Translations under genes and position numbers: made by a program | Part shown: positions 1-64,000 of the stretch, one piece after another | Position numbering within the stretch: the stretch's first letter is position 1 | Layout of the letters: every line of letters begins with the position of its first letter | Notes under the pieces: generated by a model | Seen by the model: the letters and a program-made list of their open reading frames with translations, nothing else | What the model was told of the DNA's origin: nothing | Database searches by the model: none | Assembly: GCF_963921235.1 (NCBI RefSeq) | Contig: NC_086097.1 | Span: 146,694,001 to 146,758,000, forward strand | DNA length: 64,000 bases | From: Mobula hypostoma | Taxonomy: Eukaryota | Reading direction: 5' to 3'

Positions 1-294
1 AAGACACAATGTTTATAGCTTAAGACAATGCATCCCATTGGATCATACCAAGGCCCTATCCAATTTTTTGCAATCTGTCTGTCTTGAGATAATCAACTCG
101 CCATCAGCCCTTGTATTTTTATTTTCTACTTATTTACTAGTATTTACTGTTTATTTATCTTACCTAAGTTGTCAATACATTAAAGATAACTGAAGAGCTC
201 AGTTTCCTTTGAAAATTTGCATCCTATTACTGTCAAAAACATGGAAACTACAAAATAAAAGGGCCCAAATGGGGTTGAATTCAATGTTTTACTG

Positions 295-336
295 AAATGC
301 TTTAGATATGCCTTTAAAATGCTTTAGATATGCCTT
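295..336. repeat. Tandem duplication of a 20-mer, period 22
   Basis: aaatgctttagatatgcctt at 295-314 and 317-336. Confidence 0.9.
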
Positions 337-527
337 CGCTCCTGAGTGAAGGAAGTATGAGCACTGGTGAACAAATGTCACTGGCCAAATATTAATAAAA
401 TGGAGCTGAAAGGATCCAGGTACCTTTTACTGCCGTCTCCCAGATTTATTGTAATCGCAGCGCCATATGACCCTCCCAAAGGTTAGGATTTTTTCTTTAT
501 GAAACCATCTAGAAAGTATATTCCCTC

Positions 528-1435
528 CATAGAATCATAGAATAATACAGCACAGAAACAGACCCTTTGGTTCAAATGGTCTATACCAATGACAGCATCT
601 TCCCTGCTAGTCCCAATTGCTCAATCAATCCGCGAGCTACCAAAACCCTCCCCTCCATGTACCTATCCAAATATCTCTTAAATTTTGCAATTGTAACCAC
701 CTTGGTCTCTTCCTCTGCTGCCTAGGTAATCACTACCCTCTGTGTAGAAGTTACCTCTCAGGTCTCTTTTAAATCTCTCCTCTCTTATCCTGTTTCTAAG
801 CCCTCTAGTTTTGGACTCCCCAAACCTGGGAAAAGCCTAAGACCTTATCCATACCTATTATGACTTTATAAACTCCTCTGAAGTAATCTCTCATTCTCCT
901 ATGCTCTGAGGAATAAAGATTCAGTGTGGCCATCTCTCCCTATAATTCAGGTCTAGTTCAGGCAACATTCTCATAAAGTCCTCATGAAAAACTCCAGTTT
1001 AATAATGTTGGTCCTATAACAAGCTGACCAAGACTGTATACAACACTCCAAATACTGCCTTACCAATGACATATAACTGCAGCATAATGTCCTTGCTCCT
1101 AAACTCATTGCTCTGACCAGTGAAGTCCTGCATGCTAAATGTCTACTTCCCCATCGTTTCTGCATGTTCAGCCACTTCTAGCAGGCTGTGCACTTGTACT
1201 TCCAGTTTCCTCTGTTCTACAACAATTGTCAGTGCTCTGCCATTCACTGTACAAGTCCTTCTCTGTTTGGATTACCCAAAATATATCACCCTACACCTAC
1301 CTAATTTGAAATCTATTTGCTATTCCTCAACCCATCACCCTTATCTTTGTAATTCATTGTAATCTACTCCATTATCGTCAAAACCCTCTAATTTAACATC
1401 ATAGCGAACTTGCTAATTGAGCCATATACATAATG
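528..1435 (-). mobile_element. Decayed CR1 LINE 3' fragment
   Basis: Starts with catagaatcatagaat, the reverse complement of the CR1 (ATTCTATG)n tail; ORF 971..1165 contains CR1 RT C-terminal residues YMSLVRQYLECCIQSWS. Confidence 0.85.
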
Positions 1436-1439
1436 AATA

Positions 1440-2111
1440 TGTAAGGAGATTTCTTCTTTTTAATGTCACTGCGTAGTCTAATTAAAATGGCTTCTTTGTT
1501 ATGTTAACTGCTGAGAAAGTCCTCCCGCTAGCAGTTTGTTTGGATCACGTTACTGATAAAAAGATGTTATGAGCCAATTGGGATAGTTGTTAACCTTTTG
1601 GTGTGTCTGTAAGATATTGTATGTACGGGGTTTTGGGGCAGAAGGCGGGAGAGAGAGACAGAGGATGGGCCAGGTGCTGTGAGTCCGCTAACGGGGTCGG
1701 ACCCCGAGCAGGGTGTTTGGCGAGGAGAGGAGGCGAAGACGGACTCGTGTGGAGCGTCTGGTCGACCACCGTTGTTGGTCCCAGGCGGCCGGTCGAGGTG
1801 GTCCGAGGGGTCGCAGGGTGAAGAAGAAGGGTCCTGAGCTCCAACTGTTTGTGCATGAAGAGACTGAAATTTGATAAGTGCGGCGCCTTTTATTTTCCTT
1901 TTATATTTTATTCTCTATTAATTATATAGTTCCAGTAATATCTATAAATTGTAAATTATTTAATCGTATCTGGTGTATTGTCTGTTATTTGGGCGGGGTG
2001 GGGTACATCACACAGCATCCACACAAACTATTACCCAGTTTGGCAGGGCCGAGGGCTGTTTCCCCAGACGACAGTGAGCCGATCAACCCTGAGGCTGGCC
2101 AGGGGTCTACA
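1440..2111. mobile_element. Solo LTR (672 bp), Gypsy- or ERV-type
   Basis: Termini TGTA...TACA; 4-bp TSD AATA at 1436-1439 and 2112-2115; GC/CpG-rich core in an AT-rich background; no internal region. Confidence 0.85.
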
Positions 2112-2569
2112 AATAAAAGATTGCCATCTCACATTGGTGGAGCTACCAAGAAAGTTTTTGGGGATGAACACTGTTGTTCTCCACTCAGAGTATATTCTGT
2201 ATCCCTGTAACGTTCCCTCCCCTTCTATGCTTCTTTCATAAATTACAAATCCAGAAGCATTGTTAAACATTTGAACTTGGGGAACTGCCCCTATAAGTTT
2301 CGTTATTTTTTGTTGACATGTTTTTGTTAGTTTTGGACATCAACTGCAATCAAAGTTTGCAAGGACAGACTCATGATTAAAACATGATTTTAAAAATATA
2401 TAAATTATATTTCAGTTGACTGTTTATTAAATGCAAGTATACCATTTTAAAAGTTATATTCTTTAACAACTAGAACAATTAATAATATTTTATAGCTATG
2501 TGACTAGAAATTCTGGGTGATGCTACAGATCTGTCCATGGGGGATACCTGAAAAAAAAACACATCTCAG

Positions 2570-3215
2570 AAGGAGAGGCCTGTCCATTTCACCCACTCTG
2601 AACTCTCTGGCTTTGGCCCCTTACATGGTTGCTATGGAGTTTAACATAAGTTCAAGGAAAAGCATCTTATCTGCCAACAGGACCTAATAGTGTATCCAGC
2701 AACATCAGACGAATGGCCTTTCATACTTGCGTCAGAGGAAGCCAATTCTGTTGTAAGCCTGTCAGCGTGTTAATTCAATTTTGCTTTCTCCATAGGTGTT
2801 ACCTGCTGAGCATTTCCAGCATAGACTTTTATTTCGGATTTCTAACAACTGTTGTGTTTTTCATTTCCAATTTCCAGGTTTGTTTCTCTTTTTCTTCCCT
2901 CCTGCTTATTTTCTCAATAGTTTTCCAGCCAGGTCAGCTCTGATTAATAAGCTCTCACCACCTCTCTCAGATGACGCCAACAGCATCAGTGTAGTCTGGA
3001 ATCCTTTGTTCTTCAACCTTTCCCTGGACATTCTTATTTATTTTTCCAAATGTTCTACTTTCTTTGTACCTTAAACCTGCTTGTTTTCTTGCTTTTCCAG
3101 TTCTGATGAGAGGTCATCAGCCTGAAACTTAACCCATTGTCTCTTTCTCCACAGATGGTGCCTGACATGTTGATTATTACAATGAATTTCTGCTTCTATT
3201 TTAGAGTTCTAGCAT
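2570..3215 (+). mobile_element. Old Penelope-like element 3' remnant with pLTR
   Basis: Ends in the recurring pLTR motif ctgatga(3103-3109)...gaaac...cacagatggtgcctgac; upstream sequence resembles the decayed GIY-YIG tail. Confidence 0.55.
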
Positions 3216-4173
3216 TGTCAGATTTTTCTTGGTTTTAGGACAAAAAGAAATATTGTCAAGCTAAAGCATTGCTCAATAAAGTAAGAAAAAGAAATAAAAG
3301 AAAGAGCAGCCAACTCAAACCCTCAAATCTGTACCAATATTCAACAGCATTTTCTTGCCCCACCTCTATATTCCTTGATTGCCTTAATATTTCAGAAATG
3401 AATGTACTGTATCATTGTCTTTATTGCTGTCAAAGAACTATTCTCCACTGCCCTCCATGGTAGAGAACACCAAATATTTGCTATTCTTAGAAAGAAGACA
3501 TTTCTTTTAGTTTCAGTCCTCACTGGCCTAGTCATTTCTTACTGGGATCAACAATGTAGATGTAGACAGGAAGCTTTCCTTGGCTACGGAGTCTAGAATA
3601 TCCTCTATTTACCCTAATGTGCCCTCTAAGACTTCTCTTTTATGTTCTATCAGGTAACTATTAAAACAAAACTCAGCAATTTGCTACCAAACTGAATAAT
3701 TTCACATATTTTCACATTGTAATCCATTTGTCTTGCTATTGCCCACTCCCTTAATTTGCCAATATCCCCTTGAAGTATCTTTGCATCATTATTACTAATC
3801 ACAATCCCACTTAGTTTCGTGTCAATAACAAATTTGGTCTCATTATATAGTTTGCAACCACCACTCTATCTCCATACTATGAAGAGTTCAGTACTGTCGA
3901 TGAGATGTACCCCTCATTGAATTGTGAGTAAACAATGATAGATATAAATTCTGAAATTTTAATTTCAAAAATAAACTTTATTCAAGAAACTACAGGAAAT
4001 ACTATGTCTGTCTGTCTGTCTAGGTACCATATCCGATGTGGACTTTGGTGACCATGGTTTTCCATATAGATCTATCCTTTGTTTTTTGGATGACTTCCGT
4101 TTCCTCGATGTGTAGCCACCTGGCTAGGCTTTTGATGTACATAAGCCGAGGTCTTCCTCTAGGTTTACTCCCC

Positions 4174-5378
4174 TCAATCTTTCCAGAGTATGAGTTTTTC
4201 TAGTTCATCTTTCGGCATGATGTGTCCTAGGAATCTGAGTTGTCTTTCTCTTATTGTTGGTATGAGTGATCGAACTGCTTGGGCTCTTCTGAGAACTTCT
4301 TCATTTGATGTGTGTGTGGTCCATGATATTTTTAACATTCTCCTGTAGAACCATAATTCAGCTGCTTCTAGTCTCTTTTCCATTGCTGGAGAAATGGTCC
4401 AGCATTCACTTCCATAAGTCAGGATAGAATAAATGTAGCACTGCAGTATTCTGTTTTTAGTGTACATGCTCATCTTTCTGTCTGTTAATATGGTCTTCAT
4501 TTTTTGGAAAGCTTCTTTCACCATTGCTATTCTGTATTTGATATCTCTGTTGCACCTGCCATTACTTGTTATTAGGCTGCCAAGATATTTGAATTTGTTG
4601 ACTTGTTCAATGTTTGTATTTCCGATCTTGATCACACATTGTGGGATGTTTGTCTTTCTGGAGATGACCATGCTTTCTGTCTTCTTGGTGTTGTTTGAGA
4701 GGCCTCTGCAATTACTTTCTGCTGCTACTATAGTGAGTAGTTCTTGAAGTTTTGTTTCTGAGTCAGCTATTAGTACAATGTCATCAGCATATCTGATGTT
4801 ATTTATATTATGGCCTCCAATTGCGAATCCTTTGATGTCTTTGATACTTCTCAAGATATTTTCACTATACAGGTTGAATAAGTCTGGCGAAAAGACACAA
4901 CTTTGCCTGACTCCTCTCATGATATTCACATACTCACTCACTTCTCCTTCTATTCTGATGGATGCTGTCTGGTCCCAGTATAAGTTTCTTAAGAAACGTA
5001 TATCTTTCCCATCTATGTCAAGATCTTGAAGCATTTCCAGAAGATCTTGCTGTCTGACAATGTCAAAAGCTTTTGTATAGTCAATGAAACATAGGCAGAT
5101 GTCTTTTTGTACCTGGATGGCTCGTTCACAGATCATCATGAAAATTGCATTTCTGGTTCCAGTGTTTTCCACAAAGCCGCATTGTTTTTTACTGATTTCT
5201 GGTTTTATACAGTGTCTTGCTCTCATCATGATTACTCTGAGAATAATTTTTGCCACTTGGCTCATCAGGCTTATTGTACGACGTAACTCACCTTCTGTTG
5301 CTCCCTCTTTCTTTGGAAGTGTGATGAACACTGATTTATTTAAATCATCAGGTATCTTCTCATGATCATAGATTTCAT
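4174..5378 (-). pseudogene. RTE reverse transcriptase domain (open frame; the annotated N-terminus is chimeric with the CR1 insert)
   Basis: About 400 open codons with non-LTR RT motifs including YADD; the first ~28 aa of the ORF-track protein come from the inserted CR1. Confidence 0.9.
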
Positions 5379-5786
5379 AGATTTCAATGAGGGGAGACCT
5401 CATAGAAACATTTTGAATGTTGAAAGGCATGGACAGAGTGGATGTGGCAAAGTTGTTTCCCATAATGGGGGAGTCTAGTACGAGAAGGCATGACTTAAGG
5501 ATTGAAGGGCGCCCATTCAGAACAGAAATGCAAAGGAATTTTTTTAGTCAGAGGGTGGCGAATCTATGGAATTTGTGGCCACGGGCAGCAGTGGAGGCCA
5601 AGTCACTGGGTGTATTTAAGGCAGAGATTGATAGGTATCTGAGTAGCCAGGGCATCAAAGGTTATGGTGAGAAGGCGGGGGAGTGGGACTAAATGGGAGA
5701 ATGGATCAGCTCATGATAAAATGGCGGGGCAGACTCGATGGGCCGAATGGCCGACTTCTGCTCCTTTGTCTTATGGTCTTATGGTC
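5379..5786 (+). mobile_element. 5'-truncated CR1 3' end inserted in the RTE
   Basis: ORF 5417..5692 ends RNFFSQRVANLWN (CR1 ORF2 C-terminus); tail ttatggtcttatggtc; probable TSD TTCAT at 5374-5378 and 5787-5791. Confidence 0.92.
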
Positions 5787-7787
5787 TTCATTTGCTATTT
5801 CTGTTACTTTCTCTATTCCAAAATCTTCTAAGGCCAGTATCATTTCAACAGCAATGTTGTCTGGACCAGTTGCTCTGTTATGTTTTGTTTTATTTACGGC
5901 TGCTCGAATTTCTGATTTTAGAATGCTAGGTCCTTCAAGATTCTTCTTTATGTTTGGTTTTCCTCCTCTTTGGTCTTCAAAAAGTTCTTTTATATATTCT
6001 GTCCATCTGTCTAGGATTTCCTCTTTGTTCATAATTAAGCTGCCATCTTTTGCCTTGATGCATCCACTTGCTGAGAAAGGTAATTTCCCTGTTAGTTCTT
6101 TAATCTTATTGTGCATCAACTTTGTTCCAGGGTTATGGGTTTGTAGCATTTCTATCTCTGAGCATTTCTCATTTAGCCATCCGTCTTTAGCTTCTCTGCA
6201 TTTTCTTTTTATTGTCTTATCAAGTTGTTTGTATTCTTTGCTGTCTCTTAGTTTGATGGTCTGTTTTTGTTGCATCAATTGTATTATATCTTCAGTTATC
6301 CGTTTCTTCTTAGTTTTCCGTTCTTTTCGTGGGATGGTTTCTTTTGCAGCTACAACCATGGATTCCTTCAGTATGTCCCAGGAAGATTTGCCTCCTTCAT
6401 CCTGCAGCAATTGAAAACAGTTTTTCACCTTGATTGTGTATTCTGTTTTCAGATGAGGGTTGTTTTGTAGTTGTTGATAATCCAGTGGTTCTGATCTTTT
6501 TGGTTTCTTTAAATTTCTCATCTTTATTTTCATTTTGCAAATGACTGGTATGTGGTCACTTCCACAGTCTGCTCCAGGGTAGCTCTTAGATTGAGTTATC
6601 AGGTTTTTGAATCTGTTATTGATTGTTATGTAGTCGATTTGATTTTTGTTGTTCCTATCTGGGCTTCTTCATGTCCATTTCCTTCTTGGATGTTGTTTAA
6701 ACCAAGTGTTGGTGATTATCTGATTGTTTGTTTTACACCATGATATAAGCTTTTCTCCTCTTTCATTTCTTTCTCCCAATCCCTGGTCTCCAACAATATG
6801 GTCTTCTCTTCTCTCACCAACTTTTGCATTGAAGTCACCCATAACTATGATGGCTTCTTGTGATTTGCATTCTTCTAGTGCTTTGTCTAGGGAGTGGTAG
6901 AAGGCATCAATTTCCTCCTCTGAGCTTTCCATTGTGGGTGCATATACCTGGATGATAGAGATGTTGTTTTGTTGTCCTTTTAGTTTGATTAGCATCATTC
7001 TGTCTGAGATATGCCAGTATCCTAGCAGGCTCTTGGATGTTTCTTTGTCTAACGCTTTTCATGTTTACCTCCACCAGAGTATATCATCTTGTCGTCGTCT
7101 GATTGGAATACTCCAGTGCCTTTCCATTTTATTTCACTTAGGCCTAGGATGCTGACTTCTAGCCTCTTCATTTCTAATTTTATGCTTTCTAGCTTACCAG
7201 GGTTCGAACATTCCAAGTGGCAATTCACAGTCTCTTGTTCTTGCAGACAGTAGTGGTATGACAATCCGGGCTCACCTGTCTGTCTACATGATATCCCGTA
7301 CCGAGCGAGGTGTCCGCACTATTTGGAAGTGGGCTGCCATTTACGCTGTTGTCTGTGTGTATTAACCATGGTTGTACTAGGGATAAGATACAAGAAGTAG
7401 CTTCCCCTTGCTTGCTTCCGATGCAGTGTCTTTACAAGATGGGTGACCTTGACCATTGTCCTGTTAAAGGATCTACTGCTCAGCATCTGAGAAGCAGGAA
7501 CCATCGATGGTGTTACTCACAACTTGCCTTCTGCTTCAGCCACCACCTGCATTCCGTGGCTTCACTGTAACCCAAGTAGGGAGGCTAACAGGTGCTACAC
7601 CTTGCCTAAGGGTGACCTGGAGGTAGCTGTGGTTAATGGTAATCTCATTACCCAAAGCAAATGCTCCACAGCCGGATGTAGTTTATCCTCATACCCAGGA
7701 GAGGGAAATACAATAGGTTAATTAAATATCCTTCTTTACATTCATTGAGCCATCAAATCAATGCATTCTATTTACAATGTACCAATA

Positions 7788-8005
7788 TTCAAAGTTCAAA
7801 GTAAACTTTATTAGTACATATATGTGACCATATGCAACCCTGAGATTAATTTTCTTGTGGGCATGCTCAATAAATCTATGGAATAATAAATCTAACAGAA
7901 TCAATGAAAGACTGCTCAACCAGAATGCAGAAAACAACAGACTGTGCAAATATAAGTACAAATAAAGCGCAATAAATAACGAGAACATGAAAGTGTCCTT
8001 GAAAG
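7788..8005 (-). mobile_element. Rex1/Babar-type 3' UTR fragment
   Basis: ttcaaagttcaaagtaaactttatt tail; related sequence at ~45460, ~58830-59000 and ~62640-62880, and the 45460 copy is contiguous with a Rex1 RT. Confidence 0.6.
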
Positions 8006-8059
8006 TGTCACTCATGTTTTGTCTTTCAACAAAATCAGAATCAAGTGATTGGTAGGCTG

Positions 8060-8520
8060 TTATTAGTAGCCTTTGTGGTGGCTTCTCCAAGTTTCAGTGT
8101 GCTCCCCAGCATGTCCTCTGCTATCTGGAATGTGCAGCTGGGTAGAATTTCACTTAGTGAAATTAAACAGCATGACCAACCAGCTTTGAGTAGGCTGAAG
8201 TACATTGTTTATTGAGTTGTTGATATTCTAGCAGCAGTTGATGTTTGTCTTGGTGTGCATCCCTGGGAAGAGACCTTTAAGCAGAGAATACTCATACCCA
8301 GTTGCAGAGGATGAATCTTGAGAAGGACCCTTGCATCCTTTTCCGGATAAATGCACAATCCGTAAAGAGATGAGTGATCACCTCACCTGCACTGCAGCTA
8401 CCTTGATGCCAATGTCCATTGGGAATGAATCTCTGACTGTGCAGGAAGGATCTGATGGGGTTGTCTCTTCTCACTGCCAGCCATGCAAGGTCTTGGTATT
8501 TGTTAATGAGGCATTCTGAC
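8060..8520 (-). mobile_element. L1/Tx1-type ORF2 C-terminal fossil
   Basis: Minus-strand translation gives EVITHLFTDC (CCHC knuckle remnant) and GMHTKTNINCC, typical of Tx1 ORF2 ends. Confidence 0.6.
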
Positions 8521-10689
8521 AGATAGTTATAACAGCCTATTCAGGAACCCATCTAAATAAATTTAGTTTCTAATTCTACCAACAAACGGCTGATGTGTAC
8601 TATACATGCAGATGATGTTATCATAAGCAGGAAATATGATAGTGTTATCACATCAGTATTAAGCTGAGTAGCATAGTAAGTGCCCAGTCCAATTTCCCAG
8701 TGGAGCATTTCAACAGGAAATGAGCACAAATTCTTCAAAACATGTACCAAAGCTATACATTCTTGATTCATGGATATAAGATGTAAAACTGCTGCATTTT
8801 CTAGTCCTGTATATATTTGGCTAAGTAAGCGGTTTCAAATCCCTTAGGTTGGTTTAAAAAAATTACCTTTTTGTTTTTGTCTGCAGCCCTCAGATCAGTG
8901 GTTGTAAAATTGTTTATATTTCTGAGAATAATGCTGAGGATTTGCAAGGGTTACTCTCTTACTGCTTGGTAACAAGAGAGGGATTAACATGTTCTTTCAC
9001 TTTAGTCTAATTGAGTTGAAAACTTGGAAAAATTCCACTAAGCTGAGTTTTAGAACTGCTGCCACCTGGAAGCCCATCTATAGGCTTGGGGCTGGGCGGC
9101 GATGGGGAAGGAGTTATTTTTCTTTGCAGACCTTACTACATTTAGTACCTTTTAACTCTAAACACAGGAGAACACGCTACATTTCCATAAAGGATATGTA
9201 ATGTTTCTTTTGCAATCAGGAGGAATAAGGGTTTTATTAACTTGTAATATTCCTGCCAATGAACTAGAAGAAACAGGGAACAAATATCAATGCAAATATT
9301 CCCAAAGTTTTGCCAGGAACTTGGCTACAAATTTTGGGTTGACATCGAAGATTCTTATTTCTCACTTGAATAGGTTCCCCTTTTTGTGTGGGGTTGTAGA
9401 AGTTCACTGAACCTGCCACAATCTCCTCCATCCTGAATATCCACTGCATACCAAATAGAGTAATGGCTATGTTGATCAGTCTGCAATTTTATTCCACAAC
9501 ATTCTTGTTTTCTCCAGGGGAAGAGAACAAAGAAATGAAAGCAAAATGATCACTTCCTATGCCAAACGCCCACTCTCCTCCCCACAATTGTGTGCACGAA
9601 TTCTCAGAAAAAAATCCTCATTGGGCATATTGAACTTATCATTACATGATGTGTAATAATCATTACTGATGATTTTTTTAAAAACCAAAATGCTTCTTGA
9701 AATTCTTTAACAAGAGTAAGGGAAAGCAATAACTGAATTGGAAAAATAAGATGGGAGAAAATGACCCCAGGTAACTGTTATTTACTACTATACATCTTAA
9801 TTGCCTTCTGAAAATTTCCTGTGAACTTTTTTCCCTTTCAGGCAAAACATTTAAGATCAGTAAATAGAAAAAGGTTGAGCTGCTTTAAAGTTAAGATTTC
9901 TAGTGTACAGATGTAATCTCAGAATTTGGAGCAAAGTCTTCACTACTTGTTTCCATCCTGTCCTTACATTCATTTGGACTAATTCTGATATTTGCTCCAG
10001 ATTCCAGCAACTGCAGTCTCTTGTGTCTGCATGTTAGAATTTGGTGGGGCAGTATGCTTAAAAATAAATCTGTTGTATACTTCAAAGCTTTAAAGAAAGT
10101 GGTTCTACTTGAGAAGTAAAAGTCCGTCTTATCTATGAGTTTCAGGCTTTCATTTTTTATTATGACAGAAGACTTCCGGATAATTCTGCCAAACAAAAGC
10201 TTCTCATTTTTCTTCTAACAACAGACTTTTCAGTCTTTCTTCAAATGTTGTAAGATTACATTCAGTACTTTCATCTAGTACAGTTAAGATGTCAGTTCCC
10301 TGAATGATTGGAGCTGTGATTATGAATTCTGGCAAATCTCGGATGTATGTCATTCTGTCTGGCTTTAGAGTGAACTGTTTTCAGCTATGAAATAATAATA
10401 CTCACTGAGTCTTATCATGGCAAAACATCTCAGAGTTATTAACACAATGAATCACAACACATGGGGAAACGTGGAAGCACTTTTGCATCAAGCAACGTCC
10501 CAGAGGCAGCATTGAAAAAGAAGTAAATCTGCCTTTTGTAATGACATTGGAATGGTAAGTGTTGGCCTGGGAATACTCTCTGTATTTTCTTTAAATAATT
10601 CTGTGAGATCTTTGACATCCCTCTGTGCCATCAGATAGGATGTTGCTCTCGAGGGAGAGAAACACTAACCTTGGAGCTTTTCCAAGGCA

Positions 10690-11242
10690 CATGGAGTTCA
10701 ACCCAGATAAGTGTGAAGTGGTTCATTTTGGTGGGTCAAATATGATGACAGAATATAGTATTAATGGTAAGACTCTTGGCTGTGTGGAGGATCAGAGGGA
10801 TCTTGGGGTCTGAGTCCATAGGACCCTCAAAGCTGCTGCGCCGGTTGACTCCGTGGTTAAGAAGGCATATGGTGCATTGGTCTTCATCAATCATGGGATT
10901 GAGTTTAGGAGCAGAGAGATAATGTTGCAGCTATATTGGACTCTGGTCAGACCTCCACTTGGAGTACCGTGCTCAGTTCTGGTTGCCTCACTACAGGAAG
11001 GATGTGGAAACCATAGAAAGGGTGCAGAGGAGATTTACAAGGATGTTGCCTGGAATGGGGAGCATACCTTATGAGAATAAGTTGAGTGATCTCGGCCTTT
11101 TCTCCTTGGAGACACGGAGGATGAGAGATGACCTGATAGAGGAGTATAAAATGATGAGAGGCATAGATCGTGTGGATAATCAGAGACTTTTTCCCAGGAC
11201 TGAAATGGCTAGCACGAGAGGGCACAGTTTTAAGGTGCTTGG
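10690..11242 (+). mobile_element. CR1 LINE ORF2 3' fragment
   Basis: MEFNPDKCEVVHFG, EYRAQFWLPHYRKDVETIERVQRRFTRMLPG, TRGHSFKV. Confidence 0.95.
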
Positions 11243-11849
11243 CCAGTATTCTTTACTTTGGTTGAGCAAATTGATTCTAAGGGACAGTAGAGATTTACCT
11301 TGAGCATTTGTGTAAATTGGACAGGTGAAAATCAGTTACATTTCTTCTCCATGGCTGCCTTTCATGAAGAAGTTGACTGTTATATGTTAAGACTATTACA
11401 TTATTTCTGATTAAGCAACAAAATATGATAAAATATTCACTTTTAAAATGAGCATATTTGCTCCTTAGGCTAATGCAAAAGAACACTTGTTGAAAAACAA
11501 AGGAATTGATTTCTCTTATCTAGCATTGCAAAGGCATTTTACATAATTATTACCTCACTGATATTTATAGGATCATGTTTTTTAAAAAAATTTCTTACTG
11601 TTTCCCTGAATTATAATTTTAATGACACTTCAAAAATATGTTGTTACTTGTGCAGTGTTTTGAAATCTAAGTTCATAAAAGGCATTTCTTTTCTTTTTCA
11701 ATTCTTACAGTGAATTGTAATGAAGAAGGCTTGAACTGTGCCCCTCCTCAGATATTAATTTTACCCTTTCTGTCTACAAACATGTGCCATCTCATGTTTT
11801 TTTCTGTATTCAATTCCATCTACCATTCTAATGACTGTACTGCTAGCTT

Positions 11850-12300
11850 ATCAAGTTCAAGTTTAATTGTCATTCAACCATGTACATGTATACAGCTAAT
11901 GAATAAAACAATGTTCCTCCAGGGCTAAGGTGAGTCACACACACTGTGCAGTTGCACACAGCGTATATAGTTATGTTAGCACATACAGTCACAAAGTGAT
12001 ATTAACATATGACCTGAAGATGCATAGGATGTTGCTCTGGCACCACATTCCTGCAAGAACAAGTACGCAGCAGTTCCTCATCTCCTGCAGCTGAAGGCAA
12101 TCTAGCTTGTCTTCCAGGGAGCAAACACTAGAGAGCAGCACTGACGGGGGGGTGGGGGGCAGTGGGGGAGCTGGCCCACAGGGGCCAGCACCCAACTTCC
12201 CCACACTACCTTCAGTATCTCCTCCACCGGGTGCCTGCCCTTGGGCATGGAGTCCAACACACTCACTGTGCCCTCTGTTCTCTCTCATACCTCCTCCAGC
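11850..12300 (-). mobile_element. Internally deleted Rex1-type element
   Basis: ORF 11989..12399 contains PSVLLSSVCSLEDKLD...RNCCVLVL, like the Rex1 endonuclease N-terminus, joined to a Rex1-like tail near 11850. Confidence 0.55.
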
Positions 12301-13949
12301 ACCTCCTCCCTGGTTGGCTGAACAGGCGATACTGTGCCATGAGAACGTGGTCCGTGCAAAACCAAAGCCACACAGTTCCCCTGCTATCAGTGTCACCAAA
12401 GGGCCAGTGAACCGAATTTGCAGGACTTTGCATTACCAGCGTTCTTCAGGATCTTGCGACCGCAAGAAAAACATTTAAGACAAACATTTGCACCTTTTGT
12501 TGGACCTGGAGAGGCTACTGTGAACACGCATGATACCATCTTACCATCAAGTTGATAGATGGTATCTGTTCTCTTTGTTACCAACAGTAAATTTAAAACA
12601 TTATTCTGTATTCTAATATCTTAAGATTTATATGCATAAAGAAAAGCCAATAGGTAACAACAAGCTTGTACCTTCCTCTAATTTGTCATTTACCATCACT
12701 CACTGTTTCTGTCCTTTAGCCAATTTGCTGTTCAAACTATCACTGATTCTCCTATTTCGCCTGCCTTTTATGTGGTTCATTGTCAAATATTTTCTTAAAA
12801 TCCATCAATATTCTTTTATTCTCTTCATCTGTTACTTCAAAAAGTAAAATAATTTGGTCAAGCTGATATGTATTTTACAAACTATTGTTGCCTGTCTTTA
12901 AGTAACTACAAATTCATCAAGAGGCATTAACTTTCCCTGATTATTGTTTCAAAAAAACTTACTCAATAGTGATGTTAAATGGATTGACCATAGTTATTTT
13001 GGCTATACTCTTTCTCTTGAACAAGTGGCATCCCATTTCCCTTTTCCAATCTTCCAGTATCTCCCAGGGATGATAATGGCATGAAATTTCACTGACCACT
13101 TCCTCTAACACCATCCCTTTTGCTGATACCTTCTTTCTTTAATACAAAGTTGTAAAGGCAGTGCCTATGGACCTAAACATATATTTTCATCTTTGTGCTC
13201 CTCCTTTTATTTCCCAATTAACACTTACATAACTGAAAAAATATTTTTAGTTTTCCAATTATATTAACTGATATACTATTCTCATATTTTCTCTTAATCA
13301 GCCTTATGTTCCTCTTCACTTCTCCTCTCAGCTTATTTTATGCCCTGTAACCTGGTTCTCACTTGGATGATTTCCGGAACTCAGCAGACCTCAAGCTAAA
13401 ATGATAATTTGATTTCTAACTCTGATGCTGCCTGACTTGCTGAAGATCATCATTTCCTGTTCTTGTTTCAGATCTTTCCTCCTATTTGTACTCTGTCTGG
13501 CAGGAACGGTAAGCAAGTCAAATTATGCTTCAGGAAATTGCTTTCAGAAAACTTCGGAATGGTATAAACTCTATTCCTAGTCTCATATCAGTACCAAGTT
13601 CCTCCTTTCTAATATAAACAGCTGATTACAATTGTAAACACCTTCTTAAGGACTGGTAAAGGTTTTAGCTCGCTCCATCAAACCACATCTGGTTTACTCA
13701 TTGTCCAGAATATCCTGCCAATCTTTCAAGTGTCTTTGAGTCTGAAAGCACAGGTTCTTTGGCCTACTTTGCCCACGCCAACTAACAAGTAGTCATCTAT
13801 ATTAATCCCACTTAACAGCACCCAGCCTATACCCTCTATATGCTGGCAAATCAAATAATTGTCTAGGTACTTAAATGTTGTGGGAGTACAACATACAGAG
13901 CAAGGGACAACAATGGTCTTCTTGAAGATCAGCATGGTCATCTATGCAT

Positions 13950-16225
13950 GGAGCCAAGATGGGAGAGATCTTAAATGGATTCTTTTGCATCTATTTACTC
14001 AGGAGCCTATAGAACTGAGGCAAAATAGCAGAGAGGTCATGGACAATATATGGACTACAAAGGAGGAGATGCTTGCTGTTTTGAGACATATTAAGGTGAT
14101 AAATCCCTAGGGTTTGATGAAGTGTGGCCTTGGACCTTGCGGGAGGCTAGTGCAGAAATTGCAGGGGCCACAGCAACTTAAAACATCCTTAGCCTGGGTG
14201 AGGTGCCAGAGGGTTGAGGATAGTTAATGTTGTTCCATTGTTTAAAAAAAGACTCTAAGAATAAACCAGGAAATTATAGGCCAGTGCGGCTGATATCAGT
14301 AGTGGGCAGTCTAATCACAAACATGAGAAAATCTGCAGATGCTGGAAATCCAAGCAATACACACAAAATACTGGAGGATCTCAGCAGGTCAGGCAGCGTC
14401 AATGGAAAAGAGTAAATAGTTGATGTTTTGGGCTGAGACCCTTCATCAGGACTGGAGAAAAAAGATGAGGTCAGAGTAGGAAGGTGGTGGGGTGGGGGTG
14501 GTGGAAGGGAGGAAGAAATACAAGGTAGTACGAGATAGTTGAAACAGCGGGGGGGGGAGAGATGAAGTAAATAGCTGTGAATTGATTGGTGAAACAGATG
14601 AAGGGCTGGAGAAGGGGGAATCTGAAAGGAGACGACAGAAGACCATGGAAGAAAGGGATGGGGTAGGAGCACCCAGGGGGAGTTAAGGAGATAAAGTGAG
14701 AAAGGGAAATGAGAATGAGAAATTGTGAAGGGTGGGGCATTACTGGAAGTTCAAGAAATTGATGTTCGTGCCATCAGTTTGGAGGCTACCCAGTCAGAAC
14801 ATAAGGTGTTGGTCCTCCACCCTGTGACCGCATCACAACAGTAGAGGAGCCATGGACTGACATGTTGGAATGGGAATGGGAAGTAGAATTAAAATGGGTG
14901 GCCACTTGGAGATCCCGTCCACCAGGAAAAACAGGATCTCCCATAGATGCTGCCTGGCCTGCTGAGTTCCTCCAGCATTTTGTGTGTCTTGATCAGTAGT
15001 GGGTAAGTTATTAGATGGTATTCTAAGGAACTGGATATATAAGTATTTGGATAGACAGGGACTAATTAGAGATAGTCAACATGGCTTTGTCTATCATAGG
15101 ATATGTCTAACCAATCTTATAGAGTTTTTTGATGAGTTTTCCGGTGAATTTGTTAAAGGAGAGGCAGTGGATGTTGTCTACATGGACTTTAGCAAGGCTT
15201 TTGACAAGGTCCCACATGGGAGATTGGTCAAGAAGCTTCAGTCATAGCATTCAGGATGAGGTAGTAAATTGGATTTGAAATTGGCTTTGTGGGAGAAGCT
15301 AGAAACTAGTAGTAGATGGTTGCGTCTCTAATGGAAGCCTGTGATTAGTGGTGTGCCACTGGGATCATTGCTGGATGTGTTGTTATTTGTTAGCTATGTT
15401 AATTATTTGTATGATATTGTGGTAAAATGGATCAGCAAATTTGTGGACGACACCAAGACTAGAGCCATAATGGACAGTGAGGAAGACTATCAAAGCTTCT
15501 AACAGGATCTGGACCAGCTGGAAAAATGGGCCGAAAATGGCAGATGAAATTGAATGCAGACAAGTACGTGGTGTTGTATTTTGGGAGGACTTACACGGTG
15601 AGTAATAGAACACTCTACGGTGTGGTAGAACAGAGATTTGGGTAAACAGATCCATAATTCATTGTAAGTGGCATAAAGAAAGCTTTTGGCATATTGCTAT
15701 TCATAAATCAATGTGTTGAGTGCAGTTGTTGGGATGTGATGTTGAAGTTGTGTAAGACGTTGCTGAGACCTAAATTGGAGTGTTGTGCATTTCTGCTCTT
15801 CTACCTACAGGAAAGATATCCCTAAGGTTGAAAGAGTACCGAGAAAGTTTACAAGCATGTTACTGGGACTTGAGTAATTGGACAAGTTATATAGGTTATC
15901 ACTTTATTCCCTGGAATGTAGGAGAATAAGGGGTGATTTCATAGAGGTGTAGATAAGGTAAACACAAGCAGGCTTTTAAACTGAGGTTGGGTGAGTTTAC
16001 GGGTTAAGGGTGAAAGGTGAAATGTTTAAGGGGATCCTAAGGAGGGATGTCTTCACTCAGAGGGGGATTAGAGCGTGATACAAGCTGTCGGTGGAAGTGG
16101 CGGATGCAGGTTTGATTTCAACATTCAAGAGAATTTTGGATAAGTACATGGATGGGAGAGGCATGGGGGCTAGATCGAGATGCAGGCCAATGGGTAGAAT
16201 AATATTTCTGCACAGACTAGATGGG
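13950..16225 (+). mobile_element. CR1 LINE ORF2 (RT) and 3' end, decayed, interrupted by a Penelope insertion
   Basis: KPGNYRPVRL, SQHGFV, VDVVYMDFSKAFDKVPHGRL; CR1-type 3' UTR to ~16225. Confidence 0.92.
14307..14991 (-). mobile_element. Penelope-like 3' fragment with pLTR plus a short inverted pLTR copy
   Basis: 12-bp TSD atcagtagtggg at 14295-14306 and 14992-15003; minus-strand pLTR ~14316-14455; GIY-YIG tail ~14750-14915; plus-strand pLTR piece ~14940-14990. Confidence 0.88.
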
Positions 16226-16231
16226 CCAAAA

Positions 16232-17645
16232 GTGCCAACATAAAAGCCAAAGAGAGGGCATAAAATAGAGCAAAAATTAGTGGAAAATTAGAGGATTGGA
16301 AAGCTATTAAATCCAAAAGTAAGTAACTAAAAAAGCCATTAAGAAGGGAAAAATGGAATACGAAAGTAAACTAGTCAATAATATTAACGAGAATATCAGA
16401 AGTTTATTCCGAAACATGAAGTGTAAAAGAGAGGCGAGAATGGATATCAGACCACTGAAAAATGATGCTGGATAGCTAGTAATGGGGGACAAGAAAATGG
16501 CAGACGAACTGAATAAATATTTTGTATCTGTCTACACTGTGGAAGTCACTAGCAGTATGAAGGAAGTTCCCGGTGTTAGGAGTTATGAAGTGTGTGAAGT
16601 TACCATAACTAGAGAGAATGTTCTTGGGAAACTGAAAGGCCTAAAGATAGGTAAGCCACCTGGACCAGATGGTGTACACCCAGTGTTCTGAAAGAGGTGG
16701 CTGAAGAGATTGTGGAGGCATTAGAAATGATCTTTCAAGAATCACTAGATTCTGGAATGGTTCCAGAAGACTGGAAAATTGCAAATGTCATTCTATTCTT
16801 CAAGAAGGGAGAGAGGCAGAAGAAAAGAAACTATAGGCCAGTTAGTCTGACCTCAGTGGTTGGGAAAATGTTGGAGTTGATTGTTAAGGATGAAGTCTCA
16901 GAGTACTTGGAGGCACCTGGTAAAAAAAGGCCATAGTCAGCATGCTTTCCTCAAGGTAAAATCCCGCCTGATAAATCTGTTGGTGTTCTTTGAAGAAATA
17001 ACAAGCAGGGTAGACAAAGGAGAATTGGTTGATGTGGTGTAATTGGATTTTCAGAAGGCATTTGACAAGGTGCCACATATGAGGCTGCTTAACAAGCTAC
17101 AAGCCCATGGTATTACAGGAGAGTTTTTAGCATGGATGAAGCAGTGGCTGACTGGCAGGAGGCAAAGGGTGGAAATAAAGGGAGCCTTTTCTGGTTGGCT
17201 CATGGTGCCTAGTGGTGTTCCACAGGGGTCTGTGTAGGGACCAATTCTTCTTATGTTTTATGTCAATGACGTGGATGATGGAATTGATGGCTTTGTTGCC
17301 AAGTTTGTAGATGATATGAAGATAGGTGGAGTGGCATGTAATTTGGAGGAGGAAGAGAGGCTACAGAAGGACTTAGTTTAGGAGAAAGGGCAAAGAAGTG
17401 GCAGATGGAATACAGTGTCAGGAAGTGTATGGTCATGCACTTTGGTGGAAGACATGAAGGTGTTGACTATTTTCTAAATGGAGAGAAAATACTTAAATTT
17501 GAGGTGTAAAGAGACTTAGGAGTCCTTGTGTAGGATTCCCTAAAGGTTAATTTGCAAGTTGAGTCTGTGGTGAGAAAGGCAAATGCAATGTGAGCATTCA
17601 TTTCAAGTGGACTAAACTATAAAAGCAAGAATGTAATGTTGAGAC
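16232..17645 (+). mobile_element. CR1 LINE ORF2 fragment (second subfamily)
   Basis: VPEDWKIANV, NYRPVSLTSVVGK, DFQKAFDKVPH, SGVPQGSV; closely similar to ~47250-48620. Confidence 0.95.
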
Positions 17646-17649
17646 TTTG

Positions 17650-18035
17650 GAGCACAGCAGGATGAGAAATGACTTAATAATGGAGTGTAAGATGATAAGA
17701 GTCATAGTTAGAATGAATAGCCAACTCCATTTCCCCACAGTGATAATACTCTATATAATATGAGAGGAGTTAAATTAAGGTGATTGGAGAAAGTAAATGC
17801 GGGATGTCAGAGAAAGGTTTTTTTTCACACAGGGATTGGTGGCTGTATGGAACATGCTGCTGGACTTGGTGGTAGAGGCAGATATACTAAGGACATTCAA
17901 GAGAAAGGAAAATTGAGGACTATGCAGGAGGGAAGCTTCAGATTGAATTTGGAATAGGTTAAAAGGTTGGCACAACATTGTGGGGTTGTAGGGCCTGTAC
18001 TGTGATATACTGTTCTATGTTCTATGTTCGATCTA
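17650..18035 (+). mobile_element. CR1 3' end (different, older copy)
   Basis: ttttttcacacagggattggtgg motif and (TTCTATG)n tail at ~18012-18037. Confidence 0.8.
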
Positions 18036-18810
18036 TGCTCTTCATAACTCTGTATACCTCTACCAGGTCCCCTCTCAGCCTCCTTGGTCCAAGGAAAACA
18101 AAGAGCATTCATTCAACACTCTGGATGTTGGACGTTGCAAGGCTATTTTTTTCTGAAAGATGAGGCTTTTGCAGTCTCTGTTTATTCTTAATTTTTACAA
18201 ATATCTTTCTATATCATTAACATTATTTGACCATTTCTGATGATGAGCATGATAATAATCAAATTATTCCCACCTTGCTAGATATCAGACTGCATGGTTG
18301 AATCAGATTAAGAAAGCAATTTTGTCCACTTGACATGATTTTCTCAGAATATTAATTGTACTCTCTCCCATGACAGCACTGAGTCTTCTATTTCAACAGT
18401 TTTGATGTCACAACACAGCAATGTATTCTGGTCCTTAATCACTTCCTGAGTTAATAAATATTATGGCTCAGTAATTCTGAGTAGTTCATCTCTATCTGTC
18501 CAACACAATAGAATTTTGTCTTGTAACTAATTGTGTGATGAAAATTGGTGATTATACTTCTGTGAATTTCCTTACAGGTTCTCCATGAGTTTGGTATACT
18601 GAGGTGTGAAGCATCAGGATATTTTCAGAGTCAAGAAAGGGAGCGTAACACTTTTGGACAGTACTTCAAAGATGTTAAACTGTGCATTTGTGGCCTGTAA
18701 ACAGCCAGGAGCCATCGATTACAGACATAGGCCTTCATGAAGGAATTGATAGGGAATTCAGTGAGATCCAAATAGGACCAGTATGACCAAGTTAGTGGCA
18801 ATGGAAATCA

Positions 18811-19160
18811 CGTTACAAAGACTGCCTGAAAGCGTCCCTCAAAGGCCTGGGCGTCGACATCAACACGTGGGAGACGCTTGCCCTCAACCGTCCAGCTTGG
18901 CGTAGCAAGATCACCACAGGAGCCCGTGCAGCTGAAGTCAGGCGCATCATCGAGGCGCAACGAAAGCGTGCTGTGCGCAAGGCCCGAGCAGCATCCACTG
19001 CCACGACAGCACCCACCCACTTGTGTCCCACATGTGGGCGAGCCTTCAGGGCCCGGATTGGCCTCATCAGTCACCTCCGGACCCACAGCCACCAATCTCC
19101 CATTTGACTTTGAAGCCATGGTCATCTTCGACTACGAAGGACGAACAACAACAACAACAG
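18811..19160 (+). mobile_element. Young 5'-truncated RTE-type LINE 3' end with C2H2 zinc finger
   Basis: Open frame 18811-19107 reads RYKDCLKASLK...WETLALNRPAWR...CPTCGRAFRARIGLISHLRTH; (ACA)n tail at ~19145-19160; CpG-rich. Confidence 0.9.
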
Positions 19161-19299
19161 ATTAAATACTTACCCTTTGTGTGGGCCTTCCTTGGGACCC
19201 TTCAACTGGGCAGTTGCTCACTTGCATTCTTGACCAGGTCCTTGTCAACCACCACAATATATCAATTTTCAACTTCTTCCCCTCTCCACCACTTAGCAA

Positions 19300-20000
19300 G
19301 TACCTCCACCTCCACTAACTACTGCATTCTCTTGACATTTCCCACGTACTGTAGCTGCAGGAGGTGTAACACTTGCTCTATCTCTTTCCTTTCTATCTTC
19401 CGGAGACCCAAGTTGTAAGTTCAGCTATTTTCAGTGAATTGCATTCAGTTCTCACCATCTATCTTCCTCTTTGTTGGTGATTGATGACCTTCCTTTGCAG
19501 AACACTTGAATTCAGTCCACAAGGGTGGCTATGAGCTTCTGGTTGCTTGCAGTTTCAACTACTTATATGATTCCCTCGCTTATCCGTTAACCTTTGACCT
19601 CTCACCTCAAAGCCCAATGGATGCTTGAGGAGCAGCACTTCATCTTCTATACGGGCACAGTTCAGCCTTTGGGGCTCAATATTACATTCAACAATTTTAG
19701 TTAATTTGTCTATATTTTTATTGATACTAGATACTGCTGTTACCTTTTTTTCTTATACCCCTTTTCAATGCAGTCCTGATATGGCCACATTTAAAACAAT
19801 GGCTACCTTGACAACGTTGGTCTGCACTCTCTATTCCTTCTCTCTCTGCAACTTTATAGATTTATTTTTTGACTTTTCCAAATTTGCAGAAGGATTATTG
19901 AACTGATAACTATCGTTTCCTCTGAAACATTGACTCCATTTTTTACTCTGTAGATGCTACCTGATCTGCTGAGTATTTCCAGCATTTTCTGTTTTGGCTT
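19300..20000 (+). mobile_element. Old Penelope-like 3' remnant
   Basis: Decayed counterpart of 36940-37690; ends tagatgctacctgatctgctgagtatttccagcatttt. Confidence 0.6.
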
Positions 20001-20019
20001 AAAGAACTGCTTTCTTTGC

Positions 20020-20422
20020 AATAACACACACAAAATGCTGGAGGAACTTTGCAGGTCTGGCCACACCTATGGAGGGGAATGAGGATGAGAGTCTTCATCA
20101 AGACTGGAATGGAAGGGGGAAGAAGCCAGAATAAGAAGGTGGGGGGAAGGGAAGGAGTACAAAGAAGATGGGTGAAGCCAAGTGGGTGCAGAAGGGAGAT
20201 GAAGTAAAAAGCTGGGAGGTGATAGGTGTGAAAGGTAAATGGCTGGAGAAGAAGGAATCTAATAGGATAGGAGAGTGGATCATAGGAAAGGGAAGGAGGA
20301 GGTGATAGGCAGGTGAGGAGAGAAGGCAAGCAGAGCAGATTGTGGAATTGAAGAATAGAGGAGGGAGGAGGGTGAAAATTATTGGATATTGGAGAAATTG
20401 ACGTTTATGCCACCAGGTTGGA
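20020..20422 (-). mobile_element. Penelope-like 3' end / pLTR
   Basis: acacacacaaaatgctggaggaact..., then a purine-rich UTR and gttgacgtttatgccaccaggttgg, as at 14340-14790. Confidence 0.8.
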
Positions 20423-20529
20423 GTAAGTTGTTTTGAGATGTCCGAAGGTCACCAAATATGCTGACTAAAATAAAATCTGCCTTTCCCTTTTATCATTAGT
20501 AAAGCATCACTCTTTTGAATTGTTTTCTG

Positions 20530-21480
20530 TGGTAAAGAAAGTGGATGGCATTCTTGGCCTCTTTGATTGGGGTTCTGGTTATGAAAATTGGGAAGTCTAG
20601 ATGAAGGGACTTGGCCCAAATTGTTCACTCTTTATTCCTTTCCATAGTGCTGCCTGACTTGCTGAGTTACTCCAGCATTTTGTGTGTGTTACTCTGGATT
20701 TCCAGCATCTGCAGAATCCTTTGTGTTTACGTCATGTTGCAGCTGTATATCACTTTGGTTAGGTCACACTTGCATGCAGTTCTGGTCTCCCTCATTTCCA
20801 GAAGGGCACAAAGGCTTTGCAGAGGCTGAGAAAGAGTTTGTCAGGATGTTGCCTGGATCAGAGATCTTTAGGTGTGAGGAGAGCATCAAAAAATTTGAAT
20901 GGTTTTCTCTGGAGTGTCAAAGGTTGAGAGGTGAATAAATAGAAATATATAAAATTATGAACACAAGAAAATCTGCAGATGCTGGAAATCCAGAGGAACA
21001 CACAGAAAATGCTGAAGGAACTCAGCAAGTCAGGAAGCATCTATGAAAAAGAGTAAGCTGTTGTCATATCAGGCCGAGACCTTCAGCAGTCTTGTTGAAT
21101 GATCTCGGCTTGAAACATCGACTTATTATTCATTATGCTGCCTGATCTGTTGAGTTCCTCCAGTGTCTTGTGTATGTTGCTATAAAATTATGAGAAGCAT
21201 AGGTAGGGTAGATAGAGTATTTTTCCTAGGGTGGATCTGGAGGGATGGCTTTTGGGTGAGAAGGGGAAAGTTTAAAGGAGGTTTATGAGATAAGTTTTTT
21301 TACACAGTGGTAGGTGCCTGGAAGCAGTGTATAAGAAACACTGAGGCAGGAATATGGACAGGCAAAGAATGGAAGGATATAGAACACATGCAGGCAGATG
21401 GGATTACATTACATTGACATCATAGTTGGCACAGTTGTCCTGGGCCAAAGAGCCTGTTCTTGTGCTATGTTCTGTGTTTT
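20530..21480 (+). mobile_element. Old CR1 3' fragment with two nested pLTR insertions
   Basis: MLQLYITLVRSHL, MQFWSP, RMLPG; inserts at ~20595-20730 and 20961-21180. Confidence 0.8.
20961..21180. mobile_element. Fold-back (inverted pair) Penelope pLTR mini-insertion
   Basis: 13-bp TSD tataaaattatga at 20948-20960 and 21181-21193; left arm is a minus pLTR, right arm a plus pLTR. Confidence 0.85.
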
Positions 21481-22254
21481 ATAGTCCTAATATTCTGTGC
21501 ACATGCAAGAAGAGAATTTTTGTTCATCCAGATTTTCAGGCTGGGTGTCATATGATTGCAGTGAAGACTTAATTGGTTTTCTTCAGGGTTATTAGTTCAT
21601 TTATGATGATTGTTCATTTTTTAAGAGCAAGATTGTCTTCACACTGATTAATTCATCATTCCATGAAATGGCAGTGAGCAATCATGTCACTTCTTTAGGG
21701 GCACTGAACCCTTTCTCCAAGCAGCAGGTTTGCTGATTGCCTCTCTATTGACACAGCTGTCTTGAAACCATGTTGATAATGTTATTTCATGAATCGTGTG
21801 GCTGCATATAATTCACTTTATCAGTGGTAGCATATTTATACATCAGCAACTTTTGGGATTATCAGTGTCCACCACTGCACTACTTTGTATTTATTTTTAT
21901 TTTTATTGCACTCTTGCTTTTAGTTACGCTGGCCTGCTTTGCTCCCATGTGTATTTGCTGAATTCCTTTCCACTTGAACAGATTTATCAGCAACTCCTTT
22001 CCTTGTAAGGCCAGAGAAGCATTTAATTCCAATTTACCATCCAAAATATTTGTTTCATTCAGTCTTGCTTCAACCCTTCCATTTCCTATCTTTCCTTCAG
22101 CTATCCTCCACTTTATACAGCAATCATTTATTTTTTCTAGAAATGTACTTTGCAAGATTCAAACTAACTGTAATGATAATTTTTTAACTTATTACACTTT
22201 TTTATTGTCATAAATCAATTGAACGCAAAAATAGCTTTTGGAAGCATTTCTCAC

Positions 22255-22825
22255 AGGTTTAAACAGTGAAGGTTATCAAAAATTACAGGGCAATCTTGAT
22301 GAGCTAGGTAAGGGGACTGAGGAATATGAAATGATGTTCATTTCAGCTTAATGTAAGGTGTTGTATTTTGGGAACTCAAACCAAGGTAGGACTTTCACAA
22401 TGAATGGTAGAGCCCTGGCGTATGTGATAGAAAAGAGGGACCTTGGAGTACATGTACATAGTTGACAGAATTTGCCATCATAGGTAGACAAGTTGCTGAA
22501 GAAGGAGTTTGCTGCACTGGACTTCATCAGTCTGGGTAATGAGATAGGAGTTGGGACATCATGTTGCTGTTTAACAAGATGTTTTTCGAGGCCACACCTA
22601 GGGTCTTGTGAAAAGTTTTGGATATCTTGTTACAGGAAAGATCTCATTAAGCATTTATGAGAATGTTGCCAGGACATGAGAGCCACAGTTATAGGAAGAG
22701 GTTGTGCAAGCTAGGACTTTATTCCTCAGAGCAGAGATGATGTTATAGTTATAAATAAAATCCTAAGGGCATAAATGGGGGAAAGCTTGCTATGAAAAAG
22801 AAATCAAAGCTAGAACACATAGTTT
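22255..22825 (+). mobile_element. Decayed CR1 ORF2 3' fragment
   Basis: Nucleotide similarity to 10690-11240 (aaggtgttgtattttggg, gagggaccttggagtaca, gaatgttgccagg). Confidence 0.75.
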
Positions 22826-22829
22826 GAAG

Positions 22830-23150
22830 GTTAGACTGCCCCTAATCAGGTCATGCCTTACCAAATGTGCATAAATCCTATCCCTCAGTATCCTCTCCAA
22901 TAGATTACCTACCTTTGACATGAGCCACACTGACCTAGAATTACCTGGGTTGTAACAATTTACTTTCTTGGATAAAGGCACAACATTTGCCTCTCTCCTG
23001 TCCTCTGAGACTTCACCTGTTGATAATGAAGACAAAATGATCTTCATCAAAGCCCCAGAAATCTCACTTGCTTCTTTCAATATTCTGGGCTATATGCCAT
23101 CAGACCCTAAGGACTTATCGACATTATGTTTTTCAGGAGGCCCAGCATTA
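22830..23150 (-). mobile_element. CR1 RT fragment, opposite orientation
   Basis: ORF 22790..23080: TGEVSEDRREANVVPLSKK...NPGNSRSV...ERILRDRIYAHL. Confidence 0.85.
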
Positions 23151-25681
23151 ACAGAATCTTGTACATTGGAATATACTGAATTTGGAAGTCTTAATTTTCC
23201 ATATTAATCATTTTGGATTTAGTTTCTCACCTTCTCAAAAAGAACATTTTTTTCTAGAAACTTATTGCATATTGATTGTAATGAATGAATGTTGTAAGGA
23301 AAATTGGATGTTTAGTGCAAGAACCAGAAGTGAATTTCTTTGGACTGTTTGTACGGATGGTTCATTAAATTAACACAAGAAATTATGTGCAGTCTACATA
23401 AAAAGAACTTCAACAACATATTGAAATGGCAGTTAGTATTGCTGTGTTACCACTGTCGGGACCTCCGTTGCAGTTTGGGGTTTGCACATTCTGTCTGTGA
23501 CTGTATGGATTCTCTCATCCCATTGTTCCCGTTTCCTCCCAGTCCCAAAGTCATGCTGGCAGGATTATCTCCCACTGTGCTTCCCTTATTGTGGTGTGTA
23601 GTGTGTTTCTTTACTTTAGTCTATGCTCGTGAGAATGAATAGTTCAGAGGGAAATAACAGGGTCTGAAACAGATCAGAATATCCTGTGATTCAGCAAGAC
23701 TTAATGAACTGAACAGCCTTCCTCCAGTTATAAGAAAATGTAAGTATAGGAAACTGAAAGAAAATTAAAATAGATCCAGTAGAGCACATTTCAATTCCAC
23801 TTGCCTGTACCATTATACAATTATATTATGACCAATATGTACTTCAACTGCATTTGCTCGTTTTCCTACATGTTGTTTAATACACTCACATGACAAATAC
23901 TCACCAGTCTCAGACTAGTCATCAGCTGTAGCATTTTAAGAAGAAGTTTATGGTAATGGGAGTTCAAAGGAGTGGGCTAATCTGGTGACTCTTTCAAAGA
24001 GTCGGTACTGGTAAGATGGACCAAAGAGCCTTTGGTATGATTGTGAATAGTTTGTTAATTACAGGAAGGCAGGGCAGGGTAGTATTGATGATCACTGTAT
24101 TGGGAAAACTATTCAGAAATTCCAGTATCATGAAAGTTCTCCAGAATTTAATATTACTGTATTAACATTTTAAAATTTACTTTTCAACCCATCAGTAGCA
24201 GATACAAGAGTGGGAAGCCCAGCAGGAGTGAACTATAACTGGGATTATTGGAAATACTTCTTGATAACCAGGAATGACTGAGATGCAGATGTGATACTTG
24301 GCTATCATAACACTGATTTAAATGTTCAGTTGTGGAGTCCTTCTCCTTTATGATGGGACAATAGCACAACATGCAACGTCCTTCTGAAAAGTGGCAGGAG
24401 GCATTTTGTAATTTTTAAATTTTAGTTTCCTTTCTCTTTGACATGGGTGGGTTGTAACTTTTGACCTTGATGCTTCTCCGGTTCTCTGCTGATCAGTTTA
24501 TATTTGTTGAAGCATTCCATTGCTTTGATCTGGCTTATAATACTCAAAAACTCTAGCAGCTGGAAGGCACAAAAAATTGTGGGAAAAACTGGAGTTATGT
24601 AACACACAACTGGCTGGTTGCTTTTTAACATAGCCAGTGCATTACCATGCTATATTCAGATTACAGACAACTTCTAAGGGGGCATGATATTAAAATTTGC
24701 CAGTCATGGAAGTTGAAACATGCAGTGAAGGGATTAAAAAAACCCAGGTAATCGAAGGTTGCCACCTTCTTCAGTAACATTACACTATATATGCTCCCGA
24801 GCCTGGAGAGATAGTGGTAGATACTCTTTGTTATGGTGTAGGATGAAAGCGGATAACATAATGAAAGCCTGATTAAAAGTAACTGGGAGACCAGTCCTAA
24901 ATTCAAATGTCCAAAGTGTTTCAGTGGCCTTTTCAGGGGAGCGTTAGGCCTCGTTCTGATGGACATTTAATCCCCTCATTCTGCCTTTTACTGTGAACTG
25001 AAGCAATTCACCTATTATGATAATTATCATATAGGTGAGCCCACATTTCTGGTGTGCACTTACTCACAAACCACATGCACCCATACACCTCAATATCCTC
25101 TTTTGTCATGTTTATCCTTCACCCGTTGCTCTCTATTCACTAGCTGAAAATCGTGTTATTCTCATTTGGAGATCTCTTCATCCCCCTTTTGCAGGAACAG
25201 AATGCTGCTTATCACAGAGAGGCAGGGAACCAGAGGTGGCTACAGCCAACCCTCAGTTGACAGTTGGAGAGTGGTGAAGGTTATTCCTGCCTGACTGTTG
25301 CAGTACTGGGAAACAGGTTTTTCTTCCCGAATTAAACATCAACCAGTCAAGAGCCATAAAATATTTAGTCATATAGACATACTGCCAGCAACCACTGAAA
25401 TGTTTTCAATGCTAACTTCAATTATTCTTGTCTTTAAAATAGGCTTCCATGTTTTTTATATGTCATAAGGTCATAAGGTTTTCATAGGTGCATGAAGCAC
25501 TCGCTATAGATATTATGGTGGGAACTTCTGGCGGTTCCAACGATGGCAACTCCTCAGATAAGCTGCATCCTTCTGAGTGTGCCCTGTCTAAGGACCAACA
25601 ACAAGCACAGGAATCACAAGAAGCCTTCTCGGAGGAAGAATGGTTTGAATGAGTGTATTTATTAATATGACTAGTACCCTC

Positions 25682-25975
25682 ATTTATTTACTGACACAGT
25701 GTGAAGTAGGCCCTTCCTGCGCATTGGGCCACACCACCCCAACAACCCCTGACACATCTGATGAAAGCTTACCCAATCACGGGACAATTTACAATGGACA
25801 CTTAACCTACCTGGCACTTCTTTATGAATGTGGAAGGAAAACGGAGGACATGGACAAAGCTCACGCATTCCATGCCGAGGACCTACAGAGACTCCCTGCA
25901 GAACGGCGCTGGAATTGAACTCTAAACGCTGGAACGCCCCGAGCTGTAATAGAGTCACAGTAACCTGTGGCGCCC
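25682..25975 (-). mobile_element. tRNA-derived SINE (HE1/V-SINE-like)
   Basis: Minus strand has a B-box-like gagttcaattcc and a V-core-like ctccgttttccttccacattc; A-rich tail; related copy at 57590-57865. Confidence 0.75.
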
Positions 25976-26149
25976 AAGTAACACATTGGGTTTTTGTTGC
26001 TCTCTGTGCCGTCTGGGAAGTAGTGGTCCACCTACTTCAAGTGGAACCTGAGTGCTGGGGCCTTCATGTACTCCCATCCCAAAGCTGTGTGCAAGATTCT
26101 CAGCAGTGCATAGTAGTGTCCTGGTTAGTGGCCTGTGAGCCTGTGGTCA

Positions 26150-26800
26150 CAATAGTTGTCACACTTAGTAGTGTTATAATATGGAAGACTAATGAATTAA
26201 TGTTGCATAAGGACACACATGGTTGTGTAATACATTGATCGAATGTTTGGTGTCTGACTTGTACAGGAACTTTAATGTATTGAGCCATTTTTAAGTCTTG
26301 TGCGTCATTGGATGTTGGCTGGAAAATACCATTGGTTTCAAACACAAAGATATCTGGGAAGTTGGCTTGTCACTGGAGCAGAGTATCATGACATTAGCTG
26401 TTAGGTTACATTTTAGACATAAAGATTATATTTTATGATTGCACACCAGCTGTGTGCTGATGGAGTCGAAGCCCTTACCATTGACGAACACTCTTGGCTG
26501 ATCCAGGGTGCCTTAATTGCCACATGCATTCAGCTAATGATTTCCTGTGTCTGCGGGAAACTGGAGTCACAAATAAGTTGTTTGCTCATTCCACCCAATG
26601 CCATTGAAGAAACAGTTGTCACTGTTACCAACCTTGGCAAAGAAGTCAACAATTATTCTCCTTGCACAGCTGTGTTCTGATGATGGTGAAAACAGTCTTT
26701 AAGCAGAGCCATGCCAGGGTTCGTCGATAAAAATGCTGATGCTGTCGTTGACTTTAACAATTACTGGAAGAGTATGGCTATCAGGATCAGTTACTAACAG
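26150..26800 (-). mobile_element. PIF/Harbinger DDE transposase fossil
   Basis: Minus-strand frameshifted translation: LPVIVKV, FPQTQEII*MHVAIKAP, FVNGKGFDSISTQLVCNH, HD, LCN, matching Harbinger motifs (FP..QGAID.THV.IKAP, FVNRKG.HS.N.Q.VC, HD, LHN). Confidence 0.75.
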
Positions 26801-29323
26801 GACTAGATCCATTAAGCTGCAAAAACTGTCTAATTTACAACCTTGAGCCACTCCATTCTAATTAACTGTGACTTATACTCAAAGTGCAGAGTGCAGAGTG
26901 CTTATGTTGGGTAAGTCCTCATGAAATTTCTGCTTCTTATCTGCTCGGTGAGCAACACATTGCTACTCCTGGAGTTTACTCCCTCTGCTGCTACTTTAGG
27001 TCCGGCTGACTCTGGTAGTCTACATGGTACTCATCTGAAGCTCCAATTAATTGGCATCCTTGCTTATCTGAAAACTTGAAACTAATGAACCTCCAAGCAG
27101 TAGAAGACACCTCCAATATGTAAAAATTCACTTTACATAACACTGCAAATAAATCCTTGCATGCAAACAAGTAATAAAATAACTATGAACATCAAACTAC
27201 CATGTTACCAATTGCTTCAATTTCCACTGTTTTTGGGCCTTATTTTCCTCAGGAAAATTTCCTCATGGGTCTGTGATCCGCGGACACGAAATTATATTGC
27301 AAATAAACTTGCTGAGCTGAAGTTTATTTCCTAGGGCTGTTAATCGACCTAAGTGTAATGAGGAGATCAGCAAGTTCAAACCAACGTCTCCCTTTCCTCT
27401 CTCCTCTCCCCTCAGGATGCAAGCCCACTTTTCATTTATGTTAGATTTCAACACTTTTAGTCAGATAATATATTTCCTTTAACATCTCCACAACTAGTGT
27501 TGAAATGACAGATCAGTTATATAACTCTTTCTACCTCGCTTTCCAGGTAAGTGAGTGACATTTGCAAATTCCCAAACCAATCATATAATCTGTGAATCTG
27601 GAAATGTTTGTGAAAGTCCAAATAGTGTAGTATCTCATCTATTTCATCTTTTAATACTCTGAGGGAACAAGTCAGGTCTTCAAAACTTATGTCTTATCAC
27701 TTTTCCATCAATCTAAGCTACTGGTGAGGCAACGTACACTTAAGTGATTATGAACTGCAAGAGGTTAATCAGAGATAAGAACTGGAGGTGACATTAAAAA
27801 AAATTTGCAATTTGTTACAATCAGAATACAGTACTATGATTGTTAGTTCCCAGAAAGGCATTGCCTTGATTGTAAAATTCTCAGTTTCATTACCAAAACG
27901 TCTATTTGATGGTTGAATCTTCCATACCAGGATACTTTAAAAGTCGTTCTCCTGTTTATCTTGCATGAAACATCTAGACGTACTGCCTGTATCATATTTA
28001 TATTTTTCTCTTTCTGTTTTCTTAGCATCTGTAAGATTAATTGCCTTACCACCTACAGCTACATTTTATCTTTCAAGGGCAGCAACATTTCTAAACGTTA
28101 CTGCTTGACCAACTGTCTTTCTGCCCTTTAAGTTACTCTTTAGCCCTTTTCTTGGTCATCTTGTCTGACACCTTGTCATCTACCTAAAATGTTGTGAAAT
28201 TTTGCTTCCTGAAAGCAGCTTTGGCCATTTTCTTATTTTAACTTTGTCAAATAACTATGAATTCCTAATGTTGATGATCCAGAAATCACAGTGAAAGAGA
28301 ATTGGGTATAAATTATAATAAATTAAAAGGGAACTGGATAAATAGTGTATTTGAAAAAAATTAGAGTTATGGAGAGAAAGAAACAACATAGTTGTAATAT
28401 TTGTCTTTTGTGTCTTTCAAAAAGGTGACCCAGGTAAAATGGGCCAAAGAGCTTCCCTCTGTGTTACACCATGCAAGGATTCCACAAAGTATTCTGCTGA
28501 AGCATGGAGCAATTTTGGCAATGCAATCTCTTATCATTCTGATAAATGGTGCATTTATTTTAAGCGAAGGTCTCATTCATATGCTACAAAGACTTATTCA
28601 TCATTGTTTACAATGAGCAGCTTGATTAATATGTTCCATCGTCCTTGCAAATTGTCAAAATATAAAATTAAAACATGGTCCAATGTTGCATTTAGAATGA
28701 ATATTGTAGTGTGATTTAGGTGGAAAAAAGGATGAGAAAATTTTGAATGTGCAATGTATCCTTGAGTGTTTTTGTCAGTTAGCTCTTTATAGCAACATGT
28801 ACTGAGTAAACTACTTGTAGGTAGGGTCTCTGTGCAAGTACTTTTTGGATGTACTAGTACTAAGGATGGCCCAACAAGTCTCATGTTTCTGATTCCTGAA
28901 AATAAGCATTACTATTCACTATTTGTCTAAACCTACGAAGCAGAATGCTCCAGGTTTGAAGGAGAGACAAGAGATTACAGATGCTGGAATCTGCAGCAAC
29001 AAATAATTTTCTAGAAGATTTTGATGCAGAGTTTCAACCTGAAAGGTGCACAATCCTTTCCTATTGTAGGAGCCTCGTATCTATTTTGTGTTGTGCATTT
29101 ATTATGGGTAATTTGTCACATGGGTTGGGGCGTGGGAGAAGTAAAGAGTATAGTTACATATTCATTCTTTGTTTTTAGTTCAGTCTTAGTCTGGTTAGAG
29201 TAGGGAGTGAGTTGGGGGATGTTTTTTCGTTGAACGTTTAAGAACGCTTGACATTTAAATTTGATAATGCTTAAGTACATTTGAATATGCTTAGACTACG
29301 TATCTCGTTACATCACTTGTTTT

Positions 29324-31838
29324 TGTCATGATCTGGTCCGTGAAGGTCGCATTCCAGTTCATTGTCGGGTCCATCAATCCTTGTTCTGGGTTTTCCTGTT
29401 TTCTCCCTTGTTCTGTTGGGTGCCTTAATTGAGGCACCTGATTCTCATTTCGGGCTGGCACATAAATACCTCTGCAAACCAGGGATTGTTTCTGGAATGT
29501 TCCCTCCCCTTCCTTTTCAAAACTTCGCCTGAAATCTTCACCTGCAACCTCGTCAGTATCCCCGTCAAGTTCAACCGCCGGAGTGAGACTGGAGCCTTGC
29601 CACGCCAAGATAAGGAACTATCTATTGTTGAGTTGGAACTATCTCTTTGGGTCCCCGTGTTTAGTGTTCATGTCAAAGAAGAGTCCCGGCCCTAGGTCTT
29701 GTTCCCTTGGAGGGGTCCTGACTCTATGTAAAGCCCCGGCCCTAAGTCCTGTTCCCAAGCAGGGGTGATGGCTCTGTGTTCTGTGTTCCTGTGTTTCAAG
29801 TTCATGGTGCTGTGTTCCAGTCCTGTCCAACTCAAGGCTTCGTGTTCTCGTCCAGTCCAGGAGTCCCTCGGCAGTCATCCCGGCCCCGCTGGAGATTCCT
29901 CACCCAGCCCAGGAGTACCTCTCTTGTCCTGTGCTGGAGTTACTTCGTCCTGTCCAGGCCACGTCCAAGAAGCCCGTCCTGTCCAGGCCACGTCGAAGAA
30001 GCTCGTCCTGTCCAAGCCACGTCAAAGAATCTCGTCCTGTCCAAACCACGTCCAAGAACCTTGTCCTGTCCAAATCATGTCCAAGAACCTCGTCCAGTCC
30101 AAGCCAAGGTTTTGTGTTCTCGTCCTGTCTATGTGCCTCGTCCTGTGCAGGAGTTCCATGTCCTGTCCTTGGCAAAATCCTAGTCCCAGCCTAGACCCGG
30201 GTTCCGATTCTGAGTCCCAACCAAAACCCAGGTTCCAGGTCCTTGTCCAGGCTCTGCTTCCAGAGTTCTGTGTTCCTAGTCCAGGTTCCTCGTTCCTAGT
30301 TCCCCGTCCGGGTCCCATGTTTCTAATCCAAGTCCTATCCCAGGCCCTGAACCCTAGTCTCGTCCAGGGCCTGTGTCAATGTCCAGCGTCGTTTCTTCCA
30401 TTGCGTTCTTGACAAAACTAGTCCTGTTCCTAGTACCTTAGTGTCTATTTCTTGCATTTGGGTCCACCTTCAGTGTCCACTTAAGACAGAACAGTCCAGT
30501 CAGGCATGGACCCAACAACACAGACACTGTTGTATTACTCTTGCCATCCTGGGTTCCCTCCTGTTGAATGCCCCGTGTTGTCCATAGTCTAGGGAAGCCT
30601 TTTGGGTTGCCAGGAGGCTCCCATAGAGGGGGGCGGGGGTGATACTGTCATGGTCCGGTCCATGAACTCCGTATTCTGGTTCACTGTCAGGTCCATCGAT
30701 CCTTGTTCCGGGTTTTCCTGTTTTCTCCCTTGTTCTGTTGGGTGCCTTAATTGAGACACCTGATTCTCATTTTGGGCTGGCACATAAATACCTCTGCAAA
30801 TGAGGGATTGTTTCTGGACTGTTCCCTCCCCTTCCTTCTGAAACCTTTGCCTGAAACCTTGTCAGTATTCCCGTCAAGTTCAACCGCCTGAGTGAGACTG
30901 GAGCCTTGCCACACCAAGATAAGGAACTATCTATTGTTGAGTTGGAACTATCTCTTTGTGTCCCCGTGTTTAGTGTTCGTATCAAAGAAGAGTCCCGGCC
31001 CTAGGTCCTGTTCCTTTGGAGGGTCTTGACTCTGTGTAAAGCCCCGGCCTTAAGTCCTGATCCCAAGGAGGAGTCCCTGTTCTGTGTTCTGTGTTTATGG
31101 CACCGTGTTCCAGTCCTGTCCAACTCAAGGCTTAGTGTTCTCGTCCAGTCCAGGAGTCCCTCGTTCAGTCCACCTCGGCAAGTGTCCTCGGCAAGTATCC
31201 TTGGCAGTCATCCTGGTCCTGTGTCCTAGAAAGGGTCCTGGCCCTGCGCTCCAAGGAGGAGTCCCACCTCTGTACCCAAGGGCCTAACTGAGCCGAGCTA
31301 AATCTAGTCCAAGAGCCACGTCCTGTGCTGGAGATTCCTCACCCAGCCCAGGAGTACCTCCCTCGTCCTGTGCTGGAGTTACCTCATCCTGTCCAAGCCA
31401 CGTCCAGGAACCTTGTCCTGTCCAAGCCACATCCCAGAACCTCGTCCAGTCCAAGCCACTCGTCCTGTTCTCGTCCTGTCCATGTGCCTTGTCCTGTCCT
31501 GTAGCCACGTCCTGTCCTTACCAAGATCCTAGTCCCGAGTCCTAGGCGAGACCTGGGTTCCGGTTCCGAGTCAAGACCCAGGTTCCGGGTCCTTGTGCAG
31601 GCTCTGGTTCCGGAGTTCCGTGTTCCTCATCTAGGTTCCTCGTTCCTAGTTCTCCGTCTAGGTCCCGAGTTTCTAGTCCAAGTCCTAGCCCAGGCCCTGA
31701 ATCCTAGTCTTGTCCAGGGCCTGTGTCAATGTCCAGCGTCATATCTTCCTTTGCTTTCTTGACAAACCTAGTCCTGTTCCTAGTACTTCAGTGTCTGTGT
31801 CTTGCATTTGGGTCTGCCTTCAGCGCCCCCTTATGACA
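29324..31838 (+). mobile_element. Non-autonomous two-LTR retroelement (Gypsy, Tf1/sushi-like) with 157-bp internal region
   Basis: LTR1 29324-30488 and LTR2 30646-31838, both TG...CA; 5-bp TSD GTTTT at 29319-29323 and 31839-31843; polypurine tract agaggggggcggggg just before LTR2; internal region starts gaacagtccagtcaggcATGGACCC. Confidence 0.93.
29945..30105 (+). repeat. ~29-bp minisatellite inside LTR1
   Basis: About 5-6 units of cgtcctgtccaagccacgtccaagaacct; about 2-3 units in LTR2 (~31385-31460). Confidence 0.9.
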
Positions 31839-33490
31839 GTTTTAGTTTTGTTAGTATTTTTATTGCTAGAAGGTTGTTTGTCTTTGCTGGTTTCTGAATA
31901 AAGGAACAAACATACTTTCTTTGACTTAGAACTTAATTATTGTAACAAGTCATAACCTTCCGTGCCTGGTCTCTGAGTGGTTTTGGTTTGTCTTAAAGTA
32001 AACGTTACGCCTATCACAGAGGCTGTCCAACCTGCCGAGTTTCTCTGGTGGTTTGTTTGTTGCTGCAGTTTGACCAATGTTCTGTGCTCAGCTAGCTGAT
32101 TTAATGAAGTGTGGACTGGTTGTGAATAAGAAAATTACCAAGTATGCTCTCTCCTGACTCTCATCCCAGCCCGAAAGCATGAAGTCCACATAGACAGCAG
32201 TGGATTTGACTATGATGTTTGATGCTTTCCATGGCCTAACAGCTGATCAAGATTATCTAATTATATTTTGAATATGAGCTGGCTCAGGAAGAGTCAGCAG
32301 GATGAAATATTTGATATCTTTGTGCAGAGTCTTCACCTGCTGGGAGTGCACATCAGAAATCTGGGAGGTTTCCAGAATCCCCATTGTCTGTTCTCATTCC
32401 CATTTTATTTCATCAAAATATTATAATGAAATATTTCATAGATTAAATATTATAAACTTAGAAAGAGGAAATAAAATGGAATCTAGAAAAGCTCTTGCTT
32501 TGCTGCACTCCATGCTCGTGTCTGTTAAAGAAATTCAGGGTTTTATCAGTCTTTAATACTACATCTAATTGCACTGGTTACCAATTCAGGACACAATGAA
32601 TGTGAAGTGTTTATGGATAAGATGTTCCAACTTGAGGCAGATGTCAGCCAGTGACTCAGAGTGATTCTGGTAAAAATTTTCACGTAATAAAATATATTTC
32701 AGGGGTAAACTTTTTACCCATCCATATTCAGACTTGAGTATAATTTGCTGACTATTACAAAGATGAAGGGAAACTAGACTTTTGATGGATGTACAGCAGA
32801 ATTATGAATGCAGCAACATCGGGCAGCTTACAAAGATAAATATGGCTGCAAATCCATTCTTATCTTGAAGCTCAAGTTTCCATGGATACCACATCACCCC
32901 TCCACCCATCCATCACAACATTTAATTACTGTGTTCAAAAGGACAGTAGATCTGTAGAAGAGGCAGAATTGTATATGGCTGTGTTACTCTCTATGCTTCA
33001 ATATCCTTCGAATGTGGCATTTGAAATTAATGATTTTCCCTTCATTTTTTTCAATACAGTACCATACATTAGTGAGGGTTAGTATCTTTTTCAATAGAAT
33101 GCCAGCAAAGGCCTTTAAGATCATTTGCTTTCACATTTCAATGCATTATTTTCTTGATGATCCAGTTTTGCCACTGCTACCAGGGCTGCTTCCAAATCGA
33201 AGGCCTCAAGAAGCTAAAGGTAGCAGGTGACAGCTACACTTGACACATTTCCTCAGGTGTCGTCCTGACTTGCTGTATATTATCATTCCACCAAAGGTAT
33301 AGTGCCAAAAACTTGGACTTTGTGGACAAGTCTTCAACACACGGCAGTTCAAGAAAGCAACACATTGTCTGCTTGTGACTTATGACAAGGGAGCGATGAC
33401 AAGTAAATAAGCAAAATAAGACATGTGAAACTGTACCAAAAAGATGATTCCTATGACTATAAAGTATTCCACTGAACTATTCATCCAGAC

Positions 33491-33570
33491 CAGGGTTTCC
33501 CATTCCTGGGTCCATGGACCGCTGGCTTAATGGTATTGGTCAATGGCATAAAAAAGATTGGGAATCCCAG
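33491..33570. mobile_element. 80-bp hAT (Charlie-type) MITE
   Basis: Imperfect TIRs cagggtttccca...tgggaatcccag; 8-bp TSD atccagac/atctagac (33483-33490, 33571-33578) matching the NTCTAGAN preference. Confidence 0.75.
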
Positions 33571-34967
33571 ATCTAGACAATAAACTATTGTAGACATTGA
33601 ACTTGAACATTTAGGCAGTGACAGAGAATCACTAAATGAACTAATTGGCCCACATTGCAGACAATAAATTCCTAATGTGGAATCTGAAAGCCTAGTCACT
33701 ATAAGGGCTGAAGGTGATCCATCTATTTGCCGTGACATGTGAAATGTTGCCCCTATCTCGCTATCACTGTTCAGTGTAGTTTATGTTCTGCACTAGGATC
33801 ATCTAGAATAGAGGAAGGCCATTTTGTCCTTTGTGTTTGGGCTGGATTAAAGCAAGATTTGTCCAATTGATCAAGAACATAACCCACTCTTGCTCCGACT
33901 CTACTCAAAGATCTACAACTCTTTTCCTCTTCAAGAGTATCTCAGATATTCCTTTGAGATGTTGATATTGAATCAGCTTTCACTGCACTTTCAGTCTAGG
34001 TCATATAGCTTTTTATATTAAAGATCATTTCCATTTTGTACCTGGTTCCTTTGTTAATTATCTTCAATAAATGTCCTTTGTTATTAACTTTGCTTACTTA
34101 CTTGATCAAAACTCTGCAAAATTTTGAATAGCTTGTATTAAACTCACACCTAACCACTTCTGAAGAAAATAATTTATCTTCTTCACTATCATTTCTACTG
34201 TAGGAGGGCTCTTCTCACAAGCCCTTCATTTTTCCACTAGCGTGGATAGTTTTCCATTGAGTCTCAGTAACTGGAAAAGGACACAGCAGCCGATTAGTTT
34301 GGACCCTGATATCTGGCACTGGCTGCACCTCCAAGGTCTTTCTAATACCAAATTATTGCAACTCTTTGAGAGTAGTGGGAATTAATAGCAAAAATAATTA
34401 ATGGGGGATAGTACTCTAGCAGATTTAGCATGGAAAATTACAGAAGTATAAAGCATGCAATCTATTAAAATGATTATTTTAATTTCAAGACTTCATGAGT
34501 CATTGCTGCTTTTGTGTGTTAAATGGTATGTAGTGCCTACACAGAATATTAACATCTATCGTTCTTAATTGTCCCCACCATTATTCAATAACATGAGCCA
34601 TATGTTGCATCTTGTTATACTGACAGTTCAGTTAAGTGCTCTTTTGTTTTGCTTTTTAATTATCTTTTGCAAAGGATGTGCTGTAGCCCTATGCTTGGCT
34701 TGAACACCTAGTTCTTCCATTGGAAACAGCATTGAAATGAGGGTAGAAAAACACTTGCAGCAAACTCCAAGGAAAGAGTGGTGAAGAGAGAAAGGAAGTA
34801 ATGGTGCATTCATGCTTTGCTATAGGCATGATAGATTTAATGGCCTTCTCCTGTGCCTTATTATTCCAAGATTCCAACTCATCCAATGTTATCTAAGGCT
34901 ATATTATCATAAATAGATTATAATCTGTTTGTTACTCCAGATTATAATTTTCTATTGTTTCACTGTC

Positions 34968-35255
34968 CTGGTTAGTGCATCGTTTTACAGTGCCTGCCAT
35001 CACCATTTGGGGTTCAGTTACCACTGCTGCCTGAAAGGAGTTCGCACTTTCTCCCCATGTGGGTGGTGCAGTTTCTACCCCGCCCCCCCAACATTCCAAG
35101 ATGTACCCTTAGGGTTAGTGAATTGTGGGCATACTATGTTGGCACCAGAAATGTGGCAACACTTGTGGGTTGCCCAGCACAATACTCATTGATTTTATTT
35201 GATGCAATTGATTCATTTCACTGTATGTTTTGATGTACATGTGACAAATAATGCT
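34968..35255 (+). mobile_element. Decayed tRNA/V-SINE-like element
   Basis: ggggttcagttacc B-box remnant, aaggagttcgcactttctcccc, tail tttgatgtacatgtgacaaata; related pieces at 56160-56690 and 62370-62490. Confidence 0.6.
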
Positions 35256-35454
35256 ACTCTCTCTCTTAGCACATAACAAAATTCACAGAGTAACTAAGAA
35301 TGGAGAGATGTACATAGAGGGGAAATAAGTTGTGAATTTATATCTCTTTCCATAAGCAGAAAGCTTGTCATGGAATCATATAAATAATGGCACAAGACTC
35401 TATTTATTCCATTCTATTAGTGTTGGTTCCACAAAAAGGCTGTCTATTGTAATT

Positions 35455-37692
35455 CAACCATCTTGACTTCAGCACTCCTCCTTCCTCCTCCAGCCTTACC
35501 CCCTGTGAATGCACTGCCCTCCACTCTCTCCACATTAATCCCAACCTTGCTATCAAACCTGCAGACAAAGGTAGTGCTGTAGTAGTGTGGCACACTGACA
35601 TCTACCCTGCTGAGGCCAGGTGGCAATTCTCAAACACCACCACAAAGAGGGCCCCACTCCAGACCATCAGAAAACTGCTTCCGACACCATCGCTCACCTC
35701 ATCCGCTCTGGAGAACTTATATGCACTACCTCCAAAATTATTGCTCCCTTACCCCACACTGCTTGCTTCTACCTCCTACCCAAGATCCACAAACCAGACT
35801 GTATGGGTAGGCCTATTGTCTCTACCTGTTCTGCCCCACTGAATTCGTGTCCCCATATCTCGATTCCATTCTATCCACCTTGGTTCAGTCCTTTCCCACC
35901 TACATCCATTAAACTTCTTATGCCTTCCATCTCCTCAGTAACTTTTAATTCCCTGGCCCTGAGTGCCTCATCTACACCATGAATGTTCAGTCCCTAAACA
36001 TTTCTATCCCCCATCAAGAAGGCCTCAAAGCTCTCTGCTTCTTTCTTGACCAAAGAACCAACCAATCCACCTTCACTACCACTCCCCTCCGTCTAGCAGA
36101 AATGGTCCTCACAAAGAAGAGAAAACCTGCAGGTGCTGGAAATCAAAGCAACATACACAAAATGCTGGATGAACTCAGCAGGTCCGGCAGCATCTATGGA
36201 AAAGAGTAAACAGCTGATGTTTCAAGCCAAGACTCTTCATCAGGTCCTCACCTTGAACTGTTTTTCCTTTGGCTCCTTCCACCTTCTCCATACTCGAGGG
36301 GAAGCTACATAGAACAGTCCATGTTCTAAGCCTTCCCTGATTATACAATCAAACTCTTTCTCTGCTGCAATTTCACCAACCTCGCCTCTAACTTCCACCC
36401 TGCCCTTAAATGCACTTGGTCTATTTCTGACACCTCCTTCCCCTTTTTCAATCTTTCTGTCTCCACCTCTGAAGACAAACTGTCAGCTGATATCTTTGAT
36501 GAACCAACTGATTCCTACAGTTATTTCAACTGCACCTCTTTCCATCAAATCTCCTGTAAAGATGTGATTCCCTTTTCTCAGTTTCTTCACCTCTGCTGTA
36601 TCTGTTCCCAGGACTTGCCTTTCCAGAACATCAGAAGTGTCCTCCTCCTTTGTAGAATGGGATTTTTCTCTCTTCACTATTGATGCTGCTCTTACCTGAA
36701 TCTCTTCTATTTCCCGTACATCCGTGCTCACCCCATTTTCCCACTGCTTTAACAGTGATAGAGTTCCTACCACCCCATCAACCTCCGCATCCAATACATT
36801 ATCCTCCACAACTTCCACCATCTCCATAGGGATCCTACCTCCAAACATATCTTTACCTCCCCCCTCCTCTTTAAGCAGGGATCACTCCCTCTGCGATTCC
36901 CTTGTCCATTAGTCCCTCCCTACTAATCCCCCTCCAGGCACTCATCCCTGCAAGCATCCTAAGTGCTACACCTGCCCCTACTCCTCCCTCACCTCCATTC
37001 AGTGCCCCAAACAGTCCTTCCAGGTGAGGCAATATTTCACTTGCAAATCTGCTGGGGTTTTCTATTGTGTCTGGTGCTCCTGATTTGGCCTCCTCTTCAT
37101 TGGTGAGACCCGTCGTAAATTGGGTGACCGCTTCATTGAGCATCTTCATAGCGTCTGCCACAAGTGGGACTTCCTGGTGGCCAAAGATTTTAATTTCACT
37201 TCCCTTTCCTGTTCCGACATGTCGGTCTATGGCCTCCTCTTGTGCCAAGATGAGGCCTCCCTCAGAGTGTAGGAGCAACACTTTATATATAATCTGGTTA
37301 GCTCCATCCTGATGGCATGAATATCAATTTCACCTTCCATTAAACAAATTTCTCCCCTACTCCTGCTCTATTCCCCATTCTAACCTATGACCTCTCCTCA
37401 GCTGCCCCTGAGATTCCCCCTCCTTCCCTTTCTCCTATGGTCCACTCTCCTGTCCTATCAGATTCCTTCTTTTTCATCCCTTGACCTTTCTCACCCACCT
37501 GGCTGCAGCTATCAGCTAGCCTCCAACCTTTTTACTCTGGCATCTTCCCCCTTCCTTCTCAGTCCTGCAAAAGGGTCTCAGCCTGAAATATCAACTGTCT
37601 GTTCATTTCCATAGATACTTCCTGACCTGCTCAATTCCTCCAGCATCTTGCATATGTTACTTTGGATTTCCAGCATCTGCAGACTTTCTCGT
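35455..37692 (+). mobile_element. Penelope-like element (RT + GIY-YIG + pLTR), decayed
   Basis: IKPADKGSAVVV (~35552-35587), FYLLPKIHKPDCMGRPIVS, NVQSLNISIPH; GIY-YIG region vfycvwc...figetrrklgdrfiehl (~37055-37146); pLTR ~37560-37692. Confidence 0.92.
36112..36245 (-). mobile_element. Solo pLTR inserted antisense in the Penelope RT
   Basis: gaaaacctgcaggtgctggaaatc...cttcatcagg, flanked by ggtcctcac on both sides (~36104-36112 and ~36243-36251). Confidence 0.8.
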
Positions 37693-37904
37693 ATTTACTA
37701 TTGTAACTATATTTTCTTAGTCATTTACTCAGTGTTATCCAAAAAGTCTTTTTTTGTTGGCATGGCTATTTAAAAAAAAGGCAGTGCTGGATGACCAGCA
37801 TTTATGAACATGACCATTTGAGCCAAGCGGAGATATTAGCCTACATCAGCAAACCGTGAAATTCTGTTACTCGAGGCTTGAGATATTTGAAACTAAATTA
37901 GAAA

Positions 37905-38850
37905 TTAACAGCACATTACAGACCCTTTGGTCCACAATGTTGTGCTGACCACGTAGCCTACTCGAGAGACTTCCTAGAATTTCCCTAGTGCATAGCCCTC
38001 TGTTTTTCCATGTACTCATCTAAGAGTCTCTTAAAGACCCTATTGTATCCACTTCCACAGCTGCCGCCGGCAGTGCATTCCACGCACCCACCACTCTCTG
38101 TGTGGAAAAACCTACTCCTGACATCCCCTTGGTACCCATTTCCAAGCACCTTAAAACTGTGCCCCCTTGGGTTAGTCATTTCAGCCCTGGGTAAAAGCCG
38201 CTGGCTATCCACATGATCAATGACCCTCAATCCACGGAAATCCTTCTCTGTGGATTGTCACCTTGTCATGGTGGAGAAGCTTGTGTGGCCCTGTGATCCC
38301 CAGAGCAATGTCGTCTGGAGCTATGCTCCTGGTAGGGTCACCCATGGTGGTAAGGTCGAGGGTGAGATCCCTGACAAAGAACAATCCAACCAAGACCTCA
38401 ATGGTGGAACAGACGGATGAATTTACTTCGAACTCAACGGCTGTGAAGGCAGGTGAAGGCTGCAACAAATCCATCAGCTCCAGTTGTCGTGGTTTCCATG
38501 CCATTGGAATCATTTGGTTGATTTGTGAAGTATCATGTGCTTCTTGGAGTGCAACATCAAGTATGCGTTAAACAAATACACGCACAGGCATCTTCACTCT
38601 GTGGGCCACTTCAGAACGAAGACCATCATCCTCAACCTCGAGGGATAGCTATGACGATGACGACCCTCATCCTCTTATACACCTCTATCAGGTCACCTCT
38701 CATCCTCCATCGCTCCAAGGAAAAAAAGCCAAGTTCACTCAACCTATTCTCATATGCCCTCCAATCCAGGCAACATCCTTGTAAATTTCCTCTGCACTCT
38801 CTCTATAATATTCACATCCTTCCTGTAATGAGGTGACTGGAACTAAACAT
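37905..38850 (-). mobile_element. CR1 3' fragment interrupted by an RTE derivative
   Basis: ORF 37985..38230 MRVIDHVDSQRLLPRAEMTNPRGHSFKVLG, same subfamily as 10690-11242. Confidence 0.9.
38230..38661 (+). mobile_element. Short bipartite non-autonomous RTE derivative
   Basis: TSD gaccctca at 38222-38229 and 38662-38669; 5' part resembles an RTE (Expander/Rex3-type) 5' UTR (gtcaccttgtcatggtggag...cctggtagggtcacccatgg); (ATGACG)n tail. Confidence 0.82.
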
Positions 38851-40384
38851 AATACTATTTAAAAGACATTCAGATAAGTTCATGGATAGCAAGTATTTAG
38901 AGGGATACGGGCCACACACAAGCAAATAAGTCTAGCTCAGACAGACATGAAGAAGTTCAGCTGAAGAGGCTGTTTCTATGTTGTATAATTCTGTGATTAT
39001 GACTTTACAGTACTTGCTGAATTTTTTATAATCTCTTTATCAAATCAGCATTTTTATTTTTAGAAGATTTATCTTTGTAAATAGAACTATTGTGCTAGCA
39101 TTTGATCTCACAATCTGGAAACAGAATTACCGCCTACTATAACTGAGTGACATGGAAAATTTGGCTTTGGTACAGGTTTGTGTAAATCATTTCATATCCT
39201 AATAACTTCTTGCAAGCAAAGTATTTGTTCCAACGAACCCATGATTATTTTTTGGTGCTAATGCTTTAAGTTCTTTTGTTGAATAAGGAAAATTTCCTTT
39301 GGTATAGAAATTCTCATTATGTTATTTTATAATTTTTATTTCCTTAATGTACACCTACTCTAAAAAAGACCACAGTTCAGGCATGCTCCATTCAGAAAAG
39401 GAAAATCTAAAGAGCTATAAATAAGAAAGCAACAGATCCCTGTTGTATTGATTTTTATGACTATTGATTTTGCACTTTCGTAATATGTTTTATTCACGAG
39501 ATATTATTCTCTTAATGTCCATTCTATGAATTGTGCACATAAAATTTGAGCTCTATATCAATAAATCATTACTGTAACTACTAAATGCTGAGAGCAATTC
39601 ATTTCTGTATCATTCCTTTAAAGGGCAATTAATATATTGCAACAAAAAGTTGGAGGTGGCATTTCTTAATATTTAGAGCGTGCAGTCCTTTGACACACTG
39701 GAGTTGAGTAGAAGTGGTAAATCATCCAGTTGCAAGGTTAATTGGTTATATTGTAGACCAAAACTATTGGGTGAATACTTTATAGAACAAATCTCAAACT
39801 CTTCTTGATAGGTGGATTTTAAAAGTTTCCAAGTTAAAATGCTAAGATTGATAATATTAATGTAAAGCCAGTTTGCTTGACTGAAAAGGATGGTATACTA
39901 GTATGCTTTGAGAGAAATCTGCACCACTTGGTCTGGGCCTCTTATGACTTTTGCCACACATCACTGTTAACTGGCCAGAGAAATAACTGGATTGTTCTTA
40001 CTTAGAACAAGAATAGATTTGATGGATCAAATGGCCTCTTTCAATGCAGTTTCTTTGTACTTTCTGAAGTAGCTTTGTAAGTTTTAGTTGTTCTTTCAAA
40101 CTGGAAACATCGTCTGTATCTTTGGGCATCTAGGGATATCAACATGCATCATCTTTGCATGGGAACCAAGAGTTAGCCTGTTGTGAACCCAGACTGAAAA
40201 TCTATGCTGGATTGGTTTAAATATTGCTAATAATAGCATCTCAAGACCTGGTAGATTTATGACCCATTGCACACAGGAGGTATCCTAATGGTTTAGATGC
40301 TGTACATGTCTTATTAGTTATTACAAAACCTGAGCCCATCTCAGGTGATTGACAGCAAATTCAAAACACAAGACCTTCTGCAGA

Positions 40385-40485
40385 GGCTGAACACACAGGT
40401 GCCTGAGGGACCCAGCAGCTCAGGCAACAACTATGGAGAGGAATAAACAGTCGACATTTTGGGCCACGGTCTTTCATCAGGACTC
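40385..40485 (-). mobile_element. Solo Penelope pLTR fragment
   Basis: Minus strand reads agtcctgatgaaagaccgtggcccaaaatgtcgactgttt. Confidence 0.7.
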
Positions 40486-41329
40486 ATTTCTAGCCTGGAC
40501 TGTAGAATGGTGAAATGCATGGACACATATCTGAAGCTATGTGAATTCTTGATGCAGATAAATTCCATGAAGGGCAAGAAGAGGCCACAATTGCAAGTTA
40601 CAGGAAATGAAATGATCACTTATGAGAGGTATGGAAAGACTGCAATATCTAAAAATTTGTTCCAGCAAATATAAATGGAATTACCCTTGATCAAAAGTAA
40701 ATGATGTAAAAGGGAAAATTAAATACACTAAAAAATGAAATAGCAGTGCACCAATTACCAAAATGTAGCATCTGCAAGGGAAATATTAAAGATCCTTCAG
40801 GCTGTGAACTCGGTTTAGCAATTCCAATCCGTTTCTTCTATACCATCAAGGCTTAACTTCCTGATAGTGTTAATATTGACACAGTCCAATTTAAAAAAGC
40901 ATTCTCACAGCTGAATCCAAAAGCTGAGGATTCAACTCTTGTTTAAACTTGACCTCATCGATTAGGTTGATACATTAGTCCAGCAGCTTTGTGCTTTTAG
41001 AGATGTTATTTCAAGATAAATCATCATCTACCTGGATATTAAAGTTGCATAACATTGTGGCTGGGGTGAAGTCGGGGGGGGGGGTGGGGAGCCCAAAGAG
41101 CTTTTCAAATGTCATCAGCAACATTCCTCCAGCAAACAGAATTGCTCATAAAACAGGGTGTTGGTGGAATATTCCTTTGGGAATATTGAGTGAAACTTAC
41201 ATAACAAGAGTGAGTACTGATCAAAATGTAGTTGAGTATGGTAAATGTGTTTTTGAATAATTTAAAGTTGTTAAAGATAAATTAAGTGTTACTTTCTTAA
41301 GTCTTCTGCAGATTTTGCTAATGAGTTCT

Positions 41330-44165
41330 CTGTGTATTTAATATTTCAGTAATATTTGAGTAATATTGTAAATATATTGTTGATTCTTTTTTTTAAATAA
41401 TTATCGATTATATGTAAAAGTACATGAATGGATACAATATTATGCCACCATGACATAAGTGTACACCTCACTAAAGAAAGCAACAATGTGTACACACACT
41501 TGTTGGGCTCCCTTGATGTTCTTTCAATTAGTTTTGATGTTACAAAAAAAACTGGAGATAAATAAGTTTAAAATGAACCTGAGTCGACTACTTACCTGTT
41601 GAAGCACAGCGAGACATTCCAGTTTAAAAATAAAAGTGCAGTGAGATGTACAAGTTTAAAAAAAAATTACAGCATGCAAGCTTTGGAAAAGAAGAGATGG
41701 TTGAGTTAAAAAAAAGCAGAAAACAGGCAAAATTCATGGTTTCATAAACAGTAAATCCAGGGTGATAATAACAATAAATTTTAAAAAAAGAAGAAATGGC
41801 TGGCTGCATCAGAAAGACAGATGCATTTGGATACACAAGGGATAACTAGTTGATGTATGCTGAGTGAAATGAGCACTATTTAGAAGCAAATGAAATAGCC
41901 ATTGCAAAGTGAGTGCCAGTTTTGTTGAGTGCATTGGGTGGAAAGGCATACAGTTTACTTAGAAGTTTGACTGCTTGAACCAAACCAGCCAAAATTAGCT
42001 TTGCTGATATCATTAAATTAATGTAAGAACATTTAAAACCACAAACAGTTTTGATTTCAAAATGCTTTAGGTTTCATCAGTGGAATCAAAAGGAAGGGGA
42101 GTCCACTTCAACTTATGTGGCTGAGTTGAAGCGATTGACTGAACATTGTCAGTCCAGTGATGGGTTTAATGATGCACTGACTGATCAGTTAGTTTATGGA
42201 ATCTTGCAAGAGAGCATTCAAAAATGGCTCCTAACTGAAGCACAACTTACATTTAAAACAATAGTTGAAATAGCAGTATCAATGGAAACTACAGACAAAG
42301 ACGCAGTTGAGCTGCAGTCATGAAAGAAAGTGAGCATGAACAAAGTTGCAACATCTAAGCTGAAACCCGCCTGGCCAAACAAATTACAATAGCATTGTGG
42401 TTGGGGCTCACATACACCAGACTAGTGCAGATTAAAATGCCAAACCTACAAAAAATGAAGCAAAGTAGGAAAAATACAAAGAGCAAATTGGGCAGACAAA
42501 TATAAATGGACTGCACAGAGAAGAGAAAAAGATTTTTAAAAATCGAGTCGCAGTTTCAAGTAGAGCACTAGTCTGCATGCTGTTGATGAAAAATCTGATA
42601 ATGATGAGAATGACACAGAACTGTGTAACCTTGAGATTTACAGTGTGAAAACTAACAGTAGATAACCAATAGGGCTTTCACCAGAAGTGAACACCAGATT
42701 AATGAAAATGGAATTGGACACAGGTTTGACTATTTGTCATTCCACAAAATGAGTTTGAATGGCATTTCAGAGATACTGAAATGAAGCCTGCGGAAATTCC
42801 ATTAAGAAGTTATACTAGAGAAAATGTGTTGAGAGAATTCAAGCAGTGGTGGATATTCCAAAGTCAATGGACATATTACAGTTGTGGTCCTTTTTAGGAT
42901 TTATCATTAATATAACAGGTTCCTGCCCAACCTGGCTACTGTGCTCCACCCTTTCATTTAACTTCTACAGACTGGGAAGAAATGGTAATGGACAAAGTAT
43001 TGTGAGGTGGTTTTCCAAAAGACAATGGAACTGATGGCATGAGACATTATACTCACATATTATGATTCACATCATCCATTGAGGCCTACCTGTGACACCT
43101 TGCCTTATGGTACAGTTGCAGTTTCGTTACATGAGTGATGGAAGTGAATGCCCCACAGCATTTGTATCACGTTCTCTTACCACCGCACTGAAAAAATATA
43201 CACAGATTGACAGAAATATCTTAAGCCTGGTTTGGGGTGTAAAATGTTTTAACCAGTACGCGTATAGGAGGGAGTTTACCCTCATTACTGATCATCACCA
43301 CTAGTGTCCATTTTCAATCTACAGAAGGGTGTTCCAAATAGCAACAGGACAAATGCAGAGATGGGCTCTGTTTCTTGGAGGACACAATTACAAGATTGAA
43401 TTCAAGAGGATAACTAATCATAGAAATGCTGATGGATTGTCCTGTTTACCCTTGCAAAAGGAAATACAGTACTTGAAAAATTTACAAAAGAGGACACTCC
43501 TCGACTTATTCTCCTAATGCAAATCTCCCTATTAGTCATAATTAGTCTTCTAATTATGTCAGAGATGATCCAAAGTGAAACTAGAAAAGACACCACACCG
43601 TCTCAGGTCTATATGGCCATGCAAAATGACTGGAATGAGCAGCAGAAATTCCAGTTCCCCCATTTTTCCCAGTGGTGGGATGAACTTGCCCTTGATGGAG
43701 GGTGCCTTGTGTGGGGGTTAAGAGTTGATTTACCATCCAAGCTGAGAATTAAAGTGTTGAAGGAGCTGCAGTACTTGCCAGTCATCTTGGCATGGTCAAA
43801 ATGAAATCATTGGTCTGAAGCTTTGTCTAGTAGCCTGAGACAGATCAGTTTATTGAGCAGCATGCCAAGCACTGCTCAGGATGACAACACGTGCAGACGA
43901 TGCCAAGAACAGCACCTCTCCATCCTCGGGAATCGTCTGTATTGCTTTGGCAGAGAATTCATGTGAATTTTACCAGACCATCAATGGGCACAAATTTCCT
44001 AGTAGTAGTGGATGCAGCTACAAAGTGGCCAGAAGTGTTCCCAATAGTTTCCACTGCAGCTTTGTTCACTGTTGATGTGTTGTGAAGCCTCTTCTCAAGG
44101 ACTGGTGTTTCAGGACTGGTGTTTCAGAACTCTTAGTCAGTGACAATGGAACACTGTTTATTGCA
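41330..44165 (+). mobile_element. Decayed Ty3/Gypsy retrotransposon (5' LTR, gag, protease, RNase H, partial integrase; RT largely deleted)
   Basis: gag RFHQWNQKEGESTSTYVAELKRLTEHC; protease MELDTG (~42708-42725); RNase H AFVSRSLT...LVWGVKCFNQY...FTLITDH; integrase WQRIHVNF...FLVVVDAATKWPEV; probable LTR ~41330-41552; no 3' LTR seen. Confidence 0.9.
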
Positions 44166-44184
44166 AAATTGCTTTCATAGACTG

Positions 44185-44385
44185 ACAGGTTGGAATGGGA
44201 ACTCTCCTTCCCATTCCCATTCCAACATGTCAGTCCATGGCCTTCTTTACAGCCTTGATGAGGCCAACCTCAGGTTGGAGGAGCAACACCTTATATTCTG
44301 TCTGGGTAGCCTCCAACCTGATGGCATGAACATTGATTTCTCAAATTTCTGATAATTGCCCCTCCCCCACCTCCTTTTCTCTTTA
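44185..44385 (+). mobile_element. Penelope GIY-YIG C-terminal fragment
   Basis: SHSHSNMSVHGLL...RLEEQHLIFCLGSLQPDGMNIDFSNF. Confidence 0.85.
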
Positions 44386-45639
44386 AGGTGTTGGATAACA
44401 TGCAAAAATGCAGTCATCTTCACATTTTTTATATTCATGATGAAAAATTGTACCAGTTGACGATGAAGTTTTACTTACCCACAAAGAGAATAGAATTGGT
44501 TTAACAGGACAACATTTATGGCCGCAAGCAGTGATAGAAATCTCTTGGCAGAAAAATTAAAGGAGTGCCATTGATAATAAATTATGTGGCTTAAATTATG
44601 AATTTTCATTGAAATCCAATATCCTGTGTATTATATTAGATTATTATTTAAACTCTAATGTTTTCCTTTTACTGAATTGATAGTTTGAATAGAACTGTAA
44701 TTCTTAGAATTATAAAAAAAACTGATCAAGCATAAAAGAAAGCTACTTGATTCATCATCAATGTACCATATTGAAAAAATTCTATCCAACCTAACACTAC
44801 CTTCCGTGAGGAGGTCTGAAGCCTACATCTTGATGCATAAACATATGTGGTTGTATGGTACATAATAGTAGAGTGGAACTAGATGATTCTACTGTATCAT
44901 TTATTGATATGCGTTGTTGTATCTCTGGACTTGCCATGAATTTTTATTTTGAGTTAAACATATGAAGCTCTTATTAAATCAAGGGCAAGATGCTCTTTTC
45001 AAATGTCTAGACAAGGTTGTGTTTTATGTCAATTAGATCAAATGGTATCCAAGTTTGAGGAATCCTCTTTAACCTGTCTCACGTCTATTATTAATCTCCA
45101 CTTAGCCTGATTGTCTGCAGTTGCAACACACTTAAGATATTGCATACCATCTTCAATTCAAAATTATTTCATTTGACTGGCATGGAATATCATTTCTGCA
45201 GCTTATACTGTACTGCAGAATGAAAGAAAGAGGGCAACTAAAGATTGGCAATGATCATCAAACTGTCTAGCAACATGCACACTCAGCAAATTAAAAAGTG
45301 GGAGCAGTTCCCCTGTTCCTATGCCAACTCTTCATTAATTAACTTCTCCATCATACTACCTAAAGTCCATTTCAATAATCACTTATGAGATGATCCTTCT
45401 GAAATCACTTCCAAATAGTATTTTAAAATAGACATCCCTCTTTACTTCTTCCACAGTTTAACTTTCAAATTCAAAGTTCACCATATACAACCATGAGATT
45501 TATTTTCTTGTGGGCATTCACAGTAAATACAAAGCAACACACAAGAATCAATGAAAGACAGTACCCAACAGGACAGACAAACAACCAATGTGCAAAATAC
45601 CACAAACTGTGCAAATACAATATTAATAATTATAATTAT

Positions 45640-46030
45640 AATTATTTAGTACTACAGGATAAACAAGCAAGAACAACTTATTTAATAGATATAGCCATTC
45701 CAAACAGACAAAAACATACAGGAAATCAATAAGTGAAAATCATCAGAAATATTCTGAACTAAAAGAAGAAATTGAATGACCTTGGAATATGAACCAGGTA
45801 TACATTGCCTCGATAGTGATATATACAACTGGTGTCATCCCAAAGGCATAGCACAGTAACATTAAACAATTAGGGTTACACAGCAATATCTATGTAAACC
45901 TTCAGAAAGCCCCAATGCTAAACACCACTAGAATGGTCCAAAAGTTCCTAACAATTGACAACTGAGTGTGCTTGGGCATGCCACACCTCAGGTTCTACTA
46001 GCTTGAAATGAGAAAATATAAACAATAAAA
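45640..46030 (+). mobile_element. R4/Dong-type non-LTR element 3' end (restriction-like endonuclease)
   Basis: LVLQDKQARTTYLIDIAIPN...KYSELKEEIE*(L)WNMNQVYI...TTGVIPK...LQKAPMLNTTRMVQKFL; flanked by TAA/AT-rich sequence. Confidence 0.8.
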
Positions 46031-47024
46031 ATAACTAAATAAACAAACAAATTAATGTATTAATTAACAATAAATGTTGAGTGCGTGAGATGAAGAGTCT
46101 TTGAAAGTGAGTCCCTAAGTTGAGGAAACAGTTCGGTGATGGGGTGAGTGAAGTTGAATGAAGTTATTCCCTCTGGTTCAAGAGTCTGATGGTTGAAGGG
46201 TAATAACTATTTCTGAACCTGCTGGTGTGGTTCCTGAGGCTCCCGTACCCGCTTCCTGATGGCAGCAGCAAGAAGAGAGCAAGGCCTGGATGGTGGAGGG
46301 CCTTGATATGAATGCTGCTTTCCTGTGATAGCGCTCCATCAAGATGTACTTAGTGGTGGGGGAGCCTTTCTCTATGATGGACTGGGCTGTATCCACAACT
46401 TTTCTGGTTTATCCATTCAAGGACATTGGTGTTTCCATATCAGGCCCTGAAGCAAACAATCAATATATTCTCCATCACACATCATTAAAAATTTGTCAAA
46501 GTTTTAGGTGACATGCAGAATCTTTGCAAACTTCTAAAAGTAGAGTCACTGCCAGACTTTTTTTGTAATGGCACTTAACGTGCTGGACCCAAGGAAGATC
46601 TTCTGAAATGATAACACAGGAATTTAAAGTAGCTGACTCACTCTATCTGTGATTCCCTAGAGAGGACTGTCTCATGGACCTGTGGTTTCCTCCTCCTATG
46701 GTCAATAATACCTTCCGTGGTCTTGCTGACATTGAGTGACAGGTTGGTCCTATAGCACCTCCAAGCCAGATTTTCAATCTCCCTTCTATATACTGATTTG
46801 TCACCATCTTTAATTCAGCTAACAACGAGGATGTCATAGGCAAACTTCATAATGTCATTGGTGCTGTGCTCAGTCTCAAAGTCATATGTATAAAGTGAGT
46901 AGAGCAGAGAGCTAAGTAAACAGCCTTGTGGGGCATCTGTGCTGATGGAGATTGTGGAGGAGATATTTTTGCCAATCCAAACTTGCAAGGTCTGCAAGTG
47001 AGGAAATCGAGGATCGAGGGCAAT

Positions 47025-49195
47025 GTTACAAAAGTCCTAGCAGATTTCAATATGCAGGTAGATTGGGAAAATTGGGTCGGTGTTGGATTCCAGGAGAGGG
47101 AATTTCTTGGGTACCTGCGAGATGATTGTTCAAAACAGTTAGTGGTTGAGACCACTAGGGGATCAGCTATTCTGGATTGTGATATATACATCCCAAAGAG
47201 GAAGTATTCTAAAAGAAAGATGACACAACGGTGGCTAATAAGAGAAGTCAAAGCCAACATAAAAGCCAAAGAGAGGGTTTATAATAGAGCAAAAATTAGT
47301 GGGAAGATAGAGGATTGAGAAGCTTTCAAAAGCCAACAGAAGGCAACAAAAAGGTAAAGATGGAATATGAAAGTAAGATAGCCAATAATATTAAAGACGA
47401 TACCAAAAGTTTCTTCAGACACATAAAGTGTAAAAGTGAGGTGAGAGTAAATATCGGACTGCTGGAGAACAATGCTGGAGAGTGGTAATGGGGGACAATG
47501 AAATCATGGATGAACTGAACAAGTATTTTGCATCATTCTTCACTGTGGAAGACACTGGCAGGATGGTGGAAGTTCCAGGTGTCAGGGGTCACGAAGTATG
47601 TAAAGTTACTATAACTAGAGAGAAGGTTCTTGGTAAACTAAAAGGTCTAAAGGTAGATTAGTCACCTGGACCAGATGGTGTACACTCGAGGTTCTGAAAG
47701 AGGTGGCTGAAGAGATTGTGGAAGCATTAGAAATGATCTTTCAAGAATCACTAGATTCTGGAATGGTTCTGGAAGACTGGAAAATTGCAAATGTCACTCC
47801 ACTCTTCAAGAAGGGAGAAAGGCAGAAGAAAGGAAACTTTAGGCCAGTTAGTCTGACCTCAGTGGTTCGGAAGATGTTGGAGTTGATTATTAAGGATGAG
47901 GTCTCAGGGTACTTGGAGGCACCTGGTAAAATAGGGTGTAGTCAGCGTAGTTTCCTTAAGGGAAATTCTTGCCTGACAAATATGTTGGATTTCTTTGAAG
48001 AAATAACAAGCAGAATAAACAAAGAGAATCACTTGATGTTGTGTACTTGGATTTTCAGAAGGCCTTTGACAAAGTGCCACACATGCTTAACAAGCTATGA
48101 CCCCATGGTACTACAGGAAAGATTCTAGCATGAAAAAAACAGTGGCTGATTGGCAGGAAGCAAAGACTGGTTGGTTGTCAGTGACTAGTGGTGTTCCACA
48201 GGGGTCTGTGATGTGACTGATTCTTCTTACATTATATGTCTATGTTTTAGATGATGGAATTGATGGCTTTGTTGCAAAGTTTGCAAATCATATGAAGATA
48301 GGTGGAGGGACAGGTAGTTTTGAAGAAGTAGAGAGGCTACAGAAGGACAGGCAGATTAGAATTGGAAAAGAAATGGCAGGTGGAATACAGCGTCAGGAAG
48401 TGTATGGTCATGCACTTTGGTAGAAGAAATGAAAGGATTGACTATTTTCTAAATGGAGAGAAAATATAAAATACTGAGGCTCAAAGGTACTTGGGAGTCC
48501 TTGTGCAGGATTCCCTAAAGGTTAATTTGTAGGTTGAGTCTGTGGTGAGGAAGGCAAATGCAATGCTAACATTAATTTCAAGAGGATCAGAATATAAAAA
48601 CAAGGATGTAATGTTGAGACTTTATAAAGTACTGGTGAGGCCTTACTTGGAGTATTATGAGCAGTTTTGGGCCCCTACTTAGAAAGGATGTGTTGAAACT
48701 GGAGAGGGTTCAAAGGAGTTTCACAAAAATTATTCCAGGATTGAGTGCATGTCGTATGAAGAGTGTTTGATGGGTCTGGGCCTGCATTCTCTAGAATTCA
48801 GAAGGAGAAGCAATCTAATTAGAACCTATTGAATGGTGAAAGGCATTGATATTGTGGATGTGGAGAGGATGTTTCCTTTCGTGGGAAAGTCTAAGAACAA
48901 AGGACACAGCCTCGGAATTAGAGGGGCATCCTTTTAGAATGGAAATGAGGAGGAATTTCTTTAGCCAGAGAGTGGTGAATCTTTGGAATTCTTTACCACA
49001 GGCAGCTGTGAAGGCCAAAGCATTATGTATATTTAAGGAAGAGGTTGATAGATTCTTGATTGGTCAGGGCATGCAGGGATATGGGGAAAAGGCAGGAGAT
49101 TGAGGATGAGAGGAAATTTGGACCAGCCATGATGAAATGGCAGAGAAGACTCAATGAGCCAAATTGCCTAATCCTGCTCCTATATCTTATGATCC
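47025..49195 (+). mobile_element. CR1 LINE ORF2 and 3' end (internally deleted)
   Basis: ADFNMQVDW (endonuclease), RT motifs in 47703..48128, RRNFFSQRVVNLWNSLP, tail cctatatcttatgatc. Confidence 0.95.
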
Positions 49196-49599
49196 TGTGG
49201 AAATGACATCTGTTGTGGACCTGTTGCAACAGTAGGCAAAGTGGGGTAGATCCAAGTCACTCCTTGGGCGTGAGTTGATATGCTTTATCACCAGCTTTTC
49301 AGACACTTCATCACTATGTATGTAAGTACTATTGGATGATAGTCATTACCACCTTTGTCTTAGTAACCAGTATAATTGAAGTCTCCTTGAAGCAGGTTGG
49401 AACCGCAGACAGTTGAAGCAAGATGTTAAAGATATCAGTGAACACGCTTAGTAATTAGAATGGTCAGCACTTCATCATTAGATGTTCTAGGTCATTGGAA
49501 CAAGAGTTAGGTTAACTTTCACATCAAACCCAACTTTTGTCGTTGAGCCTACTAAGGAATCAGCTATACTGGATTGGGTGTTAGATGGAATTAGAGATC

Positions 49600-50142
49600 T
49601 GCACAGATCTGTATATCAGAGAGACTAAACAACCATTTCACAAACTGATGGTCCAATGTCAGAGGGCTAACACCTCAGGTCAAGACTCAGCTGTATATTG
49701 ACACCTAAAGGACAAGGGTCACGCCTTTGATGATGACAATGTGCACATTTTGGACAGAGAGGACAGGTGGTTTGAAAGAAGGGTTAAGAAACCCATCCCT
49801 GAACAGAGGGGGTGGGGTTCAACACCACCAATCAGCTACTTACAATGCAGTCCTAACATCTCTACACCAGCATCTCCACAACAGTTCACGCCTCCATTCA
49901 TGCAAAGATAAGACTAATGACCCTCTCATTACCTCTACAACTCTTAATGATCCTCATGTGATTGCTATACAGTTAAACAATTCAGTTTATAAGCTGAAAA
50001 ACTACCCACCATGGATCAGACCTGAAGAATCCTCTTGGATGAGTGGTGAAACATCTTCTAGACAAAACAGCAAGTTCAGTTGCCTTGATTTACTACTTCT
50101 TGATATACAATGACCTGGATGACTGAGAACCTTCTTAGACAT
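49600..50142 (+). mobile_element. Poseidon/Bridge-type Penelope-like element 3' end
   Basis: DLYIRETKQPFHK...RANTSGQDSAVY*HLKDKGHAFDDDNVHILDREDRWFER...PSLNRGGG; hammerhead-like ctgaaga(50022-50028)...gaaa(50048-50051); end atgacctggatgactgagaacctt. Confidence 0.88.
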
Positions 50143-50859
50143 TCTCATTCATCCTCAGATTCCACTTTGTCAATATTGTTGGTTCTATCAATACCTGTGC
50201 AAACTGCAGGTTTTTTGATTTATTTCTTGATCTTCTTGGGCTATCTACTTAAGCCCTATTCTGTGAGAATTAAGTAACATATAAACACATTGTGTTGGGC
50301 TTAAACAAGTTTACCATTTGCTGGCAGTTGAAACACCAACAGGGGCTTCCTCACTACTCAACTAACATCTGCACATTGCAAAAAGAAATTCAGGGATGAG
50401 TTGGATTTCAGATGCTCCATGGCTGGACTGAAAACAGATGTTCTGAGTTGAGGGAACCAGATGCACTTCACATGCAATCTTTCAGTTTTATGCCTGACAT
50501 TTGTCACACAGCACCATTCATTAGAAGTAAGGACAGAAAATACTGGAAACACTCAGCAGTTCAAGCAGTATTTTTGTAGCAAAGAACCACCACAGATCTG
50601 GGAACCTTCATGAGAACTCAACCCTACCATTGATAGGAAAGAAAAGTGATTATATTTCATTAATTTACCCTTTAATTGTGTTTAATTAATTTAAGCATCA
50701 TAGGGTCTCCTTAAGAAAAGTCATCATATTTTACTGGTTATCTTTTAAAATCAATTCCTTTTTAAAATGTGTAAATCTATTTGAATGGCTTTCAAGATCT
50801 ATCATTTATCAGGCACATTTAGAATAGTTTATAGATCCTTTCTAACAGCAAGCTGTTCA

Positions 50860-51180
50860 AAGTCATGAGGGCAGTGTACAAACTTCAAGGTAGGGAGGTA
50901 TCAAACACACAAAAGTACAGGTTTAAGTTGAGATGAGGGAGTTCTAAATGAGATTTGAGAGTTAAGTTTTTTTTATATTGAGAGTTGTTCACATCTGAAA
51001 CATGCTGCCAGAAGATGTGGTGGAATCACAACACCATTTTAAGAGACTTTTGGGCAAGTACTAAAGTAGACAAAGGCATATAAGAACATAATTTGTGCAA
51101 GAGGGATTAGAGCAGATGGGCAAATAATGTCAGCATGGATGTGTTGGGCCGAATGGCTGTACAGCTCTCTGACTCTTTCA
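50860..51180 (+). mobile_element. Old CR1 3' end
   Basis: Decayed CR1 3' motifs (aagttttttttatattgagagt, gcatggatgtgttgggccgaatggc). Confidence 0.65.
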
Positions 51181-52064
51181 GAACTGGCATAGTCTTCATG
51201 GGCTGCATTCTCTCCTTCTTTGTGATAGTGATTGTTTTTATTTTGATTCTATAAAGTTTCAAGCTTGAAAAGTCAGATCTTCTCCACAGATATTTTCTGA
51301 TTCACTAAATAATTCAAGCACTTTCTATTTCATACTTTTAAAATGTTGTTTTGCTTTTGAACTCTTCCAGAATATTTAGTTTTGGATTCATGTCATTTTA
51401 ATGAATATTAGACAGTATCATTTATTTTCATCTACACTATTAATTCACTTACTTTGTTTATGAGTGCTTGTGATGGGTTACGACTGAGCTGGAAATTTCT
51501 GATAGATCTGCAGAAAATTGCTGGCTGGTTGTTTGAATGCTGGTGTATTTCAGATGTCCACACCAGTGCATTGTTGCATAGAACACACTTCAGGTGGGGT
51601 GGCAGAGTATTTGCCCTTCTGCTGGTCTCAACTCCAGAAACCTGGCCCTCCAGCTTACCCGGTGCCCCATTCATTTGAAAGGAGTCACTAATGTTCACTA
51701 AATTTTGATGTCAATGTTCATTGTTTTAAGTAATATTAATGCCGGTAATTAAATGTTATTGAGGTATTTTTGAAATTATTTTAAATTATTACCTCTTATA
51801 ATATTTTTAATGTTTTGTTTGCATTCTTTTAATTTCTTGTGAGCATGAAATATGCACAGACAACTTGCAAGAGGGCAGGTAAAGAACCAGCAGGGCCTAG
51901 CAAGGTGTGACCCAATGCTTTCAGTTTTAATTCCACTCTCCCCCCCCACCCCCTTTGCCTCCAATGTTATCTTTGTTGCAAATGTCATATTATCTTATTT
52001 AAATCTTTGACATCTCCCCATCCAAATCATTAGGCTGCTCAGTGTTGTTTTCCCTTTTTCACAG

Positions 52065-52865
52065 CAGATGGAATATAGTGTAGGGAAGCGTATGGTCATA
52101 CACTTTGGAAGAAGTAAAGGTGTAGTCTATTTTCTAAACGTGGAGAAAATTCAAAAATCAGAGGAGCAAAGGAACTTGGCAGGATTCCTCGTGCAGGATT
52201 CCTGAAAGGCTAACTTGCAATCAGCGATCAGGAAGGCAAATGAAATGTTTGCTTTCTTTTCAAGAGGATTAGAGTATAAGAACGAAGATGTAATGCTTCA
52301 TAAGGCATTGGTCAGATCAAAAGTGGAGTATTGTGAGCAGATTTGGGCCTCTTACCTAAGAAAAGGTGTGCTGACATTGTAGAGAATCCAGAGGAGATTC
52401 ACGAGAATGATTCCAGGAATGAAATGGTTAATATATGAGGCGTGTTTGATGGCTCTGAACCTCAGCTCACTGGAGTTTAGAGTAATGAGAAAGATCTCAT
52501 TAAGATCTATCGAATATTGAAAGTACTTGATTGAGTGGATGTGGAGAGAGTGTTTCGTATAATGGGGGAGTCTAGAGTTCGGACAGCCTCAGAATAGAGG
52601 GACATCCATTTAGAATAGAGGTGAGGAGGAATTTCTTTAGCCTGAGAGTAGTGAATCTGTGGAATTTATTGCTACAGATGGCTGTGAAGGCCAAATCATT
52701 AGGGATATTTAAAGCAGAGGTCAATAGGTTTGAGATTAATCGGGGCATCAGATATTATAGGGAGAAGGCAGATGAACTGGGAGTGATGATAAATCGGCGC
52801 TGATGGAATGGCAGAGCAGACTCGATAGGCTGAATGGCCTAATCCTGCTCCCATGTCTTAGTCTT
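52065..52865 (+). mobile_element. CR1 ORF2 3' fragment
   Basis: Similar to 48375-49195; RRNFFSLRVVNLWN; tail cctaatcctgctcccatgtctta. Confidence 0.92.
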
Positions 52866-54619
52866 TTGAATTCATCCCTAACATTCAATTTCCTCCACTG
52901 TCTCTGAGAGACTGTGCTGGGTACATTTGGTTAAATGCAGTGCAGTTATCTAACAGCATCCCCAAACCCTGGGAACTCTATGACGCAGAAGGAGAATTTA
53001 CCAGGCGATGAGGATAGAACCTTCTACAGGTTTTCCTCCAAATCACAAGTTCATCTGCTTTGGAAATATATTTATATTCCTTCATTTTCACTAAATTCTG
53101 AAACCTCCTACTCAACATAAATTTCACAAGAGGGCCGGCAGAGTTTCAAGAAAGTGACTCACTGTCACCTTCTCAATGACATGAGTAATGAATGTTGACC
53201 ATGTCAGAGATATATTTATGCTAAAAAAAATTAAATAAAAATTCTCCTAATAAGTTCCATCTTTCAGTGTCCTCACCTATTACTATTGTTTAAAACCCTT
53301 TCTAACATTCTAGTTATTCACCATCTTATTGGTATGTCACCTCCACCTTAACACTCATTTCCTCCAACAGTGGTGTATTTTGGCTGCTTTGTACATGATC
53401 AGTAAGATGCATGGAAGCCAATAACTACTGATTCTTTTATAGCACCTCTCAAGCCTGCAACCTCAACCATTTGAAAAGACAAAGACCACATGGACATCAA
53501 AACATCCCTTGTAAGTTTCTTGCAAAATCATGGACCCTGTTGAAATCATGTTCCTTCATCAGTAGGTTGTCACAATCCTATCGCTCTTTACTCATTAACG
53601 GTGAGGGAGAACCTTCACCACAACACAGTGGCTCAACTCCTGTCTCACAAGAACACTTGAAATGGACACTGAATGTGATCCTACAAATGAATAAACAAGT
53701 GGATAAAATTATTGCATTATCATCTAATCATAATGAAATCAATAGACATTAGTATCTTGGAACTTCTATTGAAAAAGAAACATTAGCACGAACATGCAGT
53801 CTGGCCTGCTGAGTATTTCCAACATTTTCTGTTTTAATTATGCCCTGCTAGCTGCCTCCTGGTCAGGGGTCAGCAAAGCCATTAAACACTGCTATAAAAG
53901 TTTTAAAAATATCATTCTGGGAACTTGCCTCATACAACAAAAATATCAAAAACTGATTCAACAAAAAACTCATCCGGCTGCAACTGAGCAATGTAAATGT
54001 TTTCCTCCCGTGATATTTCTTCTTGGAAAGGGCAAATATATAGACTATCAAAGCCAATTTTTCATCAACCAACAGAATATTAACTTGAAGGCTGGTGATT
54101 CCTTTATACATAGATTTAGCTTTTTGGGCCTTTGTGTAACAATCTTTATTTTCTTGGATCAGATTTAAAATAAACAAGAAATTTCTCTTGGCAATCTATT
54201 TTATTGTTTTGTTAGGTCCATCAGAGGGCTGTATTCTGATCCAAATGCTTTGACAAGTGAATTCCTTACCTTAGAGGGCATTGAAGCTACCAGAGTGCAG
54301 GATCTGAGTTACATAAGGACAGTGCCGAGTAAGGATCACTGCATTTCAGAGAGGGAGTATTCAACAATTGGGCTTCTTTCCAATGGACAAAGGTATAGGA
54401 GTAAGACTTTGTAGCTGGGCTGCTAAGGAAAACTTTGGAGTCTCTGTTAATTCATTTCTACAGTCCCCTTTGTCATTTATATGACAGCTGGGATCCATTC
54501 CTGTGAATCTTCAGTCAATGCCTCCCGCAGTTAAAATCCCCTCAGCAGCCTCTAAAACAAGGCAATGATTCCTAATGGTTTGGATTGGGGCCCAGGAGTT
54601 AAATTCTCCATGGACCTTG

Positions 54620-55330
54620 ATACGTAAGTCTTCCAAGTCGTGTTCCCCACTCTGCATTAAAGAACAATTGCACCAGTTAAACTAGAGCCTGTGATTACTC
54701 GGCGTAAGCGCCGCTATTTTTATTCCGAGGCACAAATCACATATTCTGATTTCATTTTACTTGCTCTGACTGCAAAAGAATTGCCATTTTAATGCTAAAT
54801 TTCATGAAAAGTATAGTTCAACGAACAAAAAGCAACGCGGACATGCAGAAATAAATTACAGCACTTAGGCTTCTGCTGAGCAGTGGTTGAGAGGCTCATC
54901 TGTGGGATTGAAATGATAAGGGAGACAGACTTTTAGCATTTTCATACATCATCTGATTAATTACTACAATTATGTTAAAGGATAATAAAGAAATTACACC
55001 GTGGGAGGAAAGCCCAGGGTTAATAGAATCACGCTATAGATGCTAACAGAAACTATATTCAGGATACTTCCATTGTGACTAACTTGGGAGCAGAGCATGT
55101 AGTGGGGCGGAGGGAGGGAGCGAGAGAGAGCAAGCAAGCTATTTGAAGTTTAATTGGTATAATAAAAGATCATTAGTTCAAACAGCATCATATCTCATTG
55201 GAAAGTAACGTATGCAGCTTTTATACACTGATTGACACTTTGAGAGTGTGCCAATGGCCTTAATTGTAGCATATTTGTGGGATGCATTACAATCTTTCTT
55301 TAGCCATATTCAACTTCCAATATGTGTGCT
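54620..55330. promoter_or_regulatory. Candidate conserved non-coding element / enhancer
   Basis: No TE similarity recognised and no ORF; several retained CpGs; clustered TAAT/ATTA motifs (ctgattaatta, taaattac, ttaattgg). Inference only. Confidence 0.4.
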
Positions 55331-56014
55331 TGCTGAGGTTATTCATTAAAAAAAGCCATGGCCTACTGTGACACTCTACTGGTAACTCAGTGAGGAGCAG
55401 GGACAGGATCTGGCAAGTTTTGTTTCTGCACTTGGAATATTCCTTGCGGAGTTATGATATCTTGTAGGCTAGGATAAGTTTCCAGTGGTCGTAGATGCTC
55501 TATGTTAAATACAGCTGGCTCACTCTAATGGATTATGAAATAGAAATTGCCAAATATTATTGCAACACCAGAAGCAAAGATAGGAATTACGAAGTTGCTA
55601 TAATAAACCAACCTACACAGAACAGTTGTCTTTTAGTGTCTCCTGTGAAACCAGGGAAACTAATTAATGTGAATAATCATCAGGGTCACCCATATCAAAA
55701 TAGTTAATATATTGAAAATTTGAACAAAGGGAAGCAGGTCCAATGTCCTATTCTTATTAGTTAAACCTGATGATGACGATCCAGCTTTCTCTGTACTGAT
55801 CCATCAATACAATCATAATCACCTGCAAAGCGGTAGCAGGTGCTGTTTGCACTATTGGCTGGCAGCACATACCCATCAATGATCTTATCGAAACTCAGTT
55901 TTGGTTCAGACAAGACACACTTCAAATCAGGCAGGATTAAAAATGTGGAAACTTGGAAACAAAAGTGATATTCAGACTTCTATGTAGACCACACCTCTTT
56001 GCAGCATATGTTTG

Positions 56015-57560
56015 CAAGGATTGCGCCGTTCCCCCACCCCAGTTTCTCTGCCTCTTCCGCAACGTGGCTCAAGATGACATATTCCATTCCAGGATATCTG
56101 AAGTCTCCTCTTTTTTTTTTGGAAATGTGGCTTCCCATCTAGTTTCAGATGGTATCATAGTGGCAAGTGGAACACTTTACATCACCAGAGATGTTGTGGT
56201 TCAGTTCTCTCTGCTGCTTGCAAGGAGATTGTACGTTCTCCCTGTGATTGTGCGAGTTGCCTCCAACTGTCCTGGTTTCTTCCCACGTTCCTAAGATGTG
56301 CGATTTAGGGTTTGTGAGTTGTGGGCATGCTATGTAGTCACCAGAAGTATGACATCACTTGCAGACTGCCCCCAGCACATCCTTATAGTTCAATAGTTTG
56401 ATCTAATATCAGAGAAATGTATACAATGTACATCCTGAAATTCTTGTTCTTTGTAGACATCCACGAAAACAGAAGAGTGCCTTGAAGAATGAGTGACAGT
56501 AAAGACATTAGAACCTCGAAGCCCCCCTACTCCCCCCTCCCACGCACAAGCAGCAGCAAAACAATGACCCTCCCCCTCCCCCAATTACCTCAGCCCACCA
56601 AGCAAGCAATATTGGTCACTGACACAAGCAACTCATTTAATTGCATGTTTCAATGTTTTGGTGTATTTGTGACAAAGAAAAGAGAGTTAATCTTCTTATA
56701 TTCTTCTGTGGTTGATGAAGCCCTCACTCACATTTCCCTTATCTCCTGAGCATATGCTCCCCCCAAACTTTCATCCCTCTAGCTTTCACATCTACTTCAT
56801 CATTCTTCATAAATTCTGTTGATGCAGCAACATCCCACCTCTAGTCCTCCCCACCTCTTTCTGCCTGTTGCATGGACCACACTCTTCTCAAGTCCCTGGT
56901 CTACTCATCACTCTGCACCCAACACTCCTAGTATCCTTTCAAACAAGAGAAAACCTGCAGATGCTGGAAATCTGAGCAACACACAGAAAATGCTGAAGGA
57001 ACTCAGCAGGCCAGCCAGGCAGCATCTATGGAAAAGAGTACAGTCAATGTTTCAGCCCAAAACGTTGACTGTACTCTTTTCCATAGATGCAGCCTGTCCA
57101 GCAGAGTTCCTCCAGCATTTGGTGTGTGTTACTCGCAGAAACCTGGCACTTTTCTGTACCCAGAATGGGCATCCTGAGTTCCCAGTTGCGTGACATTTCA
57201 ACTACTGTTCCCATTCCCATACTAGCTTATCCATTCTGATTCGTCTCCAGAATCTGGTTGAGGCCAAGTGCAGGCTAGAGGAACAGTACCTGACATTCCA
57301 CATGGATAGTTTGCAACCCAAGGATATTAACATTGAACTTTCCAATTTCAGATAACCCATACCTCCTCTGTTTCCCCCTCCCACCTCTCTCACCTTCCAA
57401 TCCACCTCCAGTACTCCTATTTTGTCACCTTCACATTGTCCCTCCAACATGCCATCACACACCCTTCTGGTTCAATTGCGCTCACCGGATCTCTTCCCCT
57501 ATCCGATTCTATCTGCCCTTCTTTCTCCTCTAAAGGTTTCCATTATCACCTTCATTATTG
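56015..57560 (+). mobile_element. Old Penelope-like element with nested SINE and fold-back pLTR
   Basis: 56035-56150 resembles 36570-36670; 57200-57350 encodes the decayed GIY-YIG tail (RLEEQYLTF...LQPKDINIE); SINE at ~56158-56690. Confidence 0.65.
56942..57132. repeat. Fold-back pLTR palindrome
   Basis: Perfect 26-bp inverted repeat at 57022-57047 / 57065-57090, extended by imperfect arms. Confidence 0.9.
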
Positions 57561-57587
57561 CTCAGATTTCTCCAATCCTCTATCTAT

Positions 57588-57865
57588 CTATTTATATAGA
57601 GATTCAGCATGGAACGTACCTATTTGACGCAATGAGCTGCACCGCCCATCAATCCACCTAGTTAACCCTAGCTTAATCACAGGACAATTTACAATCACCG
57701 GTTAACCTCTAACCAGTACGTCTTTGGACTGTGGGAGGAAACCAAAGCACCCAGAGGAAACCCATGCAGTCTCGGAGAGAATGCGCAAACTCCTTACAGA
57801 TGGTACCAGAATTGAACTCTGAACTCCGATGACCCGGATGTAATAGCATCACACGACTGTTACAC
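57588..57865 (-). mobile_element. tRNA-derived V-SINE-like element
   Basis: Minus strand has gagttcaattc and the V-core ggtttcctcccacagtccaaagacgtac. Confidence 0.8.
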
Positions 57866-58814
57866 TTCAATTCTAGCGCAGATAGCCTTCACATTCCCAT
57901 TTATCATCCTGCTAACTTCCTCCGCCTTCACCCCTACTCCCCACACCTGGCTCCATCTACCTTTTTTGACTGGCTCCATCCATCATACCCCTGCCTCTGT
58001 CACCCAACTCCACCCCTTCAATCTACTTTGCTCCATCTGTCCATTATCTTTCATCCTGCCTCAGTTCCCTAATCACCTACTTCACCAACACTCCACTCCT
58101 CTTTATACTGGCTAACTTCCCTCTCCACTCAGTCTTAATTCAGGGTCTTGCCTCAAAACCCATCTTCAATCCTTCCCTCCCACCCCCAGCCAAAGGTGTT
58201 GTTTGACCCATTGAATTCCTCCAGTACATTGTTTGTTGCTCCAGACTTGCAATCACATTACCATTCCTCCATTGTCCCCAGTCAAAGTCACACAACTCAC
58301 AGCCAAACACACCGCTACCAACTAGACTGCAACTGTTCAAGTAGGCACATCAAGATTAATTTCTCAAGGATGGACTGCTGATCTTACATTAGTGTTCAAA
58401 TCCCATGAATAAATTTTTAAGTTGTCTTTTTGCAATTCTATATTCCATCTGATCTAATCTTACTTCTTGTCTTATGCTATGTATTTTAATAGCTCATCCA
58501 GTCTAAACACAGCACACTGCACAGTGTCTACGCAGTTTATATATCACTCGGTCTAATCTCAATCTACTGCAACATCTTGCTGCCGTTCTATATCACATCT
58601 AATCAAATCCCGCTCTTGAGTGTACTTCTCATTTCTTTTTCTGTGTCAGAAAGTTTAATCCCACTATCTACGAGATCAGGATCTATATTTTGGGGATATG
58701 GCCATTGCTGGCAAAGCCAGCAGTTATTGCCTATTGCTAACTGTCCTTGGGTAGCTGATTATCAGCCGCCGCCTTGAATTACTTCAGTACATCTACTGGA
58801 GGTGCTTTCTGCAA

Positions 58815-59002
58815 CTCAGGTTTGTAGTTTTTTTTTATTTGTCCAATTTGTCTTCTGTTGCACGTTGGTTGTTTGTCAAACATTTTTGTGTATAGTTTTT
58901 CATATATTCTATTGTATTTTGTCAATTTCCTGTAAATACCTGCATGTGAACTTCAAGGTGGAAATTGGTGAGATGTACTTACTTTGATAATGAATTTACT
59001 TT
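58815..59002 (+). mobile_element. Rex1-type 3' UTR fragment
   Basis: tacttactttgataatgaatttacttt tail, similar to 62640-62880. Confidence 0.55.
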
Positions 59003-59439
59003 GGCTGATAGTATTCTTTTGGGTACGATATTCCAGAAGTTTGATTCAGAGGCAAGCGATATACTTCCAAATCAGGATGGTATGAAACTTTGTGAAGGAC
59101 CTTCAGGCGGCCGTGTATCCATGTACGTGCCACTTTTATCTTGGTAGATATTTGGGTTAGGAAGTGCTATCAGACTATACTTGGTAAATAGTTACAATGC
59201 ATTTTGGTGATGTTACACACTGAACCAATATGCACCAGTAGTGAAGGGAGCATGGTTTAGGGTGATGGATCATGTCAAGCTTCTTGATAATTATCAGCTC
59301 TTTGCCCATCTAGGCAAATAGAGCGTAACTCATCAAGCTCAGACTGGCGCATTTTAGTGGTAGAAGAACACCCTGGAAGTGTAAAGAAGTTATTTAGCAT
59401 GAGATACTTAGCTCTAATCCGGTTTTATAGTTATGTAAC

Positions 59440-60135
59440 ACACGCAAAATGCTAGAGGATCTCAGCAGGCCAGGCAGCACCTATAGAAAAAAAGTACAGT
59501 CGATGTTTTGGGCCAAAACCTTCAGCAGAACTGGGAGACCGCTTCAACGAACACCTACATTCCATCCACCAGAAAAAGCAGGATCTCCCTGTGACCACCC
59601 ATTTTAATTCCACTTTTCATTCCCATTATGATATGTCTATCCATGGCCTAGTCCTCTGTCGTGATGAGGCCACTAGAGAAACAACACCTTATATTTTGTT
59701 TGGGTAGCCTTCAAACTGATGACATGAACATCGATTTCTCAAACTTCCAGTAATGCCCCCCCACTCTCCTGCACCATTTCCCATCTTCTTTTCCCTCTCT
59801 CACCTCATCTCCTTGCCCACCAATCACCTCCCTCTAGTGCTGCTCACCCCTTTTCTTTCTTCCATGGCCTTCTGTCTCTTTCACCAATCAACTTCCCAGC
59901 TCTTTACTTCTTCCCTCCTCCTTCAGCTTTCAACTATTACCTTGTGTTTCTCTCTCCCTTCCCCTCCCCCCTCCTTTTAAATCTACTTCTCAACCTTTTG
60001 CCCCAGTCCTGCTGAAGAGTTTCGTTCGGAAACGTCGACTATACTTTTCCTATAGGTGCTGTCTGGCCTGCTTAGTGCTTGCAGCATTTTGTGTGTGTTG
60101 TATGGATTTCTAGCATCTGCAGATTTTCTCATGCT
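59440..60135 (+). mobile_element. Penelope 3' fragment with inverted pLTR at its 5' end
   Basis: Minus pLTR ~59438-59535, GIY-YIG tail 59535-59753, plus pLTR ~60003-60133; possible TSD ttatgtaac/ttatgcaac (59431-59439, 60141-60149). Confidence 0.88.
60004..60040 (+). ncRNA. Minimal type I hammerhead-ribozyme-like motif (degenerate)
   Basis: agtc-ctgctga-agagtttcgttcg-gaaacgtc-gact: stem I agtc/gact and GAAACGUC intact; first box and stem II mutated. Confidence 0.55.
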
Positions 60136-60574
60136 TCTATTTATGCAACTGTATCAGTTGAGTTCCTGGTCAACAGTATAACCCACACCAGGATATTAAT
60201 GGTGAAGTGCTGAACGATCGTGATGTCTTTGAATATCAAAGGTAGAAAGTTGGACTCTCTGATATTGGAGATGCTCATTGTATGGCACCTATTAACTTTC
60301 AACTCTTTTTAAAATAATTGATGCAACCCTTTTTAAAGAGCATTTGTACTCTGATTCTATGGTGTTTAAAAGTGATCTCCATGTTCTGACAAAAACGGTT
60401 CTCTGCATTTATGTCTTCATTACGATGTCACAGACCAGTGGGAAACGTTTACTGCATTGACCTTATAACCCAATAAAATCTTGAAGTGCTGAGGCAGGGT
60501 CTCAACCTGAAATGACAACTATCCCTTTGTGTCCACAGATGCAGCCTGACCTGCTGAGATCTGCCAGCAATTTG

Positions 60575-60885
60575 TATTAAAGGCATCCGTTAGTTTTGCG
60601 AGACCATGGACCTGCGCCTGGAAAGTCTTCACTCTCCAGGGTGCAGGCCTGGGCAAGGTTGTACGGAAGACCAGCAGTTGCCCATGCTGCAAGTCTCCCC
60701 TATCCATGAAACCAATGTTGTCCAAGGGAAGGGCATTAGGACCCATACAGCTTGGCACCAGTGTCGTTGCAGAGCAATGTGTGATTAAGTGCCTTGCTCA
60801 AGGACACAACATGCTGCCTCAGCTGGGGCTCCAACTCATGACCTTCAGGTCACTAGTCCAATGCCTAACCACTTGGCCACGTGCC
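60575..60885 (-). mobile_element. tRNA-headed SINE with CORE-like body and RTE-like tail
   Basis: Minus strand: ggcacgtggccaagtggttagg (A box), gagttggagccc (B-box remnant), gtgtccttgagcaaggcacttaa, tail ccatggtctcgcaaaactaacggatgcc. Confidence 0.8.
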
Positions 60886-61519
60886 CAATTTGTATTATGA
60901 CCCTGGTTATAGCATCTGTAGTATTTGGTGTCTCCAAAATCTTGAATACTTTGACACAGTGTTTTGGTTTTCCTAATGTGGTTGCCTGCATTTGTGATTG
61001 ATTTATTCTGAGCCATGAAGTCTCTTTGCAGCCTTGCAGCTGTAGTTTCTTTAGTCATTTAATATAGCAGTTAATTACCATTTTACCTCAACCAGTGACA
61101 CTTGTTAATGGAACTAAAGAGCTGCTTTCATTAGTATATCCTTTACAATACCATTTCTTCAAGCAATGGATAATCTGCCTTAAACAACTTCAAGAATGAA
61201 TGGAGCATAAATTTGGATTTATGCTACTCCAAGGACAAATTCAAGAAAGTCAGTTTGAATTTGTCTCTTGAACTCTGTCATCATCTTGCAAGTGTCTGAA
61301 GTTGCTGAATTATGTAAGACTGAAAACTAGTTTGATTAAGGACATAGTCAGATATTAATACATAATTCAGAAGGCAAAAAGATATCAAGAACACTTGCTT
61401 GTTTGGAGGACTTGGTATGAATTTTAAAAAGCAGGTGGGGCCTTTCAAAAGCTTTCAATAGGTTTGAGACATTGTGATTTATTAGGAACTTAGCAAAGAT
61501 CTGAGAAAAGAAGTTGGGT

Positions 61520-62200
61520 TTAAGAGGAGTGACAATTGTGGGAGTAGACATAATGTGAGTGGGCCAGTGTTAGAGTGGAGAGGTTGAGGCTTTGGTTCAA
61601 GAGGCTTGGGCAAAAAGAAGCAAGGGCTAAAAGTAAGTTTCTGGTATGTTACTTTCTTTCTTTGCCTTGCTAGAGTAGGGAGAATGGCTCCATGCTTAGT
61701 GCTGTGTTCTACATGTCAGATGTGAGAGTTACCTCCCTGATAACAATGCCTGCATGAAGTTCATCCAACTGCAATTTCTTACAGACCATGAGAGGGGGTG
61801 ATAGATAGGAGCAATAGAAACCCCTAGGTTGCAGGAGGCCGGTAGTTGTGGTATTGCTGGGAGAGGGAATGGGAATAGGCTGACAGTGTACCTGATTGGC
61901 CATTTCCCTCAATAATGAGTACACTGCTTTGGATATTGTTGATGGGGAATAGGGTGTGGGGGTGGGGGTGGAACGTACTAGAAGAAAGCTGCTGCAACCA
62001 GGTCTGTGACACTGAGTCTGGCTCTGTAGCTGAGAAGGGCAGTGGGGAAAAGTGGAGTGCAGTGGTGACAGGGGATTCAATGGTTAGACCTTAGAGGAAC
62101 AGACAAGAGATTCTGTGTACGTGAAAGAGGCACAGAGATGGCATATTGCCTCTCAGGTACCAGGGTCAAGGATATCTCAGATTATGTCCACAGGATTAGG
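61520..62200 (+). mobile_element. CR1 5' UTR and ORF1 remnant (zinc finger, SGNH esterase)
   Basis: VLCSTCQM (~61699-61722), VTGDSMVR (~62065-62088), MAYCLSGTRVKDISD. Confidence 0.8.
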
Positions 62201-62599
62201 GCTCCGCTCCACAGAGTCTGGAGTCTGGAGCTCAGAAAACAGTCCAGGGCTTTGAAGGCTGTCCATGTGTCTGGGAGGGGTGAAGGAAAGGGGTTTGTTT
62301 TGCTGTTATTGTTTCATTGCTTGTTTTGTTGTTTGTTGTTCTATTGTTTCTATGTTGTTCTGCTGAACATTGTGGGTATGCTATGTACCAGAATGTGTGA
62401 TGACACTTACCAGCTGTCCCAGGCATGTGTTGGTCGTTAACACAAACAATTCATTTCACTGGCTGTTTCGGTATACACATGATAAATAATCAGAATCAGG
62501 ATCACTGCTGCTTTGAACTTGCAGCCTTTGATTGTTTTAACTCCAGCATGTTTGATTACTTACTCTTCCAAAGTTGAGATGTCCTCTTGCTCTTCTCAC

Positions 62600-62880
62600 T
62601 CTTTCCTGAACTCACCTGTGGACTCACTTTCAAGGACTCTTCATCTCATGCTCACAATATTATTGCTTATTTACTTGTTATTATTTTTATTATTTCTTTT
62701 TTCTTTCTTTTTGTATTTGCACAGTTTGTTGTCTTTTGCACACTGGTTGTTTGTCAGTCCTGCAGGGTGTGGTCTTTCATTGATTCTATTGTGTTTCTCA
62801 TATTGATTGTGATTGCCCACAAGAAAATGGATGTCATATATGCATTTTGATAATAAATTTACTTCAGACTTTTGAACTTC
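62600..62880 (+). mobile_element. Rex1-type 3' UTR fragment
   Basis: ttgtatttgcacagtttgttgtcttttgcac...ttgataataaatttacttcagacttttgaac. Confidence 0.65.
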
Positions 62881-63069
62881 TGGAGACTTTACCTTCCTGA
62901 TTTATTTTCATTTTATCATGTCCAGTATGTTAAAATCCAAGAACCAATGCTTCTTGACTTATGTTAACTTCTCCCACAAGACTTTATATGTTCTGTTGCC
63001 ATTTCGAGACATAGATTCATTGCTGTGGGTTATCAAAACTAGGAAAAGATGAGGAAGTGAATTGCAGTC

Positions 63070-63295
63070 AAAAATATTCCTGCTGCTACCTGTAAGAAGT
63101 TTGTATGTTCTCCCTGTGACTGCTGAGATTCCTTTGGGTACTCTAATTTTCCTGTACCGGTTGGAGTTCAATTGATCATTGTAAATTGTCCTGTGATTAC
63201 ACTAGGATTAAATTGGGGTATTGCTAAGTGGTGCGGCTCAGTGGGCTGGAAGTACCTATTCCACGCTGTATCTCAATAAATAAATAAATAAACCA
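63070..63295 (+). mobile_element. V-SINE-like fragment with (TAAA)n tail
   Basis: ctgtaagaagtttgtatgttctccctgtgac...ctgtatctcaataaataaataaataaa. Confidence 0.75.
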
Positions 63296-63399
63296 AACAA
63301 GGAGCTGCGTATAAGCTAAATTGCAAAGTAAAAGAGCACAATAATTTAATGTTAGGACCTTATATTATACTCAGTTTATCTGCACTATCAAAGCTGCTT

Positions 63400-63660
63400 C
63401 TACTCCTTAAGCATGTCACCCCTTCTGTGGCACAGGTCGCCACAGCAACTCACTGGAGTCCTCTGTCCTGGGCGAGCCTCCCAGCCTTTCAAGGTGTAGC
63501 CCATTGAAAATCCTTCCTTTCCCAGGGATGATGAAGTCTTTGGAGCCTCTGTTTGATGCTCCTATATTGCTAGGCTTTTACAGGATGGGCTGCAAGCTCC
63601 AAGCCTAACCCCCCTCCTTTCACAGCCGGGCTTGGACCGTCCATGGTGCAGTTGTCAAAG
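63400..63660 (-). mobile_element. Short bipartite RTE derivative with twister-like 5' end
   Basis: Minus strand: cggtccaagcccgg...aaaggagggg, then gcagcccatcctgtaaaa (RTE 5' UTR-like), joined to an RTE 3' end (ctcgcccaggacagagga = LAQDRG). Confidence 0.75.
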
Positions 63661-64000
63661 CTGCTCTGTCTTCTAAATTGTTTGGACGATTGGCCATAAT
63701 TAAATCTATTGTAAATTAACAATAAAGACCCATATATTCCAATGTTATGTAAGTGTTTCAAATACTCTGGTGAATCATTATTTGACATTGGGAGAGACCA
63801 AGGTTGAGTATTCTCCATAAAGCACATCAATTAATTTGCCCCAAGTACCAAATAATGAAATGTTTTCATGACATCACTGTAATCAAATATTTCATCATTA
63901 CTAATTTTCTATATAGAAATTGTTTGCTTCATATATTCTTGTACATATGTTAACACATCAACATGTTCAATTATGCTATTTTTCTAGAGACTGCAATAGA

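Follow-up and report, generated by a model that had tools for sequence, protein, structure and literature searches.

The gene-less element at positions 29324-31838 of the 64-kb window (the whole stretch of DNA analysed here) is one copy of a dispersed LTR retroelement family. We assign a probability of roughly 85% to the reading in which this family, which carries the gag start and the chromodomain tail of sushi elements, was likely copied and integrated in trans and was likely self-primed.

Structure of the element

The features of the element and of its insertion site are as follows.

29319..29323, + strand: left target-site duplication (TSD) GTTTT, a perfect match to the right copy
29324..30488, + strand: 5' LTR (LTR1; TGTCATG...AAGACA), 1165 bp
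29461..29468, + strand: TATA-like motif cataaata of the 5' LTR
29492..29502, + strand: predicted self-primer of the 5' LTR, 10/11 against the primer-binding site, with one substitution that is likely post-insertion
29945..30106, + strand: tandem array of a 29-nt unit (5.6 copies), within the expanded central part of the LTR
30440..30466, + strand: LTR-end arm of a predicted outer stem (partner 30507-30528)
30489..30499, + strand: primer-binding site (PBS) GAACAGTCCAG, without a TGG start
30506..30592, + strand: gag-derived ATG stub, 28 codons, out of the gag frame after codon 4
30507..30528, + strand: second arm of the predicted outer stem, inside the gag stub
30595..30645, + strand: remnant of the integrase-chromodomain tail plus polypurine tract (PPT, 30625-30639)
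30646..31838, + strand: 3' LTR (LTR2; TGTCATG...ATGACA), 1193 bp
30783..30790, + strand: TATA-like motif cataaata of the 3' LTR
30814..30824, + strand: perfect 11-nt PBS complement in the 3' LTR
31839..31843, + strand: right TSD GTTTT

A preliminary description of this locus had reported the TSD, the two LTRs, a 157-bp interior, a primer site, an ATG stub and a PPT, and all of its coordinates hold. The interior (30489-30645) occupies 157 bp of a 2515-bp element, the LTRs of which match at 976 aligned positions and differ at 127 (88.5% identity). Recomputation also agrees with the earlier claim that the PBS lacks TGG and has an exact complement in one LTR and a 10/11 version in the other, each about 30 nt past a TATA-like motif. 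Within the 64-kb window, GAACAGTCCAG has a single exact reverse complement, at 30814, and the chance expectation for such a complement is about 8e-4 per LTR; the LTR1 version lies at 29492, and the cataaata motifs at 29461 and 30783 precede the 11-mer by 31 nt in both LTRs.

No Pfam match was obtained for the gag stub or for the four LTR open reading frames scanned, and no Rfam match at E≤0.1. By the Pfam scan the element encodes no gag, pol or chromodomain, and holds only short homologous remnants of them. The polyadenylation signals AATAAA and ATTAAA are absent from 29324-31838 and are present in only 1 of 21 3' LTRs of the sister subfamily A2 (described below). Elsewhere in the window, a decayed LINE with Pfam matches to reverse transcriptase and endonuclease occupies 4174-7058 on the minus strand.

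A multi-copy family with its own insertion sites

The host genome, 3.48 Gb in size, contains an exon resembling the CDYL chromodomain of the PDB, consistent with a vertebrate, and its repeats may be those of a cartilaginous fish. A junction search of this genome gave 40 scored matches from 1801 candidates, and the 30 loci fetched, including that of the window, all have an interior of 154-177 bp. Both ends were placed in 16 of the 30, with 12 perfect TSDs, two TSDs with one mismatch, one tandem element and one misplaced end. Exact patterns gave 111 matches in total, falling into two sister subfamilies: A1, taken by an exact PBS plus ATG pattern (38 matches, all fetched and overlapping in part with the junction-search set), and A2 (73 matches, 30 fetched). 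The interior measures 152-188 bp in 32 of the 38 A1 copies and 159-183 bp in 29 of the 30 A2 copies, that is, 152-188 bp in 61 of the 68 fetched; the other six A1 copies comprise four read by eye as having the same short interior, one with an insertion and one with a deletion. None of the 68 contains gag. Perfect TSDs flank 21 of the 29 copies with both ends placed (10/14 in A1, 11/15 in A2). A deletion unique to this locus, which the preliminary description had named as a refuting case, is contradicted, as the short interior recurs at many loci with their own TSDs. Two LTRs, a PBS, a PPT, no coding capacity and many insertions with individual TSDs place the element in the broad class of non-coding LTR elements.

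It might be argued that every copy inserted as a complete sushi element and only later lost its interior, with no trans-mobilised mini family at all, given that the interior shows homology with the gag start and the pol end of coding elements and that internally deleted coding copies do exist (locus L162). However, the same junction of ~165 bp, together with a one-base gag deletion, is found at dozens of loci with different TSDs, no sampled copy with this LTR and PBS carried gag, and identical breakpoints at independent insertion sites contradict post-insertion loss, which we regard as extremely improbable.

The dispersed family is probably old and inactive, to judge from its LTRs. Identity within LTR pairs is 84-95%, with medians of 0.90 (A1) and 0.91 (A2), and as the maximum is 0.947, no young copy was seen. 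Solo LTRs form the majority of 30 matches to an LTR 3' end. At least 10 clusters of adjacent PBS matches 1.1-3.5 kb apart were counted by hand among the first 100 matches listed, and three-LTR tandems occur at L024 and L186/187; tandem mini elements with common LTRs appear to be frequent (G000 contigs C9, C21, C32, C36, C40, C45, C58 and others). Tandems of Tf1 are reported (PMC11042837) to arise through recombination at copies already present. A contig of run X5 (organism B) spans the 5' junction of the element in the window, and the insertion is therefore common to organism B. One X9 contig ending at 29318 was considered as an empty insertion site in another organism and was rejected, as no joint was seen on re-examination.

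Complementarity of primer and primer-binding site

The primer column was fixed by aligning LTR heads without reference to the PBS, and G-U was counted as a pair. Defined in this manner, the primer pairs with the PBS at a mean of 10.3 of 11 positions and at 10 or more in 54 of 61 copies, whereas sliding the primer column by 1-3 positions gave means of 2.6-4.9 and no copy with at least 10. In 52 of the 62 LTR heads aligned, the primer is preceded at 30-31 nt by an (A/G)TAAA motif. A PBS complementary to an LTR segment behind a TATA motif, the hallmark of the Tf1/sushi group, is what we find here.

The two sides also change together. In A1 the PBS GAACAGTCCAG is accompanied by the primer CTGGACTGTTC, and in A2 the PBS GAAC(A/G)ATCCAG by CTGGATTGTTC. 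At pair 6, copies with G in the PBS (n=33) have primer C in 24 and T in 9, and those with A (n=29) have primer T in 26, C in 2 and A in 1; the change amounts to two label changes on the tree, about one evolutionary event, and the Fisher P of 1e-7 therefore overstates independence. The PBS words of coding families are GAACGATCTGG, GAACGAACTGG and GTACA(A/G)TCTGG. A strict TATA regular expression missed most coding LTRs, and primer sites there were found by pairing instead: an LTR site with at least 9 Watson-Crick pairs lies 237-434 nt upstream of the PBS in 15 of 19 coding elements (one of 20 being without a PBS call). In a further gene-less family, C (see below), an LTR word matches the PBS at 9 pairs in 3 of 4 copies. 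When seven family motifs were set against one another in a 7x7 cross table, the own primer paired best or tied for each. Covariation of primer site and LTR site, suggested as a check in the preliminary description, is present between subfamilies and between families.

These data bear on the proposal that the family, while non-autonomous, was primed in trans by a host tRNA fragment or another RNA, the LTR complement being an inherited relic. There is precedent in fungal Helenus TRIMs, which excerpts of PMC10886601 describe as using tRNA anticodon loops, and the 5' part of tRNA-Lys(TTT) (nt 3-13) pairs at 8/11 with the A1 PBS and 9/11 with that of A2, this being the one tRNA type compared, as the genome search yielded tRNA-Lys(TTT) only, in 9 distinct sequences. 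Nevertheless, the PBS has no TGG, the LTR site matches at 11/11 and tracks PBS changes across subfamilies and families, and across A1 and A2 the primer columns are conserved at 0.90 versus 0.66 and 0.71 for their neighbours; we consider this proposal improbable. By analogy with Tf1, the element likely started reverse transcription with the first 11 nt of its own RNA and not with a tRNA. A dense tRNA gene array was encountered at G000:C90:4.02-4.33 Mb (L228-L251), and all genes read in it are tRNA-Lys(TTT).

Folding of the leader

The LTR end (30440-30466) is predicted to pair with the old gag start (30507-30528), enclosing the PBS. This outer stem was assessed in 52 of 91 available rows, namely the window copy, 19 of 38 A1, 10 of 30 A2, 18 coding and 4 family C rows; the model was drawn from one of these rows, and in mini copies its 3' arm was already set by the search patterns. 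Paired cells amount to 85.1%, versus 82.6±0.4 in shuffles (0/500 as high), and double changes to 19, versus 10.6 (2/500). Of the five measures, two did not exceed the shuffles, namely the number of covarying pairs (188/500) and the number of pair types (419/500). Examples of compensated pairs include TGAGTCC/GGACTCA, TGGATCC/GGATCCA and TGGGTTC/GAACCCA. Gag codon 4 is one base short in 30/30 family A rows and has that base in 22/22 coding and family C rows, and the stub is therefore out of frame; it was likely kept as an RNA structure and not as a reading frame.

Whole-leader folding of 11 leaders placed the primer:PBS helix in the minimum-energy fold of four, the window copy not among them, and most folds without this helix show the outer stem in whole or in part. 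The two helices cross, and the folding program cannot display both together. With respect to the 'pretzel' of Tf1, the central duplex and the duplex 3' of the PBS are supported, the outer stem of the mini element corresponding to one flanking duplex, whereas the third duplex is not clearly present in the mini element and appears only as a 4-bp extension in 3 of the 11 folds, those of A2 leaders.

The distance between primer and PBS, ~1 kb in the mini element versus 237-434 nt in coding elements, and the presence of the helix in only 4/11 minimum-energy folds could be taken to mean that the self-priming fold exists and yet that priming was intermolecular, from a co-packaged helper or sister RNA. 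Typical coding-family primers, however, pair at 5-8 of 11 positions with the mini PBS motifs versus 11 for the own primer, and a helper primer therefore fits poorly. An intermolecular primer from a sister mini RNA is possible; intermolecular priming as a whole we hold to be very improbable.

Were the element to have primed from its own RNA, as we favour, the transcript would begin ~30 nt behind the TATA motif, by analogy with Tf1, and its first 11 nt would anneal across about 1 kb to the PBS, which would sit in a loop closed by the ~22-bp stem that the LTR end forms with the former gag start. A helper RNase H would then cut after nucleotide 11 to leave the primer, the PPT would prime the plus strand, and a helper integrase would insert the DNA with a 5-bp TSD. 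Comparable steps are described for Tf1 in the portion of PMC7175516 available: bases 1-11 anneal to the PBS, and RNase H cleaves between bases 11 and 12. The enzymes were likely borrowed from sushi-type elements.

Coding relatives and the search for a helper

Gag-anchored elements of the same genome show the Pfam domains Retrotrans_gag, DUF4939, RVT_1, rve, Integrase_H2C2, SH3_Tf2-1 and Chromo. Alignment of the mini interior with the first ~75 nt of these elements scored higher than 200 shuffles in 4 of the 6 tested; with their final ~50 nt, which comprise the GKPGGSPGGSR chromodomain tail and the PPT, it did so in all 6, in one case marginally. Homology at both interior ends thus shows descent from chromodomain-bearing sushi-type elements. 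One coding group has the same chromodomain tail and the same LTR start TGTCATGGTCC as the mini family and, by its ends, would be the best helper candidate.

An autonomous partner with the same LTR, as the preliminary description had envisaged, was not found among the sampled loci. Pattern searches for a coding element with this LTR gave 0 and then 6 matches (two A2 minis and four family C). In 30 gag loci searched for a shared LTR body, three had LTR homology and none was an autonomous partner; 20 longer gag-anchored stretches, eight of which extend loci among the 30, had only 29-80-nt matches to the mini LTR, and 70 of the 150 chromodomain loci listed from 2256 candidates had only 32-74-nt matches. 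At L075/L131 the homology is a solo LTR inserted backwards in the LTR of a coding element; the A2 solo LTR at L131:5418-6435 lies reversed in the 5' LTR, a few bases behind the coding element's own primer site. The near-identical loci L086 and L087 (G000:C116 and C151) contain a truncated A-like LTR piece followed by chromodomain tail, LTR, PBS and gag, a layout suggestive of tandem coding elements with a common LTR, the LTR-like piece being a candidate nested insertion. A 'pol' similarity at L129/L131 was set aside, since by eye it looks LINE and not Gypsy. In the loci sampled, what the mini family shares with coding families is the termini, gag start and tail, and not the LTR body.

Family C is a second gene-less, long-LTR family (L218:904-3249 reverse-complemented, G000:C50 near 40.85 Mb; also L219-L221). 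Its LTRs are ~1 kb long and its interior, of 303 bp, looks non-coding; one of the four copies is complete and has a perfect TSD. The PBS is GAACG(A/G)TCTAG, the matching LTR word lying about 0.9-1 kb upstream. Because it keeps the gag base lost by family A, it may be a separate derivation.

Relation to known elements

Self-priming is given as a common trait of the Tf1/sushi group (10.1101/2022.12.06.519325 and PMC6317226, in the parts available); in the texts consulted, it is demonstrated for yeast Tf1 only and deduced from complementarity for vertebrate sushi elements. As in Tf1/Tf2 of Schizosaccharomyces pombe and the sushi chromoviruses (sushi-ichi, Tj1, Tosmo1-3), for which PMC7175516 notes in the same portion an 11-nt LTR segment complementary to the PBS, the mini element has such a segment; its 5' terminus fits the Sushi motif TGTYANR (excerpted from PMC3601003), and the coding relatives found in the same genome have an integrase with a chromodomain. 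Unlike that group, the mini element lacks gag, pol and chromodomain, has no AATAAA near the LTR end, and has LTRs of ~1.1 kb versus ~0.4-0.5 kb in most coding relatives here, with tandem repeats expanding the primer-PBS stretch.

With TRIMs, including the animal biv-TRIM, Helenus and Ajax, the element shares two LTRs, a short non-coding interior, PBS, PPT, TSDs, solo LTRs, tandem arrays and presumed trans-mobilisation. The earlier label 'TRIM-like' stands in this broad sense and not in the strict one, as the element is 2.5 kb long with ~1.1-kb LTRs. A strict TRIM is described in the text seen of PMC6934838 as shorter than 1 kb, its terminal repeats being 100-250 bp long and its PBS complementary to a tRNA, whereas this element measures 2515 bp with LTRs of 1165 and 1193 bp, and its PBS, compared with tRNA-Lys(TTT), starts with GAAC and not TGG. 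Vertebrate Helenus primes with tRNA 3' ends according to the PMC10886601 excerpts, unlike an element whose PBS is without TGG. By length it falls within the undefined 1.5-4-kb 'long-TRIM' range (PMC13570524, in part). On sequence grounds, the element is best viewed as Tf1/sushi-like without genes, being neither a strict TRIM nor an autonomous group member.

Our full-text literature search, in the portions of text it returned, contained no vertebrate non-autonomous self-priming sushi derivative; the family may already be listed as a non-autonomous Gypsy in Repbase/Dfam, in Butler et al. 2001 or in the primary papers of Levin. Self-priming and TRIMs are each already known, and what appears to be new here is their stripped-down vertebrate combination.

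A possible primer-copied base in A2

Opposite a U of the A2 primer, the PBS has either G or A. The dinucleotide at this position of the A2 PBS, counted by hand in the first 100 of 119 matches, is CA in 51, CG in 36, TG in 12 and TA in 1. As a control, 16 CpG columns in 29 A2 copies (one further, pattern-fixed column was dropped) gave CG 268, CA 97 and TG 73 of 438, and the PBS excess of CA over these columns has P=7e-4. The CA and CG labels are unclustered on a 28-row A2 tree (229/500 shuffles as low; L206 and L199 omitted), and no tandem pair mixed the two states. The figures are no more than suggestive of ~40% of A2 copies having arisen with a PBS base taken from the self-primer; the mixture also fits two source lineages on a poorly resolved tree. 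Templating was not supported in a counter-check clade with primer T6 in 6/7 3' LTRs, where the PBS has G6 in 8/10 copies (seven AG, one GG) and A6 in 2/10; the primer reads C6 in one of these two A6 copies, and none was obtained for the other. L292 also has PBS A6 with primer C6.

A more sweeping proposition is that at least two gene-less long-LTR lineages, with interiors of ~165 and ~303 bp, kept only the self-priming fold, that the gag start became a structural stem while the primer-PBS loop grew to 1 kb, and that A2 preserves a fossil of primer copying. We offer this tentatively, considering it somewhat more doubtful than probable.

Significance

A gene-less family of this kind displays the parts needed in cis: termini, primer, PBS, the stem of LTR end and gag start, and PPT. 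The mechanism is supported, without experiment, by compensatory changes that have arisen naturally in both helices. If the broader proposition is true, it would provide genomic evidence, for the first time, that self-priming and the templating of the PBS from the primer do occur in vertebrate sushi elements. Repeats of this class would escape both tRNA-PBS-based and size-based TRIM finders, and, since the family looks old, it matters for mechanism and annotation and not as an active mutagen.
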